Shown here: piece by piece, positions 1 to 64,000 of the stretch
Layout: the number at the start of each line of letters is the position of its first letter
Position numbering within the stretch: position 1 is the stretch's first letter
NCBI GenBank assembly: GCA_963717145.1
Contig: OY970325.1
Span: forward strand, 960,001-1,024,000
DNA length: 64,000 nt
Direction of reading: 5' to 3'
Origin: an uncultured Armatimonadetes bacterium
Lineage (GTDB): Bacteria > Armatimonadota > UBA5829 > DTJY01
Notes under the pieces: model-generated
Seen by the model: the letters and a program-made list of their open reading frames with translations, nothing else
What the model was told of the DNA's origin: nothing
Database searches by the model: none
Made by a program: the position numbers and the translations under genes

Positions 1-1
1 C

Positions 2-754
2 GATATCGCGGAGCGTAGTTGTCTGCCCGTCTACGAATCGCTGGGAGACGAACTCGAGAGGCTCGGAGTCGAGGACCCCAGAATCACTGAGATCGAGGGA
101 ACCTATTACATCACGTACACCGGGGCCTCGGTGTATCCGTGTTCCGCCGCTCAGCCGGGCATGGCCATCACGTGTATCCCATGGCGATGCCGCGTCGGTC
201 TCCTCTCCACCAAGGATTTCATCAGCTATCGGAAGCACGGCTGCATACTCCCGGACATGGACAACAAGGATGTCGTGCTCTTCCCCGAGAGAATCAACGG
301 CAAGTACGTCATGCTCCACAGGACTTTCCCCGACATCTGGATAGCGTACTCCGACGATTTGGTCCACTGGACGGACCACAAGATCATCATGAGGGTACAA
401 CCGGGCGGCTGGGACTGCAACCGGATCGGGGCTGGCGCGCCACCTATCAGGACCGAGCAGGGATGGCTTAACTTCTACCACGGAGTGGATGATGGCCGCA
501 ACTACAGGCTCGGCGTTCTGATGCTCGACTTGGATGATCCCTCGAAGGTGATCGGCCGCTCTGTGGAACCCATACTGTCACCGGAGAAGAAGTGGGAGCA
601 GGATGGGCTCGTGCCGAATGTTGTCTTCACATGCGGCGCGGTCGAGATGGACGGTCAGTACATCGTCTACTACGGCGGCGCGGACAAGGTGATCGCCGTG
701 GCAACCATGGACACGGACGACCTGAGCAAGATCAAGCTGGAGAGAATTCAGTAA
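2..754 (+). CDS. GH130-family glycoside phosphorylase/hydrolase (5' truncated)
   Basis: Frame open from base 2. GVEDPRITEIEGTYYITYT, NKDVVLFPE, GAGAPPI, PNVVFTCG and YYGGAD motifs. Confidence 0.9.
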   Translation, partial: DIAERSCLPVYESLGDELERLGVEDPRITEIEGTYYITYTGASVYPCSAAQPGMAITCIPWRCRVGLLSTKDFISYRKHGCILPDMDNKDVVLFPERINGKYVMLHRTFPDIWIAYSDDLVHWTDHKIIMRVQPGGWDCNRIGAGAPPIRTEQGWLNFYHGVDDGRNYRLGVLMLDLDDPSKVIGRSVEPILSPEKKWEQDGLVPNVVFTCGAVEMDGQYIVYYGGADKVIAVATMDTDDLSKIKLERIQ

Positions 755-770
755 GCATCCAGGGATTAGA

Positions 771-861
771 GGGGAGGGCGAGGCTCCGTCCGAGCCACAT
801 GTTGGAGTAGGAGTTCCACCACTGCCCCAACATGTGGCTCGGACGGAGCCTCGCCCTCCCC
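771..861. repeat. Perfect palindrome, 35-bp arms, REP-like
   Basis: GGGGAGGGCGAGGCTCCGTCCGAGCCACATGTTGG (771-805) and its exact reverse complement (827-861) between convergent genes. Confidence 0.9.
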
Positions 862-868
862 ATTTCAG

Positions 869-1900
869 CTATTCCCACTCGAAGACTACCTTGCCGGACT
901 CGCCCGAGTCGAACAGGGCAAATGCCTCCTCTGCGTCCTCAATCCTGAACCTGTGAGTGACCATCGGGTCGAAGTGCAGATCGTGTGCGACCATGAACCT
1001 CGCAAGGTCGCCATACATACCCAGAGGCATCACGAACGACCCCGATACGGTCAACTGCTTTCCCACGATCGAACTGAGCGGGAGTTGTCTTTCGACTTCC
1101 GTCTTGATTCCCGCGACCGTGACCGCCCGTCCGCCGCGCCTGAGACCCTGAATCATCCAGGCGAACGCGTTTCCGCTGCCCGATGTCTCGTAAGCCGTAT
1201 CGGCGCCCAGCCCATCGGTCAGCCGCATGATCTCTTTCGCCGGCTCGGCGACCTGGTCGATGTCGATGATCTCGTCAGCGCCGAGGTCCCGGGCGAGTTG
1301 CAGGCGGATCTCACGGCGACCGATCCCTATCACCCGCGCGCCCATCGCCTTGCCGAACATGACGCCCGTGAGTCCCACCGGACCGAGGCCGAAGACCGCG
1401 AGTGTGTCGCGCCCTGACGGTGTGATCTTGGAAAAGGCGGAGAATGTCGTACCCGCGATGCATGCGATCGCGGCGCCGTCGATGACGGTCAGCTCGTCCG
1501 GGAGCTTCAGGGCATTCCGCTCGTCCATGAGCACGAAATCGGCCTGTCCCCCGTGTGCGCCGCCACCGAGGCCACGAGTCTGCGAGCACCACATGATGTT
1601 GCCCGCCGCGCACTGCTGGCACTTACCGCATCCGAGGTAGTGGTAGACCGTAACGCGGTCGCCGGGCGCCACGGTGGTGACACCTTCGCCGATGGACTCC
1701 ACAATCCCTGCCGGCTCGTGCCCCTGGATGACCTCGCCGCGCTTCTCGGCCTTTGCCGCCGGCGCGTGGTACGCCACCAGGTCGCTGCCGCATATCCCGG
1801 CGGCCTTCATGCGGACGACCACCTGCCCCGGACCGGGTGTCGGATCGGGGAACTCCTTGACTAAGACCTTCCGGTCGCCGGCGCAAACTACGCCTCGCAT
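869..1900 (-). CDS. Zinc-binding alcohol/polyol dehydrogenase (MDR)
   Basis: GICGSD, GHE, CGKCQQC...C and GLGPVG motifs. ATG at 1900. Confidence 0.9.
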   Translation of the reverse strand: MRGVVCAGDRKVLVKEFPDPTPGPGQVVVRMKAAGICGSDLVAYHAPAAKAEKRGEVIQGHEPAGIVESIGEGVTTVAPGDRVTVYHYLGCGKCQQCAAGNIMWCSQTRGLGGGAHGGQADFVLMDERNALKLPDELTVIDGAAIACIAGTTFSAFSKITPSGRDTLAVFGLGPVGLTGVMFGKAMGARVIGIGRREIRLQLARDLGADEIIDIDQVAEPAKEIMRLTDGLGADTAYETSGSGNAFAWMIQGLRRGGRAVTVAGIKTEVERQLPLSSIVGKQLTVSGSFVMPLGMYGDLARFMVAHDLHFDPMVTHRFRIEDAEEAFALFDSGESGKVVFEWE

Positions 1901-1901
1901 G

Positions 1902-3077
1902 TTATGCTTCCAATCCTTTCGCGAACTCCTTGCCGAACGCTCGGCATTTCGCCAAGTCATCCTCAGTCGGCACGAAGCAGAACTTGAGGCCGGACTCGAT
2001 GACCTTGAGCCGAAGACTCCTCATGCGTTCCTCGATCATCCCGATCGCCTCGCCGCTCCATCCGAATGAGCCGAACGACGCCCCGATCTTGCCCTTCTTG
2101 TTCACCAGGGCGAACAGGCCGAGCAGCGTCCAGATCGGCGCGAGTGCATCGCCATTGATGGTACACGATCCCGCGATGATGCCCTTGGACGCCTCGATGG
2201 CGTCTCGAACCTCACTCGGATCGGCCGATTCGGCGTCGAACAACGAGACCGACGCATACTCGGAAGCGCCCTGAGCGATCGCCTCGGCCAGTCGACGTGT
2301 ATTCCCGTAAGCGGACGCGTAGAGAACGGTTATCATCTGCCTGGGAGTCCGCTGGGCATCCGACCACTGCTCATATAGGCCGATTACACGCGAGACATCG
2401 CGGCGGATGATCGGTCCGTGGCTCGGGCAGATCATCTCGAGATCGAGCTGACGGACCCTCCGGACGCCCTCGTGGATCTTGTCGGCGAAGGGCCGCATGA
2501 TCGAGTCGTAGTAGTTCTGTCTCTCGCGCTCGTAGATATCGGCATTCACGAGGTCGTCATACATCCGCTCGTCGCAGAAGTGCGCGCCGAAGCCATCGCA
2601 GGTGAAGAGCATCTTCTCCTGCGGAATGTACGTGAACATGGTATCGGGCCAGTGCCAGAACGGCACGGTCATGAACCGCAGGGTGCGCTTCCCGAGGCTG
2701 ATCTCCTCGCCGTCCTCGACCGTGCGCGAGTTGAAGTCGCGGTTGAGCATCTCCCGCAGCCACTTCGCCCCGATCTTCGTGGAAATAGCTTGAGCGTTCG
2801 GGCAGGCATCGAGGAGCGCCCCGATGGCGCCTGTGTGATCCGGCTCGGTGTGATGAACGATGATGTAATCCACCTTCGCTGGGTCAACAGCCGCTTCCAC
2901 CTTGCCCAGGAACAGATCGGTCAGCTTCACGGAAGACGCATCGAGGATGGCGACCTTCTCGTCGCAGATCAGGTAGGCGTTGTAGGTCGTCCCGTAGTCC
3001 GTGTTCATGATCACGTCGAACGTGCGGAGCACGGGATTGAGCGTTCCGATCCAGTAGATGTCGTCTCTAATCTTCAA
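1902..3077 (-). CDS. fprA: Flavodiiron protein (FprA family)
   Basis: [23 protein letters not shown], plus C-terminal flavodoxin domain ([16 protein letters not shown]). Confidence 0.9.
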
Positions 3078-3231
3078 GTTCCGAGAACATATCCTTCCCT
3101 ACGCCGCATTCCGGGCAGACCCAGTCCTCGGGAACATCCTCCCATGCGGTTCCAGCCGGTACCCCGTTGCCTGGGTCACCGACTTTCGGATCGTAGATCC
3201 ACAGGCAGACGTCACACATGTATCGCTTCAT
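3067..3231 (-). CDS. Rubredoxin
   Basis: [15 protein letters not shown]...[16 protein letters not shown]. Confidence 0.95.
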
Positions 3232-3407
3232 AGTCAACCCTCCCGGCCATGATAATACCCGGATCACGGCCTAATCATTATCTCCGACAGTCCCGAGATC
3301 AGTCTAATCAGCGATGGCGCATCGTGTCAAGTTGTTCTCTGAGGCGCGAATATGCTAGGATTGGGCTGCATACCCGATATGACGGTATTCTGGGGGTAAC
3401 AGGCCAT

Positions 3408-4139
3408 ATGAGCTTGCAGGGAAAAGTCGCTGTTGTCACGGGAGCAGGTAGAGGGATCGGGAGGTCGGTGGCGATACGATTCGCGGAGTCTGGCGCGAAG
3501 GTCGTGTTGGCGGCGAGAAGCGAGGACCAGATCCACGAGGTTGCGAGCGAGATCGAGGGATCGGGGGGAATCGCCGTGGCCATTCCGACCGACGTGGCCT
3601 CCGAGTCCGACGTGCGAAACATGATCGAGGCCGCCGAGTCGGGATTCGGTCCGGTCGACATCCTCGTGAACAACGCCGGTATGATGATTCTGCGCCCACT
3701 CGTCGAGACCTCCGTGGAGGAATGGGACCGAGTGATGAACACCAATCTGCTCGGGACGTTCCTCTGCTCTCGAGCGGTGCTGCGGTCGATGATGCATCGG
3801 AAGACGGGACGGATCATCAACATCGGCTCGATGGCTGGCCGGAGAGGTTATGCCGAACAGGGCGTGTACTGCGCGTCGAAGCACGGGCTCTACGGCCTCA
3901 GCAAGGTGCTCGCGATCGAAGCCCAACCCTACGGCATCCGGGTGAACGTCGTCTCTCCCGGCGGAGCGCACACGGACCTTTCGCGTGACCTGCTCTCAAC
4001 CAGAAGCCCTGCTGAAGCGTCTGAATGGATGACCCCCGAGGAGGTCGCCGATGCGGTGTGCTACATCGCCGGCCAGGACGGTCCGGGGCATACGGACGAC
4101 CTGACCTTGAGGAGATTCGCCAGTGAACCCTGGCGCTGA
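3408..4139 (+). CDS. Short-chain dehydrogenase/reductase
   Basis: TGAGRGIG, NNAG, YCASK. Confidence 0.9.
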   Translation: MSLQGKVAVVTGAGRGIGRSVAIRFAESGAKVVLAARSEDQIHEVASEIEGSGGIAVAIPTDVASESDVRNMIEAAESGFGPVDILVNNAGMMILRPLVETSVEEWDRVMNTNLLGTFLCSRAVLRSMMHRKTGRIINIGSMAGRRGYAEQGVYCASKHGLYGLSKVLAIEAQPYGIRVNVVSPGGAHTDLSRDLLSTRSPAEASEWMTPEEVADAVCYIAGQDGPGHTDDLTLRRFASEPWR

Positions 4140-4217
4140 CCGCTGTGTTTCGATCCCCGCGCTCGCGGGCGATAAACGTAAGGAAGTACCCATATCCCCA
4201 CCTGGGAGGTGCTGAGT

Positions 4218-5366
4218 ATGAGAACCGATTTCCGGTATACCTGTCTCCTGTCCATCGTGCTCCTGCTCGCCATGTCCTGTGCGTCACTGGCGACCGAGTT
4301 CAAGAGCGGCGAGAGCGTGTCCGTCAAGGAGGGCATGAAGATAGATGACGAATTGTATGCGTTCGCCCAGAGCGTCGTCATGAGCGGGATCGTTACCAGC
4401 GATCTGACTGTTGCTGGAAACGACGTCCGTCTCGCCGAGCAGGGGTCGATCGGCGGAAGCGCAAACCTGGCAGGGACGATCGTTAGCGTCGCCGGGAAGA
4501 TCGCAGACAACCTGCGGGCAGCCGGAAGCCAGGTCACCGTATCAGGGCCGGTCGGAGGAAACGCTACGCTCGCCGGTGCGCAGGTCACACTCGCAGGATC
4601 GGGCAAGGTGACCCGCGACCTGTTCATGGCAGGGAGTATGATCGATGTCGAGGGCTCCGTGGGCCGCAATCTGCAAGTATCCGCTGAGCAGGCGACGGTC
4701 AACGCAGTCGTCGGCGGCAATGTGAGCGTTCAGGCCCGGGAGGTAAGCGTCGGGCCTCAGGCTGTCATCAAGGGAAACCTCGTCTACACGAGTCCGACGC
4801 TCGCCAAGATAGACCCCGGCGCGAAGATAACCGGCAAGACGATCTATCACAAGGGAGAAGCGCAGGACAACGGATTCGCCGGCTTGATGTGGGTGTTCCG
4901 GGCGATCGGTTTCGTCGCGCTCTTCCTGGTCGGCCTGGTGCCGCTGACGGCAGTCCCGAAGGCCGTCGTCGATGTATCGCAGACTGTTCTCCGAAGTCCG
5001 TGGATGTCGATGCTGATAGGCTTCATACTGCTGGTGGTCGTGCCGGCCGCGATAGGAATCCTGGTGGTCACGCTCGTGGGGATACCACTCGCCGTCATCC
5101 TGACGGTTTTCTATCTTCTCCTGATGTACATTAGCCGCATACCGGTCGCAGTGGCGATCGGCCGCTGGGTTTTCGCCAAGGGTGGTAAGCCGGAAGTCTC
5201 CAGGTACCTTGCGTTCTTCGTCGGACTGCTGATCCTCTGGATAGTAACTGCGATTCCCTTCATAGGGCCCTTCCTCAGCTTCCTGGCCCTCCTTCTCGGC
5301 ATGGGCGCGCTGATATGGGATCGGTACGGTTTCATTAAGCAGTTGCGCGCGGACGGCAAGGTCTGA
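4218..5366 (+). CDS. Bactofilin-like beta-helix repeat membrane protein
   Basis: Signal peptide, repeated V.G.V.G.L..AG units, C-terminal hydrophobic helices. GGAGG RBS. Confidence 0.7.
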   Translation: MRTDFRYTCLLSIVLLLAMSCASLATEFKSGESVSVKEGMKIDDELYAFAQSVVMSGIVTSDLTVAGNDVRLAEQGSIGGSANLAGTIVSVAGKIADNLRAAGSQVTVSGPVGGNATLAGAQVTLAGSGKVTRDLFMAGSMIDVEGSVGRNLQVSAEQATVNAVVGGNVSVQAREVSVGPQAVIKGNLVYTSPTLAKIDPGAKITGKTIYHKGEAQDNGFAGLMWVFRAIGFVALFLVGLVPLTAVPKAVVDVSQTVLRSPWMSMLIGFILLVVVPAAIGILVVTLVGIPLAVILTVFYLLLMYISRIPVAVAIGRWVFAKGGKPEVSRYLAFFVGLLILWIVTAIPFIGPFLSFLALLLGMGALIWDRYGFIKQLRADGKV

Positions 5367-5403
5367 GGACGGGGAGTTTCACGATTGGTGACAGTGATGC
5401 CGC

Positions 5404-5481
5404 GCGGCTGTCATTCTGAACGAAGTGAAGAATCTGTCTGCGCACGGCCAGATTCTTGACTTCGTTCAGAATGACAGCCGC
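5404..5481. repeat. Palindrome of the GTCATTCTGA...AGAATGAC type
   Basis: 33-bp arms (5404-5436 / 5449-5481), 1 mismatch. Confidence 0.85.
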
Positions 5482-5612
5482 CGGGCTTGATTGCCAAACG
5501 CTCGGCATGGTGGTAGAATAACGACTGCCAAGACAGGCATGGATTGAAGGCTGCGGGCACGGAGCGATCCCCCGCAGCCTCGCGCATAACAGAGTGGGGG
5601 ATTGAGGTAGCG

Positions 5613-6662
5613 ATGGACTTTCACGGAGCATGGACGGCGCTCATAACGCCGATGACATCGGACGCCGGAGTCGATTGGGAGGGCCTGGAGAAGAACCTCC
5701 AGTTCCAAATAGAGCAGGGCATCACCGGACTCGTTCCCACCGGCACGACCGGTGAGTCGCCAACTCTCTCATGGGACGAGCACAACAGCATCATCGAGCG
5801 CACGCTCAGTCACGCCCAGGGGAAGTGCCAGGTGATTGCCGGCACAGGAAGCAACTCGACCCAGGAAGCCGTCGAGAGTACCGAGCATGCGGTCGAGCAT
5901 GGTGCGAAGGCCGCGCTTCTGGTCGATTGTTACTACAACGGGCCATCCTCGCTCGAGCTGCGGACCGAATACTACGGCGTCCTGGCTGAGGTGTTTCCCG
6001 ACGTCTCATTTGTGCCGTATGTCATCCCGGGGCGTTCCGGCACGGAGCTTCTGGTCGAGGACCTCGCGATCCTTGCCGACCAGTTCCCGAATATCCATGC
6101 CGTAAAGGAAGCGACCGGCAACCTCGATCGAATGGCGCGCACTCGTCAACTGCTCGGCCCGGATTTCAACATCATTTCGGGCGACGATGACATCACCTAT
6201 AGCATTATGACGGCCCCTGAGATCATGGCAGCCGGGGTGATCTCCGTGGTATCCAATGTCGCGCCCGCCACGGTCGAGAAGATGTGCAGGAGCATACTCC
6301 ACGGTGACATGGCGGCCGCCCAAGCTGCAAGAGATGCCCTCTCGCCTCTATTCGGCATCGTCACAGTCAAGGCCGCGAATGAGCGCCAGATGCCCGACGG
6401 CTCGAGCGTCCGTGTTCAGGACAGGTTCAGGAATCCCTTGGCGATCAAGGTGCTGATGAGCGCGCTGGATATGCCGTCTGGCCTCGGTCGCCAACCGCTC
6501 GGCAGGATGACGGACGCGGGCGTCAGTATTGTCCGGAAAGCCGCCACCGAGGTGTGGGAGAAGAACCCTGAGGTACTTTCACCGATCGGCGACTTCTATG
6601 GCATCGACGTCGAGGCCCGCATCAAGTCGGACGAGATCTGGGCACGAATCGCCTCCCCGTAG
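5613..6662 (+). CDS. dapA: 4-hydroxy-tetrahydrodipicolinate synthase
   Basis: TALITP, GTTGESPTL, GTGSNST, KEATG, SGDD motifs. Confidence 0.85.
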   Translation: MDFHGAWTALITPMTSDAGVDWEGLEKNLQFQIEQGITGLVPTGTTGESPTLSWDEHNSIIERTLSHAQGKCQVIAGTGSNSTQEAVESTEHAVEHGAKAALLVDCYYNGPSSLELRTEYYGVLAEVFPDVSFVPYVIPGRSGTELLVEDLAILADQFPNIHAVKEATGNLDRMARTRQLLGPDFNIISGDDDITYSIMTAPEIMAAGVISVVSNVAPATVEKMCRSILHGDMAAAQAARDALSPLFGIVTVKAANERQMPDGSSVRVQDRFRNPLAIKVLMSALDMPSGLGRQPLGRMTDAGVSIVRKAATEVWEKNPEVLSPIGDFYGIDVEARIKSDEIWARIASP

Positions 6663-6671
6663 TGTCATTCT

Positions 6672-6752
6672 CAGCGGTTGTAGGGGCGTGCCTTGTGCCG
6701 CCCGCAACCAGGGGCTCGCCAGGCGGCACACGGCACGCGCCTACAGCCGCTG
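6672..6752. repeat. GTAG-type REP-like inverted pair
   Basis: GTAGGGGCGTGCCTTGTGCCGCC ... GGCGGCACACGGCACGCGCCTAC, imperfect. Confidence 0.7.
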
Positions 6753-6769
6753 TCTGGTAGGTTACTCAA

Positions 6770-7847
6770 GTGGAATTCCAATACAAGGAAGACTGGCCTC
6801 AGGCCAGAGAGCGCATAGAGGCGTGGTGGCAGGGCGAGATCATCGACCGTGTCGCCATCCGCGTCACTGCTCCCAAGGGACAGCGCAGACACGTGCAGCC
6901 GCCCTCTGACCCCATGGGGCGGTGGACCGACGTCGACTTCATCGTCGACAACTGGGCCGCGCATTTCGAAGCTACGTACTTCGGTGGCGAGAGCATTCCA
7001 TGCGCCGTCGTCAACCTTGGCCCGTCGGTGATCGGCGCGTATCTGGGCTGCCCGCTCCATCACGACGAGCGCACCGCCTGGCAGGACCGCATCATCGATG
7101 AGCCGTCGGACTGGGCGGATGTCCGCTTCGACCCCGAAAACAAGTGGTGGCGGCTGACGAAGCAGATCACCGAGGCGCTCGTCGAGGCGGGGCAGGGGAA
7201 GTACTTCGTTTCCATCACCGATCTTGGCGACGCGACCGACGTGATGTCGTACATGCGTGACCCCGAGAACGTGTGTATGGACCTCATCGATCTTCCGGAG
7301 ACGATCTATGCTGCCCGCGACCGAATCACTGATCTGTGGTTCGAAGTTTTATGATGAGCTGTACTCGATCGTTCAAACACGCATGACCGGATCGACATCC
7401 TGGCTGCAGATCTGGTCGCCGGCGAAGACCTACACGCTCCAGAGCGACTTCTCCTGCATGATCTCCGCGGCGATGTATAGGGACTACGTGCTCCCCGAGG
7501 TGCAAAGGATGGCGAAGTGGCTCGATCACTCGATGTACCATCTGGACGGCCCGGGCGCGATCCAACACCTCGACATGCTCTTGGATGTTCCCGAGTTGCA
7601 CGGCATCCAGTGGGTGCCCGGCGCGGGCGCGCCGCCCTGCAACGAGTGGCCGGACTTGTTAAGGAAAGTACAGGCTGCCGGCAAACTCCTAAACATAAAT
7701 ATACACCGCAACGACATCGAAGGCCTGCTCGAGACCATCTCCCCCAGGGGCGTGATTATCGACACCGGCTGTTCCTCGCAGGAGGAGGCCGAAGATCTCC
7801 TCAAGAAGGCCGAGACATGGACCGCGCGCGCGATGCGTGGCCGCTAG
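6770..7847 (+). CDS. Uroporphyrinogen decarboxylase/methyltransferase-like TIM-barrel protein, frameshift near 7350
   Basis: Two consecutive frames join into one protein (LQSDFSCMIS, YHLDGPGA, IQWVPGAG). Paralog at 21412. Confidence 0.75.
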
Positions 7848-7933
7848 AAGCCCTGCCCATTGGCAACGGGCGCGCCAAATGTGCTACAGTATCGGGACGC
7901 CCGTAGACGGCATTCATGGGAGGCCCGATTTCG

Positions 7934-8929
7934 ATGCCCGCGAATCTGACCCCGCAGTACAAGGAAGCCGAAGACCGCTACCGTCAGGCCGAGACACCTG
8001 AGGAGAAACTCGCGGCCCTCGACGAGATGATGGCCGTCATCCCAAAGCACAAGGGCACGGAGCACATGCGCGCGGACATCAAGCGTCGCATCTCCAAGCT
8101 CAAGCAGGCCGATGAGAAGAAGACCGGCGGCAGACGGGGGCAGGAACATCAGGTGGAGAAGGAAGGCGGCGGGCAGGTCGCACTGGTCGGCCCTCCGAAC
8201 TCCGGCAAGTCGAAGCTGTTGTCCTGCATCACGAAAGCGCAACCCGAGATCGGCGACTACCCGTTCACCACCCAGAAGCCGCTGCCCGGCATGATGCCGT
8301 ATGAGGACATCAACATCCAGATCGTCGATATGCCGCCCATTACGGAGGAATTCACCGAGCCGTGGATGGCCGCGATCGCTCGCAATGCCGACGCCGCGCT
8401 GCTCATAGTCGATGTGTCCGACAGCGAGGTGCTCGACAAGATCGAGACGACGCTCGGCGTGCTGAAGAAGTACCGAGTCAGGCTCTACGGCCATGACCGT
8501 GCCGCGACCACCGACGAGTTTGGGCTAATCGTATGCAGGAAGATCATTCTGGTCGCAACGAAGGCGGATCGGCCCGACAGCGCCGGGAATCTGGAGGTCG
8601 TTCGTGAGTTCATCGGCGATCGATTCCCGATAGTGGCCGTCTCAGCCGAGTCGGGTGAGGGTCTGGAGCAGCTCAAGCAGGATGTATTCACGATGCTCGA
8701 TGTCGTGCGCTCATACACCAAGATTCCGGGTAAGCCGGCTGACATGGGTGCGCCGTATGTCGTCCCGCGGGGCACGACCGTCATCGAACTGGCAACAATG
8801 GTTCACAAGGATTTCGCAGAGAAGCTCAAATTCGCGCGCATCTGGGGTCACGGCAAGTTCGAGGGCCAGATGGTGAGCCGCGAGCACATCCTCGAAGACA
8901 GGGACATCATAGAGTTCCACGTTCAATAG
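7934..8929 (+). CDS. DRG/OBG-family GTPase with TGS domain
   Basis: MPANLTPQY, PKHKGTE, GPPNSGKS, YPFTT, C-terminal TGS domain. Confidence 0.9.
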   Translation: MPANLTPQYKEAEDRYRQAETPEEKLAALDEMMAVIPKHKGTEHMRADIKRRISKLKQADEKKTGGRRGQEHQVEKEGGGQVALVGPPNSGKSKLLSCITKAQPEIGDYPFTTQKPLPGMMPYEDINIQIVDMPPITEEFTEPWMAAIARNADAALLIVDVSDSEVLDKIETTLGVLKKYRVRLYGHDRAATTDEFGLIVCRKIILVATKADRPDSAGNLEVVREFIGDRFPIVAVSAESGEGLEQLKQDVFTMLDVVRSYTKIPGKPADMGAPYVVPRGTTVIELATMVHKDFAEKLKFARIWGHGKFEGQMVSREHILEDRDIIEFHVQ

Positions 8930-8930
8930 T

Positions 8931-9935
8931 ATGGCCAAGATCACTCCCATAGACTCGGGCGGCATCATGCTCAGCTACAAGTGCAACTGCCGCTGTGCCC
9001 ACTGCCTGTATGCCTGCGGACCGGACTGGCAGGGATCGATGGACGTCGCCGATGCCGCGCGCATCTTCGAGGGTCTGCTAAAGACATCCAAGCACCTGCG
9101 GGGGTTTCACCTCGCGGGCGGTGAGCCGTTTCTCGATTTCGACCGACTGCTGAGAGTCCAGAGGCTTGCGAGCGAGTTCCGCATCCCGATCGAGTACGTC
9201 GAGACGAACGCCGGATGGTGCATCGACGACGCGTGCACACGGGAGAAGCTCGAGCAGTTGAAGGATGCCGGACTGCAGTGCATCCTCGTTTCATGCTCGC
9301 CGTTTCATGCGGAGAAGGTGCCGCTCGAGCGCGTCACGAACGCCATCAAGGTTGGTTACGATGTCTTTGGGCCGAACGGCGTGATCGTATGGGTGCCGGA
9401 GTTCTACCGCGAGCTGTCCCGGATCCGGACCGAGGGCACGATCAGCCTGAGCGAATACGTGGAATCGGTCGGGGAGAGCAGCGCGAAGTACACGATCCGC
9501 TCGGGGTACAGCCTGATCACCGGCGGGCGACTCGGCTATGGGCTTGGGCATCTCTACGAGCGTCGGCCTGCCGAACGATGCCAGGGCGACCACTGCGGCG
9601 CGGAACTACTGGAGTCCGGGCACGCGCATTTCGATCCCTACGGCAACCTGATCCCGGCGTTCTGCTCCGGGATTTCACTCGGCGACTCGCGCGACCTGGC
9701 CGCCTTGTGCGCCGAGTTCGACCTCGAGCGCCTGCCGCTCGTGAAGATACTCGCGGAGGGCGGCCCGTATGCGCTCTATGAGTTTGCCGTCGAGCGATAC
9801 GGATACGCTCCGCTCGATCAGGGCTACGTCGGCAAGTGCCACCTCTGTGTCGACGTCCGCCGCTGGATCAAGAGCCACACCAGCGAGTTCTCCGAACTCA
9901 CCCCGGATGGCTTCTATGACAATCTGACGCAGTGA
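8931..9935 (+). CDS. Radical SAM protein
   Basis: CNCRCAHC motif, GGEPF, ETNA, C-terminal CHLC. Confidence 0.85.
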   Translation: MAKITPIDSGGIMLSYKCNCRCAHCLYACGPDWQGSMDVADAARIFEGLLKTSKHLRGFHLAGGEPFLDFDRLLRVQRLASEFRIPIEYVETNAGWCIDDACTREKLEQLKDAGLQCILVSCSPFHAEKVPLERVTNAIKVGYDVFGPNGVIVWVPEFYRELSRIRTEGTISLSEYVESVGESSAKYTIRSGYSLITGGRLGYGLGHLYERRPAERCQGDHCGAELLESGHAHFDPYGNLIPAFCSGISLGDSRDLAALCAEFDLERLPLVKILAEGGPYALYEFAVERYGYAPLDQGYVGKCHLCVDVRRWIKSHTSEFSELTPDGFYDNLTQ

Positions 9936-9954
9936 TCTCCGAACCACCACATAC

Positions 9955-9990
9955 GACACCGGCGTCCACTTGATAGTGGACGCCGGTGTC
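9955..9990. terminator. Hairpin between convergent genes
   Basis: GACACCGGCGTCCACT-TGAT-AGTGGACGCCGGTGTC. Confidence 0.7.
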
Positions 9991-10015
9991 CGTTTCTATG
10001 CGATTGGCACTGATT

Positions 10016-11341
10016 CTATGCCTTGGCAGCAACGGCCCTGGCGGCGACATCCTTCTCCGGATCCTTGAAGAAGAGCAGGAACGCGATCGCGCAGACCACG
10101 GTCAGCGCGCAGGGAACGAGGAATACCTTCGTCCAGTTCAAGGGATCGATCTTCGGATCGAAAACCTTCATGATGTAGCCGGTGAACTGCGTCCCAAGCC
10201 ACGTGCCGATTCCGAGTGTGGCCAGAGTGAGCAGGCTCTGCGCCGATGCTCGGATGTCCTTCGTAGCCACCATGTCCACGAATATCTGGCTCGCGACGAA
10301 GAAGAATGCGTACCCCAATCCGTGCAACGTCAGGGATGCGATGACCGCCGGGCGCATGATCTCGATCGGTCCGTACGGTGCGGCGGCGAACACAATGTAC
10401 CTCAGCGGCCAGGCGATGACCCCGAGCGCGAGGGTCTTTCGGACGCCCCACTTGCGCAATGCAAGAGGAAGTATCAATGCCATCGCAATGATCTCCGCCA
10501 ACTGCGCAACCGCCATGGTAATGGGCACATTGGCTTTTGAGATCTGCAGGCCATTCTCGAGGAAGGCGGGAGTCGGCAGATAGTAGAATTGCAGCTCTGT
10601 CGTCACTACGAAGGCGATCAGCATGAACACAAGGAAGTTGCTGTTCTTCAGTAGTACGAACGCCTCTCTGAACGCCAGTGGATCGGCCGCCTCGTCCTTT
10701 GCCGGAGGAGTATGCGGCAGGAAGAACGAGAACACGCCCATGATCAAGCCAAATACTCCCGCCAGCATGATGCAGTCTGCGGTATTGGCGGGTATGGGAG
10801 GAATGTTGAGCTTGGATAGATGCACGATCAGGGGCTTGACATAAGGATGGGATGGCAATCCAGGAGTACTGAGAATCCGCCATGTTGTCAGCGACAATCC
10901 TGCGACAATCCAGCCCAGAGTGCCCCAGACGCGAATAGTGCCGAACTCCTTCTCGCTTCTGAGGTGATGGAATGCGAGCGAGTTGGTCAGTGCGAGCGTC
11001 GGCGCAAACACCAGCGAGTAAAGCGCCATGAAGATGAGCATGCTCGTGAAGTCGTGTGCTCTTGAGGCAAAGATCAGGAAGACCCCACCGAGCACGTGTA
11101 CGACGCCCAGGAACCATTGCGTCGGTACCCAACGATCGGCGATCTGGCCGCCGGTGAAGGGCGCAAGAATGCAGGCGAGAGGCAGCAGACCGAACAGGAA
11201 TGCGGCCTGAGGGCTCGAAAGGCCGAGACCCTTCGGCGCAACGTCTGTCAGGTAGGGCCAGAGGACCGGCGCCCATGCCCCCCAGATGGCGTACTGCAGG
11301 AACATCATAGCGCTTAAGCGGAAGCGTAAGCCGAAACCCAT
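10016..11341 (-). CDS. MFS transporter, nucleoside:H+ symporter (NupG-like)
   Basis: RLSAMMFLQYAIWGAW, GQIADR, FGTIRVWGTLGWI. GGAGG before ATG at 11341. Confidence 0.85.
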   Translation of the reverse strand: MGFGLRFRLSAMMFLQYAIWGAWAPVLWPYLTDVAPKGLGLSSPQAAFLFGLLPLACILAPFTGGQIADRWVPTQWFLGVVHVLGGVFLIFASRAHDFTSMLIFMALYSLVFAPTLALTNSLAFHHLRSEKEFGTIRVWGTLGWIVAGLSLTTWRILSTPGLPSHPYVKPLIVHLSKLNIPPIPANTADCIMLAGVFGLIMGVFSFFLPHTPPAKDEAADPLAFREAFVLLKNSNFLVFMLIAFVVTTELQFYYLPTPAFLENGLQISKANVPITMAVAQLAEIIAMALILPLALRKWGVRKTLALGVIAWPLRYIVFAAAPYGPIEIMRPAVIASLTLHGLGYAFFFVASQIFVDMVATKDIRASAQSLLTLATLGIGTWLGTQFTGYIMKVFDPKIDPLNWTKVFLVPCALTVVCAIAFLLFFKDPEKDVAARAVAAKA

Positions 11342-11486
11342 GTCATCCTCCATAGACATCCGGGGCCGCGCCCCGTTCGCTCGAAATCACTGTCTGCACT
11401 CTTCCACGCGCTTGCTCGCCTTTCCTCCGTGGAGCGGGTTTGACATCCAGTGGGCCGATGCATACAATCACTCAGGGGGTGGTAAC

Positions 11487-11687
11487 GTGAAGATGAGCAT
11501 CGACATCGACGAGCAACTATTGGCGGAAGCCAAGTCTGTGGGCCATCACACAACCGACGATTCGGCGGTCAATGAGGCTCTCTCGGAATACGTTCAACTC
11601 CACAAACGGGGGCGAACCCTGGATCTCATCGGCAAGGTAGAGTTCGATCCGTCCTACGACTACAAGGCAGAGAGGAAGCGCAGATGA
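11487..11687 (+). CDS. VapB-like antitoxin (no adjacent toxin)
   Basis: [12 protein letters not shown]...VNEALSEYV...[19 protein letters not shown]. Confidence 0.75.
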
Positions 11688-12097
11688 AATCACACACCGA
11701 GTATCTCTGGATGAACACGTTGAAACAGCGCGAGTTCGTCAACATCACTGAGGAGTGCGAGCGCATACTTCGGGAGAGCGGCATCAGGGAAGGCATGATG
11801 CTCGTCTCAGCGATGCACATCACCGCGGGCGTCTGGGTGAACGACAACGAGTCGGGAATCCTCCAGGATGCCATGGACTTCCTGGAGCGACTCGCACCCC
11901 ATGGCCCGGATTACCGACACCATCGCACGGGGGAAGACAATGGGGACGCGCACCTCAAGAATCTGCTCACGCATCATCAGGTGATTGTCCCGGTCACGGA
12001 GGGGCGGCTCGATCTCGGACCGTGGCAGACGATCTTCTATGCCGAGTTCGACGGACGGCGACGGAAGCGTGTGGTGGTCAAAGTGATGGGTGAATGA
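11684..12097 (+). CDS. YjbQ/UPF0047 family protein
   Basis: HITAG, NGDAHLK, LGPWQ, EFDG motifs. Confidence 0.9.
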
Positions 12098-12147
12098 CCA
12101 TCCCTGGGTATACTTAGTCAATAGCGGCGACAAGGCTTGTTCAAGAT

Positions 12148-14658
12148 ATGTCGCCCACAGAGAGATCAACCTTGAAGAAAGACCATGAGCAGCCTGAGCC
12201 ACATCCCTCGCTGAATGGGCAGGAGGCACGATACAGAGAACTCCTGGATACCATACCCGATTGGGTCTGGGAGGTCGACCTCGATGGCCGGTTCACGTAT
12301 TCGAATGCCGGCGTCACCCAGGTCTTGGGTTACAGCCCGGAGCAGGTTGTCGGTTGTTCGGCATTCGAATTCCTCAGCCCTGAAGATCACGACAGGATAC
12401 GTGGAATACTTGGCGAGGCAGTCGAAAAACGCCACGGGTTCAAGGGCGTCGTGCACAGAATGCGTCACCAGGATGGCACGACGCGAATCATTGAATCGTC
12501 CGGAAGTCCTGTGTTCGACTCAGAAAGCAATCTCGTCGGTTTCCGCGGGATAGACCGCGACGTGACGCAACGCGTCAATGCGGAAGAGGCGCTCGCAGAT
12601 GCGGAGGCTCTGTACAGGAGTCTCGTCGAGGAATCGCTCGTAGGCGTATACGTCATCCAGGACGGGAAGTTCGTCTACGCAAATCCGAGGCTCGCTGAGA
12701 TATACGCATTCGATGCTCCGGGGGAAATGGTTGGCAAGAGCGTGGACGATCTCGTGGCGCCCGGCAGCCGCGAGATCGTGCTGGAGAACATCAGTAAGCG
12801 CCTTTCAGGACAGCCGAAGAGCATTCGGTACTCTCTGGAGGGTGTGCGCAAGGATGGCAGCATCGTCAATGTCGAGGTATACGGATCGCGAACGATATAC
12901 CACGGCCGCCCCGCTGTTATCGGCTCCCTTGTCGACATCACCGAGCGTGTCAAGGCGGAGGAGATCGAGCGACGCAGACGGCAGGCGCTGACGACCCTCG
13001 TGGACAGCCTGCCGGGGTATGCGTTTCTCAAAGACGCCGACAGTGTCTACGTGACTGCGAATCAGACGTTCGCGAAAGCCGTCGGCACTACTCCCGACGA
13101 GATTGTCGGCAAGACAGACTACGACCTGTTTCCCAGGGATCTCGCGGAAAAGTACCGTGCCGATGATCGACGGCTGGTAGAGACCGCACAACCGCTGCAT
13201 GTCGGCGAGGAGGACATGATCGAGGGCGACCGGCGCATCACGGTAGCAACTCGAAAAGTGCCTCTAACGGACGAAACCGGCAACGTGGTCGGTCTCATCG
13301 GCCTCGGATTCGACGTCACCGAACGCAAGCAGGCGGAAGAGGCTATACGGGCTTCGGAGGCAAACTATCGGGCCATCTTCGATGCCGCCAATGACGCAAT
13401 CTTCGTGCATGACATAACGAACGGCGCGATACTCGATGTTAATCGCAAGATGACCGAGATGTACGGCTATACACCGGAGGAAGTCCGAGAGTTGCCGGTC
13501 GAGGCCCTGAGCGCCGGAACGCCGCCCTACACGCAGGAAGAGGCAATCCTCTGGATAAGAAAGGCGGTTGAGGGAGAGCCTCAACTCTTCGAATGGAGGG
13601 CCAAAGACAGGTCGGGCCGGGTGTTTTGGGTGGAGGTCAATCTCAAACGTGCCGTGATCGGCGGCCAGGACCGCCTCCTGGCGGTTGTGAGAGACGTCAC
13701 GGCGCGCAAGCACGTGGAAGAGGCGCTCCGCCGCTCCGAGGGGAACTTCCGCGCCATCTTCAACTATGCTCCCGCTTTGATCATCACGTATGACAGGGAG
13801 GCCGTGGTGCTGGAGGTGAATCAGGCTTTCGAGCGCTTCAGTGGGTTCGCGAAGGAGCAACTGGTGGGACGTTCGATGTTCGAGACGTTCGCCAATCCGG
13901 AGATCCTGGCGAAGAAGGAGGATCTGATCGAGAGCGTCTTTTCCGGGAATACAATCCAGGACACGGAATGGGAGGCTGTTCGCCCAGACGGAACGAAGGT
14001 CTACGCGCTTGCGAACACCACCCCGGCGTATGATGATGAGGGCAACGTCTCCAAAGCGCTCTCGATGGGCGTGGATATCACCGAGCGCAAGGCGGCCGAG
14101 CGTTACCAGCGAGAGATGGACCAGCACAAGCGCGATTTCTACCGCCGCACCATCCTGGCCGCCACCGAAGGCAAGCTGGTCATCTCCGAGCAGGCTGAGA
14201 TTCGGGAGATCGCCGGACCACCGATCAAGGATTGGGAGATAGCTCGCGGTGAGGACCTCGGGCTCATACGCCATGAGGTCATGGAGATCGCTCAGAGTTC
14301 CGGAATGGATGAGGCGCGCGTCTACGATCTCGTTCTGGCAGTCGGGGAGATCACTACGAACGCTTTCAAACATGCGGGATCGGGACAGGCATTCCTTAGT
14401 AAGCGAGACGATGAGTTGGTTTTCATGGTGTCCGACCATGGTCCCGGCATCGAGGCGGTGACTTTGCCTGAGGTGGCCTTAACAAGAGGCTACTCGACGG
14501 CAGGTACGCTGGGCATGGGGTACAAGGCTGTGCTGTCCATCGTGGATAGGGTTTATTTGGCGACCGGCCCATGGGGCACGACAGTGGCCGTCGAGATGAG
14601 TTTGCACCCAGTTCAGAAGTCACATTTCATCCCGGATACATGGGCAGCACAAAGGTGA
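12148..14658 (+). CDS. Multi-PAS sensor fused to RsbW/RsbT-like ATPase domain
   Basis: About five PAS/PAC repeats ending in DVT/DIT-ERK. C-terminal EITTNAFKHA, DHGPGI, GTLGMG. No HisKA box. Confidence 0.8.
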   Translation: MSPTERSTLKKDHEQPEPHPSLNGQEARYRELLDTIPDWVWEVDLDGRFTYSNAGVTQVLGYSPEQVVGCSAFEFLSPEDHDRIRGILGEAVEKRHGFKGVVHRMRHQDGTTRIIESSGSPVFDSESNLVGFRGIDRDVTQRVNAEEALADAEALYRSLVEESLVGVYVIQDGKFVYANPRLAEIYAFDAPGEMVGKSVDDLVAPGSREIVLENISKRLSGQPKSIRYSLEGVRKDGSIVNVEVYGSRTIYHGRPAVIGSLVDITERVKAEEIERRRRQALTTLVDSLPGYAFLKDADSVYVTANQTFAKAVGTTPDEIVGKTDYDLFPRDLAEKYRADDRRLVETAQPLHVGEEDMIEGDRRITVATRKVPLTDETGNVVGLIGLGFDVTERKQAEEAIRASEANYRAIFDAANDAIFVHDITNGAILDVNRKMTEMYGYTPEEVRELPVEALSAGTPPYTQEEAILWIRKAVEGEPQLFEWRAKDRSGRVFWVEVNLKRAVIGGQDRLLAVVRDVTARKHVEEALRRSEGNFRAIFNYAPALIITYDREAVVLEVNQAFERFSGFAKEQLVGRSMFETFANPEILAKKEDLIESVFSGNTIQDTEWEAVRPDGTKVYALANTTPAYDDEGNVSKALSMGVDITERKAAERYQREMDQHKRDFYRRTILAATEGKLVISEQAEIREIAGPPIKDWEIARGEDLGLIRHEVMEIAQSSGMDEARVYDLVLAVGEITTNAFKHAGSGQAFLSKRDDELVFMVSDHGPGIEAVTLPEVALTRGYSTAGTLGMGYKAVLSIVDRVYLATGPWGTTVAVEMSLHPVQKSHFIPDTWAAQR

Positions 14659-14702
14659 TCGCACCGCACGTTGTTTCCGGTACAGCACGAGACTGCGCTC
14701 CT

Positions 14703-14786
14703 AAGAAACAGCCGATCTCCAGACGACTCCCGTCGTCGGCCGCAGCCCGCCGACGACGGGAGTCGTCTGGAGATCGGCTGTTTCTT
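14703..14786. repeat. Perfect palindrome, 38-bp arms
   Basis: 14703-14740 / 14749-14786 with an 8-nt loop. Confidence 0.9.
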
Positions 14787-14860
14787 TCTGAAACAACTGC
14801 GCTTGCGCAGTCACTTGCTCGGAATGACATCCGCACAGCGCTTCCTGGGAAGCGCAGCCC

Positions 14861-15566
14861 CTATAGACGCGAGATGATGGGTCGGATCTTCACGTTTCGG
14901 AATGAGACCTTGCTGCCATGGTCCTGGAAGCCGATGTATCCCTTGCGAGGCATATCCTTGTAGGCGGTCCGAAACTTGTTGGGGGTGCCATCCGGGTTCT
15001 GGCGCGGCGTAACCCACCTGTCGAGGTTCATATTCACCACACGCTTGTGGTTCACGTCGACGAATATGCGGTTCTTCCGGCATGTGATCATGACGTTGTT
15101 CCACTCGCCGGCGGGCTTGCATGCGATCTTACTCGGTGCGAGGCAGTCGTAGATTGCGCCGAAGTCATGCCTGTCCGGCTTCTGTTTGCCATACGAGTCG
15201 AGAATCTGCATTTCGAATCCCGTCTGCACCGGATCGCCCAGATCCTTCCACCTGAAGAATATCCCGCTGTTCGCGCCTTTCAAGTACTTGACGTCGACTG
15301 AAAGCACGAAATCACCGAACTGCTCCTCGGTGGCCAGCACGCCACCGCCCTTTGCGAGACCGGCGATCTCACCGTTCTCGACGATCCACCCCTTCGCATC
15401 GCCGGTTGCCTTCCAACCGTCGAGGGTCTTGCCGTCGAACAGGAGCTTCCAGCCCGCGGTCTTCTCCGTCGGCGTCAGGACGTTGACGGCAGCGTAGAGA
15501 GCACCTGCGAGCACCGAGCCCTGCGATGCATAGTACTGCGATGATAGCTAAGGTTCTTCGTCTCAA
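14861..15566 (-). CDS. DUF1080 (3-keto-disaccharide hydrolase family), probable frameshift in signal peptide
   Basis: GWKLLFDGKTLDGW, NSGIF, EMQILD, GYIGFQDHG, FRNVKI. RBS+TTG at 15566 lies in another frame. Confidence 0.8.
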
Positions 15567-15764
15567 TGGAGCCTCCCTGATCCTTTGAGTGCGCGGCACG
15601 GTACGCGCCTCTGTCATATGGTATTCGACATGGTGCGCGGCTTTTCCTTACCACCGTGGATGGAGCGCGAGCAAAGGAAGTCGGCTCTCCCACGGTTGAC
15701 GTCATTGTCGTGACCTGCTACCCTATCAGCGTTGTTTCAGCCACACATCTGAGGGATACTTACC

Positions 15765-17843
15765 ATGAGATTGCGAATGCCGACCGTAGTTCTTGCTTCA
15801 CTCCTCGCAGCAGCCTTGTTTGTCGCGCCTGCGACTTCACAGCCGAGAGATTCCGCCGAGAAGGTTCGGACCGACATACTGGTGATCGGCTCGACCCCGT
15901 GCGGGATAGCATCCGCGATCGCGGCTGCACGCCATGGGGAGAAGGTCATACTCGCCGACATGAACGACTTCATGGGCGGGATGATGACAAACGGTCTCGG
16001 CAAGACCGACATAGGCCCGAGACATACCATCAAAGGTATCTTCAAGGAGTTCGTCGACAACGTCTACGCCGACTATGTCGAGAAATACGGACAGGACTCG
16101 GATCAGGTCAGGCAGTGCAGCGACGGCTACTACTTCGAACCTCATGTCGCCGAGAAGATTCTCAACCGTATGGTGAAGGCGGAGAAGAACATCACTCTAA
16201 GGTATCACTACCGTCCGGACGGCGTTCTCGTTCAGCGTGATACCCTCGACGGCGTCTACTTCATCGACACCGAGCGCAACAAGCGGGTCGAGATCCGCGC
16301 AGCCGTCTTCATCGATGCCACCTACGAGGGCGACATCGCCGCCATGTGTGGGGCCGCTTACCGGGTCGGCCGTGAATCGAAGGAGGAGTTCGGCGAGCCG
16401 TTCGCGGGGGTGCTCTACATGGACCATTACACCAGGATGATCCTGCCGGGCACGACCGGCGAGGCGGACAAGCGCGTTCAGGCCTACAACTTCCGCCTGA
16501 CTTTGACCGCCAACCCAGGCAACCGTGTGATGCCGAAGAAACCGGATGGCTACAACCGCGATGAATACCTGCAGGTCCTCGAATCGATCGAGAAGGGGCG
16601 CATCAAGACCGTCCAGGATGTCCTGAACATCGAGTTCATCGCGAACGGGAAGTCCGATACGAACAACATGCCACGTTCCCTCATCTCGACGGACCTGCCC
16701 GAGGAGAACTACACCTATCCCGAGGCGAGCTATCCCGAGCGCGAGGAGATCGTCAAGCGCCACAGGGACTACATCATGGGCTTGCTCTGGTTCCTGCAGA
16801 ATGACACCGAGATGCCTGAGACGCTCAGAGCCGAGTGCGCGAAGTACGGTTTCGCGAAGGACGAGTATCCCGACAACGACCACTTCCCCAGGCAGATATA
16901 TGTCCGCGAGGCTCGCAGAATATGGGCCGACTACAACTTCACGGCCCACGATGCGCTGCTCGGCCCCGGGATCGAGCGCACTCCGATCCATTGGGACAGC
17001 ATCGCCTGCGGGGGATACGCGATGGACTCCCACGCGACCCGGAAGCGCGAACCGGACCACGAGGTGATGGAAGGCTTCTACTATATGGGCGGCATGACGC
17101 AGCCCTACCAAATTCCATACGGCGTGATGGTTCCTCAGAAGATCAACGGCCTCCTGGTGCCCGGAGCGGCTTCGGCGACGCACATCGGATTCGGCACGCT
17201 GCGCATGGAGCCGGTATGGATCGCTCTCGGACAGGCCGCCGGGACGTCCGCACACATCGCGAGGCAGCTCTTCATTGACCCACGGGACGTGCCGATCAAT
17301 CGGCTGCAGGCGGTGCTCCTCAATGATAATCAGATCATCACCACCTACAATGAGATGAAGACGCCGACCACCTCTGTCACCGAGAACCAGTGGAAGGCCC
17401 TGCAGTTCTGGGGCACGCGGGGATTCTTCACGTCCTACGATGCGCTCCCGATGCAGGACATCACTCGCGGCGAGGCTGCTTCGTGGCTGATGAGCGCGAT
17501 CAAGCTGGGCGACTTTATGACGGCGTTTGGTCCGTTAATGAAGCACAATGGAGGTGGCTCAGAGGCTTCGAGCCTCACCCAACTCCAGGGGTTGCAGATC
17601 ATTCCGGCCGCCGGCGATCCGGACACGGTGCTGACGTCCGCCGAACTGAAGCTCTGGCTCGCGCGCATCGAGCCGTGGAACGACGGCACACTCGCCGACG
17701 GGTGGACGAAGCGCGTGAAGCCCAAGGAGTCGCTCCCGACTGCGGTCGGGGACGCCGACAACAATCTCAAAATCACAAGGGCGCAATTCTGCGAAGCGCT
17801 TTATGACAAGTACAGATACGCCACGCCGGGGCAGATTCACTAA
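15765..17843 (+). CDS. Secreted FAD-dependent oxidoreductase
   Basis: Signal peptide, IDATYEGD, YVREARR, YQIPY, LRMEP motifs. Confidence 0.8.
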   Translation: MRLRMPTVVLASLLAAALFVAPATSQPRDSAEKVRTDILVIGSTPCGIASAIAAARHGEKVILADMNDFMGGMMTNGLGKTDIGPRHTIKGIFKEFVDNVYADYVEKYGQDSDQVRQCSDGYYFEPHVAEKILNRMVKAEKNITLRYHYRPDGVLVQRDTLDGVYFIDTERNKRVEIRAAVFIDATYEGDIAAMCGAAYRVGRESKEEFGEPFAGVLYMDHYTRMILPGTTGEADKRVQAYNFRLTLTANPGNRVMPKKPDGYNRDEYLQVLESIEKGRIKTVQDVLNIEFIANGKSDTNNMPRSLISTDLPEENYTYPEASYPEREEIVKRHRDYIMGLLWFLQNDTEMPETLRAECAKYGFAKDEYPDNDHFPRQIYVREARRIWADYNFTAHDALLGPGIERTPIHWDSIACGGYAMDSHATRKREPDHEVMEGFYYMGGMTQPYQIPYGVMVPQKINGLLVPGAASATHIGFGTLRMEPVWIALGQAAGTSAHIARQLFIDPRDVPINRLQAVLLNDNQIITTYNEMKTPTTSVTENQWKALQFWGTRGFFTSYDALPMQDITRGEAASWLMSAIKLGDFMTAFGPLMKHNGGGSEASSLTQLQGLQIIPAAGDPDTVLTSAELKLWLARIEPWNDGTLADGWTKRVKPKESLPTAVGDADNNLKITRAQFCEALYDKYRYATPGQIH

Positions 17844-17888
17844 ACAGCAGGATACACGTGTCTCCGCATTGAACTGGACGTGGAGTGC

Positions 17889-17966
17889 GGAAGCGTAGGG
17901 AACGGCCGCCGTCCCGTTCCGATCTGCGGGAGGCGGAACGGGACGGCGGCCGTTCCCTACGCTTCC
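17889..17966. repeat. GTAG-type REP palindrome, 33-bp arms
   Basis: GGAAGCGTAGGGAACGGCCGCCGTCCCGTTCCG and exact reverse complement. Confidence 0.9.
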
Positions 17967-17992
17967 CGGCAACAAATAGAGGAGCAACCGAC

Positions 17993-18946
17993 ATGTCGAT
18001 CAACCTTATCAGCACCATCAAGGGCTCTCTGCTGGAGGGGTTCTTCCCTCAGGGCTGGGACCTCAAGAAGATAGACCGGCTCTGCAGTCTCCCCCCGGAG
18101 TGGATCACTGACCGCCAGACGTGGTGGAATCCCGGATTCCGCGCGGTCCCGTGTGAGAACCTGGCCGACTTCGACGTGATGATGGGCGAGGCGATCGCTT
18201 CATGCATCCGGAACGCCCGCATCGCCGGGAAGCCGATCGCGTTCATCCTGCCGGTCGGGCCGATGGGAATGTATCGCTGGGCGGTCTACTTCCTCAAGGA
18301 GTGGAACGTCAAGTGCGACCACGTCCACGGGTTCAACATGGACGAATGGAGCGACGGGGAGGGCAACACAGTCGATCCGGGCAGCTCCGAGTCGTTCCAG
18401 TATGCGATGGAAGAAGCATTCTACGGGCCGCTCGGCGACTTGACCGTCCCGAAGGAGCAGCGTCACTTCGCGGTGAAGTCGGAGCTTCCGACCTACGGCG
18501 AGAAGATCCGGGCGCTCAAGGCTCAGGGAGCGAAACTGGTCGTCGTCTTCGGCATCGGCCGAGTCTGCCACATCGCATTCTGGGAGCCGCACTTCGCCGC
18601 GGAGTTCTCCATCGACGAGTGGAAGAAGCAGGAGTTCCGGCTCGGCGCGCTTCTCCATCCGCTGACGATCGAGCAGAACGCGATCACGAGTTTCAAGAGC
18701 CGCACGACGCTCGTACCCGCGCGGGCGAACACGATCGGACCGGGGCTCTTCCTGATGGCGGACGAGATCATCGGCGGCGCGGACGGCACGCTCGGGCGCG
18801 GGATGATGTGGCAGGGGATGTCGCTCTGGATGACGCTGCGACACGAGCCGACTCCCTGGATTCCGAGCACGTTCATGCCGACGCTCGCCGGCAGGCTCTT
18901 CTTCCTGAAGGAACTGGCCGGCCCGCTGGTGGCGGAGTGTAACTGA
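17993..18946 (+). CDS. Glucosamine-6-phosphate isomerase-like protein
   Basis: [36 protein letters not shown]. Confidence 0.75.
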
Positions 18947-19080
18947 CCACGGAGGCACGGAGGACACGGAGAAAAGCAAACTCGAGTTCGAAACTCGAAG
19001 CACGAAACGACGGGTTGTCTCGAATTTCGTATTTCGTACTTCGGATTTGTTTTCCTCCGTGTTCTCCGTGCCTCCGTGGT
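18946..19080. repeat. Composite palindrome (ACCACGGAGGCACGGAG outer arms; GAAACTCGAA/TTTCGTATTTCG inner repeats)
   Basis: Outer 9-mer-periodic arms are inverted complements. Inner 7-mer-periodic inverted repeats. Confidence 0.8.
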
Positions 19081-19101
19081 TCCATCCGACTGGAGGTCGC
19101 G

Positions 19102-19656
19102 ATGAAGGTAACCGCATTCCTCGGCAGTCCGAGGCCGAAGGGTAATACTGACATCCTGGCGTTGAGGGTGCTCGACGGCGCAAAGCAGGCCGGCTTCGAG
19201 ACGGAAGCCATCGCCCTTCGACGCCTGAAGATCCACCCATGCGTCGGCTGCGAGAAATGCTGGCAGAAGGAGCGCCCCTGTTTCTACAAGGACGACATGC
19301 CCGGCCTCTACGATGCGATCGCCTCCTCGGACATCCTCTTGTTCGCGACTCCGGTCTACTGGTACGCCCCGACGGCGATCATGAAGGCGTTCATCGATCG
19401 GTTCGTGGTGTTCAACCGCCCGCAGGGACGGCCCCTCATCGAGGGGAAGGGAGCGATCCTCGTCACCGCCTACGAGGAGGAAGGGCCGACCGCCGCCGAG
19501 CCGCTCCTCCGCATGTTCGAGATGAGCTTCGAGTACCTCGGGCTGAATCTGATCGACCGCCTGGTGGTCGACGGCGTCGGCCCGAAGGGAGCGGTCCTCC
19601 AGAAGCTCGATGTCCTCGACCGCGCCTACGACATAGGCCGCTGCCTCCCAAGGTAG
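19102..19656 (+). CDS. Flavodoxin-fold iron-sulfur flavoprotein / FMN reductase
   Basis: GSPRPKGNT, CVGCEKC...C, TPVYWY, MKAFIDR. Confidence 0.9.
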   Translation: MKVTAFLGSPRPKGNTDILALRVLDGAKQAGFETEAIALRRLKIHPCVGCEKCWQKERPCFYKDDMPGLYDAIASSDILLFATPVYWYAPTAIMKAFIDRFVVFNRPQGRPLIEGKGAILVTAYEEEGPTAAEPLLRMFEMSFEYLGLNLIDRLVVDGVGPKGAVLQKLDVLDRAYDIGRCLPR

Positions 19657-19662
19657 TCTGCA

Positions 19663-21261
19663 ATGACCCAACGACTTGGTGGGTTGATACGCGCAAACAG
19701 GAAGTCCTTCACCATCTTCCTCATTGTAGCGGTACTCCTGATCCTCCCACCGTCGCGCTACCTGCTGTTGTTCCACATGTGGTGCGGGAGTGAGGACGTT
19801 ACCACCGGCAGCTGTCCCGAGTTCACCATTGAGAACGACCGTAGAGTCCCCCGGAACGCTTCTGAGGCTCTTGAAATCGCCCGCCGTGACGGAGAATCCA
19901 CGAAGGTCCGGTCGTTCTCGGACATGATCGCCCGCCATCCGAATGAGCCCGCGCTCTACGCCGGACTTCTCCGTTTCTACACGGCTACCGCCGACCGCAC
20001 GCTCTCTTACGTCCGCCCCGACAGCCCCGTCCGCTCGACCGGTCCCCAGCCGCGTCGCGGCGATCTCACCGGTCTCACCAGGTCTCCTGAGATGCGTGCC
20101 GCTGAGAACGCGGTCCGGATGGGGAGGAATCTCGAACCGGGGAACGTCTTCTTCGACCTGATGGAAGCCTACCTACGATACGGGGAGAAACGAGATGCGG
20201 AAGCGCTTGCTGCTATCCGTCGCGCCGCCGGCAAGCATGACTTCGACGACCATGTCCGCGACTACACGTATGCTTGGCTCGACTACGGCCCCGTTCTGCC
20301 GTTTCCTGTTGATCAACTATACCCGGTCAGGAAGGTGCTCGCGCCCGCCATGATCGAGGTCGGCTACCTGGCCCGTCTGCGTCCTGCCATCGGACTTGCT
20401 CTCATCCAGTCCGCTGAGGAGGACCAGATACTCCCCACTATGTACGATGTGGTCCGGATCGGTGATGTAATACGTGAGGACGGCGGGTGCGCCATCGCGG
20501 CGCTCTGGGGAGTGGCTCTGCAGAAAGATGCACTGTTTTCCGCGAACCGTACGCTTTCCGGCCTGCTGATCCCAGACGAGAGCCATTACAGCCCAAAGAC
20601 CTCCGAGATGCCAAGTCTCTTGGCGAAGTTGAAAGGTAAGTCGGCCCCGGATACCATGACCCGAGTGGAGTGGGAGACCGTCAGGAAGAGCATCGATCGC
20701 TCGGTCCGCTTCCACCGGACAGTCTCCCCGTATGTGGAAGCGCATGTGCTCACGACGAGCTACACCGACCTGGTGATGATCCACCGCGTGGCTGGTGAGA
20801 TGCTTAAGATAGTGCTCTTCATGGCGATGCTCTGGACTCCCGCGGCCATCTGGCTCCTGGCGCGCAGGAAATGGCGACTCCAGGGACTCGGACCGAGAGC
20901 GGTCTGGATCTGGCTCCCGGCCGTGGTCTGTGGTCTGCCGTTCAACCTCCTGGGTGTCGATCACGAGCACTTCCGCCTGTCAACGGTGGTCTGGACCAGG
21001 ATCGCGGTAGGCTTCTCCGGCATGGTTCCGTTCGCAGCCTTCCTCGCGGCCATCTTCAGATCGAGGATATCACCGGACGTGGGCAGAGTGGACACAATCT
21101 TTGCCAGGTTGAGAAGGGGAAGCGTGTTAGCGATCCAGGCTCTGCTTGTCCTATACATCGCCACTGTGCTGATCTCGATACCCATCGCCGTACACACCAA
21201 TCATCGGCTGGACGCCGTGATCGCCGATGAGCCTGCGCTGGTCTGGATGGTAGGGCCGTAG
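19663..21261 (+). CDS. Hypothetical membrane protein
   Basis: 532-aa ORF with N-terminal and several C-terminal hydrophobic helices. Confidence 0.6.
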   Translation: MTQRLGGLIRANRKSFTIFLIVAVLLILPPSRYLLLFHMWCGSEDVTTGSCPEFTIENDRRVPRNASEALEIARRDGESTKVRSFSDMIARHPNEPALYAGLLRFYTATADRTLSYVRPDSPVRSTGPQPRRGDLTGLTRSPEMRAAENAVRMGRNLEPGNVFFDLMEAYLRYGEKRDAEALAAIRRAAGKHDFDDHVRDYTYAWLDYGPVLPFPVDQLYPVRKVLAPAMIEVGYLARLRPAIGLALIQSAEEDQILPTMYDVVRIGDVIREDGGCAIAALWGVALQKDALFSANRTLSGLLIPDESHYSPKTSEMPSLLAKLKGKSAPDTMTRVEWETVRKSIDRSVRFHRTVSPYVEAHVLTTSYTDLVMIHRVAGEMLKIVLFMAMLWTPAAIWLLARRKWRLQGLGPRAVWIWLPAVVCGLPFNLLGVDHEHFRLSTVVWTRIAVGFSGMVPFAAFLAAIFRSRISPDVGRVDTIFARLRRGSVLAIQALLVLYIATVLISIPIAVHTNHRLDAVIADEPALVWMVGP

Positions 21262-21342
21262 GTGTCCCTCCGTGTTCCTTACCGGACGGAGGATTTCTGA
21301 CTCCCCATCCTGAACACCCTGCATGTCATTACTAAGCGCTTT

Positions 21343-21400
21343 TCCCTGTGTCCTCCGTGCCTCCGTGGTTCAATCGACGCAGGAGTACGAGTACGAGTAG
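21343..21400. repeat. Half copy of the CTCCGTGCCTCCGTGGT repeat plus (GAGTAC)n tract
   Basis: Matches the right arm at 19055-19080. Confidence 0.65.
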
Positions 21401-21411
21401 GATTCACGATT

Positions 21412-22471
21412 ATGAACCTGACACTGAAACCTGATCTGAACGAAGCAAAGAAGTACTGGTCCGCATTCTGGGCGGGCGAGATCATCGACCGGCCCGCGAT
21501 CTCCCTCAAGGTCGCGCCGGGGCCCGATGCACCGCCTCATCCCGCCGGACTGATCCTCCAGGACGATCCACTCATCGCCGTTCGACAGTTCGGCGAATGG
21601 GCCGCCCACGTCAAGTGGCTCGCAGAGGCCGTGCCCTTCTTCCACCTCAACTACGGCCCGGACCAGTTCGCCGCGTGGCTCGGAGCGCGCCTCGAATACT
21701 CCCCGGACAGCGGCGGGACGACGTGGTCCGTCCCGTTCATCCGCGATTGGGACCTCGACGGCGCAGAGATCGATCACCCCCACGGTCAGTGGTGGGACCG
21801 CGCGGTGGAAGTCTATCGTGGGGCAGGGGAGATCGCCGACGGACGCTTCCTCATCGGCGTCCCCGATGCGCACAGCAACATGGACGCCCTGTCGGCTCTC
21901 AGGGGTCCGCAGGCGATGTGCGAAGACCTCCTCGACGTTCCCGAGAAAGTCGACCGCGCGATGCTCCGCGTGAGGAAGGCATTCGCGCCGATTCTCGAGA
22001 CGGTCGCCAATGCGGGGCGAATGGACAAGTGGGGATACACCGGCTGGCTGCCATTCTACAGCGAGACCCCATATGCCACCCTCCAGTGCGACTTCGCGTG
22101 CATGGTCGGACCGGAGCACTTCCGGCGATGGATACTCCCGGCGCTCGAGGAGGAATCATCCTACCTCGATCACTCCGTCTACCACTACGACGGCCCTGAT
22201 GCGCTCGTTCACCTCGATGACGTCCTCTCGATCCCCGGCATCCGCGCGATCCAGTCGGGTCCCCGGCACGGGGAATCCGCCGGTCATCGAGTGGATGGAC
22301 CTGCTCGTCGAGATCCAGAAGGCGGGCAAGGCGGTCTACATCGGCGCATCCGCGGAGGAGATCCCGATCTACCACCAGCATCTCTGCCCGGAGAACGTCC
22401 TCTATGACGTCACCGTCGGCACAGAGAAGGAGGCCGATGATCTGCTGAAGTGGCTCAGGGACAACACATAG
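21412..22471 (+). CDS. Uroporphyrinogen decarboxylase/methyltransferase-like protein, frameshift near 22255
   Basis: LQCDFACMV, YHYDGPDA, IQ(W)VPGTG. Paralog of 6770-7847. Confidence 0.75.
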
Positions 22472-22503
22472 AGCCAGCTACATCCTCTTCCCGAGGGCCA
22501 TCT

Positions 22504-22541
22504 GCTCCTCTACCTCGCCGCCGTTTGCGAGGTAGAGGAGC
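22504..22541. terminator. Hairpin between convergent genes
   Basis: GCTCCTCTACCTCGC ... GCGAGGTAGAGGAGC. Confidence 0.55.
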
Positions 22542-22555
22542 GGGATCGGGCGGGC

Positions 22556-22834
22556 TCAAGGCTGGCGTTTCTCCAGATCATCAATCCGCTTCAGAAGGCG
22601 AGACATCGCGTAAAGGTACATACCGGGGTAGAAGAAGCCGACGAAGAGTAATGGTGCGGCGACACGGCGCAATGTCTCAGAAGGAGGTGTCGGTGATTCG
22701 ATACCGTACGGGATGAGTATCCACATCATCAGGAGTGCGCAAAGTACGAAGTGAAGACTCATCATCAGTACCAAACGTCCTGTGGAACCTGCTGCCTGCG
22801 TTGCCCAACGTTCCGGATTGCGAAAAAGACTCAT
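22556..22834 (-). CDS. Small two-helix membrane protein
   Basis: GGAGG RBS + ATG at 22834, 92 aa, two hydrophobic segments. Confidence 0.55.
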   Translation of the reverse strand: MSLFRNPERWATQAAGSTGRLVLMMSLHFVLCALLMMWILIPYGIESPTPPSETLRRVAAPLLFVGFFYPGMYLYAMSRLLKRIDDLEKRQP

Positions 22835-22875
22835 GCGAACCTCCAGTGATCTATGCCGTGCAGATTCTGATGCCC

Positions 22876-24605
22876 CTACATCTTCTTCCCGAGCGCCAAC
22901 TTCGCCGCGTCCTCCCCCCCGTTCGCCAGGTAGAGCAGCGGGGTCGGGCGGTCGACGCCCTCGATGAACTTCGGGCGGGCGGACCAGGCGGCCTGCGAGA
23001 GCACGTTGTTCAGGTCCATCCAGTATTCCAGCCGCGCGGGGGTGAGGCCCTGGATCATGTGCAGGTGGTTCGCCGGCGGGTAGTGCTTGTACTCGTACAT
23101 GCGACGCGTACTTCGGCACGACGAACGTGTGCGGCCAGGATGGGGTCGTCGCGTCGCAGAGGGCCTTGGCGAGCTTCTCCGGGACCTCGGCGGTCGTGGC
23201 CTCGTCCCAGCTCAGGCTGAACATGCTCGGACAGGCTGCTGAACGTGAGCCGGCCCGCGATGCCCTCCAGGCCGCCGGGCGAGACGTAGGTGACCGAGTT
23301 GCCCATGCCCGGGAAGTAGCCCGCGTCCGCGAGCGGCATGCTGACGCCGCGCCATGATCTCGTCCACGCTCGCGCCGGGCTTCGCCGCCCAGTCGAGCGA
23401 CGCGCTGCCGGAGTTGTCGCCGTCCACGAGTCCCTTCTGCGCCCAGATCTCGTCCGTCGGGCAGCTTCATCGCCGAGCTTCTTCGCGAGCGCCTCGAGCT
23501 CCCACTTCTCCCACACCTTGCGGAAGTCCATGAACAGCGGGGGATTCGCCGCCGGTGAGCGCCGGAGAAGAAGAGCATCGTGAGCAGCCCCTGCACGTCG
23601 GCCTCGGTGGCGAACGGCATCGGGCATCTTCGGGCCGTTGTGGTCGAACGTGGAGTTGAAGAACGACTCCATCGCGTCGGCGACCGGCAGCGGAATGCCC
23701 CGCGCGTCCGAGCCCCACTCGAGCTGGCTCATGAACCCGCCGCCGACCGCGTTCAGGTCCTTCAGCAGGTCGCGCATGATGAGATACAGCGCCAGGCTCT
23801 GGTCGAATCGCTCGGAGTCCGCCTGGTCCCTGATCTCCAGCCGCTTGCCGAGGTGCTTGTCCACGAACGCGCGGAACGTCTTCAGCTCGTCGTCGTCGTA
23901 GGACTTCTTCGCGAGCATGTCCGCGAGGAGCTTCATGTCGAGCCGGGTGATCTCGATGCCGAACTGCTTGCGGGTCGGGATGACGTGCGCGAGGGCGGTC
24001 TCCATGCCCATGGAGTCGTGCCCGAATACGACGACGCGGCTTCCCTTCAGCGCCTGAGTCGTGACCGCCGCGAACGCCCAGTCCACGAGCGCGTCGGCGG
24101 TGCTCTGCGTCATCTGGGGCTCCAGCCCGGTGTCCGGCCACGTGCCGACGTTCAGATGGGAAAGCCTCCCGTACTGCGCGAGCGCGCCGTTCACCGCATG
24201 GGCGAAGACGACACCCGGCTTAGGACCGCTGTTGCCGCACGTGAAGTTGATCGGCGTGTCCTCAGGGAACTGCTGGAGGAGCGAGATCACGCTGAGCTGC
24301 GGGAAGGCCCACGTGTCCGGCGTGCAGACGAGGATCTTCACGCCCGCGTCCTGGAACTGCCTGGCGACGATGTCGGCCTGCTTCTCGCCGTCGACGAGGA
24401 TCGACGCGTACACGACCTTGACGGGCGATCCGTCGGGGAGCTTCACCCGCTCGGCCAGGACATCGGCGGCCATGCGAACGATGTTGCGGCATCTCTGGCG
24501 GCTGTCGGCGTCGATGCGTGGGTCGCCCGCGCAGAAGACCCCGATGACGGGCGCGTTCTTCTCGGAAGTCGTTATGTTGTCAGGTAGTGCGGTTGCCTTG
24601 CCCAT
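22876..24605 (-). CDS. L-fucose isomerase-like protein, multiple frameshifts in 3' half
   Basis: DPRID, SMGMET, QLEW, FDHNG, ATEAD, FMDFRKVW, NSGSASLD, PANHLH pieces spread over successive frames. Confidence 0.75.
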
Positions 24606-24677
24606 GATGTATCTCCTCCACAGTCGGATAGCTTTCGGTCATTCTAGCAGATGGGTGTGCGGTGTGCAAGATGCAGG

Positions 24678-24838
24678 CCACATGTCTGCGCCCCTCCTTA
24701 CGAAGGAGGGGCCGGCCAGCAGGCCGGGGGAGGTTTGCTTGGCGATCTTGGCGTCTTGGCGGTTCCATCTCGCAGTCCGGGGCGCAGAAACCCCCTCGGC
24801 CCAGAGGCCGGTCCCCCTTCGTAAGGGGGACATGTGTG
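24678..24838. repeat. Composite repeat: CCCCTCCTTACGAAGGAGGGG-type inverted arms enclosing (CTTGGCG)n
   Basis: Left arm 24686-24738, imperfect right arm ~24783-24830. TTGGCGATCTTGGCGTCTTGGCGGTT inside. Confidence 0.75.
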
Positions 24839-24974
24839 GTGCGGAACATGCGGGGCAGGCGGAGAGTCTCAAGACTAGATGAGTTTCCGCGCTTGGGTGT
24901 TTCGTCACACCCCCTACGCGGCTATATACATATTGAAGAGCTTGTCGCGCCCGGATCTGCGAGAGGTCGACTCC

Positions 24975-26870
24975 ATGCCTGACAGAATATGCCGCTTATT
25001 CGTACTCTCCGTCTGCCTCATGCTGGTTGCAGCGTCGGCTTTCGCCGAGTATCGCCCGGGCGAGATACTCGTGAAGTTCAAGCCGGGCATCGAAGCCAAG
25101 TCCGTCTCCGCCGCGCTCGGAGCGACCGTCCGCAAGTCCCTGCCACACATCAACGTCCACTGCCTCAAGCTCAAAGCCGGCCAGTCGGTCGAGGACGCCG
25201 TATCGAAGTTCAGGAAGAATCCGAACGTCGCCTGGGTCGGCCCGAACCACGTCGTGCGCCTCGCGAATACGATCCCGGATGATGAGTGGTCCCTGACTCA
25301 GGAGTACTGCATCCCTGAATTGGAGATATGCCTTCCCATTGGCGGCCAGTGGGGACTTTACAATACAGAGGGCAGGCACGACATCCACGCGCCGGAAGCC
25401 TGGGACATCGAGCAGGGTTCGGAGGACATGACCATCGCCATCGTCGACACGGGCATTCAGTCGTATCACTGGGATCTCGCCGGCAGGGTTCTCGATGGCT
25501 ACAACGCTCTGGACGGATCTACGGAGACGGATGACGATCACGGTCACGGCACTTTCGTGGCGAGCGTCGCGGCGGCGAATACGAACAACTACGACGGGGT
25601 TGCGGGAGTCGATTGGAACGCGTACCTGCTGCCGATCAAGGTCCTCGACGCGACCGGTGAGGGCGGTGAGGCAGGCGCGGCCGAGGGAATCATGTGGGCC
25701 GTGGATCACGGGGCGAAGGTCATCAACCTGAGCTTCGGTACCTACGATCAGGTGCAGGTACTCGAGGACGCGGTTAACTACGCCTGGAACGCCGGGTGCA
25801 TAGTGGTGGCCGCCAGCGGTAACGATGACTCCGACGATGCCGCGCAGCGGCACTACCCATCCTACTATACGGTCTGCATGTCGGTCGGCGCAACGAACGA
25901 AGCCGACCAGCGCTGCAGCCCGATGGATTGGATCGAAGGTGGCAGCAACTTCGGCGACTCACTGGACGTCATGGCGCCCGGCAATAACATCCAGGGCGCC
26001 GTTCCCGGGTACTACGACGAGTGGTTCGACGAGTGGACCGAGTACGAAGCGCAGAGTGGTACATCCGCTGCGGCACCGTTCGTATCCGGCCTGGCGAGCC
26101 TCATCTGGGCGCAGAACCCTACCTGGAGCAACGACCAGGTTCGCGATCAGATTGAGCTTACCTGCGATAACCTCCTCGGGCCTGGATGGGACAGGTACAC
26201 GGGGTACGGCAGGATCAATGCCTTCCGCGCGCTGTCGGAGCAACTGGCGGTCTGTGCGACGGTCGGCGAAGCACGCAGCAAGGGCCAGAATGTGGATGTC
26301 AGTCTTCTCGCCAAGGTAGTCACCGCCGGGACGGACAGCCTCGTGGACCGCTTCTATATCGAGGAGTCGGATCGCTCCGCCGGACTGATGGTCTACTGCG
26401 GGTCGTCTGGAGGCATTCAGGCATCGATGGGCGACAGTGTCAGGATACGCGGAAAGCTCGCCTACGTCGGTGGTGAGTTGGCGATCACTTCGCCGAGGGT
26501 CGTCGACGAAGGGATTGGTACCGTACCGCGCCCGGTCGGCATGTCGGCGAGGGCGGTCACCGGCACTCTGCCTTCATACGGCGGAGAGACGCCTTCCGTC
26601 GGACTGAACAACATCGGGCTACTCGTGCGCGTCTGGGGAAAGGTAAAGTCCGTCGGCTGGAACTTCTTCTATGTGGACGATGGCGCTTCGCTCCTGGACG
26701 GCTCCGGCTTCACCGGACTCAAGGTATACGTCGACAGCCTCCACAGGCCCAAGGTCGGCGACCTAGTTTCCGTCACGGGTATCAGCTCCGTCGAGACTCC
26801 AGCGGGCACGGAAGTCCGGATCCCCGTCCTCAAAACGAGGCAGTTCTCCGACATCCTCAAGCTCAACTAG
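24975..26870 (+). CDS. S8 subtilisin-like serine peptidase with C-terminal OB-fold-like repeats
   Basis: Signal peptide, VDTG, HGT, SGTSAAAP (catalytic D/H/S). C-terminal FYIEE..R.AG and GLLVRVWGKV repeats. Confidence 0.9.
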   Translation: MPDRICRLFVLSVCLMLVAASAFAEYRPGEILVKFKPGIEAKSVSAALGATVRKSLPHINVHCLKLKAGQSVEDAVSKFRKNPNVAWVGPNHVVRLANTIPDDEWSLTQEYCIPELEICLPIGGQWGLYNTEGRHDIHAPEAWDIEQGSEDMTIAIVDTGIQSYHWDLAGRVLDGYNALDGSTETDDDHGHGTFVASVAAANTNNYDGVAGVDWNAYLLPIKVLDATGEGGEAGAAEGIMWAVDHGAKVINLSFGTYDQVQVLEDAVNYAWNAGCIVVAASGNDDSDDAAQRHYPSYYTVCMSVGATNEADQRCSPMDWIEGGSNFGDSLDVMAPGNNIQGAVPGYYDEWFDEWTEYEAQSGTSAAAPFVSGLASLIWAQNPTWSNDQVRDQIELTCDNLLGPGWDRYTGYGRINAFRALSEQLAVCATVGEARSKGQNVDVSLLAKVVTAGTDSLVDRFYIEESDRSAGLMVYCGSSGGIQASMGDSVRIRGKLAYVGGELAITSPRVVDEGIGTVPRPVGMSARAVTGTLPSYGGETPSVGLNNIGLLVRVWGKVKSVGWNFFYVDDGASLLDGSGFTGLKVYVDSLHRPKVGDLVSVTGISSVETPAGTEVRIPVLKTRQFSDILKLN

Positions 26871-26883
26871 CTCCCGGATGCGG

Positions 26884-28377
26884 CTACTCGCGCCTCAAGC
26901 CGATGACACGTGCCGACCCATTGCGGACGACTCTCAGCACGATGATGCCACCTTGCTTGACGCGGTCCACCAAGTCCGCGAACTCCCTGTCGCCCCCGAT
27001 CAACTGGCCATTCATGCGGGTGATCACGTCTCCGGCTTCGACTCCGGCATCTTCCGCCACCCCTCCGACTTCGACATCCAGGACGACGACGCCCTTTGCC
27101 CCGGTCAGGCCGACCCGCTCGGCGACCTCACTGGACAGGGTCTTTACTCTCAGACCGAGATTGCGCCTTGCAGGGTCCGGGCTGTCTGCTGGGGGAGGCG
27201 GCGTGTCCGGTGACTCCGCGACGGCCACCGACACGTCAAGCTGCCCCCCATCCCGCATCACCCTGAGGCGCATCGTGCTCCCCGGCTTGGCGGAGGATAC
27301 CATCGACTGCATGTCAAAGATATCGGCGATCGGCGTTCCATCGATGCTCAGTATGACATCTTCCTCGTGCATTCCCGAACGGCGACCCGGGCCTGAATCA
27401 TCCATCGACGCGACAAGCACCCCGTCCTTAGAGCCGTAGTACTCCTGCAGAGGGGGCGACAAGTCCTGTACTCCCATACCGATCCAGCCGCGAATGACCC
27501 TCCCGTCTGCGATAAGGGAATCGAGTACCGATTTCGCAACATTGATGGGGATCGCGAATCCAAGACCTACCGACACTCCCGTTGGGGATGCGATCGCGGT
27601 GTTGATCCCAATCACTCGGCCCTCGACATCGATCAGTGGCCCTCCGCTGTTGCCGGGGTTGATTGCGGCGTCAGTCTGGATGAGGTCCGTGTAGAAGACC
27701 TCTTTATCCTCGAGTTGCCGTTGCAGTGCGCTGACGATACCCAATGTCATGGTATCCTCGAAGCCAAGCGGACTTCCGAGAGCAATCGCCCATGCGCCGA
27801 CCTTCACATCATTCGAGTCGCCGAGTGCGACGACGTCCTCATTGCTCAACTTGGGTGAATTGATCCTTACTACGGCAAGGTCGGTTACCAGGTCGATGCC
27901 GACCACAGTGCCTTTGAGTTCAGTGTCGTTACGCAGATGCACCTTCACGCGCCTGGCGTTGCCGACCACGTGCTGGTTCGTAAGGATGAAGTAATCATCC
28001 CCCTTACGTCTCACGATTACTCCCGAGCCGGTCGCGGTCACTGTGAGGGGAGTCTGCGACTGCGCCGCGGCCGTGTCGCCGGACTCCTCACCGACGTCAC
28101 TGGGCGCTTGGGCGGGATTGCCCCACTCCGCGCTTCTACCCGCACCGGACGCCGAATGGATCGCGATGATAGTTACGACTCCCTGTTTCGCTTTGTCGGC
28201 GATGACAGCGAATGAGTCCTGGAGAGAGCACAGAACTGCTGTGTTGACCGCAGGTTCCGCGCTCGGCTTCACGGTTGCTGTCTGAGCCGCGACTCCTGTT
28301 ATCAGCAACGCGAATGCGAAAACGATAAGACGCGCCGACGCTCGGCGGTCGATCCGATCTGCTTGAGTGTGCCACAT
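26884..28377 (-). CDS. htrA: HtrA/DegP serine protease with two PDZ domains
   Basis: GSGVI, TNQHVV, IQTDAAINPGNSGGPL, PDZ repeats. Confidence 0.9.
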   Translation of the reverse strand: MWHTQADRIDRRASARLIVFAFALLITGVAAQTATVKPSAEPAVNTAVLCSLQDSFAVIADKAKQGVVTIIAIHSASGAGRSAEWGNPAQAPSDVGEESGDTAAAQSQTPLTVTATGSGVIVRRKGDDYFILTNQHVVGNARRVKVHLRNDTELKGTVVGIDLVTDLAVVRINSPKLSNEDVVALGDSNDVKVGAWAIALGSPLGFEDTMTLGIVSALQRQLEDKEVFYTDLIQTDAAINPGNSGGPLIDVEGRVIGINTAIASPTGVSVGLGFAIPINVAKSVLDSLIADGRVIRGWIGMGVQDLSPPLQEYYGSKDGVLVASMDDSGPGRRSGMHEEDVILSIDGTPIADIFDMQSMVSSAKPGSTMRLRVMRDGGQLDVSVAVAESPDTPPPPADSPDPARRNLGLRVKTLSSEVAERVGLTGAKGVVVLDVEVGGVAEDAGVEAGDVITRMNGQLIGGDREFADLVDRVKQGGIIVLRVVRNGSARVIGLRRE

Positions 28378-28500
28378 GTGTCTACCCCACCGTTGAGCTA
28401 CTGATGTGTTACCCCGTGCGGGAGGCGGCGAAACAGGCAGTTAGCATTAGGGTAGGGCAGATAGGAGGGTGATAGTAGTGAAGCGGTAGGTAAGTAAGGA

Positions 28501-28598
28501 GGACAGGTGGTAGACTCTTGTGGCGTCCGGCCTTGCTTCCCGTGAACCGGGATTACGTGCAGTAGCCTGAGGGAGGCTATCAAGTCTACCGCCTGTCC
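28501..28598 (-). ncRNA. Candidate structured RNA / leader upstream of htrA
   Basis: 15-bp closing stem with two internal hairpins. TGn-TACGAT extended -10 just upstream on the minus strand. Confidence 0.35.
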
Positions 28599-28660
28599 CT
28601 TGCGCGGTTCCCTATCGTATCACAGGCTCGGGATATGCGCTATAGGTAATATTGCTGGTT

Positions 28661-29146
28661 TTATGCCCCCAGAGCATCCATGACTTCCTGGGGCAGGCAT
28701 CGCTGATCGAGGAGCTTACACATATCGCGGAGCGCCTTTCGCGCATTGGCTGCGGCATAGACCCGCATCCAACCGTCTTCGACAGCCTCGATGAACTCCT
28801 CTTCGTTCCGGATCATGTACTCCCAGCCCGGCACGATATCGGCCGCAAGGAGAAGCTGCGTTCCCTTCCAGACGCCGTCGTCGTTGTGGAGGGGCGACTG
28901 CATGGAAATGTGGTAGTAGCCGGTCGGATTCTTGCTCTCATCGAGATAAGCGATGATGCTGTACCAGTCGTCCATGAAGTCGAAGCGGAGGCCTGTGACT
29001 CCGTGGCGACCGTTGGGCGGGGGCTGCGGTATGTCGAACTGACTGATCAGCAGGCCGGGAAGCTGAGCCACCAGCTCGTTCTCGAAATCCTGCGGAAGGT
29101 CATCGTACTGCTTGAGTCTAAACTGGGCTGTATCCGGCCGGGCCAC
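28661..29146 (-). CDS. DUF402-like protein (start uncertain)
   Basis: GYYHISM.SP and IRNEEEFIEAVEDGW resemble DUF402. Confidence 0.6.
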   Translation of the reverse strand: MARPDTAQFRLKQYDDLPQDFENELVAQLPGLLISQFDIPQPPPNGRHGVTGLRFDFMDDWYSIIAYLDESKNPTGYYHISMQSPLHNDDGVWKGTQLLLAADIVPGWEYMIRNEEEFIEAVEDGWMRVYAAANARKALRDMCKLLDQRCLPQEVMDALGA

Positions 29147-29255
29147 TTGGTGCTCCGATGTCGGGTCGGGACAGCCCGGCCCTCAAAATGCTTTACGCCT
29201 GTATGTTATCCGGCGGTACCGCGTAGTCCTCCGCGCCCGGCAAGGATTACAGAAA

Positions 29256-29630
29256 CTAATCGGTCGGTATTTTCAGGGCCTTCTTGGCCTTGCGAACCAG
29301 CACTTCGGGGTCGAAAGGCTTCATGATGTAATCCGAGACCCATAGCTGTCGCGCCTCATCGACCGTGATGCTGGCCGTCTTTGCCGTCAACATGATCACC
29401 GGAGTCTTCGAAGTCTTTCGGCGGGACCGGATCTGCCTCAGGACCTCCATTCCGTCCATCAGCGGCATCATGATATCGAGCAGCACAAGGTCGGGTGCTT
29501 CGGCCTCGACCATCGCCAGTGCACTCGGGCCGTCGCCTGCCATTATGGTCTCAAAGCCTTCCTTTTCGAACCTGAACTGCAACAGCCGGACGACATCGGC
29601 CTCGTCATCGACAATCAGCACTTTCGGCAT
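29256..29630 (-). CDS. Single-domain response regulator
   Basis: VLIVDDE, LLDIMMP, MLTA, KPF. Confidence 0.95.
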   Translation of the reverse strand: MPKVLIVDDEADVVRLLQFRFEKEGFETIMAGDGPSALAMVEAEAPDLVLLDIMMPLMDGMEVLRQIRSRRKTSKTPVIMLTAKTASITVDEARQLWVSDYIMKPFDPEVLVRKAKKALKIPTD

Positions 29631-29708
29631 TGCATTACCTCCCGCAAAATCATTTCGACCACACTACCATCATTCCGAGTAGCCCGGGGTGCTCTCTGGT
29701 GGTAACTA

Positions 29709-31955
29709 TCACACACCCGGAGCGGATATCGGTATCGTGAAGCTAAAGGTACTGCCGTGGCCCTTTTCGCTTTCCACCCATATCTTTCCTCCGTGCATCT
29801 CCACGAGATGCTTGGTGATAGCCAGACCGAGGCCCGTTCCCCTGATCTGTTTGACCGCATTATTCTCGCCTCGGTAGAACATCTGGAACAGCTTGCCTCG
29901 CTCCTCCGGTGCGATACCCATTCCGGCGTCGATCACCTTGACCAGCACATTCTTGTCGACGTGATAGGCCGCGAGCTTGATCGTCGTAGAGTCGGGGCTG
30001 TACTTCAGCGCATTGGAGACCAGGTTGGCGATGATCTGCCCGAGCCTGTGGGAATCCGCGCGTACCATCGGGATGCCGGGCTCGATGTCGGTCAGTATTG
30101 TGATGCCCTTATCATCCGCGAGAGCCTTCAACGAATCGAGTTCGTGCTCGAACAGGTCCTTGAGATCGAGCGGCTCGAGCACGAGGTCAAGCCTGCCCGA
30201 CTGGATCTTGGAGATGTCGAGAAGATCGTTCACGAGAGCGACCAGCCTATCAGTGTTTCGGCTGACCGTATTCAGGAACTCGCACTGAATCTCATTGAGA
30301 TCGCCGGAATGACCCGCGACCATGAGCTTCACGTATCCCTGAATCGATGTCAGCGGCGTGCGCAACTCATGCGACACCAGAGAGACGAACTCGGTCTTGA
30401 GATGGCTGATCTCCTCCAGTGCGCGGCGGGTGACCTCTTCCTTGAGCAGGCGTTCGTCGAGCATCGCCCGTTGGAGCGCGATCGCGGCGGTGCGTGCGGC
30501 TGTCTGCAGCAATTCCAATTCGGAGGGCTGCAGTTTCCTGACGTCCCGGTAATAGAGGCTGAGCACACCGATGGGAGCATCAGCCGGGATGAGTGGTACC
30601 GCGACCACGGACGTGTAGCCGTCCATGCGCGCCATCTCCCGCCACGCCGCAAACCGTCGATCCTTGAAGATGTTGTTCACCGCACAGATGCGCTTGTTCC
30701 GTATCGCGAAGGCCGCGGGGCTCTGTCCGGTTGGCGTGTTGGGAGCAAGCGGCATCTGCACGTTCTCGTTCGCCACTTTGGTGTATTCGTCGGTGATGCC
30801 CCAGATCGCCCCGGTCATGAGGAACTCGCCGGTCTCATCGAGCATCCGAAGTGAACCGAACTTCGCGCCGAACGACTGGCTGATGTGGGTGACCGTAAAC
30901 GTCTGGACGCCGGGAACGTCGGGCGTCGATGCGAGTTCCTGAGCGAGGCGATAGAGTATCTTCTGCTCGGAAAGACGACGCTTCGCTTGATCGTACAGCC
31001 GAGTGTTCTCGATGGCGACGGCCGCCTGACCCGCCAGAATGAGCAGCAGGTTCTGATCCTCTTCCGTGAACCATTTCGGTTCTCGACATGCCAGTGTTAT
31101 CACGCCGATCGTTCGTCCCTCGAGAAGCAGAGGCACCGAAATCAGCGATGAGAGCGGCTCGACATCCCGGGGATAGTAATCAAGGCGCGACTCGCTTCTG
31201 GCGTCGTTCACGATGAGCGGTCGGCCCTGTTCAGCGACCCAGCCCGGCACACCCTGGCCGACCTTGAGCATCCGGATCCGCTTGAGCGTTTGCTGGCTGA
31301 AGCCCCTGGAGGCTCGGATTGGCAGGTCGCCGGTATTCGTATCTATGAGCCGGATGCTGCTCGTATCGGTCCCGAGCAAACGGTTGGCCTCGTCCATGAC
31401 GACGTTCAGCGCCCACCTCATATCTGTGGATGCGCCTATCGTCTGGGCGACCTTCGATATCGCAACCAGCGCCGCCGAGCGTTGACGAGCCTCCTCGAGC
31501 AAACGCGCGGTCTCGATGGCGGCGCCCGCCTGGTTTGCGAGCAGGAAGACCGGCTCCATGCGCTCTGAAAGTATGCGGCCGGAGCGGTTCCAGAAAACCG
31601 CCAGTACTCCCGCGGGTGAATCCTTGTAGACGATCGGCACTATGACGGCGGCCTTGATGGAGGTTTCCTCGGCGAGCGCACGAAGGCCCTCGTGTTCCGA
31701 AATGTCCGTGAGGATGACGGGGACGAAGGACCCTGTGGAGTCGGACTGGAGCCGGTCCTCGAGGACGTTTATCAACTCCCTGGCGACACGCGCGGGCAGA
31801 TTATGGCTCGCGCTGTAGAAGAAAACTTTGCGCTGGTTGTCATGCAGGGCGAGCCAGCTTGCATCGGCGGTGGCGAGGTTGACCGCCGCCTCGACCACGG
31901 TCCGCGCGAGGTCGTTCAGTTCCGGGCTCGGCGGAGAGCATCCGCCCGATCTCAT
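29709..31955 (-). CDS. GAF-domain sensor histidine kinase
   Basis: Three GAF-like repeats, [25 protein letters not shown]. Confidence 0.95.
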
Positions 31956-32029
31956 AGAGAGTGGACAGCTCCCAGTGCAGGTCTCTCATGCGAGAGCGCT
32001 CCTTGCTGTCATTCGTTCCTAAGAAAGCA

Positions 32030-32146
32030 CACCGTCAGTCCTGAGTTCGCCGGTGAATGACGGCGTGTAACGAAGGACGGCCTTACTCCACCGAGCCGTC
32101 CTTCGTTACACGCCGTCATTCACCGGCGAACTCAGGACTGACGGTG
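32030..32146. repeat. Perfect palindrome, 52-bp arms
   Basis: 32030-32081 / 32095-32146 exact, 13-nt loop. Confidence 0.95.
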
Positions 32147-32204
32147 GTTTCTGATCGAAACAACTGCATACAGTGCGGCAACATGCTCAGAATGACAGAT
32201 GTGA

Positions 32205-33014
32205 TCAGATGTCGATCTCCATCCCGTCGTAGGCTACCTGGATGCCCTCAGGGGACACCGATTCCACGATCTCGCCGTGGGTCACGCCGGCGTTGTGCGA
32301 GAAATGCGTGAGCACGTACATTCCATCGGAGAAACTGCCCATCTCCTCCAGGCGCTTCTTCATCTCGAATACCTTTTCGAATGTCATGTGACGCTTTCCT
32401 CCGCCGTGCGGGCCGGATGTGCACTCGGAGATCACCACGTCGAATGGCGTCGTCTTGAAGAAGTCCCACGTCTCATCGGGATACTCCCCGACATCGCAGG
32501 CATAGAGGGCGGTGCGCCCGTCCGACTGCACGATATAGTTGACGGAGAGATCGCCCTCCATGTGGAATGCCGTCACGGGCGTGAACGTGAAGTCGCCCGC
32601 TTCGATGGGCTTGAACGGCTCGATCTCGTTGACGTCGCCGACCGCGCCCAGATGGTCGCCGAGCATCGGCTTCGCGCGGTCCACAACGGTCTTGCTGCCG
32701 TAGACCTGAAGTGGCAGAGGTCGGCCGTGCGCGAACCAGGGCTTCAGGTAGTTGAGTTCCCGCTCGGAGAAGTGATCGTTGTGCGGATGCGTGATGAAGA
32801 TGCTCTCCAGCGCAACCGTATCGAGTCCGAGGTTCACCATGTGGTGCCAGAAGTCCGGCGACAGGTCGATGAGATGCTTCCCGCCGAAAAGGGCCGACGA
32901 CCGGCTGCGGAGGTCCCTTCCGCCAAGCATCCTCGCCCTTGCGCAGGTCTCGCAGGCGCAGAATACGGACGGTATGCCCTCTGCGGCCGCGGTGCCCAGT
33001 ATCTTGATCTTCAT
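32205..33014 (-). CDS. MBL-fold phosphodiesterase (PhnP-like)
   Basis: LGTAAAEGIP..FC.C..C, THPHNDH, THFSH, AYDG. Confidence 0.85.
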   Translation of the reverse strand: MKIKILGTAAAEGIPSVFCACETCARARMLGGRDLRSRSSALFGGKHLIDLSPDFWHHMVNLGLDTVALESIFITHPHNDHFSERELNYLKPWFAHGRPLPLQVYGSKTVVDRAKPMLGDHLGAVGDVNEIEPFKPIEAGDFTFTPVTAFHMEGDLSVNYIVQSDGRTALYACDVGEYPDETWDFFKTTPFDVVISECTSGPHGGGKRHMTFEKVFEMKKRLEEMGSFSDGMYVLTHFSHNAGVTHGEIVESVSPEGIQVAYDGMEIDI

Positions 33015-35677
33015 TCCTGCTCTTCCTCCAGAGTGAACTCGATGGTGGCTATCTTCCTCGCGAGCACGTCGAGCTTGACCACGCCGTCCGCATCCATCAG
33101 CAACTCACGGCCGGGTTCTTCGTTAAGGTTCGTCGTCCTGGCGGAGATCGTCCCCTGCGTCTTTATGCAGGCGTCGTGGACCTGCTTATCGCGGATGTTG
33201 AAGAACCTGACGATGATTGAGTCGCGGTCCTCGGCCTTCTTGATGGCGGTCACCACCAACTCAGACGGCGTCACCTGAAGGAAGCTCATCTGCATGGGGA
33301 GATCGCCGCCGTGTGCTCCCGTCTGAACGCAGCACATCGGCACGTCATGCTGATGTGCCTGCTGCCAGACGCGCGCTTTGAGCCAGTCGCCGGCATGAGG
33401 CAGAATCGCGTACTCGAACCGGTGCAGACCGAGCCACTGGGCGCCGGGAGTGAGCTTCGCTCCGGGCGCGTCCGATCCGCCGCTGAGCCTACCGACGCTC
33501 CTCTGGAGAGTCAGTGCCACGGTCCGATCGGCGTCGTCATAGACCTCGTACTCGGGCAGTCCCTTGTTGATGATGGTCAGCCCGCGATCGCCATCAGTCA
33601 CGTTAACCCATGTGCGCTGGGGATAATATGGCGCGGCATTCACCCAGTCCTGAGGCGGACGAACGGGCCGCGTCAGGACATCGAACTGGCCCTCTGCGTG
33701 GGAGACATCGGTGGAGATGCCACTGGGGAAGCACACCCTCAGCCGGTGGTCCTTCGCGTGATTCTCGAACTCGGTGATGCAATCGATCCTCGGTGATCCG
33801 ACGCTGATCGTGAACGACGTGGCGTATGGGCAGTCCACCATTTCGCCGGACCGAGCGGCGCCGTCGGGAGTGGCCGCCGCAGGGAGGCGCATCACGCCTT
33901 CGATCCTGAGAGTCGCCGAAACGGGATTCGATGCCATAACCGTCACCTTTTGCTTCGTGCCCGCGGTACTGATGATCTCATCATTGGCGGGCTTGCGGTA
34001 CAGGTACTCATCGCCGACATCTCCACCGTCTTCGAGAACGCCGACCTCGACGAACTCACCGCTCTCGGACGCCGCGAGACTGCGAACCGTGATTCCGCCG
34101 CCGACCGCCCGCATCTCGATGATGCCGTTGGAAACGTAGCCGTCGCCGACAACCAGATCCGAGGCCGTCCCGGTGAAGTCAGGCTGAGCCGCAACCGTCT
34201 GGATCGAATACGCCTTGTACCCGCATGATGGGACATTCTCCGCGATGAACTCGACCTCGAAGCGCCGAACCATCATCGCCAGCGGCAGTTCGATGGGCGA
34301 GAGGACCTGCTTGACCGCGAGCGACTGCTCGACGAGATAGTAGGGCACGACACCTCCATCCGCATCTCGAAGCTCGATGGCGCTTACGTCCCTCGCGGGA
34401 TCGACCTCCGGTTTGCCGCGGACAGCATCACCGACCGGAATGTCGATCGTCGCCCTGACCCCATCCGTTCGCGCCCAGTTCAGCGGATTGAACACGACGA
34501 GAGCATCGTTGCCGGGATCGTCAGGTTTGGCGGTCTCGATCATGCCGGCGATATAGGCCAGACCTCGATTCGTGAACTCCTCTCCGAGCTGCTGGACCTG
34601 ATGGAATCGGGGCACCATCTCGTCATGGACCTGATCGAGGCTGCACCCGCAGATAGAGTCGTGCGGATGGTTCTGCATCAGGAGCTTCCATGCGTAGGTC
34701 AGGAAGTCGGAGGGATACTCTCGGCCGAGCATCCACGCGAATGTCGACGCGGGCTCGGCATACTTCTCGAGCTGGTTCTCGGTCTCGTGGTTCGCCTGCT
34801 TCAAGCACATCCGGCTCGACAGAGTGCCTGCGAGTACCGAGCCGCCTCGGTCCTCGCGCAACTCGCCCTTCACTATCTTCAGCTCCGTCTTTTCCCTCCG
34901 GAGGTCCTGCTTGACGGCCTCGATGTAGGCGGGAAGCGTACTGTGGATGAGCCGATCGCCGTGCAGCTTCTTGTTCGCTCTCTTGAGGATATCCGGCAAC
35001 CCCGCCTGTGCCTCCAGATGATCGACACCATTCATCAGCAGCAACTCGGTCGTGGCGACGAGCGGCGACATGCGATCGCGGATCGCCTCCGCGTATTCCA
35101 CTGCCTTGTCGGTATCCGACGGGAACCACTGGGCGTTGTTGTACCAGAACGCCATCAGGGACGCCAGCACCCGGCTTCCATCCGGCGACTCCCAGTGGAA
35201 CTCCATCCTCCGGTCGTCAACGAGTTGAAGGCCGCGGCCGAAGATCGCGTTGTCGATCCCGAACCCGCGGAATATCTGCGGCATCTGGGAGATGTTGCCG
35301 AACTGATCGGGGATGTATCCGACCTTCATCGGCGTCCCGAACGTCTCGGAGAGCCGGTGGCCGATCAGGAGACTCCGTATCGTCGATTCGCCGCTGACCA
35401 GGTATTCGTCATTGAGCTGATACCATGGGCCGATGAGTATGCGTCCCTCGTGGATGTACTTCTTGAGCTTGTGCTCGTTCTGCGGGCGGATCTGGAGATA
35501 GTCCTCGAGGACGATCGTCTGGCCGTCGAAGTTGAAATGCTTGAAATCGGGATCGGTGTCGAGTATCTCGAGCAGGTGGTCGATCAGATCGACCAGCCTG
35601 AGCCTGAACTGCTGGAACGTGAGATACCACTCGCGGTCCCAGTGAGTGTGCGAAACCACATGCATCGTATAAGGCAT
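33011..35677 (-). CDS. GH38 alpha-mannosidase
   Basis: HTHWDREWY, FDGQ, DQFG, NGVDH, HDSICGCS. Confidence 0.95.
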   Translation of the reverse strand: MPYTMHVVSHTHWDREWYLTFQQFRLRLVDLIDHLLEILDTDPDFKHFNFDGQTIVLEDYLQIRPQNEHKLKKYIHEGRILIGPWYQLNDEYLVSGESTIRSLLIGHRLSETFGTPMKVGYIPDQFGNISQMPQIFRGFGIDNAIFGRGLQLVDDRRMEFHWESPDGSRVLASLMAFWYNNAQWFPSDTDKAVEYAEAIRDRMSPLVATTELLLMNGVDHLEAQAGLPDILKRANKKLHGDRLIHSTLPAYIEAVKQDLRREKTELKIVKGELREDRGGSVLAGTLSSRMCLKQANHETENQLEKYAEPASTFAWMLGREYPSDFLTYAWKLLMQNHPHDSICGCSLDQVHDEMVPRFHQVQQLGEEFTNRGLAYIAGMIETAKPDDPGNDALVVFNPLNWARTDGVRATIDIPVGDAVRGKPEVDPARDVSAIELRDADGGVVPYYLVEQSLAVKQVLSPIELPLAMMVRRFEVEFIAENVPSCGYKAYSIQTVAAQPDFTGTASDLVVGDGYVSNGIIEMRAVGGGITVRSLAASESGEFVEVGVLEDGGDVGDEYLYRKPANDEIISTAGTKQKVTVMASNPVSATLRIEGVMRLPAAATPDGAARSGEMVDCPYATSFTISVGSPRIDCITEFENHAKDHRLRVCFPSGISTDVSHAEGQFDVLTRPVRPPQDWVNAAPYYPQRTWVNVTDGDRGLTIINKGLPEYEVYDDADRTVALTLQRSVGRLSGGSDAPGAKLTPGAQWLGLHRFEYAILPHAGDWLKARVWQQAHQHDVPMCCVQTGAHGGDLPMQMSFLQVTPSELVVTAIKKAEDRDSIIVRFFNIRDKQVHDACIKTQGTISARTTNLNEEPGRELLMDADGVVKLDVLARKIATIEFTLEEEQE

Positions 35678-35865
35678 CGAATCCTCCGGTTGTCAGCGTA
35701 TTGTGTCGCCCGTGTCGATACACCGGAACCGGTATACCCGCATATGCGTTTCCGCGCTCAGCGACTTCGCCAGCCGATTGAGCATATGTTCGACGAACCG
35801 ACCTGTCCTTCCTGTCAAGATTACCGGATTCCTGGCGTCTGCACTATCGGCACTTGATATAAAGC

Positions 35866-35894
35866 TTGACAAGATGTGAACGCGATGATATACT
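35866..35894 (+). promoter_or_regulatory. Sigma70 promoter
   Basis: TTGACA-17-TATACT with extended TG. Confidence 0.8.
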
Positions 35895-35990
35895 TATGAC
35901 GGAATGGCGATCAGCCTATGTTGCGCTCGGTCGACACAGCGCCGAGTCTCACGCGGCCTCACTGTCTTCCTGCGCAGGGGGTGAAACCAC

Positions 35991-36248
35991 ATGGACAACG
36001 ATACGTTTCCTGGAAATGGCGACGGAGCCACCATTACTCTGACTAAGCGCGAGATCGAGGTCCTGCAGCTTGTGCTCGAGGGAAAGCCGAGCAAGGAAGT
36101 TGCTACGAATCTCTGCTGCAGCAAACGGACCGTCGATTTCCATCTGGCCCGTGTGTATGAGAAGCTTCAGGTGTCGAACAGGGTACAGGCCATGCGCCGC
36201 GCCACCCTCCTCGGCCTGCTTCCCATCAGTGGCGACGGAAACGGCTAG
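35991..36248 (+). CDS. Stand-alone LuxR/GerE HTH regulator
   Basis: LTKREIEVL...G...KEVA..L..SKRTVDFHL...KL.V.NR. Confidence 0.85.
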   Translation: MDNDTFPGNGDGATITLTKREIEVLQLVLEGKPSKEVATNLCCSKRTVDFHLARVYEKLQVSNRVQAMRRATLLGLLPISGDGNG

Positions 36249-36435
36249 CTGATCCGATCCCCAGCGTCCTCTTCTCTTTCTCCTCATCCCATCGAATCCT
36301 CTCGATAAGCATTGAAACGCTTGCCGTCATGGTGTTATGATATCGACGGAACGCACTGACACGCCCAACTGACCACGCCAAATGATCAGAAGCACGTTTC
36401 GTCACCGAGCGTTTGGGTGAATACTGGGGAAGGCT

Positions 36436-37086
36436 TTGAGCATCATGTCGCGAGATCGCTGGACGTCGCTGCTGACAGCGCTTGTCGGTGGGGCGGTACT
36501 TATCGGCCTGTTCTCATTTCAGAAAGCCGTACACGCGTACCCCGAGTACATCGTGACCAACGTGGCGGCGCTGTTGTGGCTCCCAGTGCTCACGATCATG
36601 CTCATACTGCGCCAGGAGCCTACGTCTTTTGGCTTCGGGCTCGGCGATTTCAGATGGGGAATGCGCCGTTCGGCCCTGCTGTTCGCCGTAGTGCTGCCGT
36701 TCCTCGTGTACGCATCACGGCAGCCTGCATTCCAGCAGTACTACCCGATGTGGGGGATTGCTGAACTGAGCTTATACTGGTTCGGGTACTACGAGCTGAC
36801 GTATGGAATGTACCTGTTTTGCTGGGAGTTCTTCTTTCGGGGATTCCTGCTCTTCGGGCTCTCGCGGTCACTCGGAATACTCAGCGTGTTTGTGCAGGCG
36901 GCTGCATTTGGTATCATGCACTTGGGGAAACCATATCCCGAAGTGCTTGCATCATTCGTGACGGGTATCGTGCTCGGCCTGGTCGCTTTACGGTCAAAGT
37001 CGTTTCTGCCGGCGTTTACGGTACACTGGGCGTCCGCAGCCCTGTTTGATATTCTCATCATTCTTGCCAAGCGCGGAGTCTTGTAG
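36436..37086 (+). CDS. CAAX/CPBP intramembrane protease
   Basis: WEFFFRG, FGIMH, VHW motifs. Confidence 0.85.
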   Translation: MSIMSRDRWTSLLTALVGGAVLIGLFSFQKAVHAYPEYIVTNVAALLWLPVLTIMLILRQEPTSFGFGLGDFRWGMRRSALLFAVVLPFLVYASRQPAFQQYYPMWGIAELSLYWFGYYELTYGMYLFCWEFFFRGFLLFGLSRSLGILSVFVQAAAFGIMHLGKPYPEVLASFVTGIVLGLVALRSKSFLPAFTVHWASAALFDILIILAKRGVL

Positions 37087-37118
37087 ACTGCACGCGACCC
37101 AAAATGGAGGTAATTCCC

Positions 37119-37478
37119 TTGCGCGTAGAAAAGATCAGACTCGAAGCAGCGATGCGGACTGAGGCGGGTGTGCCGGTCCTGGGCGTCGCGGGAGAGGTGG
37201 ACGTATTCACAGCCCCGGAGTTCAAGGCCGCTATCAGCGAGGCGATCGACTCCGGCATCGTGGACCTCGTCATAGATCTGACCAAGGTGAGCTACATGGA
37301 CAGCAGCGGGTTCGGTATACTGCTCAGCGCCACGAAGCGTGTGCGGCCGAAGGATGGCTCGATCAACCTGGTCGCCTGCAACGAGGCCATTGAGCGCATG
37401 ATGAAGATCACCCGGCTCGATACCGTATTCAACCTCTGCCGAACTGTCGATGAGGCCGCTGCTCGGATTCGGAAGTAG
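37119..37478 (+). CDS. STAS anti-anti-sigma factor (RsbV-like)
   Basis: GEVDVFTAPEF, YMDSSG, ITRLD. Confidence 0.9.
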   Translation: MRVEKIRLEAAMRTEAGVPVLGVAGEVDVFTAPEFKAAISEAIDSGIVDLVIDLTKVSYMDSSGFGILLSATKRVRPKDGSINLVACNEAIERMMKITRLDTVFNLCRTVDEAAARIRK

Positions 37479-37510
37479 GCAGGGAAGCAGGACGTTAGAT
37501 GGGCGAAGTC

Positions 37511-37593
37511 CCCTCTGCCGTAGTGGCCGTGCCTCCGTGCCGGCCATGCTACGTTGGAGGCCGGCACGGAGGCACGGCCACTACGGCAGAGGG
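37511..37593. repeat. GTAG-type REP palindrome, 35-bp arms
   Basis: 37511-37545 / 37559-37593 exact. Confidence 0.9.
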
Positions 37594-37618
37594 TCTAGCG
37601 TCTGAAGTCTGCCGTTCC

Positions 37619-38239
37619 CTAGTAGCTTCTCATCAGCCCGATGAGTTTGCCGAGCAATTGGGCATCTCGGTCGCGAAGAGGTATCGGCTCATAGGCGGAG
37701 TTGGCGGGGACCAACGTTGCGACTCCATCCTGCAATCTCAGCCGTTTGACAGTCGCCTCGTCGCCGATGAGCGCCGCCACCAGATCGCCGTCATCCGCAG
37801 TCTGTTGTGGGCGGATGATCACCACATCCCCCGGCAGGATGTGCGCCTCCACCATGCTGTCACCCCTCACCTTGAGTGCGAAAGCGCTCTCGGAGCTGCC
37901 CAGCATGGATCTGGGCACGAGCACCTCACCATCCCTGTTCTCGACTGCCAGCAAGGGAATCCCCGCGGCTATCGTACCGAGGATCGGAACGGCCATCAGT
38001 TCTCCGCGCGACGGGTCGGCGCTCGGCTGCAGGATCTTTATGCCGCGCGAGAGCCGGTCGCGTCTGATGAAGCCCTTTTTCTCGAGCGCATCCAGGTGGA
38101 CGGTGACCCCGCGCAGGCTCTTGATGTCGAACTCGGCCCCCATTTCGCGTATCGAAGGCGGGTAGCCGTTGTGGTTCACGTACTTGATGATGAACTCCAG
38201 GATGTGCCGCTGCCGTATCGTCAACGTCTTGCGCATCAT
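37619..38239 (-). CDS. lexA: LexA repressor
   Basis: GYPPSIRE, IAAG cleavage site, GDSM, ATVK. Confidence 0.95.
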   Translation of the reverse strand: MMRKTLTIRQRHILEFIIKYVNHNGYPPSIREMGAEFDIKSLRGVTVHLDALEKKGFIRRDRLSRGIKILQPSADPSRGELMAVPILGTIAAGIPLLAVENRDGEVLVPRSMLGSSESAFALKVRGDSMVEAHILPGDVVIIRPQQTADDGDLVAALIGDEATVKRLRLQDGVATLVPANSAYEPIPLRDRDAQLLGKLIGLMRSY

Positions 38240-38257
38240 TCACGCCCTCCTTGATCG

Positions 38258-38286
38258 AGTATATACCAGACCGATGTCTACGTCAA
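38258..38286 (-). promoter_or_regulatory. lexA sigma70 promoter
   Basis: TTGACG-17-TATACT on the minus strand. Confidence 0.75.
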
Positions 38287-38295
38287 GACAGCACG

Positions 38296-38324
38296 TTGAC
38301 CTGAGGCAGGCGGCCTGATAGAAT
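38296..38324 (+). promoter_or_regulatory. Divergent sigma70 promoter
   Basis: TTGACC-17-TAGAAT with extended TG. Confidence 0.7.
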
Positions 38325-38357
38325 GTGTCCTGTTCGATAGACCGCACGAATGTGCGC

Positions 38358-38418
38358 CTGGGATTGAAAGGGACGGCACCAGAGTGCCTCTGGGATTCAA
38401 AGGGACGGCACGAGAGTG
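38358..38418 (+). repeat. Tandem 29-bp direct repeat (period 32)
   Basis: CTGGGATTGAAAGGGACGGCACCAGAGTG / CTGGGATTCAAAGGGACGGCACGAGAGTG. Confidence 0.8.
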
Positions 38419-39744
38419 AGAGCCTACGTGAAGATGCCAATCCGGATTGTGGGGCTTCTGCTGGCAGTTCTGCTGCTTCACGGATGCGGTCGCCAGGCCG
38501 AGGAAACGCGGGGCGGGAAGATTGTGCTGACCGTCTGGCATCCCTGGGGCGGCGCTCAGGCCGAGGCATTCGAGGCCACGATGAAGGCGTTCGAAGACGC
38601 TCATCCGAACATCGAGGTGCGCCCGCTGTTCACCCCGAACGATCTGTCGAACAACCAGAAGTTCTTCACCTCGGTAGCCGCGAATCGGCCGCCGGATGTG
38701 GTATACGTGGATGGCCCGCAGGTGGCCGAGTGGGCCGAGCAGGGAGCGCTGACCCCGCTCGACAAGCAGTTGGCAGGGGACGGCATCAAGCCGGAGGACT
38801 ACTTCGCCCCGTGCTGGGAGCAGAATGAGTACGGTGGGCACGTTTGGGCACTGACGTACTGCGCCGATCCGAATTTTGCCTTCGTATGGAATAAGGCGCA
38901 CTTCCGTGAGGCCGGGCTCGACCCGGAGAAGCCTCCACAGACGATCGAGGAGTTGGACGCGTGTGTGCGGAAGCTCAACAAATGGCGAACTGTGGGGGCA
39001 AGTCACAGGCTGTCCAGGATCGGCATCATCCCATGGGCGCAGTACGGACCGGCCAACTCGATGTTCACCTGGGGATGGGCTTTCGGCGGCTCGTTCTACG
39101 ATCCCGCGACGCACAGGGTCAGCTCGGACGATCAGGGAGTCATCAAGGCGCTAACCTGGATGTGCAAGTACGCCAAGGAGTTCGACATCGAGAAGATCGA
39201 GGGCCTGGCAGCCGGATTCGGTACGGCTGAGCAGAACCCGTTGTATACCGGCAAGCTTTCGATGACCTGCCTGCACATCTCGGGCATCGAGGAGATCAAG
39301 AAGTACGCGCCGAAGCTCGACTATGGAATCGGGTACATCCCGGCCCCCTCGGACGGGGAGGCGCACAGCTCATGGGTCGGAGGATGGTGCATGGCGATCC
39401 CGAAGGGCTCCCGCCATGCGAAAGAGGCGTGGGAACTCATGCGATGGCTCTGCGCCGATCCGAAGGGCACGACGGTCGTCGGGAGCAACAGCGGGCTCTT
39501 CCCGGGATGGCGCAAGTCGCCCTACTTTGACGACGTTCGAGGAAAGCCGGGGTACGGCATGTTTCTCAAGATCCTGGAGGAATGCCGGCATCAGCGGCCG
39601 GTTATGCCTGCTCAGGCATTCTACATGGGAGCGCTCCAGAGAGCGGTTGACTCGGCGCTGTACGGCCGCAAGTCTCCAGAGCAGGCGCTCCGCGATGCGC
39701 GAACCGAGACCCAGCGTGAACTCGATCTGGTGATGGGTGACTAA
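38416..39744 (+). CDS. ABC sugar-binding lipoprotein
   Basis: Lipobox LLHGC, PPDV, WNKAHFREAGLD...PP.T, GGW.MAIPKGS. Confidence 0.9.
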   Translation: MRAYVKMPIRIVGLLLAVLLLHGCGRQAEETRGGKIVLTVWHPWGGAQAEAFEATMKAFEDAHPNIEVRPLFTPNDLSNNQKFFTSVAANRPPDVVYVDGPQVAEWAEQGALTPLDKQLAGDGIKPEDYFAPCWEQNEYGGHVWALTYCADPNFAFVWNKAHFREAGLDPEKPPQTIEELDACVRKLNKWRTVGASHRLSRIGIIPWAQYGPANSMFTWGWAFGGSFYDPATHRVSSDDQGVIKALTWMCKYAKEFDIEKIEGLAAGFGTAEQNPLYTGKLSMTCLHISGIEEIKKYAPKLDYGIGYIPAPSDGEAHSSWVGGWCMAIPKGSRHAKEAWELMRWLCADPKGTTVVGSNSGLFPGWRKSPYFDDVRGKPGYGMFLKILEECRHQRPVMPAQAFYMGALQRAVDSALYGRKSPEQALRDARTETQRELDLVMGD

Positions 39745-39755
39745 GAGGTGAAAAG

Positions 39756-39929
39756 GTGACTGAAGTTGATCCCAAGCTGCTGGAGATACTGGCGTGCCCG
39801 GCATGCGATGACCGGCCACACGTCGAGATGAAGGGAGACAATCTCCACTGCCCGAAGTGCAAGAGGTCGTACCCGATCCGCGACGGCATTCCCGTAATGC
39901 TCGTGGAAGAGGCCATCAAGGAGGACTAG
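39756..39929 (+). CDS. Trm112-like (UPF0434) protein, absent from the ORF track
   Basis: MTEVDPKLLEILACPAC...CPKCKRSYPIRDGIPVMLVEEA. Confidence 0.85.
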   Translation: MTEVDPKLLEILACPACDDRPHVEMKGDNLHCPKCKRSYPIRDGIPVMLVEEAIKED

Positions 39930-40376
39930 ATGATGCTCAAGATCCGATTGATCCACGGCCCCAACCTCAATATGCTCGGCGTCCGTGAACCGGACGTGTA
40001 CGGTTCCTTCAGCCTGGACGAGGTTGACACCCGGATCAAGGCCCATGCTGATGCGATCGGAGTCCAGGTGGAGATCAGCCAGTTCAACTCCGAGGGTGAT
40101 ATGATCGATGCGATACAGGCCGCCCGTGAATCGGCGGACGCCCTGGTCATCAATCCCGGTGCGTACACTCATTACAGCATCGCCGTTCGTGATGCGATTG
40201 CGGCGGCGGATATCCCGACGGTCGAGGTCCACCTGTCGAATATCCAGAGCCGGGAGCAGTTCCGCAAGGAATCCGTCATCGCCCCGGTGTGCGCCGGCCA
40301 GATCTCCGGATTCGGCGCATTCAGCTACACACTCGGTCTCGATGCGGCGAAACACCTGGCGCAGGAGAAGGGCTAA
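39930..40376 (+). CDS. aroQ: Type II 3-dehydroquinate dehydratase
   Basis: [33 protein letters not shown]. Confidence 0.95.
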
Positions 40377-40379
40377 CCG

Positions 40380-41441
40380 ATGCACGGCCGGCTGGCGAAA
40401 CTGAGAGACGAGATGGCGTCCAGGGATCTGGACGCGTTTCTGGTGACCGACCCCGTGAACGTGCGCTACCTGAGTGGCTTTACAGGATCATACGCGGTTC
40501 TCGTGGCCACCTGCGACAGCGCGTGCCTTCTCACCGATTCGCGCTATGTCGAGCAGGCGAGCCATGAAACATACGGCTGTACCGTCGAGCAGATCGACCT
40601 CGGGTACGTGCCCGGAGTGGCCGACTTGTTCCAGCGGCTCCACTCGGGGGTAATCGGCTTCGAGGAATCCTCGATGACATACGCCGAGTGGCGCGAACTC
40701 GACGAGGGAATCGGCGAGGTAGAGTTGATTCCGGTCGAGAATCTCATAGCCAAGCTTCGCATGATCAAGGACGCCGATGAGATCTCAGCCATTCGGAGGG
40801 CCGCGCAACTCGCCGACGAGACGTTCGCACACGTTTCCGATATCATCCGCCCGGGAATGACCGAACGCGAGGTGGCCCTGGAGATCGACATCTTCATGCG
40901 GAAGCACGGCGCGGAAGAAGCTGCCTTCGAGACCCTGGTGGCCGAGGGCGACAGATCAGCGCTCCCACATGCCAAGCCGACAGACCGCCGGATCCGTGAG
41001 CAGGAGTTTGTCGTTCTGGACTTCGGCGCTCGCGTGGACGGCTACCATTCCGACATCACCCGCACGCTGCTCTTCGGAAGCCCTGACGAGAAGAGACGCC
41101 GAGTATACGATATTGTCCTCGAGGCGCAACGGCGTGCCATCGCGGCGATAAGGCCCGGAGTCCAGGGATTCCGGGTCGATGCGATCGCCCGGGACTACAT
41201 CGCCGAGCAGGGATACGCAGAGTACTTCGGTCACGGGCTCGGCCATGGACTCGGGCTCGAGATACACGATGGTCGCATACTCACCAAGGCGAGCGAGATC
41301 GTGCTCCGGCCCGGCATGGTAGTGACCGTCGAGCCGGGCATTTACATACCGGGATGGGGTGGGGTACGCATCGAGGACGATGTGCTGATCACCGACTCGG
41401 GATGCGAGGTGCTCGCTCATTCGCCTCGCGCGCTTTCGTAG
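40380..41441 (+). CDS. Xaa-Pro aminopeptidase (M24)
   Basis: NVRYLSGF, SDITRT, HGLGHGLG, EPGIY, GVRIEDD. Confidence 0.95.
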   Translation: MHGRLAKLRDEMASRDLDAFLVTDPVNVRYLSGFTGSYAVLVATCDSACLLTDSRYVEQASHETYGCTVEQIDLGYVPGVADLFQRLHSGVIGFEESSMTYAEWRELDEGIGEVELIPVENLIAKLRMIKDADEISAIRRAAQLADETFAHVSDIIRPGMTEREVALEIDIFMRKHGAEEAAFETLVAEGDRSALPHAKPTDRRIREQEFVVLDFGARVDGYHSDITRTLLFGSPDEKRRRVYDIVLEAQRRAIAAIRPGVQGFRVDAIARDYIAEQGYAEYFGHGLGHGLGLEIHDGRILTKASEIVLRPGMVVTVEPGIYIPGWGGVRIEDDVLITDSGCEVLAHSPRALS

Positions 41442-41507
41442 GGGCGAAGCATTGGCTGCAGGTGGCCGACAATGTCTCGTCTGCAGTAGCCAATGCTTCG
41501 CCCCTAC
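41438..41507. repeat. GTAG-type REP pair
   Basis: GTAGGGGCGAAGCATTGGCT / AGCCAATGCTTCGCCCCTAC. Degenerate sister at 52867-52931. Confidence 0.85.
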
Positions 41508-41525
41508 ACAGAGGGGATACTAACA

Positions 41526-41987
41526 TTGTATAACGTCATTCTGCTCCCGCTGGATGGGTCGCCGCTCTCGGAGAGAGCCCTCCCCGATGCCACAGCCATC
41601 GCTCGCAGGTTTGGCGCCAAGCTCGCCCTATTCGCGGTGGTCGAGTCGCATGACGTCTACTCGCAGCCCGGCGTCGTCGCCCCGATCGTGGGCGACCAGT
41701 CAAAGACCGACGAGGAGGTTGCCGAGGTCCGCACTTATCTGCTTGGTTTCGCCGACAAGCTTAGGGATGAGGGTCTGGACGTCATCGTGGAGGTTCGTCG
41801 AGGTGACCCCGCCACCGAGATATGTGACTATGCCAGGAAGATCAGTGCCGACCTCATCGTCATGTCGACACACGGACGCTCGGGGATCCGCAGGTGGGTC
41901 TATGGCAGCGTTGCAGACCGTATTCTTCGCAGCGCCAGTGTTCCGGTGCTGCTCGTGCGGGCCTTGACCGACGAGGAGTCCCAGTAG
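41526..41987 (+). CDS. Universal stress protein
   Basis: ILLPLDGS, VMSTHGRSG, GSVADRIL. Confidence 0.9.
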   Translation: MYNVILLPLDGSPLSERALPDATAIARRFGAKLALFAVVESHDVYSQPGVVAPIVGDQSKTDEEVAEVRTYLLGFADKLRDEGLDVIVEVRRGDPATEICDYARKISADLIVMSTHGRSGIRRWVYGSVADRILRSASVPVLLVRALTDEESQ

Positions 41988-42015
41988 AGCGTAAACACCC
42001 GGAGATGAGCCAGCC

Positions 42016-43191
42016 ATGGACCATGCAGCACTCGAACCCTCACGGATCATAATACAGATCGTCATCATCCTCTTTGCGGCGAAAGTCGTCGCCGAGATCG
42101 CGGTGCGCGGCGGCATGCCGGCGGTGCTCGGCGAGTTGCTGGCAGGAGTGATTCTTGGCGGCAGTCTGCTCGGTGTCATCAGACAGAATGAGGTGCTGAC
42201 AGTCCTGGCAGAGATCGGTGCGATCATCCTGCTCTTCGAGATCGGGCTGGAGAGCGACCTCGAGGAGTTTCTCAGGGTGGGCACATCCGCCTTCACCGTG
42301 GCTGTGATCGGCGTCATCGGCCCGTTTGCGGTCGGCTACGGGGTGGCCCTCGCTTTCGGATTGAACTCGATCACTGCGGTCTATATCGGCGCAACACTGA
42401 CGGCGACGAGTGTCGGAATCACGGCACGGACACTGGCGGATCTGGGCAGGCTTCATACAAACGAAGCGCGGATCATTCTCGGCGCCGCCGTGATCGACGA
42501 TGTGCTCGGTCTCATCATCCTTGCGGTTGTGTACGGCCTCGTGAAGACCAACTCGGTATCGTTCTGGGAGGTCAGCAAAATCACGATACTTGCAGTCGCG
42601 TTTCTGGCCGGAGCGATCGCCATCGGGATCCCTGTTGCGCCCCGTGTCATGAGTGTCGTGAAGAGGCTCCGAACGCGAGGTATACTGACCGTGAGCGCCG
42701 TCATCTTTTGCTTCGGGCTGGCATATATCGCGCACGAGCTGAGGCTGGCGACTATCGTGGGTGCATTCGCCGCCGGACTGGTGCTGGCAAAGACTGAAGA
42801 TCATGCTCACATTCAGGCGTGCATCAAGCCGGTCGCGGACATATTCATCCCCATCTTCTTTGTTATGCTCGGGGTGTCGGTTGACCTAGGCGCATTCAGC
42901 CCTGCGGGAGCCGAAGGTGGATCCCTTCTTCCGTTCACCGGTCTTCTCATCCTGGTCGCAGTGGTCATGAAGCTCTTTGCCGGCCTCGGAGTGCTGCGCC
43001 GAGGCGTCAAGAGGCTGACGGTCGGCATCGGGATGATACCGCGGGGCGAAGTCGGCCTCATATTCGCGAGCTTCGGCCTGACGAACCAGGTGATCAGTTC
43101 CGCTCTGTACTCCGCGATAGTGGCGGTGGTGTTCTTCACCACTTTCATCACCCCTCCTCTCCTCAAGTTGGCCTTCCGCAAGTCACAGTAG
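42016..43191 (+). CDS. Cation:proton antiporter (CPA2)
   Basis: TATSVGI, AAVIDD, GAF.AG, PRGEVGL. Confidence 0.9.
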   Translation: MDHAALEPSRIIIQIVIILFAAKVVAEIAVRGGMPAVLGELLAGVILGGSLLGVIRQNEVLTVLAEIGAIILLFEIGLESDLEEFLRVGTSAFTVAVIGVIGPFAVGYGVALAFGLNSITAVYIGATLTATSVGITARTLADLGRLHTNEARIILGAAVIDDVLGLIILAVVYGLVKTNSVSFWEVSKITILAVAFLAGAIAIGIPVAPRVMSVVKRLRTRGILTVSAVIFCFGLAYIAHELRLATIVGAFAAGLVLAKTEDHAHIQACIKPVADIFIPIFFVMLGVSVDLGAFSPAGAEGGSLLPFTGLLILVAVVMKLFAGLGVLRRGVKRLTVGIGMIPRGEVGLIFASFGLTNQVISSALYSAIVAVVFFTTFITPPLLKLAFRKSQ

Positions 43192-43366
43192 GGGCGCGTT
43201 TCCACGCCCGCCCGGCTCCAATCCTACGCTCCAGTGCTGGCATCAAGCGCTCATGTCCACACCAGGTTGGCCGTATGAAGCCCAATCTGCGGTTTTCCGA
43301 TCGAAACACGGGCAATATGGAGTAAATCAGGTGTGTTTACTAGGTGACAATCCGTTAACATATATG

Positions 43367-43395
43367 TTGACAAACTCAGCCGCCCGTGCTATAGT
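43367..43395 (+). promoter_or_regulatory. Sigma70 promoter
   Basis: TTGACA-17-TATAGT with extended TG. Confidence 0.8.
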
Positions 43396-43517
43396 AAAGG
43401 TAGGATGAGCGAACAACCACTCACCCGATCCGCTGAATCTGGATGGAGGCCGGAAACGGCGGATGGATGCTGCTCGGGGCCTCAGCATTCCAGTGCATGT
43501 TGAAGGGGGGTTCTACG

Positions 43518-44324
43518 ATGCAGCATAGATCTTTATGCTCGCTAGTCTGCCTTCTTACGGTTGGCTTCACAACGCAAGCCAACTCCTCCAACGACGTGTC
43601 CTTTCGCAGGCAGTCGGTACAGGGAGTGACCGCCAATGTCGTGGTCGCTAACCTGAACCGGCCGAACGTCAAAGTCAGTCCGGCTTTGGCGGAGCATGGA
43701 GTCGGGACCTCTGAAGGGTTCGGCTCGATGCTCTGTCGATTGCAGCCCGCGGCTGCAATAACCGGCACATTCTTCTGCGTAAACAGCCTCATACCTGTCG
43801 GAGACTTAGTCATCGATGGCAACGTGCTGAGCTTCGGATGCGTCGGCACAGCCATATGTTTCACTGCTGACAACCGGATCGAGTTTAGATCGACCAGGGA
43901 TGGTCGAGGCGAAAAGTGGTCCAAGTATGCATCCGTCATTTGCGGCGGCCCGAGACTCGTTCGCGAGGGCGTGGTCTGGGTCAACCCGAGATCTGAGGGG
44001 TTCAACGACCCCGGTTTCTTCCGGCCGGCCAGACGGTCCGCGATCGGCGTGACCAAGGAGAACAAGCTCCTGCTGGTCACGGTCAACAAGGCGATCTATC
44101 TCAGCCACATGGCCAGGGTCATGAGAGACCTCGGCGCGATCGATGCCATGAACCTCGACGGCGGGAGTTCGACCGGCCTTGCCTTTGGAAGCATTGTGCC
44201 GAGCCATCCCGGACGCCGGCTGACGAACCTCATCGTGGTGTACGACTCCCCGCAGAAGTATGCGCGGGTGAAGCCCATACTGAACCCACAGCCGGTGATT
44301 GCCAGTACATCGTCAAGATCATAG
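43518..44324 (+). CDS. Phosphodiester glycosidase (NAGPA) family, secreted
   Basis: GGPRL, RSAIG, AMNLDGGSS. Confidence 0.85.
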   Translation: MQHRSLCSLVCLLTVGFTTQANSSNDVSFRRQSVQGVTANVVVANLNRPNVKVSPALAEHGVGTSEGFGSMLCRLQPAAAITGTFFCVNSLIPVGDLVIDGNVLSFGCVGTAICFTADNRIEFRSTRDGRGEKWSKYASVICGGPRLVREGVVWVNPRSEGFNDPGFFRPARRSAIGVTKENKLLLVTVNKAIYLSHMARVMRDLGAIDAMNLDGGSSTGLAFGSIVPSHPGRRLTNLIVVYDSPQKYARVKPILNPQPVIASTSSRS

Positions 44325-44407
44325 TAGGGGAAAGAGATGAAAACGGGGGAGTGGAGAACGGTCAGAGAACCGATCCCACTCCCCCAGTCAATATAGCAAC
44401 TGGACAG

Positions 44408-44442
44408 AAAAAGGCAGCCCGCTCGCGAGGGGGCTGCCTTTC
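44408..44442. terminator. Intrinsic terminator
   Basis: AAAAAGGCAGCCC...GGGCTGCCTTT between convergent genes. Confidence 0.75.
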
Positions 44443-44467
44443 GTTTGTAGTGTAGATGACATCCGGA

Positions 44468-45784
44468 CTAGCCGGCGTACATCTTCATCTTCGCCTCATC
44501 GAACATCATCATTTTGTTCTCGCGATAGGACTTCTCCGCCATGCTGACGATTGTCTGCACGCGGACGCCCAGTTCGATCGGGCAGTTCGGCTGCTTGTTG
44601 TTCCGAATGCAGTCGAACATGTTCTTGTGATGCTCCTGGTGGCTCTCTCCGGAACCCTTGCGCGGCTCCGACCACTCTTCGATCTCATCGACGTAAGGCC
44701 TCTCGGGCTTCACGGTGAAGGCGTTGTCGATGTACATGGTCGCCTTGTTGAAGCGGAGCACGTCCTGAAGGCCCTGTTCGTTCACCGAGGAACCGGCGAG
44801 GTAGATCATCGGGCCGCTCGGGAACTCGACCATCACCATAGTGGCGTCGGCGACTTCTCTCTCGGGAGCGGTGCCGAGGTCGCTGTGGGTCAGATTCCCA
44901 CCGATGCAGGCGACGCGCTTCGGGAACTCCTTCATGTCCATCGCGATCATGAGCGGATGGAGGCGGTGAGGCCACAGGTCGCCGATGATTCCCGTGCCGT
45001 AGTCCCAATACTTCCTCCAGCGGAAGAAGCGATCGGGGTTCCAGGGGATCTTGGGGGCGTTTCCGAGCCACATCTTCCAGTCGACGGTCTTCTCGTTGGC
45101 GTCCGGGTCGATGTTGTAATAGTTCCACTCGCCTGTGGGAGTGTTGCGGCAGTAGCTTCCCTGCGCCCAGAGGAGCTTGCCGATCTTGCCATCCTTGACG
45201 ACCTGTCCGGCCTGATGCCAGCGCACGTCGGAGCATCCCTGCGAGCCGACCTGCACGAGCTTCTTGGTGCTCTTGGCGGTGTCCCACATCTTCATGGCGT
45301 CTTCGAGGCTGCGTGTCATCGGCTTCTCGACATATACGTGCCTGCCCGACTGCATGGCGTCGCACGAAATCTGTCCGTGCCAGTGGTCGGGAGTGGCGAT
45401 GACCACCTCGTCGATGTCCTTGCGCTCCAGGAGCTTGCGGTAGTCGCCGTAGACGTCGGCATCGGCGACGCCGGCGGACTTCTGTCCTCTGGCCCTGTGA
45501 TTGGTGAAGACATCGCAGACCGCGACGACCTTGATGTTCTGGTCCTGCTCCAGGGACTTCAGGGTACCGACGTGGCCGTTACCCATGCCGCCGATCCCGA
45601 TCACGGCGACGTTGATCCTGTCATTTGCGCCGATGACTCTCCCCGGCGCGGGGGCTACTCCGGCTGCGGCTGCCAATACCCGGTCGCTGAGGAACGAACC
45701 TGCGACCATTCCGGCGGCGGTCATGCCGGCGGACCTCATGAACTGTCGGCGGGATAGACCCTTGCTGTCCTTCTGCTCTTCCAT
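44468..45784 (-). CDS. Tat-exported Gfo/Idh/MocA oxidoreductase
   Basis: SRRQFM, IGIGGMG, ATPDHWH, YVEKP. Confidence 0.9.
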   Translation of the reverse strand: MEEQKDSKGLSRRQFMRSAGMTAAGMVAGSFLSDRVLAAAAGVAPAPGRVIGANDRINVAVIGIGGMGNGHVGTLKSLEQDQNIKVVAVCDVFTNHRARGQKSAGVADADVYGDYRKLLERKDIDEVVIATPDHWHGQISCDAMQSGRHVYVEKPMTRSLEDAMKMWDTAKSTKKLVQVGSQGCSDVRWHQAGQVVKDGKIGKLLWAQGSYCRNTPTGEWNYYNIDPDANEKTVDWKMWLGNAPKIPWNPDRFFRWRKYWDYGTGIIGDLWPHRLHPLMIAMDMKEFPKRVACIGGNLTHSDLGTAPEREVADATMVMVEFPSGPMIYLAGSSVNEQGLQDVLRFNKATMYIDNAFTVKPERPYVDEIEEWSEPRKGSGESHQEHHKNMFDCIRNNKQPNCPIELGVRVQTIVSMAEKSYRENKMMMFDEAKMKMYAG

Positions 45785-45805
45785 GTACCTGACGCTCCTT
45801 AGATG

Positions 45806-47068
45806 CTATTTTAGCTCGAACAGACTACTCTCGAGAGCGATTTTGCTCCCGGCGTTTATAGCCTCGTTGGCCTTGACTGCCACGACCGCGGCCTGGTATG
45901 CCTCCACGGGACCGCAATTGGACTTCACATTCTCACGAATGCTCCTGGTAAAGTTCTCCAGCGCGTAGAAGATTGCCTCCTTCTCGGGCGGAGGCTCTAC
46001 TTCTTTTCCGTGCTCCTGGCCCGCACCCAGTATCTTGGTGGCGTTCGCGACGAGGCAGATGCAGGACTCATCCATCTGATCTTCCTTGCGCGCGTAGACC
46101 TCCCAGCCGAGAACGGGGGCGTCGTCCTCCTTGACCATCCAGGCGCGCGTGTCTCTCAGCAGGAGCGAGGAGCTGCTGCCCTCGAACACGGCATACGTGT
46201 TGCTGAACGAACTGGTGAGAGTGGCGAAGAAGACCATGTTCACGCCGTTCGGGTATTCTATGATGCACTGGACGGTGTCGGGCACGTCGCGCCCGTCGTT
46301 CCATGCGGTGATCGATCCGAATCCGCTCACCGCCGTCGGCAACCCCTTGAGGACCCAGTTGGCCAGATCAAGATGATGGACGCCGATCTCGCCGACGAGA
46401 CCGGTCGAGGTCGCCTTCGAGATCCTCCAGTTCAGCTCGGCCTCCCGCTGGGGAGTCGGGGCCATTCGCCGCCAACTCGTCTTCTTGTTCCACTGAGCGA
46501 CCGCCTGCGAAGGAGTGCCGAGCGCGCCGGCCCGGACGAACTTCAGGACGTGGTTGTACAGCGGGTTCGACCGCCCCTGGAGACCTGCCTGGAAGACCTG
46601 CTTCGATCCCTGGGCCGCAAGTCCGATCGCCCTTGCATCCTCGATGCTCCCCGCGATCGGGGCCTCGCAGTACACGTGCTTTCCGGCCTGAAGTGCGGCG
46701 ACGACGATATCCTTGTGCTGGTGAGTCGGCGTGGCAACGACGACACATTCGACGTCGGAGGACGCCAGAAGCTGAGTGTAGTCAGCAAATGTGGCCGCGT
46801 TCGGAGCGATCTCCTTCCCCTTCTTGAGATATGGCTCGTAGGTATCGCAGATGGCCGCCACCTGCGCCGAGGGGATCGTGCCCAGGGTGGTGACGATCTC
46901 CTTGCCCCAGAGACCGAGGCCGATGACTCCGAACTTCACCGGTGGCCCTGTGACCGGCGGCGCTTCGCCCTCCTCGGCTGCAATGAGCTTATCCGTGGCC
47001 ATCAGGAGCGCCACGGTAGCGGCGGCTCCCTTGAGGAAGTCGCGCCGATCGATGCTTCCATTATTCAT
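45806..47068 (-). CDS. Tat-exported Gfo/Idh/MocA oxidoreductase (EAP instead of EKP)
   Basis: DRRDFLK, IGLGLWG, ATPTHQH, YCEAP. Confidence 0.85.
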
Positions 47069-47164
47069 AGGGTTACTCCTTATATCGCGAGCGGTCCGCG
47101 TGCACGAACCCACTCTCATCCTTATATACGACGCAAACCGCCGTCATGTTTTCCGGATGTCTTT

Positions 47165-48526
47165 CTACCTCCCCGGCAGGGGCTTGATCCTTATGTTTCG
47201 GTATGCGACCGGGCTGTGGTCGCCCTGAACCATGATCGGGCCAGGGACGTCCATCTTGTCGTCGATCGCCCCGCCGGTGACACTTGCCAGAGTCTGATTG
47301 TCGACGATCTTGACGCCGTTCAGGATCACGGTGATGCTGTTGCCGATGATGGTCGCCTCAACGGTTTGCCACTCGCCCACGGGTCGGCTGGCGAACGAAC
47401 TCGGGGTGATCAGCCCGTAGACCGAGCCGTTCCCATGGACATCAGGCTTCTTCGTATCGAAGTCGTCAAGCACCTGGATCTCATACCGCCCGCGGAGATA
47501 GAGGCCGCTGTTCCCACCCTTCGGGACCTGGTACTCATATCGGATCGTGAAGTTGCGGTACTGCGCGTCGGTAATAAGGTCAGCCCCGCCCTTGCCCACG
47601 ACGAGCATCCCGTTCTGAGCGGTCCACGGGCTCGCCCCCTCGTGGCGCGGATGCCATCCCTTGAGAGTGACGCCGTCGAAGAGCGGGCGGAATCCCTGGC
47701 GCTTTTCGGTGGCGCTTACGGGCTTGGGCTTCACAGGATTTCCGTTGCCCCTCTCGAGGCCGAGAGCCCATCGGATGCCGCCCATGAGATGCTTGTGGTA
47801 CAGGTCACCCTCCATCAGGTCCTCGCGATGGCCGAGCGCGGTGTAGAATACCCGGCCTTTGCCCTCATTGCGACACCATGCGATAGGATAGTCGCCCGGT
47901 TCGCCACTGTTCGGGTGCTGGTAGAGGGTGATCAACCCGTGCATTTTTTCACGAGAGAAGTCCTTGAACTGGTAGACTTCCTCCAGTACCTTGAACTGCG
48001 CGGGAAGGTCCTTGGTCGCGGGATGATTGCGGTCTTCCACCACGCACATGACTTCAGACTGCGCGCCATGACCGATAAACTGAGCGCCGACCATGCTGAT
48101 GTACTCTTTCCATCCGGGCTTGTCGCCAACATCGCGGAAGGAATCGGTGGCTGCATGGATGCCGATGTAGCCCTTGCCGTTGCGGACGAAATCGAGAAAC
48201 GCCTGCTTGTCGGGTAGCGGAAGATCGCCGCTCGTGTTGTTGAAGACGACGGCATCGTACTTCTTCAGGCCATCCGCAGTCATCTTCTGGGCCATCTCTT
48301 CGTCGGTGCGGACATAGTCCACATCCCACTGGCCGGTCTTGTCACCCAGGTCCTTGATGATCTTCTCGCCCGTGGGGATCGAGGAGTGGTGGAAGCCTTT
48401 GGTCAGCGAGACGACCAGCAGTTGCTTCTTTGCCGTCGCCGCCTGCAGGGAAGAAACGGCGAAAACTGCGGTCGCGCAAATCACGACCAGCATCGTCCGC
48501 GCGCAGGATGCGGTATACCTTCTCAA
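47165..48526 (-). CDS. Secreted ThuA + DUF1080 fusion
   Basis: GFHHSSI, GIHAATD, GRVFYTALGH, then LFDG, NSGLY, QGDH, YRNIRI. Confidence 0.9.
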   Translation of the reverse strand: MRRYTASCARTMLVVICATAVFAVSSLQAATAKKQLLVVSLTKGFHHSSIPTGEKIIKDLGDKTGQWDVDYVRTDEEMAQKMTADGLKKYDAVVFNNTSGDLPLPDKQAFLDFVRNGKGYIGIHAATDSFRDVGDKPGWKEYISMVGAQFIGHGAQSEVMCVVEDRNHPATKDLPAQFKVLEEVYQFKDFSREKMHGLITLYQHPNSGEPGDYPIAWCRNEGKGRVFYTALGHREDLMEGDLYHKHLMGGIRWALGLERGNGNPVKPKPVSATEKRQGFRPLFDGVTLKGWHPRHEGASPWTAQNGMLVVGKGGADLITDAQYRNFTIRYEYQVPKGGNSGLYLRGRYEIQVLDDFDTKKPDVHGNGSVYGLITPSSFASRPVGEWQTVEATIIGNSITVILNGVKIVDNQTLASVTGGAIDDKMDVPGPIMVQGDHSPVAYRNIRIKPLPGR

Positions 48527-48690
48527 GTCCTTACCTCCGATATGATGGATGATACATTGTAACGCGTTTGCCAGGCGGGTTCAACTGCACCTGACGCACG
48601 CCTCCTTCCTATAGTTCCATCCGCCCGCAGTATCTCCTTCCTATGGGCATGAACACTGCATGGCAGACGAAAAATTCTCGGTTCACCTAC

Positions 48691-48719
48691 TTGACAATAG
48701 TAAAGTGAGGTTGTAAAAT
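48691..48719 (+). promoter_or_regulatory. Sigma70 promoter of csp
   Basis: TTGACA-17-TAAAAT. Confidence 0.75.
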
Positions 48720-48774
48720 GTCACAGTGACGATCTACCGGTAGCTCGGCTATCGGCAAGGAGGTAAGACGTAGC

Positions 48775-48975
48775 ATGCCTACAGGTAAGGTAAAATGGTT
48801 CAGCGACTCGAAAGGTTACGGCTTCATCGAGAGCGAGGATGGCAAGGATGTATTCGTGCATTTCTCAGCCATCCAGTCGGAAGGTTATAAGAGCCTCGCA
48901 GAAGGCCAGCAGGTGGAGTTCGAGATCGTTGACGGCGCAAAGGGACCGCAGGCTTCGAACGTCCTGGTAATGTAG
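48775..48975 (+). CDS. csp: Cold-shock protein
   Basis: GKVKWF...KGYGFI...DVFVHFS. Confidence 0.95.
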
Positions 48976-49138
48976 GGATACCGACGCTCCGGGGGAAAAT
49001 GGCACCCCGCGGACGGAGAACTTCCCTCAAACAAACAGCGGAATGGCAGAATCCTTACCATGTCGTACAAGGGAGGTCGGCATGGTGGGGATTCCGTCAT
49101 TTATGGCAGGAATGCAAGACCTCCTAGCATTATCGGTG

Positions 49139-50704
49139 TCAGTTCGCCTGTCTCTGCAGGAACTTGGACAGTACGACCCGAGCCACAGCAAGGTCTCCGC
49201 TCGGACTCACCAGCCGGAAATCAGACCCCCCGTTTTGCCGATCTTCGAACGCGATGCCCTCCAGTACGAAGGTCTTCGTCTTCCATGCCTGAGTGCCGCC
49301 AAGCTTCACGACTTCCGGGCTCTCCTGGTATGCGTCTTCCGCCGAATCGTATTGCAGCGTGAAGGATCCCTCGAGATCGTCAAAATACGTCACAGCTACG
49401 TAGGTGACGCCAGTCGCGGGGATATTCGGACTGGCAGCGAAGTACATATACCGCTCAATGCCGATCGAGTTCGCCACCGTGACCCGACACGCCCGCCCGC
49501 CCTTCGTCGCCGAAGTCACCAGTCCGTCGCCATAGTTGTTGAGCCACAGAGCGGCTCCCCTCGTCGTTGATCCGAGATCGAGCGACGCCTCCATTACGGA
49601 GCGCAGACGAACGAGGTGCTCGTCGAGCTTCATGACGACAGTGAGTGCCCGATAGGATGCCGTACTCGGCTCGGGGAGGTATGCGATCCTGAAGCGGCCA
49701 CTCCCATTGACCATATCCACTGACCGGCTTGAAGGACTGATCGTGAGGTCGGTCTTGAGCCACGGGTAGACCGATATGCCCTTCATCTCACGGCCGGGAA
49801 ACATTGACGTGAGGCTGATCTCGGCATCGATACTGCTCTCATATGCCTTAGTGATTCTCAAGGTCGGCACGAACGGATCCGCCAGCTTCGCCTCGAACGG
49901 GTAGTCGATCGTGAATCCGCGGCCCGAGTAGTCGAATGTGAGGGACGCGATCACAGGGAAGACGGGGGCTCTGAGTTCACTCCGGCCCGGCGCTCGGACC
50001 GTATGAGTGCAGGTGGCCGAAGCTCTTGCGGGCAGAGAGGCGACTCTGCTCCCTGAACCGGGCTTCACGGACCACTCGTCAGGAGCCATCAGGCCGAATC
50101 TGAGGTTCGTGAGCCGCTCGGAAGAATGCTCCACTGTGCTTGTTACCTTGAAGTCACCGCCCGCATATACCCGATAGTCGCCGCCTTCCGAGGATGCATA
50201 CTCCATCCTCGCGCTCAACTCCAGGCCGAGGAGCGCCTGAAGGGCTTCGACCGCCAGTCGCCTCGAGTGCCGATCCGCCTGCTCATCAGCAGTTTTGGAC
50301 GCCAGCGCCTCGAGCTTCCGGGACTTCGAGAGTCCCTGAGGTGCGACTCCGCATACTTCCCTGAGCACTCGGTCAACGAAGCCGTCGGTCGGATAGATAA
50401 CATACTCGGCCATCGGTGTGGCAGCGAAGGTCATCGTTCCGCGTGAGATCGACGGGTAGACTCTCCGCAGATGCCTGTCCTCCCGGCCCAGTTCGAAAAC
50501 GACGGGTCGGAGAATGTCAAGGCCGGATACCTCGAGCTTGCCATATCGAGCATCGAGGTTGCTGACCCGGAACCCGCCGTCATCCATGGGAGCGATCGAA
50601 CAGATGAGTTTGTCCGGGGAGTCGATGCTCGGCGTTGCCCCAAATGCCGATGTGGCCATAAGGACAACCAATGCCGCCAGAATAATTATCCTGCTATTCC
50701 GCAA
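49139..50704 (-). CDS. Secreted hypothetical protein, possible Ig-like/carbohydrate-binding domains
   Basis: AGGAG RBS + TTG at 50704, signal peptide, C-terminal YFD...LQYDS...WKT...NGGSDFRL. Confidence 0.6.
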   Translation of the reverse strand: MRNSRIIILAALVVLMATSAFGATPSIDSPDKLICSIAPMDDGGFRVSNLDARYGKLEVSGLDILRPVVFELGREDRHLRRVYPSISRGTMTFAATPMAEYVIYPTDGFVDRVLREVCGVAPQGLSKSRKLEALASKTADEQADRHSRRLAVEALQALLGLELSARMEYASSEGGDYRVYAGGDFKVTSTVEHSSERLTNLRFGLMAPDEWSVKPGSGSRVASLPARASATCTHTVRAPGRSELRAPVFPVIASLTFDYSGRGFTIDYPFEAKLADPFVPTLRITKAYESSIDAEISLTSMFPGREMKGISVYPWLKTDLTISPSSRSVDMVNGSGRFRIAYLPEPSTASYRALTVVMKLDEHLVRLRSVMEASLDLGSTTRGAALWLNNYGDGLVTSATKGGRACRVTVANSIGIERYMYFAASPNIPATGVTYVAVTYFDDLEGSFTLQYDSAEDAYQESPEVVKLGGTQAWKTKTFVLEGIAFEDRQNGGSDFRLVSPSGDLAVARVVLSKFLQRQAN

Positions 50705-51641
50705 TTGGGTACTCCTGAGCCAGGCCGGCCATGCCCGCATCGATCTCCACCAGCAGGGCCTCATGGAGGGCCGGGTTCGATGTCGCCAGAATCGACTGAA
50801 CGTTGGCTTCCGATGTATCGAGCAGCCGAATCGGCCCGAGATCGTTCCCGAATGCGTCCGTAACGGTGCATCCCGCCGACTGCGCGATCAGGGCCGCAGC
50901 GGCGATATCGTAGGTGAACAGGCCTATCACCGTGCCGTGGCCTGCATCCATGAACTTCGGTTTGGCATCAGGACGCTCTCGGAAGATGCGGTTGCCGACA
51001 TCGATCACAGCGTTGAGCTGCCCCGTGACCAGGCGGGTCAACGAATATGCGGTGCTGTTATAGATGAAGAGACCGCCGCGAACCGACGACTGATCGATCA
51101 AGCTTGCGACCGATCCGAACACCATCTCCGCCGGTCGTCCGACGATCTCGAGGCTCCAGGCCATCTTGTCCAGATCGGTGTTCGGCGATAGAGTGATCGG
51201 CATCTCGCGGCCATCTTCGCGGATGGACACCGAGTCCCTGGTAGCGGTATACAGCCGGTCAGTCTTGATATCGAGGATGCAGCCGAACGAGACGTCCGCG
51301 AGCCGCACGTCGCGGTCATATGGAGCCAGCGCGACCGAGACCACGCACTGCTCGAAACCTGCCATCGCGGGCCGAGTGCCGTCTATCGGATCGACGATCA
51401 GCACGTGCTCAGGTCTCCCGAAATCGACGAGCCCTCGGTCCTCCGAGTAGTATGCGATGTCGAGTTTGCGACTCTCGATGAACTCGGTGATTGCTCGCTC
51501 AGCGACCTCGTCGATGGCAAAGGACTCATCGCCGCTGTGGGCCTTCCCGAGGGTCTGTCTGGACGATAGCTGGCCGAGATGAGGGCGGACCTTGCTACGG
51601 ATTGCGTAGGCCAACTCGACCATTGACTGTGTAATCTCCAT
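50694..51641 (-). CDS. Inositol monophosphatase/FBPase family
   Basis: SED, VDPIDGT, YDIAAA. Confidence 0.85.
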   Translation of the reverse strand: MEITQSMVELAYAIRSKVRPHLGQLSSRQTLGKAHSGDESFAIDEVAERAITEFIESRKLDIAYYSEDRGLVDFGRPEHVLIVDPIDGTRPAMAGFEQCVVSVALAPYDRDVRLADVSFGCILDIKTDRLYTATRDSVSIREDGREMPITLSPNTDLDKMAWSLEIVGRPAEMVFGSVASLIDQSSVRGGLFIYNSTAYSLTRLVTGQLNAVIDVGNRIFRERPDAKPKFMDAGHGTVIGLFTYDIAAAALIAQSAGCTVTDAFGNDLGPIRLLDTSEANVQSILATSNPALHEALLVEIDAGMAGLAQEYPIAE

Positions 51642-51669
51642 GTGTGCGAGTATACCCGCGCACCTGAGC

Positions 51670-51845
51670 AGTGTCAAGGCAGGGCGAACGCATCTTATCA
51701 AGAACAGTGTAGGAGGGATTTGCCGGGATGGCTTGTGCCCGGTAATCCCGAACGCGACATATCGACTTTCGGGATTACCGGGCACAAGCCATCCCGGCAA
51801 ATCCCTCCTACGGAATTAGATGCGTTCGCCCTGAGTGTCAAGGCA
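51670..51845. repeat. Nested palindromic element with 12-bp flanking direct repeat
   Basis: Inner 44-bp arms 51709-51752/51768-51811. Outer 16-bp arms 51680-51695/51818-51833. AGTGTCAAGGCA at 51670 and 51834. Confidence 0.85.
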
Positions 51846-51907
51846 CGCCCATTCCCCCGTTCTGCCATTCATGCTATAATCAGCCTTGTCATTTCAAGGA
51901 GGAGATC

Positions 51908-52864
51908 ATGCTGGATAGGGCCCGGGAAATACTTGAGATAGAGGGCAATGCGGTTCTGGCGCTGAGAGAGCGGCTCGACGAGTCGTTCAGCAAGGCCGTG
52001 GACCTGGTCCTGGAGTGCAAGGGGCGGATCGTCGTCACCGGCATGGGCAAGTCAGGCGCGATCGGCCGCAAGCTCGCGGGCACTCTGGCAAGCACCGGAA
52101 GCCCGGCTCTTTTCCTCCACCCGGCGGAGGGCGTCCACGGCGACCTCGGCATGGTGACTTCGCAGGACGTGGTCATCGCACTGTCGAACAGCGGCGAGAC
52201 CGATGAAATCATCTCGATCCTCCCCGTCGTCAAGCGGATCGGCGCGCGGCTGATCAGCATGTGCGGACGCTCCGAATCGGCGTTGGCGGAGTATAGCGAT
52301 GTGGTTCTCGACACCTCCGTCGAGCGGGAAGCGTGCCCACTCGGACTTGCGCCGACGACGAGCACGACGGCTCAGTTGGCCCTGGGTGATGCACTTGCGC
52401 TCACAGTCATGGAGGCGAGGCGTTTCTCCGCTGAGGACTACGCACTCTTCCATCCCGCGGGCACACTCGGTCGGCGGCTCACGATGCGCGTGGCCGATGT
52501 GATGCGATCGGGCGACCGGATGGCGATCGTGCCGGACGATGAATTGGTGAGGGACGTGCTGTTCTCGATCACCAAAGCGGGGGCCGGCGCGGCGGTCGTG
52601 GTGGACGGGGAGCAGAAGATGATCGGAATCATCACCGACGGGGATGTCCGGCGTCACATGCTGGACGACGAGCGATGCCTCCAGCGGCCGGCGAGCGAGA
52701 TCATGACCGCGAACCCGAAAACCGCCCGAGCCGATCAGCTCGCGGTTGAGGGGCTGCACCTGCTCGAGACTTTCAAGATCGGCGAAGTTCCTGTGCTCGA
52801 CGATAGCGGCAAACCGATCGGCATGCTCATGATGAAGGACCTCTTCCAGGCCGGCATCGTCTAG
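51908..52864 (+). CDS. kdsD: Arabinose-5-phosphate isomerase (SIS + CBS)
   Basis: GMGKSG, HGDLG, SNSGET, APTTST, HPAGTLG. Confidence 0.9.
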   Translation: MLDRAREILEIEGNAVLALRERLDESFSKAVDLVLECKGRIVVTGMGKSGAIGRKLAGTLASTGSPALFLHPAEGVHGDLGMVTSQDVVIALSNSGETDEIISILPVVKRIGARLISMCGRSESALAEYSDVVLDTSVEREACPLGLAPTTSTTAQLALGDALALTVMEARRFSAEDYALFHPAGTLGRRLTMRVADVMRSGDRMAIVPDDELVRDVLFSITKAGAGAAVVVDGEQKMIGIITDGDVRRHMLDDERCLQRPASEIMTANPKTARADQLAVEGLHLLETFKIGEVPVLDDSGKPIGMLMMKDLFQAGIV

Positions 52865-52947
52865 CTGGGCGAAGCATTGGCGAGCCTGGCCGAGGTTACC
52901 GGAATCAGATGGGCCAACGCTTCGCCCCTACAGGTAACGCTGTGCAT

Positions 52948-53517
52948 ATGAACGAGCGGGTACAGAAGATAAGACTGATCGCCATGGACGTTGACGGCGT
53001 GCTCACCCAGGGCGAGATCACCTATTCGTCCAGCGGCGACGAGATGAAGTCGTTCTGCATCAAAGATGGCCCCGCACTGAAGGCGGCTCGAGTCGCCGGC
53101 CTGCACGTCGCGGTCATCACCGGCCGGAAGTCGGCGGCACTCGAGCGACGGATGAGAGAGCTGGGGATCGAGAACCTCGACATGGCCTGCCGAGACAAGG
53201 GCGCCGCGATTCGCGATCTGCTCAGCCGCCTGGGACTGCACAAAGAAGAGGCGGCGTTCATCGGCGACGATCTGATCGACATCCCCGCATTCCGCGAGTG
53301 CGGGTACCGAGTCGCTGTGGGGGATGCCTGCGAAGACCTGAAGGCCGAGGCCGACTACGTTACCGAGGCGCTCGGAGGACGAGGCGCTGTCCGTGAGGCG
53401 ATCGAGATGATTCTGAAGGCGCAGGGCAAGTGGGCATCAGCCGTCGATTCTCTGCTTCAGCACTATCAGCGACCGGTAGAGGCCAATGCCGAATCTGACA
53501 ATCCTTCACACCAATGA
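52948..53517 (+). CDS. kdsC: KDO-8-phosphate phosphatase (HAD)
   Basis: DVDGVLT, ITGR, GDDLID, GGRGAVRE. Confidence 0.9.
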   Translation: MNERVQKIRLIAMDVDGVLTQGEITYSSSGDEMKSFCIKDGPALKAARVAGLHVAVITGRKSAALERRMRELGIENLDMACRDKGAAIRDLLSRLGLHKEEAAFIGDDLIDIPAFRECGYRVAVGDACEDLKAEADYVTEALGGRGAVREAIEMILKAQGKWASAVDSLLQHYQRPVEANAESDNPSHQ

Positions 53518-54331
53518 CCTCCATGGCCGCCTGCGACCCGAGGGCGTCGAGATCATCCGGCGCGAGAAGGAGTCAGCGGGCGACTGCCTGCTTCTCGATG
53601 CCGGGGATGCGATCGCCTCGGGGAACATCAGCTATCGTCCCGGCGGTGAACCGGCTCTGGGGCTGATGAGCGAGGCCGGATACGATGCCATGGCGATGGG
53701 CAATCGGGAGTTCCACTTCCTCAAGCCGGGCCTGCAATCGAAGGTCAAGCTCGCCCGGTTTCCGGTGCTCTGCGCGAACATGGACTGCGGCCGTAGGGGC
53801 GATCCTTCAACGGTCGCCCGGTTTGAAACTTCGGCAGCGCCGCTGCGTTCTGCTATCGAAGCATCAAACCGGGCGACCGTTGAAGGATCACCCCTACGGC
53901 CGCACTATATAGTTGAGAGAGGCGGCTATCGAGTCGCCATCTTCGGCCTGACAGTCCCGATGATCACGAAGGAGATGCTCGCAAGCAGATTCAGCCCGTA
54001 CCGGTTCGAGGACCCGATCGAGACGGCGAAGGCGATCGTGCCCGCGTTAAGAGATCAGGCGGACTTGGTCATTGCCGTGACACACATCGGCATCAAGGCG
54101 GACGAGGCTCTCGCGCAGGAAGTGCCCGGCATCGACCTGATCGTTGGTGGGCACACGCACTCCGTCCTACATGAGCCGTTGATGATCGGCGGCACGAGCA
54201 TCGTTCAGGCCGGATGGTTTGCACATTTCCTGGGCAAGGTTCAGATAACCGGAGAACCCGGGAACCTGTCGATCACCGGCAGCCTTATCCCGCTTCAGCC
54301 GAGCGCGCGATCCAGGGACATTACGCCATGA
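53486..54331 (+). CDS. 5'-nucleotidase-type metallophosphoesterase carrying an in-frame palindrome
   Basis: HTNDLHG, DAGD, GNREF, THIG, GGHTH. Confidence 0.85.
   Translation: MPNLTILHTNDLHGRLRPEGVEIIRREKESAGDCLLLDAGDAIASGNISYRPGGEPALGLMSEAGYDAMAMGNREFHFLKPGLQSKVKLARFPVLCANMDCGRRGDPSTVARFETSAAPLRSAIEASNRATVEGSPLRPHYIVERGGYRVAIFGLTVPMITKEMLASRFSPYRFEDPIETAKAIVPALRDQADLVIAVTHIGIKADEALAQEVPGIDLIVGGHTHSVLHEPLMIGGTSIVQAGWFAHFLGKVQITGEPGNLSITGSLIPLQPSARSRDITP
53786..53904. repeat. GTAG-type REP palindrome inside a CDS
   Basis: 41-bp arms (53786-53826/53864-53904), 1 mismatch. Confidence 0.9.
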
Positions 54332-56199
54332 GTCATCCGTTGCTCGCACTGCCGATATTCGCCCCGATTGCGTTGATCTGCCTTGCTCTGGGAGGCATGA
54401 TCCTCCGCGCGCTCGGCATCAAGTCGGGAAGCCTGCTCGAGGCAAGCGTCTTCGGCACGGCCATCGGGTTCGGCGTTCTGAGCTACCTCGTGCTGGGGAT
54501 CGGACTGGCCGGCATGTTGACTGTGCCTGTCCTCATCGGCCTGCTGGTCGTTCTGGCGATCGTATCGTTCCCTGGAATGCGCATCCTCATTCCGGCTTTG
54601 GTGAGAGCCGTTCGGGAGCGCAGTGGGGCGAAGGTGCGGACGACTGACGCACTGATGCTGGTCGGCGCGAGTATCCTCGGCTCGCTGGCTCTCCTGGGGG
54701 CGCTTTCCCCGCCGGGACCGACGGATTGGGACGGCCTGGCATACCATCTGGCAGTCCCGAAGCTGTACCTGGCAGCGCATCGGATCTTCTACGTCCCATT
54801 CACGTCTCACTCGAACTTCCCGTTCCTGACCGAGATGCTCTATACCCTCGGCCTGGCGCTTCATGGCCCGGCGCTGGCGAAGCTCTTCCACTATGCGATG
54901 TTTATCGTGACCGCGGCGGGCATCTGCTCCCTGTGCAGACGACATATCAACCCGAGGGCGGGCGCGGTCGGCGCATTGCTCTTCATGAGCGTTCCACTCA
55001 TGGTCTGGGAAGCGGGAGTTGCCTACGCCGACATCACGACTGCGATGTACCTTCTGCTCGGCGTGTATGCCATCCTGAACTGGGAGGAGTCGGCCGATAG
55101 GGGATGGCTGCTCGCCGCGGGGATCGTGTCTGGGTTCGCACTCGGTACGAAGATGCTTGCGCTCGTTCCGATCGGGGCACTTCTCATGTGGGTGCTGTGG
55201 ATCGGGAACCGTAGGGGCGATCCTTCCACGGTCGCCCGCTGGGGGACGAGCATCAAATGGACCGCGCTGGTCGGCTTGCTGACGGCGCTCATCGGATCGC
55301 TGTGGTACATCAAGACATACTTGTATACCGGCAATCCGGTCTACCCGTTCTTCTACAACATCTTCGGCGGGCGCAACTGGAGTCAGGCAGACGCCGACAT
55401 TTACCACGCCGCTCAGCAGGCGATGGGAATGGGACGCTCCGTACTCGATTTCGTCATGATCCCCTGGAACGTCACGATGAACGGCGGGAAGTTCTTCGAC
55501 GCGCTACTGATCTACGGGCTGCTCGGGCCGGCGTTCCTCGGGCTGATCGCGGTGACCATACTCATCGGCAGGTCGGAAAAGGCGGTCGGACGGCTGGCAT
55601 TCGTCTGCGTTGTGTTCATCGCCGCCTGGTTCTTCCTCATGCAGAATGCACGGTACATCATCACGATCCTCCCGCTGCTCAGCGTGATCGCGGGAGTCGG
55701 GGCGGCCCGCGCCCTTAGGCAGTGGTCGGTCGGACGCGTGATCGTGAGCGTGTTCCTGGTCATCTGCGTTGGGCTCGGGATCTTCACGGGCTACGTGTTG
55801 ATCCTCGGGAGCGCTCGTGCGGCGCTCGGGATCGAGCCCGCCGAATCGTATCTCTCCCGGACCCTCGACTGCTACGACGCGGAGTCCTACGTGAACGATT
55901 TCACCCCGAAGGACGCCCGAGTGCTTCTCTTCGACGAGCCGAGGGGGTTCTATCTCGACAGGGCATACATCTGGGCCGATCCGGGGCATCACGAGTTGAT
56001 TCCGTGGGGCGACTTCCATTCCGGCGACGAGATGGTCCGGTTCTTTGCCGCGAAGGATTACACCCACGCGATCATCAACTGGAATTTCATGAAGGGCAAT
56101 GATGCATACGAGCAGCTCATCTTCCAGGCGATCGGCATGGGCCGGTTACTGGAGGTCTACGGCTCGAAGAGAGTCAGCGTCTACGAGATCAGACCATGA
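54328..56199 (+). CDS. GT-C (PMT/ArnT-like) membrane glycosyltransferase
   Basis: WDGLAYHL, GTK, TGNPVYPF, RY, many TM helices. Confidence 0.75.
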   Translation: MSHPLLALPIFAPIALICLALGGMILRALGIKSGSLLEASVFGTAIGFGVLSYLVLGIGLAGMLTVPVLIGLLVVLAIVSFPGMRILIPALVRAVRERSGAKVRTTDALMLVGASILGSLALLGALSPPGPTDWDGLAYHLAVPKLYLAAHRIFYVPFTSHSNFPFLTEMLYTLGLALHGPALAKLFHYAMFIVTAAGICSLCRRHINPRAGAVGALLFMSVPLMVWEAGVAYADITTAMYLLLGVYAILNWEESADRGWLLAAGIVSGFALGTKMLALVPIGALLMWVLWIGNRRGDPSTVARWGTSIKWTALVGLLTALIGSLWYIKTYLYTGNPVYPFFYNIFGGRNWSQADADIYHAAQQAMGMGRSVLDFVMIPWNVTMNGGKFFDALLIYGLLGPAFLGLIAVTILIGRSEKAVGRLAFVCVVFIAAWFFLMQNARYIITILPLLSVIAGVGAARALRQWSVGRVIVSVFLVICVGLGIFTGYVLILGSARAALGIEPAESYLSRTLDCYDAESYVNDFTPKDARVLLFDEPRGFYLDRAYIWADPGHHELIPWGDFHSGDEMVRFFAAKDYTHAIINWNFMKGNDAYEQLIFQAIGMGRLLEVYGSKRVSVYEIRP

Positions 56200-57488
56200 G
56201 AATGGAAACTCGAGAGTCGAAATCCGAGATCCGAAACTGGCGGATGTGGCTGGGGGGGATCATCGCCCTCCATCTGATTCTCGGCCTCGTCTACTGGAGT
56301 CATACCGCATACGGTGTCGCCCCTGATGAGGCGTTCCACGGCCTGTACGTTCGGCATCTCGCGGTCGATCACGCACTGCCCGTGTTCTCCGCCTCAGACA
56401 CGGGCGACTATGAGGCGCATCAGCCGCCGCTGTACTATGCGCTCGGCGTGCCGTTCTACCTCACTGCCAAGGCACTTGGGGTTGATGACCCGGGAGTCGC
56501 GGTGCGATTGCTCTCACTGATCCTGGGGGCGCTCTCGATCCTGGTCGTATACGGGACGATCAAGGCACTGATCCCCGGCCGCCAATCGACCGGTTTGGCC
56601 TGTGCAGGGTTCGTCGCATTACTTCCGATGCACCTCGCGCTGAGCAGTTCCGTGGGCAACGACATCCTGGCCGAACTGGTCTTCGGCGTCGCGTTGCTCT
56701 TGATGGTGAGATTGTTCGTAACCGGACCGACGATGTGGACCGGCCTTCTGCTCGGTCTTGTACTGGGGCTCGGATTGCTCGCGAAGACGACTTGCGCGCT
56801 CCTCTTCCCGGTGGCGGTCCTCACATACATACTGCTGTGGAGGCGGGGAACACTCATGGCGAGACGGGCAGTCTCAGAGATGGCGGCGATGCTCGGGATA
56901 AGCCTTCTGGTCGGCGGATGGTGGCTCGTCAGAAACGTTATGCTCTACGGCGATCCCTTCGCCCTGTCGCAATTCAACCAGGCGTTCTCGCACACGGCGA
57001 AACCGGAGTTCTTCCTCGTGGGGCAGGGGATGACCTGGACGGGCTATTTCATACTCGTTGGAGCATTGACCTTTGCCAGTTTCTGGGGTGTCTTCGGGCA
57101 CATGAGGGTCTTCATGCCGACGTGGGTGTATCTGTTTCTGGCGACCATCTCACTTGTCGCATTGGTCGGGAGCGTGCGATCATTCGTCGCGCTCAGGAGG
57201 GAATCGGTGGGGCAGAGGGACGCTTTGCTTGTTGTGATGGCGGTCGGGGCACTGGTATTACTCTCGTTCATACGCTTCAACCTGAGCTTCTTCCAGGCGC
57301 AGGGACGATATCTCTATCCGGCGATCATCCCGATCGCGCTGACCTTCGTGCTGGGCATCGAGCGCTTACTGCCGGAGAGGAACCGGACGCTGTCGGCCGC
57401 CGTAGTGAACGGTGGAATGCTGCTGTTGACCCTGACGGCGCTCGCCACCGCCGTCATCCCGAATCTGCCGTACCAGACACCGCCATGA
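56196..57488 (+). CDS. GT-C (GT39/DUF2142-like) membrane glycosyltransferase
   Basis: PDE..H, HQPPLYY, ND, SFWGVFG, QGRYLYP. Confidence 0.75.
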   Translation: MRMETRESKSEIRNWRMWLGGIIALHLILGLVYWSHTAYGVAPDEAFHGLYVRHLAVDHALPVFSASDTGDYEAHQPPLYYALGVPFYLTAKALGVDDPGVAVRLLSLILGALSILVVYGTIKALIPGRQSTGLACAGFVALLPMHLALSSSVGNDILAELVFGVALLLMVRLFVTGPTMWTGLLLGLVLGLGLLAKTTCALLFPVAVLTYILLWRRGTLMARRAVSEMAAMLGISLLVGGWWLVRNVMLYGDPFALSQFNQAFSHTAKPEFFLVGQGMTWTGYFILVGALTFASFWGVFGHMRVFMPTWVYLFLATISLVALVGSVRSFVALRRESVGQRDALLVVMAVGALVLLSFIRFNLSFFQAQGRYLYPAIIPIALTFVLGIERLLPERNRTLSAAVVNGGMLLLTLTALATAVIPNLPYQTPP

Positions 57489-58237
57489 AGCTATCGGTCA
57501 TCATCCCGGTCTACAACGAGCGAGACACCATCGAGGCGACCCTCGACCGCGTTCGGCAGTCGGAGGTCGAGCAGGAGATCGTCGTCGTCGATGACTGCTC
57601 GACCGACGGCACGCGTGAACTGCTCCAGTCCATCTCCGCCTGCGCCCCTCCTTACGAAGGAGGGGCCGGCCAGCAGGCCGGGGGAGGTTTGCATGCGGAC
57701 GCCCCCTCTCCCTCTCCACCCATCCGCCTGGTGCTCCACGAAAGGAACATGGGGAAGGGGATGGCGATCCGGAGTGGACTCGAGCATGCCACGGGCGACA
57801 TCGTCATCATCCAGGACGCCGATCTCGAGTACTTCCCCTCAGACTACGCGGCCATGATCGCGCCGATCGTCAGCGGCGAGGCCGACGTCGTCTACGGCTC
57901 GCGATTCCTCGAGCAGCGTCCAGAGATGCGCCTGCCGAACTACGTCGCCAACAGGGTGCTCGCAATCGCGGCATCGGTGCTATTCGGCGCGCGGATCACC
58001 GACGAAGCCACCTGCTACAAGGCATTCCGCGCTGATCTTCTCAGGAGTATCCCACTCACGTGCAGGCGCTTCGAGTTCTGTCCCGAGGTCACCGCGAAGG
58101 TCCTCCGCCGGGGAATCAGGATCGAGGAGGTACCGATCCGCTATGAGGCGCGCACGGTCGAGCAGGGGAAGAAGATCGGCTGGTGGGACGGCGTCGTCGC
58201 CCTCTGGACACTGCTGAAGTACCGCTTTGTCCGATAG
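57485..58237 (+). CDS. GT2 polyprenol-phosphate glycosyltransferase with repeat-derived insert
   Basis: SVIIPVYNE, VDDCSTDGT, GKG, QDADLEY, GSRF. Confidence 0.9.
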   Translation: MKLSVIIPVYNERDTIEATLDRVRQSEVEQEIVVVDDCSTDGTRELLQSISACAPPYEGGAGQQAGGGLHADAPSPSPPIRLVLHERNMGKGMAIRSGLEHATGDIVIIQDADLEYFPSDYAAMIAPIVSGEADVVYGSRFLEQRPEMRLPNYVANRVLAIAASVLFGARITDEATCYKAFRADLLRSIPLTCRRFEFCPEVTAKVLRRGIRIEEVPIRYEARTVEQGKKIGWWDGVVALWTLLKYRFVR

Positions 58238-58317
58238 TGGACACCGGCTTCTCCGTCGCCCGGCGACAGAGCCCCGCCTTTCACTGTGCCTGTCCCGAGT
58301 TCCCCACGGGCAAAGGG

Positions 58318-59340
58318 CTATGCCCGACGCCGTCTCATGCCCAGGAGTCCTACCAGTCCCCCAGCCAACGCGATAAGCGATGACGGCTCAGGAACCGTGG
58401 AGACGCGGAACCCGATACTGTTGGCCGAGTTCAACGGGTTCCAGCCGCCGCGAAAGGATGCCTGGATGCCTTGGACGTCGCCATTGAACGCACCGCCGCG
58501 CAGACCGCGCAAAGCGCGACCATCGTAGATTCTCGTAACAACGTCGTTCAACTCTTCGACGTTGCCGCCCTGATCGAACGTCCCGTAGGGACTGTTGGAG
58601 TCCTGGAACTCGCCGGCGACCGTAGTGGACATGCCGGAATCGATGGGGTAGGCGCCGGAGCCCGTGCGGTAGTTGGCGTTGTTGCCCGAGGCGTCGACCA
58701 TGTCCCGACCCGGGGCCGTGTCGCTGCTCGTGGCATACAGCCAGTAACCGGCGCTGGTACTGCCGCCCTTGTAGTAGGCAGCCTTATACCACTCGTCCTC
58801 GCTGGTGATTGCCCACTTCCATCCGGCGTTTCTCTGGATCGTGCGGCCATCAATGCCGTTGTAGCCGTCGAGAGTGTAGGCGCCGCGCTCGGTGGTGGAG
58901 GCATCCTGAAGTCCCGTCGGCTGGCCGTTACCGAGCCAGTTGGCGAAACGGCAGGAGTCCCAGTAGCTAACATAGTTCACCGGGCGGTTGACAAAGTCGC
59001 TTGCCACCGAGTAGGTGAAGCTGCCGGAAGCGCCGCTCTGCGTGATTCCACAGCCGTTGATGGTGTTTGACATGCCGATGTAGTACAGTCCGTATATGTC
59101 GGTGGCTGCTACGGCGTTGAGGAATGCGGTGTACTGCCCGGCGGTCACCTCGTACTTGCCGATGCTGTAGTTGTAGCCCACCGAGCCATAGCCGGTGGTG
59201 CCGTCATACATCATCACCCGGGTGTCAGCCGCATTACCCACGTCGCCAACGGGAACGGTCTCGATGGTGATGCTCGCCTGAGCGGCGATACCCATACCCA
59301 GCAGCATAAGCGCCGCCGTTACTGCGAATAACCTCTTCAT
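58318..59340 (-). CDS. FGE-sulfatase/CLec-fold PEP-CTERM protein, copy 1 (340 aa)
   Basis: Signal peptide, KYEVT, EWYKAA, GNVEE, RGG...GFRV, VPEPSS + TM + RRRRA. Confidence 0.9.
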   Translation of the reverse strand: MKRLFAVTAALMLLGMGIAAQASITIETVPVGDVGNAADTRVMMYDGTTGYGSVGYNYSIGKYEVTAGQYTAFLNAVAATDIYGLYYIGMSNTINGCGITQSGASGSFTYSVASDFVNRPVNYVSYWDSCRFANWLGNGQPTGLQDASTTERGAYTLDGYNGIDGRTIQRNAGWKWAITSEDEWYKAAYYKGGSTSAGYWLYATSSDTAPGRDMVDASGNNANYRTGSGAYPIDSGMSTTVAGEFQDSNSPYGTFDQGGNVEELNDVVTRIYDGRALRGLRGGAFNGDVQGIQASFRGGWNPLNSANSIGFRVSTVPEPSSLIALAGGLVGLLGMRRRRA

Positions 59341-59404
59341 CCTTTTCCCTCCAAAGTGTTGTGGCCTGGCCGCGCGGATTCTAGTGCCCGCTTGCGGCAA
59401 ACGG

Positions 59405-60454
59405 CTATGCCCGACGCCGTCTCATGCCCAGGAGTCCTACCAGTCCCCCAGCCAACGCGATAAGCGATGACGGCTCAGGAACAGCGGAGACACGGAACCC
59501 GATGGCGCGTTCATCGCCCGACGGGTAGTAGTTGGGGTTGCTGTACGAGCCCCGGAGGCCGGAGTCGCGGAAACCGTCGAACCCACGCCGCGGATGACGC
59601 GATGGGCGTAATCCCCGTCACATGCAATAGTCTCGTTCCACTCCCAGACGTTGCCGCCCTGGTCGAACGTGCCGTAGGCGCTCGCTGAGTTCTCGAACTC
59701 ACCGACGTTGGTTCGGTAGTAGGGGCTGCCGATGCATCGGATCCGCCCATTGTGATGTAGTTGGCGCTGTTGCCGGGGTCTGTGGCCAGCACCTGGTTGG
59801 CCGGCGCGGTATTGCTCTGGGTGGGATAAGTCCCAGTAACCGGCGTTGGTACCGCCGCCCTTGTAGTATGCAGCCTTATACCACTCGTCCTCGCTGGTCA
59901 CCGCCCACCTCCCCCCGGCGTTTCTGCTGGATGGTGCGGCCATCATCGCCGTTGTAGCCGTCCAGGGTGTATGCGCCGCCCTCGGTGGTCGACGCGCTCT
60001 GCAGCCCTGTGGGCTGGCCGTTGCCGAGCCAGTTGGCGAAACGGCAGGAGTCCCAAAAGCTCACGTAGTTCACAGGCCTGTTCGCCCAGTCGGACGCCAC
60101 GCTGTAGGTGTAGCTGCCGGAAGTGCCGCTGCGCTTGATGTTGCAGCCACGGCTGTCGTTCACCGTGTCCATGTAAGTGTTGTACAGCCCGTAGGTGTCG
60201 GTGGCTGCCACGGCGTTCAGGAACGCGGTGTACTGCCCGGCGGTCACTTCATACTTGCCGATGCTGTAGTTGTAGTCCACCGAGCCGCAGATCCGATCAG
60301 GGCCATATCCCCCCCCCGGCACACTCGCTCCTGAGAGCTCGCCGGCATTGCCTGCGTTGCCGACGGGAACGGTCTCGATCGTGATGGCCGCCTGAGCGGC
60401 TAATCCCATAGCGAGCAGCACGATCGCCGCTGTTACTGCGAATAAGCTCTTCAT
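59405..60454 (-). pseudogene. Copy 2, several frameshifts (possibly sequencing error)
   Basis: Same motifs split over frames between ~59580 and ~59930. Confidence 0.7.
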
Positions 60455-60518
60455 CCTTTTCCCTCCAAAGTGTTGTGGCCTGGCCGTGCGGATTCTAGTG
60501 CCCGCTTGCGGCAAAGGG

Positions 60519-61562
60519 CTATGCCCGACGCCGTCTCATGCCCAGGAGTCCTACCAGTCCCCCAGCCAATGCGATGAGCGATGACGGCTCAGGAACTGCG
60601 GAGACGCGAAAACCGAAAGAGCGGTCCTCGTCCGACACGTAGCGGCTGGCGCGACACGAGGCCCGGAGGTGGTAGTCGCCAGGACTGTTGAACGCGCCGC
60701 CACGCACGCCGCGATCGGCGTACCCGGCATATACAATAGCCTCGTTCCACTCAAACACGTTGCCCCCCTGGTCGAACGTGCCGTAGGCGCTTGCTGAGTT
60801 CTCGAACTCACCTACGTTGGTTCGAGAATAGGGGCCGCCGATGCAGAAGGTCTCGTCTGGAAGGGTGACGTAGTTGGCGCTGTTGCCGGGGTCTGTGGCC
60901 AGCACCTGATTGGCCGGCGCGGTGTTGCTCTGAGTGGGATACAGCCAGTATCCGGCGCTGGTACTGCCGCCTTTGTAGTATGCAGCCTTATACCATTCGT
61001 TTTCGCTCGTCAACAACCACTTTGCCGTCGACCCCTCATACCAAGTCTTCCGCTGGGCAGCAGTGGGTATGGTGACGGTCCCGGAATTGACACCGCCGCC
61101 GGTGATCAAATAGCTTCCCGATTCTGTGCTGCCACTTCCCTGGCCGTTAGTCAGCCAGTTTGCAAAGCGCAGCGTGTCATACCAGGACACGTAGTTGACC
61201 GGCCTGTTCGCCCAGTCGGATGCAACACTGTAGCTGTAGTTGCCGCTTGCGCCGGTGCGCTTGATGTTGCAGCCGCGGAGGTCGTTCACCGTGTCCATCT
61301 TCGTGTTGTACAGCCCGTATGTGTCGGTAGCTGCCACCGCATTGAGGAAGGCAGTGTACTGTCCGGCGGTCACTTCATACTTGCCGATGCTGTAGTTGTA
61401 GCCGACTGAACCGTAGCCGGTAGTGCCATCGTCCATTACGCGGGTATCAGGCGCATTTCCCACGTTGCCGACAGGAACGGTCTCGATCGTGATGGCCGCC
61501 TGAGCGGCGAGTCCCATACCCAGCAGCACGAGCGCCGCCGTTACTGCGAATAACCTCTTCAT
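60519..61562 (-). CDS. FGE-sulfatase/CLec-fold PEP-CTERM protein, copy 3 (347 aa)
   Basis: Intact, same architecture as copy 1. Confidence 0.9.
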   Translation of the reverse strand: MKRLFAVTAALVLLGMGLAAQAAITIETVPVGNVGNAPDTRVMDDGTTGYGSVGYNYSIGKYEVTAGQYTAFLNAVAATDTYGLYNTKMDTVNDLRGCNIKRTGASGNYSYSVASDWANRPVNYVSWYDTLRFANWLTNGQGSGSTESGSYLITGGGVNSGTVTIPTAAQRKTWYEGSTAKWLLTSENEWYKAAYYKGGSTSAGYWLYPTQSNTAPANQVLATDPGNSANYVTLPDETFCIGGPYSRTNVGEFENSASAYGTFDQGGNVFEWNEAIVYAGYADRGVRGGAFNSPGDYHLRASCRASRYVSDEDRSFGFRVSAVPEPSSLIALAGGLVGLLGMRRRRA

Positions 61563-61626
61563 CCTTTTCCCTCCAAAGTGTTGTGGCCTGGCCGTGCGGA
61601 TTCTAGTGCCCGCTTGCGGCAAAGGG

Positions 61627-62640
61627 CTATGCCCGACGCCGTCTGATGCCCAGGAGTCCTACCAGTCCCCCAGCCAATGCGATGAGCGATGACGGCTCAG
61701 GGACTGCGGAGACACGGAACCCGACAATGCTCGCCTCCGGCGGCCAGAAGGTGTAGCGCCGTGATGCCTGGAGGTAGATGACCTGGTGAGTGAACGAGCC
61801 GCCGCGGGTAAGGCGAAAGGTGTAATCCCCGTCGATAGACAGAATAGCCTCGTTCCACTCCGATACATTGCCACTCTGGTCGAACGTGCCATAGGGACTT
61901 TCGGAGTTCTGGAACTCACCGACCTCGGTCCGGTAGTACGGACTACCGATAAGGAGGCTGTTGCTGTAATAGTTGGCATTGTTGCCTGAGGCGTCGGCCA
62001 TGTCCCGACCCGGGGCCGTGTCGCTGCTCGTGGGATACAGCCAGTACCCGGCGCTGGTACTGCCGCCCTTGTAGTATGCAGCCTTATACCACTCGTCCTC
62101 GCTCGTCACAGCCCAGTTCCATCCTGCGTTGCGCTGGATGGCGCGCCCATCAGTGCCGTTGTAGCCGTTGAGTGTGTAGGCCCCATCCTCGGTGGTCAAC
62201 GCGTTCTGCAACCCTGTGGGCTGGCCGTTACCGAGCCAGTTGGCGAACCGGCACGAGTCCCAATAGCCAACGAAGTTCACAGGCCTGTTCGCCCAGTCGG
62301 AGGCTACGCTGTAGGTGTAGCTGCCGGAACTGCCGCTGCGCTTTATGTTGCAGCCATAGGGGTCGTTCACCGTGTCCATGTAAGTGTTGTACAGGCCGTA
62401 TGTGTCGGTGGCTGCCACGGCGTTGAGGAATGCGGTGTACTGTCCGGCGGTCACTTCATACTTGCCGATGTTGTACTTGTAGCCCACAGAGCCGTAGCCG
62501 GTAGTGCCATCATTCATTACCCGGGTGTCAGGCGCATTCCCCGAGTCAGCAACGTAAACGGTTTCGATGTCGATCGCCTGAGCGGCGAGTCCCATACCCA
62601 GCAGCACGATCGCCGCTGTTACTGCGAATAAGCTATTCAT
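61627..62640 (-). CDS. FGE-sulfatase/CLec-fold PEP-CTERM protein, copy 4 (337 aa)
   Basis: Intact, same architecture as copy 1. Confidence 0.9.
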   Translation of the reverse strand: MNSLFAVTAAIVLLGMGLAAQAIDIETVYVADSGNAPDTRVMNDGTTGYGSVGYKYNIGKYEVTAGQYTAFLNAVAATDTYGLYNTYMDTVNDPYGCNIKRSGSSGSYTYSVASDWANRPVNFVGYWDSCRFANWLGNGQPTGLQNALTTEDGAYTLNGYNGTDGRAIQRNAGWNWAVTSEDEWYKAAYYKGGSTSAGYWLYPTSSDTAPGRDMADASGNNANYYSNSLLIGSPYYRTEVGEFQNSESPYGTFDQSGNVSEWNEAILSIDGDYTFRLTRGGSFTHQVIYLQASRRYTFWPPEASIVGFRVSAVPEPSSLIALAGGLVGLLGIRRRRA

Positions 62641-62704
62641 CCTTTTCCCTCCAGAGTGTTGTGGCCTGGCCGTGCGGAGTCTATTGCCCGCTTGCGGCAA
62701 AGGG

Positions 62705-63709
62705 CTATGCCCGACGCCGTCTCATGCCCAGGAGTCCTACCAGTCCCCCAGCCAATGCGATAAGCGACGACGGCTCAGGAACCGCGGAGACACGGAACCC
62801 GAGATGGAGGCCCTCGTACGTCGGGTCGCTGGTACTCCAGATCCCTGCCAAAAGGGGGAAGCTGCCGTCGTAGTTGAACGAACCGCCACGCCGGACGCGA
62901 CGGGCGCCCCACATGGCCTCGTTCCACTCCCAGACGTTGCCGCCCTGATCGAATGTGCCGTAGGGACTCTCGGAGTTCTGGAACTCGCCGGCGACTGTAA
63001 AGTACTTGCCGGAGTCGATGGGGTAGGTGCCAGAGCCATAGCCAGGGTAGTAGTAGAGTTGGCGTTGTTACCGAAGGCGTCGGCCATGTCATTACCCGGG
63101 GCCGTGTCGCTGCTCGTGGGATAATCCCAGTATCCGGCGCTGGTACTGCCACCCTTGTAGTACGCAGCCTTATACCATTCGTTCTCGCTGGTGATCGCCC
63201 ACCTCCAGTCCGCCTCGCGGTTGACCGCCATAAGCTGGGCATCCGTCGTCGCGCCGTTGAGGTAGTACGCCCCGTCCTCGGTAGTCGCCAAGCCCTGTAC
63301 GCCCGTCGGCTGGCCGTTGTGCAGCCAGTTGGCGAAACGGGCCGAATCGCCCCAAGAAACGTAATTCACCGGCCGGTTCGCCCAGTCGGAGGCCACGCTG
63401 TAGGTGTAGCTGCCGGATGCGCCGCTGCGCTTGATCTTGCAGCCATAGGAGTCGTTCACCGTGTCCATGTACGTGTTGTACAGCCCGTAGGTGTCGGTGA
63501 CGGCCACGGCGTTGAGGAACTCGGTGTACTGTCCGGCGGTCACTTCGTACTTGCCGATGTTGTAGTTGTAGCCGACCGAGCCGTAGCCGGTGGTGTCGGC
63601 CTGCATTGCCTGCATCGCCCACCGTGACGGTGTCGATGTCGATCGCCTGAGCGGCAATAGTCATACCCAGCAGCACGAGCGCCGCCGTTACTGCGAATAA
63701 CCTCTTCAT
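62705..63709 (-). pseudogene. Copy 5, frameshifts near 63600 and 63060 (possibly sequencing error)
   Basis: Motifs split over three frames. Confidence 0.7.
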
Positions 63710-63773
63710 CCTTTTCCCTCCAAAGTGTTGTGGCCTGGCCGCGCGGATTCTAGTGCCCGCTTGCGGCAAACGG

Positions 63774-64000
63774 CTATGCCCGACGCCGTCTCATGCCCAG
63801 GAGTCCTACCAGTCCCCCAGCCAATGCGATGAGCGATGACGGCTCAGGGACTGCGGAGACACGGAACCCGATGCCGATGTCCTCGAGGAGCGGGTTGACG
63901 TTGCCGCGGAACGACGACTGCAGGGAGTTGCCGTTGCCGATGAACGAACCACCGCGCAGGCCGCGATAAGCGTCATAAAGCAAAGCCTCGTTCCACTCCC
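63774..64000 (-). CDS. Copy 6, C-terminal part (truncated by window edge)
   Basis: EWNE...RGGSF...IGFRVSAVPEPSS...RRRRA. Confidence 0.9.
   Translation of the reverse strand, partial: EWNEALLYDAYRGLRGGSFIGNGNSLQSSFRGNVNPLLEDIGIGFRVSAVPEPSSLIALAGGLVGLLGMRRRRA

Follow-up and report, generated by a model that had tools for sequence, protein, structure and literature searches.

The window, a stretch of 64,000 nucleotides from an uncultured Armatimonadetes bacterium, ends within a tandem array (array A) of head-to-tail genes on the minus strand, which encode PEP-CTERM proteins with the fold shared by formylglycine-generating enzymes (FGE) and C-type lectins (CLec). The first-pass annotation had counted at least six units; when the contig was extended past position 64000, the number was exactly six and the array ended 0.8 kb beyond the window. 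The stop-to-stop periods (1087, 1114, 1108, 1078, and 1069 bp) were as first reported. Tandem Repeats Finder was blind to the array, as its period limit is 500.

Unit A1 (58318..59340), the putative last gene of an operon, is intact and encodes a 340-aa protein consisting of a signal peptide, an FGE/CLec domain, a variable region (VR), and a PEP-CTERM tail; its VR (RGG...GFRVS, 58399..58500) is of the type found in diversity-generating retroelements (DGRs). Units A3 (60519..61562, 347 aa, VR 60600-60704) and A4 (61627..62640, 337 aa, VR 61708-61806) are also intact, and the body of A3 is the most divergent. In the assembly, frameshifts interrupt unit A2 (59405..60454, VR 59486-59592) near 59925 and 59585 and unit A5 (62705..63709) near 63605 and 63045, breaks that are missing from the first-pass annotation; the VR of A5 (62786-62890) is in frame. 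The first gene, A6, lies in the window with its 3' part (63774..64000, VR 63855-63956) and starts at the window-equivalent position 64796. Spacers of 64 bp separate A1/A2 (59341..59404), A2/A3 (60455..60518), A3/A4 (61563..61626), A4/A5 (62641..62704), and A5/A6 (63710..63773), all on the minus strand as are the units and VRs.

The array is flanked by a GT2 gene and a DNA glycosylase gene. At its 3' end, GC-rich hairpins (58238..58317, minus strand) lie between A1 and the convergent GT2 gene, with no template repeat (TR) after them. A leader of about 165 nt precedes A6 and is common to a sister array (array B) located 3 Mb away in the same genome. A promoter scan upstream of A6 gave one sigma-70-like site against 1.9 expected by chance, so that only the partial conservation of this site in the leader of array B counts. 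Standing in tandem behind one leader, the copies probably form one operon and would be co-transcribed.

Fold and predicted sorting of the array proteins

Pfam searches detected FGE-sulfatase and PEP-CTERM domains in all three intact in-window units tested; TIGR02595 was above its cut-off in 3/3 and PF07589 was found in 3/3. An N-terminal signal peptide was recognized by eye. The structure model (pLDDT 90 for A1, pTM 0.92) had TvpA as its top Foldseek match (E 1.6e-10; Z 22.8, rmsd 3.2 Å over 230 residues), and the comparison with CarF gave Z 23.1 and rmsd 3.0 with 238 aligned. The predicted fold of the array proteins is the FGE-type CLec fold. A true formylglycine-generating enzyme was rejected as an identity: its catalytic Cys pair, which we take to be located after the RGGS motif, is absent, as had been stated at first pass, and none of the 10 in-frame VRs has two Cys.

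An exosortase is encoded in the genome (PF09721, E 7.7e-55, at G000:4788648). The sequences suggest that the array proteins would be anchored by exosortase and would have a binding function. By equivalence to TvpA and Mtd (PMC5006420), the variable residues are expected to be solvent-exposed in one predicted binding site.

Constant junctions and mosaic bodies

The 64-bp length held for 5/5 internal spacers, as the first-pass annotation had noted, and their mean identity was 0.96 (range 0.92-1.00). The junction window of 230 nt, described there as near-identical even at synonymous sites, showed 90-94% identity in all 10 pairs. Among the four intact units, the tail (pS 0.13) and the signal peptide (pS 0.21) differed less at synonymous sites than did the two halves of the body (pS 0.52 and 0.42). 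Variation was not confined to the RGG...GFR tip: the bodies of array A have nucleotide identities of only 0.70-0.77 and hold further variable or indel-rich loops, in which 40-column identity falls to 0.32-0.46.

The 72-nt PEP-CTERM tails of array A are 97-100% identical to that of unit 3; the corresponding figure is 58-82% for the genes of 20 relatives and 53-93% for array B, the tails of which are not uniform (pS 0.64). In the two of seven outside tandem pairs that were parsed, tail identities were 0.83 and 0.65, and no homogenization was seen. A PHI-type recombination test gave p=0.0005, and the AU test rejected a single clade of array bodies (p=1e-4), in line with the earlier proposal of homogenized junctions and reassortment. 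The bodies are mosaic and not monophyletic. With the caveat that recombination makes gene trees unreliable, the bodies of A5 and A6 clustered with Planctomycetota DGR targets (support 98/100); the closest body to A1 was that of an outside gene (83.7% vs 79.2% within the array). Tails of such identity beside mosaic, non-monophyletic bodies point to recombination, which we infer to be the force that homogenizes the junctions of array A. Homologous recombination would keep the tail, spacer, and signal junction near-identical, and would shuffle body segments among the copies and with outside homologues.

Part of the spacer constancy is probably functional, because family genes in other genomes are preceded by the same 5'-UTR motif. 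In the A1/A2 spacer, about 10 leading nt resemble the start of a pyrimidine tract found 3' of DGR target genes, and the remainder is the family 5'-UTR motif with a ribosome-binding site; a loose pattern located the motif ahead of family genes at 9 outside loci, and a strict one matched 2/74 regions. When two recombinase families were searched, no gene was found within about 60 kb of array A or near array B, the nearest matches to array A being at about 60 kb (PF00239) and about 82 kb (PF00589). An integron-like or site-specific cassette array was rejected, as no dedicated recombinase of these families stands beside the array.

Adenine-directed footprint in the variable region

The RGG...GFR segment is highly variable, as first described (nucleotide identity 0.55, pN/pS 1.33). 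When the VRs were compared with the template of a relative from another genus (G007), 197/328 adenines were mismatched versus 128/749 other bases (10 of the 12 VRs). The counts were 100/163 and 50/344 for the VRs of array A only, and 20/33 and 13/75 for A1; the VR of A6 is the nearest to the template within array A, with 8/75 non-adenine differences. Structure alone would produce part of the contrast between adenines and other bases, because the constant residues sit on non-adenine codons.

In an alignment that left third positions unscored, third-base C was kept at 101 of the 119 AAC-aligned codons, whereas the codon use of the genes themselves predicts 75.3 (z 5.5). The third codon position was the least variable in the VR (0.30 vs 0.60 for the first and 0.56 for the second), unlike in other variable columns (0.46 vs 0.49 and 0.50). 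The length variation of the VRs also fits a DGR origin, because codon-length TR/VR indels are seen in intact DGRs as well. Against such an origin, the residues that NNC codons cannot encode (K, E, Q, M, and W) were not depleted in VR columns: they made up 11/151 there and 28/426 in other variable loops (p=0.85). The contrast of C with G at four-fold sites, again relative to those loops, reached only p=0.096. Judging from the sequences, the tip is a variable region of DGR type that bears the footprint of adenine mutagenesis. The first-pass annotation had proposed a repertoire of surface binders with a constant anchor and a variable tip; this is supported by the fold and by the exosortase in the genome, whereas the diversity of the tip, which had been ascribed to reassortment, is instead attributed to a DGR on account of the adenine and third-base C footprint and of homologues that are DGR targets elsewhere.

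The VRs have since drifted. Within array A, 153/686 non-adenine pairwise sites differ, and so do 39/104 constant four-fold sites, a proportion that resembles the bodies and not the tails (17/147). As to an IMH and a downstream hairpin for retrohoming, the VR 3' end of each unit still matches the template end, the spacers retain only the first repeat, or start, of the downstream pyrimidine tract, and folding energies overlap those of intact targets.

The DGR family in other genomes and in the host

Five of 17 template-bearing GTDB loci were complete (target-avd-RT-TR, RT being the reverse transcriptase), and complete DGRs with such targets occur in Planctomycetota. Their Avd was above the NF033474 cut-off and their RT matched PF00078; TR and VR differed at 13-20 of 30-33 adenines and at 0-1 of 75-77 other bases. 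The homologues of the array genes are targets of complete DGRs, so the family is a DGR target elsewhere. Three Armatimonadota relatives carry decayed cassettes: G007 and G009, of the same family as the host, have only a TR beside family genes, and G383, of the same class, has a truncated avd and an RT stub. Among metagenome loci of the array protein family, many of them on short contigs, 0/78 had an RT or TR nearby. In two IMG/VR contigs, a DGR of the same family has genes for phage portal, protease, or capsid proteins next to it; L068/L058 and L069 are flanked by phage head genes, and L057 has a partial portal match. A phage origin as the general rule for the family was rejected, with L056, L062, L063, L067, and L059 lying among cellular genes.

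In the host genome (one contig, 98% complete), PF00078 had 0 matches, and a custom HMM built from 8 DGR RTs gave a best E of 0.2 against the six frames. Avd was found neither with NF033474 (0 matches) nor with a custom HMM from 6 Avd proteins. Regarding the template repeat, no AAC-rich copy preceded a GFR-type motif and the template pattern was absent; blastn with the cassette returned VRs, among them the one in the B7 mini-gene, and a single downstream tract, located at 2.0 Mb, with no template. The only further TR-like match, upstream of array B, was rejected as a template, being the mini-gene VR. At 2.0 Mb the genome has another orphan trio of DGR type. The first-pass annotation had suggested looking past 64000 for an RT, a recombinase, or an exosortase; the exosortase was found, whereas no RT was detected in the assembly and no recombinase of the two families searched lies near the array. 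An unassembled replicon could carry an RT. An active DGR was rejected because searches of the assembly gave no RT, Avd, or TR, on the non-adenine differences from a relative's template being too many for one, and on constant sites differences from the template, and on constant sites that differ among the units; the array looks retired because no RT, Avd, or template was found and the VRs have drifted at constant sites.

Origin of the array

We consider it probable that the array is a retired DGR-target repertoire, the VRs of which were once hypermutated and the copies of which have been kept and are recombining. Each gene would encode a secreted FGE-type CLec-fold binder with a PEP-CTERM sorting tail, and its VR would be the work of earlier mutagenic retrohoming, directed at adenines and copied from a template repeat. 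The template would have belonged to a DGR family of which Planctomycetota still have complete members and Armatimonadota relatives decayed ones; the host genome would retain the products without the engine, and binding specificities, several of them and all fixed, would be exposed by the cell simultaneously. The order of these events is our reconstruction.

More tentatively, the arrays may be accreting libraries, in which Armatimonadota import finished DGR variants, or segments of them, that are slotted into an operon by recombination at the constant tail-UTR-signal junction. The variants, binders with a PEP-CTERM anchor, would be made in Planctomycetota and passing hosts by a mobile, sometimes phage-linked DGR family. 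The placement of the A5 and A6 bodies with Planctomycetota targets, the outside gene nearest to the A1 body, and tails that are the host array's own point in this direction. If so, the host would hold a fixed "germline" repertoire derived from the somatic hypermutation of other cells, without an RT or recombinase of its own.

It is unlikely that the array genes are live remote targets of an in-trans DGR on an element, such as a plasmid or phage, that visits only transiently or is missing from the assembly. The two IMG/VR contigs and the VR 3' ends that match the template are consistent with such an element, and remote and in-trans targets are documented in PMC5758913 and PMC10907252. However, one active template would equalize the constant sites, at which the units of array A differ widely and intact DGRs hardly at all, and the spacers hold only the first repeat of the pyrimidine tract.

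Rather less credible is a static array, with junctions made uniform by selection (on a conserved 5'-UTR hairpin and ribosome-binding site, a possible sRNA target site, or the sorting signal) or by very recent tail capture, and with no continuing gene conversion. The spacer motif at outside loci accords with this. Candidate sigma-54 sRNAs also show 7-9-nt complementarity to the array start regions, a figure obtained without a control and not counted as evidence; but synonymous tail sites are uniform in array A only, which peptide-level selection does not demand.

We give slightly less weight still to ordinary tandem paralogues that never met a DGR, whose tips were driven apart by recombination and by diversifying selection at an exposed loop. 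The pN/pS of the VR, the undepleted K/E/Q/M/W residues, and the lack of detected machinery in the genome would agree with this, and PEP-CTERM genes are known for rapid expansion by duplication (PMC1569441). It is largely refuted by the third-base C excess, which was computed given the amino acids, and by the TR/VR mismatches of intact DGRs; the quiet third codon positions of the VR and the real templates beside family genes in same-family relatives also argue against it.

Finally, it is highly improbable that an assembly or polishing artefact (mis-joined or cross-polished paralogues) produced the array, its mosaics, or its uniform junctions: indel errors in rpoB and rpoC, frameshifts in 4/12 full units of both arrays (A2, A5, B4, and B5), and the lack of spanning reads would allow it, but every unit has a unique VR and body, no exact repeat found between junction-centred segments exceeds 147 bp, alternative body blocks recur in other genomes, and a coherent leader is common to both arrays. 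The two public sequencing runs, each with less than 10% of the sequence words, came from diverged relatives, and none spanned the array, which is 6.5 kb long. Because rpoB and rpoC (2 of the 20 real genes compared) are also frame-broken, the frameshifts in A2 and A5, which are among the four, may be sequencing errors and are possibly errors of the assembly.

Comparison with known systems

The retired-repertoire reading can be set beside several described systems. Treponema denticola TvpA and its remote targets (PMC5758913, PMC5006420) share with the array the FGE-type CLec fold, a VR ending in the last strand, and several target paralogues distant from the RT. In contrast, no RT, Avd, or TR was detected in the array genome in this assembly, its VR lies internally, ahead of a PEP-CTERM tail, and its copies stand head-to-tail with near-identical junctions, whereas the targets of the TvpA system are scattered. 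Tandem variable-region genes are also present in a Stenotrophomonas multi-target DGR with eight tandem target genes (PMC5758913); these lie inside the RT cassette and match one TR, whereas the array VRs have ceased to match a single template and the array bodies do not form one clade.

Targets that outlive nearby machinery are known from cyanobacterial paralogues with remnant TR-VR homology, such as Nostoc all3226, and from degenerate DGR loci of Thiohalocapsa PB-PSB1 (PMC7517822, PMC10907252), for which the authors suggested that the machinery is dropped after a good variant is fixed. Those genomes keep a complete DGR elsewhere and their targets are mostly kinases or conflict-system sensors, while the array genome is DGR-free in the assembly and its orphans are clustered surface proteins. 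With PEP-CTERM/exosortase proteins (TIGR02595, PF07589, PF09721; PMC1569441) the array shares the signal peptide, PEP motif, hydrophobic helix, and basic tail, an exosortase in the genome, and lineage-specific expansion; PEP-CTERM genes are described there as mostly single-gene operons, whereas the array consists of tandem genes.

The literature searched showed no link between a DGR and PEP-CTERM and nothing on the array protein family. The DGR catalogue tables (PMC5758913, PMC8144416, PMC11661182) may already include the Planctomycetota elements. The array joins DGR hypermutation and exosortase surface sorting, two systems unlinked in that literature, and shows a possible fate of DGR products after loss of the engine, namely a multigene repertoire still evolving by recombination. 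RT-anchored DGR surveys overlook remote targets, according to PMC8144416, and orphan loci like this array escape them by design. Each unit would be a DGR product that has passed natural selection and whose template family is known, and the set makes the ligands of cellular CLec targets directly testable.

Structure of the array

Positions 58318-64000 of the window contained five complete genes and one partial gene on the minus strand (array A; A6 first, A1 last). In the sequence of the whole source genome (G000), the sixth gene started at window-equivalent position 64796 with no further unit upstream; accordingly, the "at least six" head-to-tail units of the first-pass annotation are six in all. 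Recomputed stop-to-stop periods (1087, 1114, 1108, 1078, and 1069 bp) agreed exactly with those reported there, and all five spacers were 64 bp long. The array is real. In the product of each intact gene, an FGE-sulfatase domain lay between a signal peptide and a PEP-CTERM tail. Units 2 and 5 were frameshifted in the assembly; however, these could not be called pseudogenes because rpoB and rpoC, near G000 2473000, were also frame-broken in the same one-contig assembly (2 of 20 real genes compared; 24 rows minus 4 antisense shadow ORFs). The rpoB and rpoC breaks imply that indel errors are present genome-wide in this assembly.

Divergence was not uniform along the unit. Comparison of the four intact units gave synonymous divergences of 0.13 for the tail, 0.21 for the signal peptide, and 0.42-0.52 for the body, while the RGG...GFR segment showed 55% nucleotide identity and a pN/pS of 1.33. 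The proposed contrast of a constant junction with a variable segment therefore held for that segment, but the bodies also varied, with identities of just 70-77%.

Origin of the variable tip

Judged from its sequence, the variable tip of the array genes is the variable region (VR) of a diversity-generating retroelement (DGR). VR codons varied at positions 1 and 2 and kept C at position 3. A motif search of 401 genomes of the phylum gave matches in 12, four of which were inspected. In two relatives of the same family (G007 and G009), the exact matches were AAC-rich template repeats (TRs) immediately 3' of a family gene without a reverse transcriptase (RT) gene; the other two were the template of an unrelated DGR and a VR. 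A GTDB scan yielded 17 template loci, of which 15 were in Planctomycetota and 2 in Armatimonadota. The complete order target-avd-RT-TR was found in five, two of them with a frameshift in the target or RT; three further loci had RT and TR, and nine lacked all or most of the RT. Between VR and TR of the five complete DGRs, 13-20 of 30-33 adenines differed, against 0-1 of 75-77 other bases; codon-length indels were found in two, and PEP-CTERM followed the VR in the targets.

In G383, a genome of the host class, a truncated avd and an RT stub came after the target (L167, G383:C82). This locus and L045 (G007:C71), L046 (G009:C62), L057, L061, and L066 represented stages in which a DGR had decayed through internal deletion, in the form of target and TR alone, target with truncated avd and RT stub, or a deleted target body. 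Two viral-collection contigs carried a DGR cassette adjoining phage head genes, and most complete DGR loci lay among cellular genes at unrelated sites; the element looks mobile, though not strictly phage-borne. At L068, L069, and L058, the family cassette directly adjoined lambda-type portal, S49 protease, or capsid genes, and at L069 a PEP-CTERM-tailed target end preceded avd.

Mutation footprint

When the VRs of G000 were compared with the G007 template, 197 of 328 adenines and 128 of 749 other bases differed (10 of 12 VRs; those of A2 and of B4, in the sister array B, were omitted owing to a frameshift inside the VR). The values for array A alone were 100/163 and 50/344. This contrast is partly structural; therefore, third codon positions, unscored in the alignment, were tested. 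AAC-aligned codons ended in C in 101 of 119 cases; for the same amino acids, the codon use of the genes themselves would predict 75.3 (z 5.5) and that of genome-wide long ORFs 64.8. Furthermore, the third position in the VR was half as variable as the first two, whereas in equally variable columns elsewhere the positions were about equal. The predicted depletion of K, E, Q, M, and W in the VR was absent, these residues being no rarer than in other variable loops.

Missing machinery

The first-pass annotation had proposed a search for an RT. None was detected in G000, a 98%-complete single contig, with PF00078 or a custom HMM, nor was an Avd or a TR found there. Between array A units, 39 of 104 constant four-fold sites within the VRs differed, near the body rate and well above that of the tails (17/147). 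No single active template can now be rewriting these VRs.

Another tandem trio of secreted FGE-fold genes (G000:C1:2001942-2005186, minus strand) bore a similar footprint: its C-terminal VRs resembled a template belonging to a second DGR family, with 14-15/23 adenine and 4-9/46 other mismatches in the 3' part of the VR. RT and TR of that family were present in the relatives G322 (C18) and G009 (C165). The host lineage seems to retain what DGRs have produced while losing the machinery itself. The last gene of the trio retained the full pyrimidine tract that trails DGR target genes.

Junctions and reassortment

The array A spacer was a hybrid. Its first ~10 bases matched the start of the pyrimidine tract, which followed 31 of 93 family genes, and the remainder was a 5'-UTR motif that also precedes family genes at nine outside loci. 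Because this motif recurs outside, part of the spacer constancy is probably functional. Tails were 97-100% identical within array A, whereas their identity was 58-82% with 20 relatives' genes and 53-93% with array B. The bodies were mosaic (PHI-type permutation, p=0.0005, 186 informative sites), and the closest pairs shifted along the gene. These results support the homogenised junctions and reassortment suggested earlier. In a tree, the bodies were scattered, with A5 and A6 grouped with DGR targets of Planctomycetota (98/100), and a single clade of array A bodies was rejected (AU p=1e-4, long-branch row L067 omitted). Uniform ends flanking unrelated middles would be expected from conversion or from unequal exchange at the junction. 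The results suggest but do not prove that bodies were imported from outside, because recombination also weakens the tree. Uniform tails on mixed bodies were not reproduced in the two outside tandem pairs parsed or in array B. A recombinase had also been proposed as a search target; no serine or tyrosine recombinase gene lay nearer than ~60 kb to array A.

Fold and likely role

The AlphaFold model of A1 (pLDDT 90, 58-sequence alignment) matched the FGE-type CLec fold, as anticipated. In agreement with the first-pass annotation, no VR had a Cys pair, which in true FGE follows the RGGS motif. TvpA, a DGR target, was the top Foldseek match (tied first by Z), and the VR forms the ligand site in TvpA and Mtd (PMC5006420). 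The likeliest predicted role of the array products is to present several binding specificities at the cell surface; such a putative display would serve in adhesion or in recognising neighbours or phages.

Tandem multi-target DGRs and remote targets (PMC5758913), remnant target paralogues (PMC7517822), degenerate DGR loci (PMC10907252), and rapid expansion of PEP-CTERM genes (PMC1569441) have been described. Among the papers searched, none was found to join DGRs with PEP-CTERM. Functionally, the array resembles a DGR repertoire, but it is not an active DGR. What is new is the exosortase-type tail following an internal VR, the operon-like arrays in a genome without DGR machinery, and the homogenised junctions on mixed bodies.

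Other copies and genomic surroundings

Array B comprised six full units (G000:C1:4050251-4056588, minus strand), its tails less uniform than those of array A and its spacers 50-80 bp long; frameshifts affected B4 and B5 in the assembly. It was headed by a mini-gene (4056684-4056971, minus strand) in which the signal peptide was fused straight to a VR and PEP-like tail, the body being missing; this VR closely resembled the template, with mismatches at 15/33 adenines and 7/69 other bases. Both arrays began with a 165-nt leader, homologous between them (80.6% identity), which suggests two operons. Leader copies with an inverted repeat lay at 1024797-1024970 and 4056972-4057150, with a partial copy at 4180841-4180872. 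In this conserved leader, the inverted repeat precedes a candidate sigma-70-like promoter and is also present in L005, L078, and L147; it is a possible regulator site.

A fused single copy (3685872-3687785, minus strand) carried further C-terminal domains in place of PEP-CTERM; by eye, it sits downstream of a putative ECF sigma factor gene. The exosortase sought beyond the window was encoded in G000. Array A was flanked by a convergent GT2 gene and by one for a DNA glycosylase. The GT2 gene and two genes for PMT_2-type membrane glycosyltransferases (window 54214-58237, plus strand) converged on the 3' end of the array; any link to glycosylation of PEP-CTERM proteins is conceivable but putative.

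Family genes were present in 21 of 53 genomes of the host class, and runs of adjacent copies only in G000, G032 (three), and G393 (two), most of these assemblies being fragmented. A single ORF (L121:4970-6973) held two family modules with a PEP-CTERM-like segment in between. At L072, L113, and L129, family genes were in tandem with unrelated PEP-CTERM genes, and the L072 junction was similar to the G000 tail and spacer.
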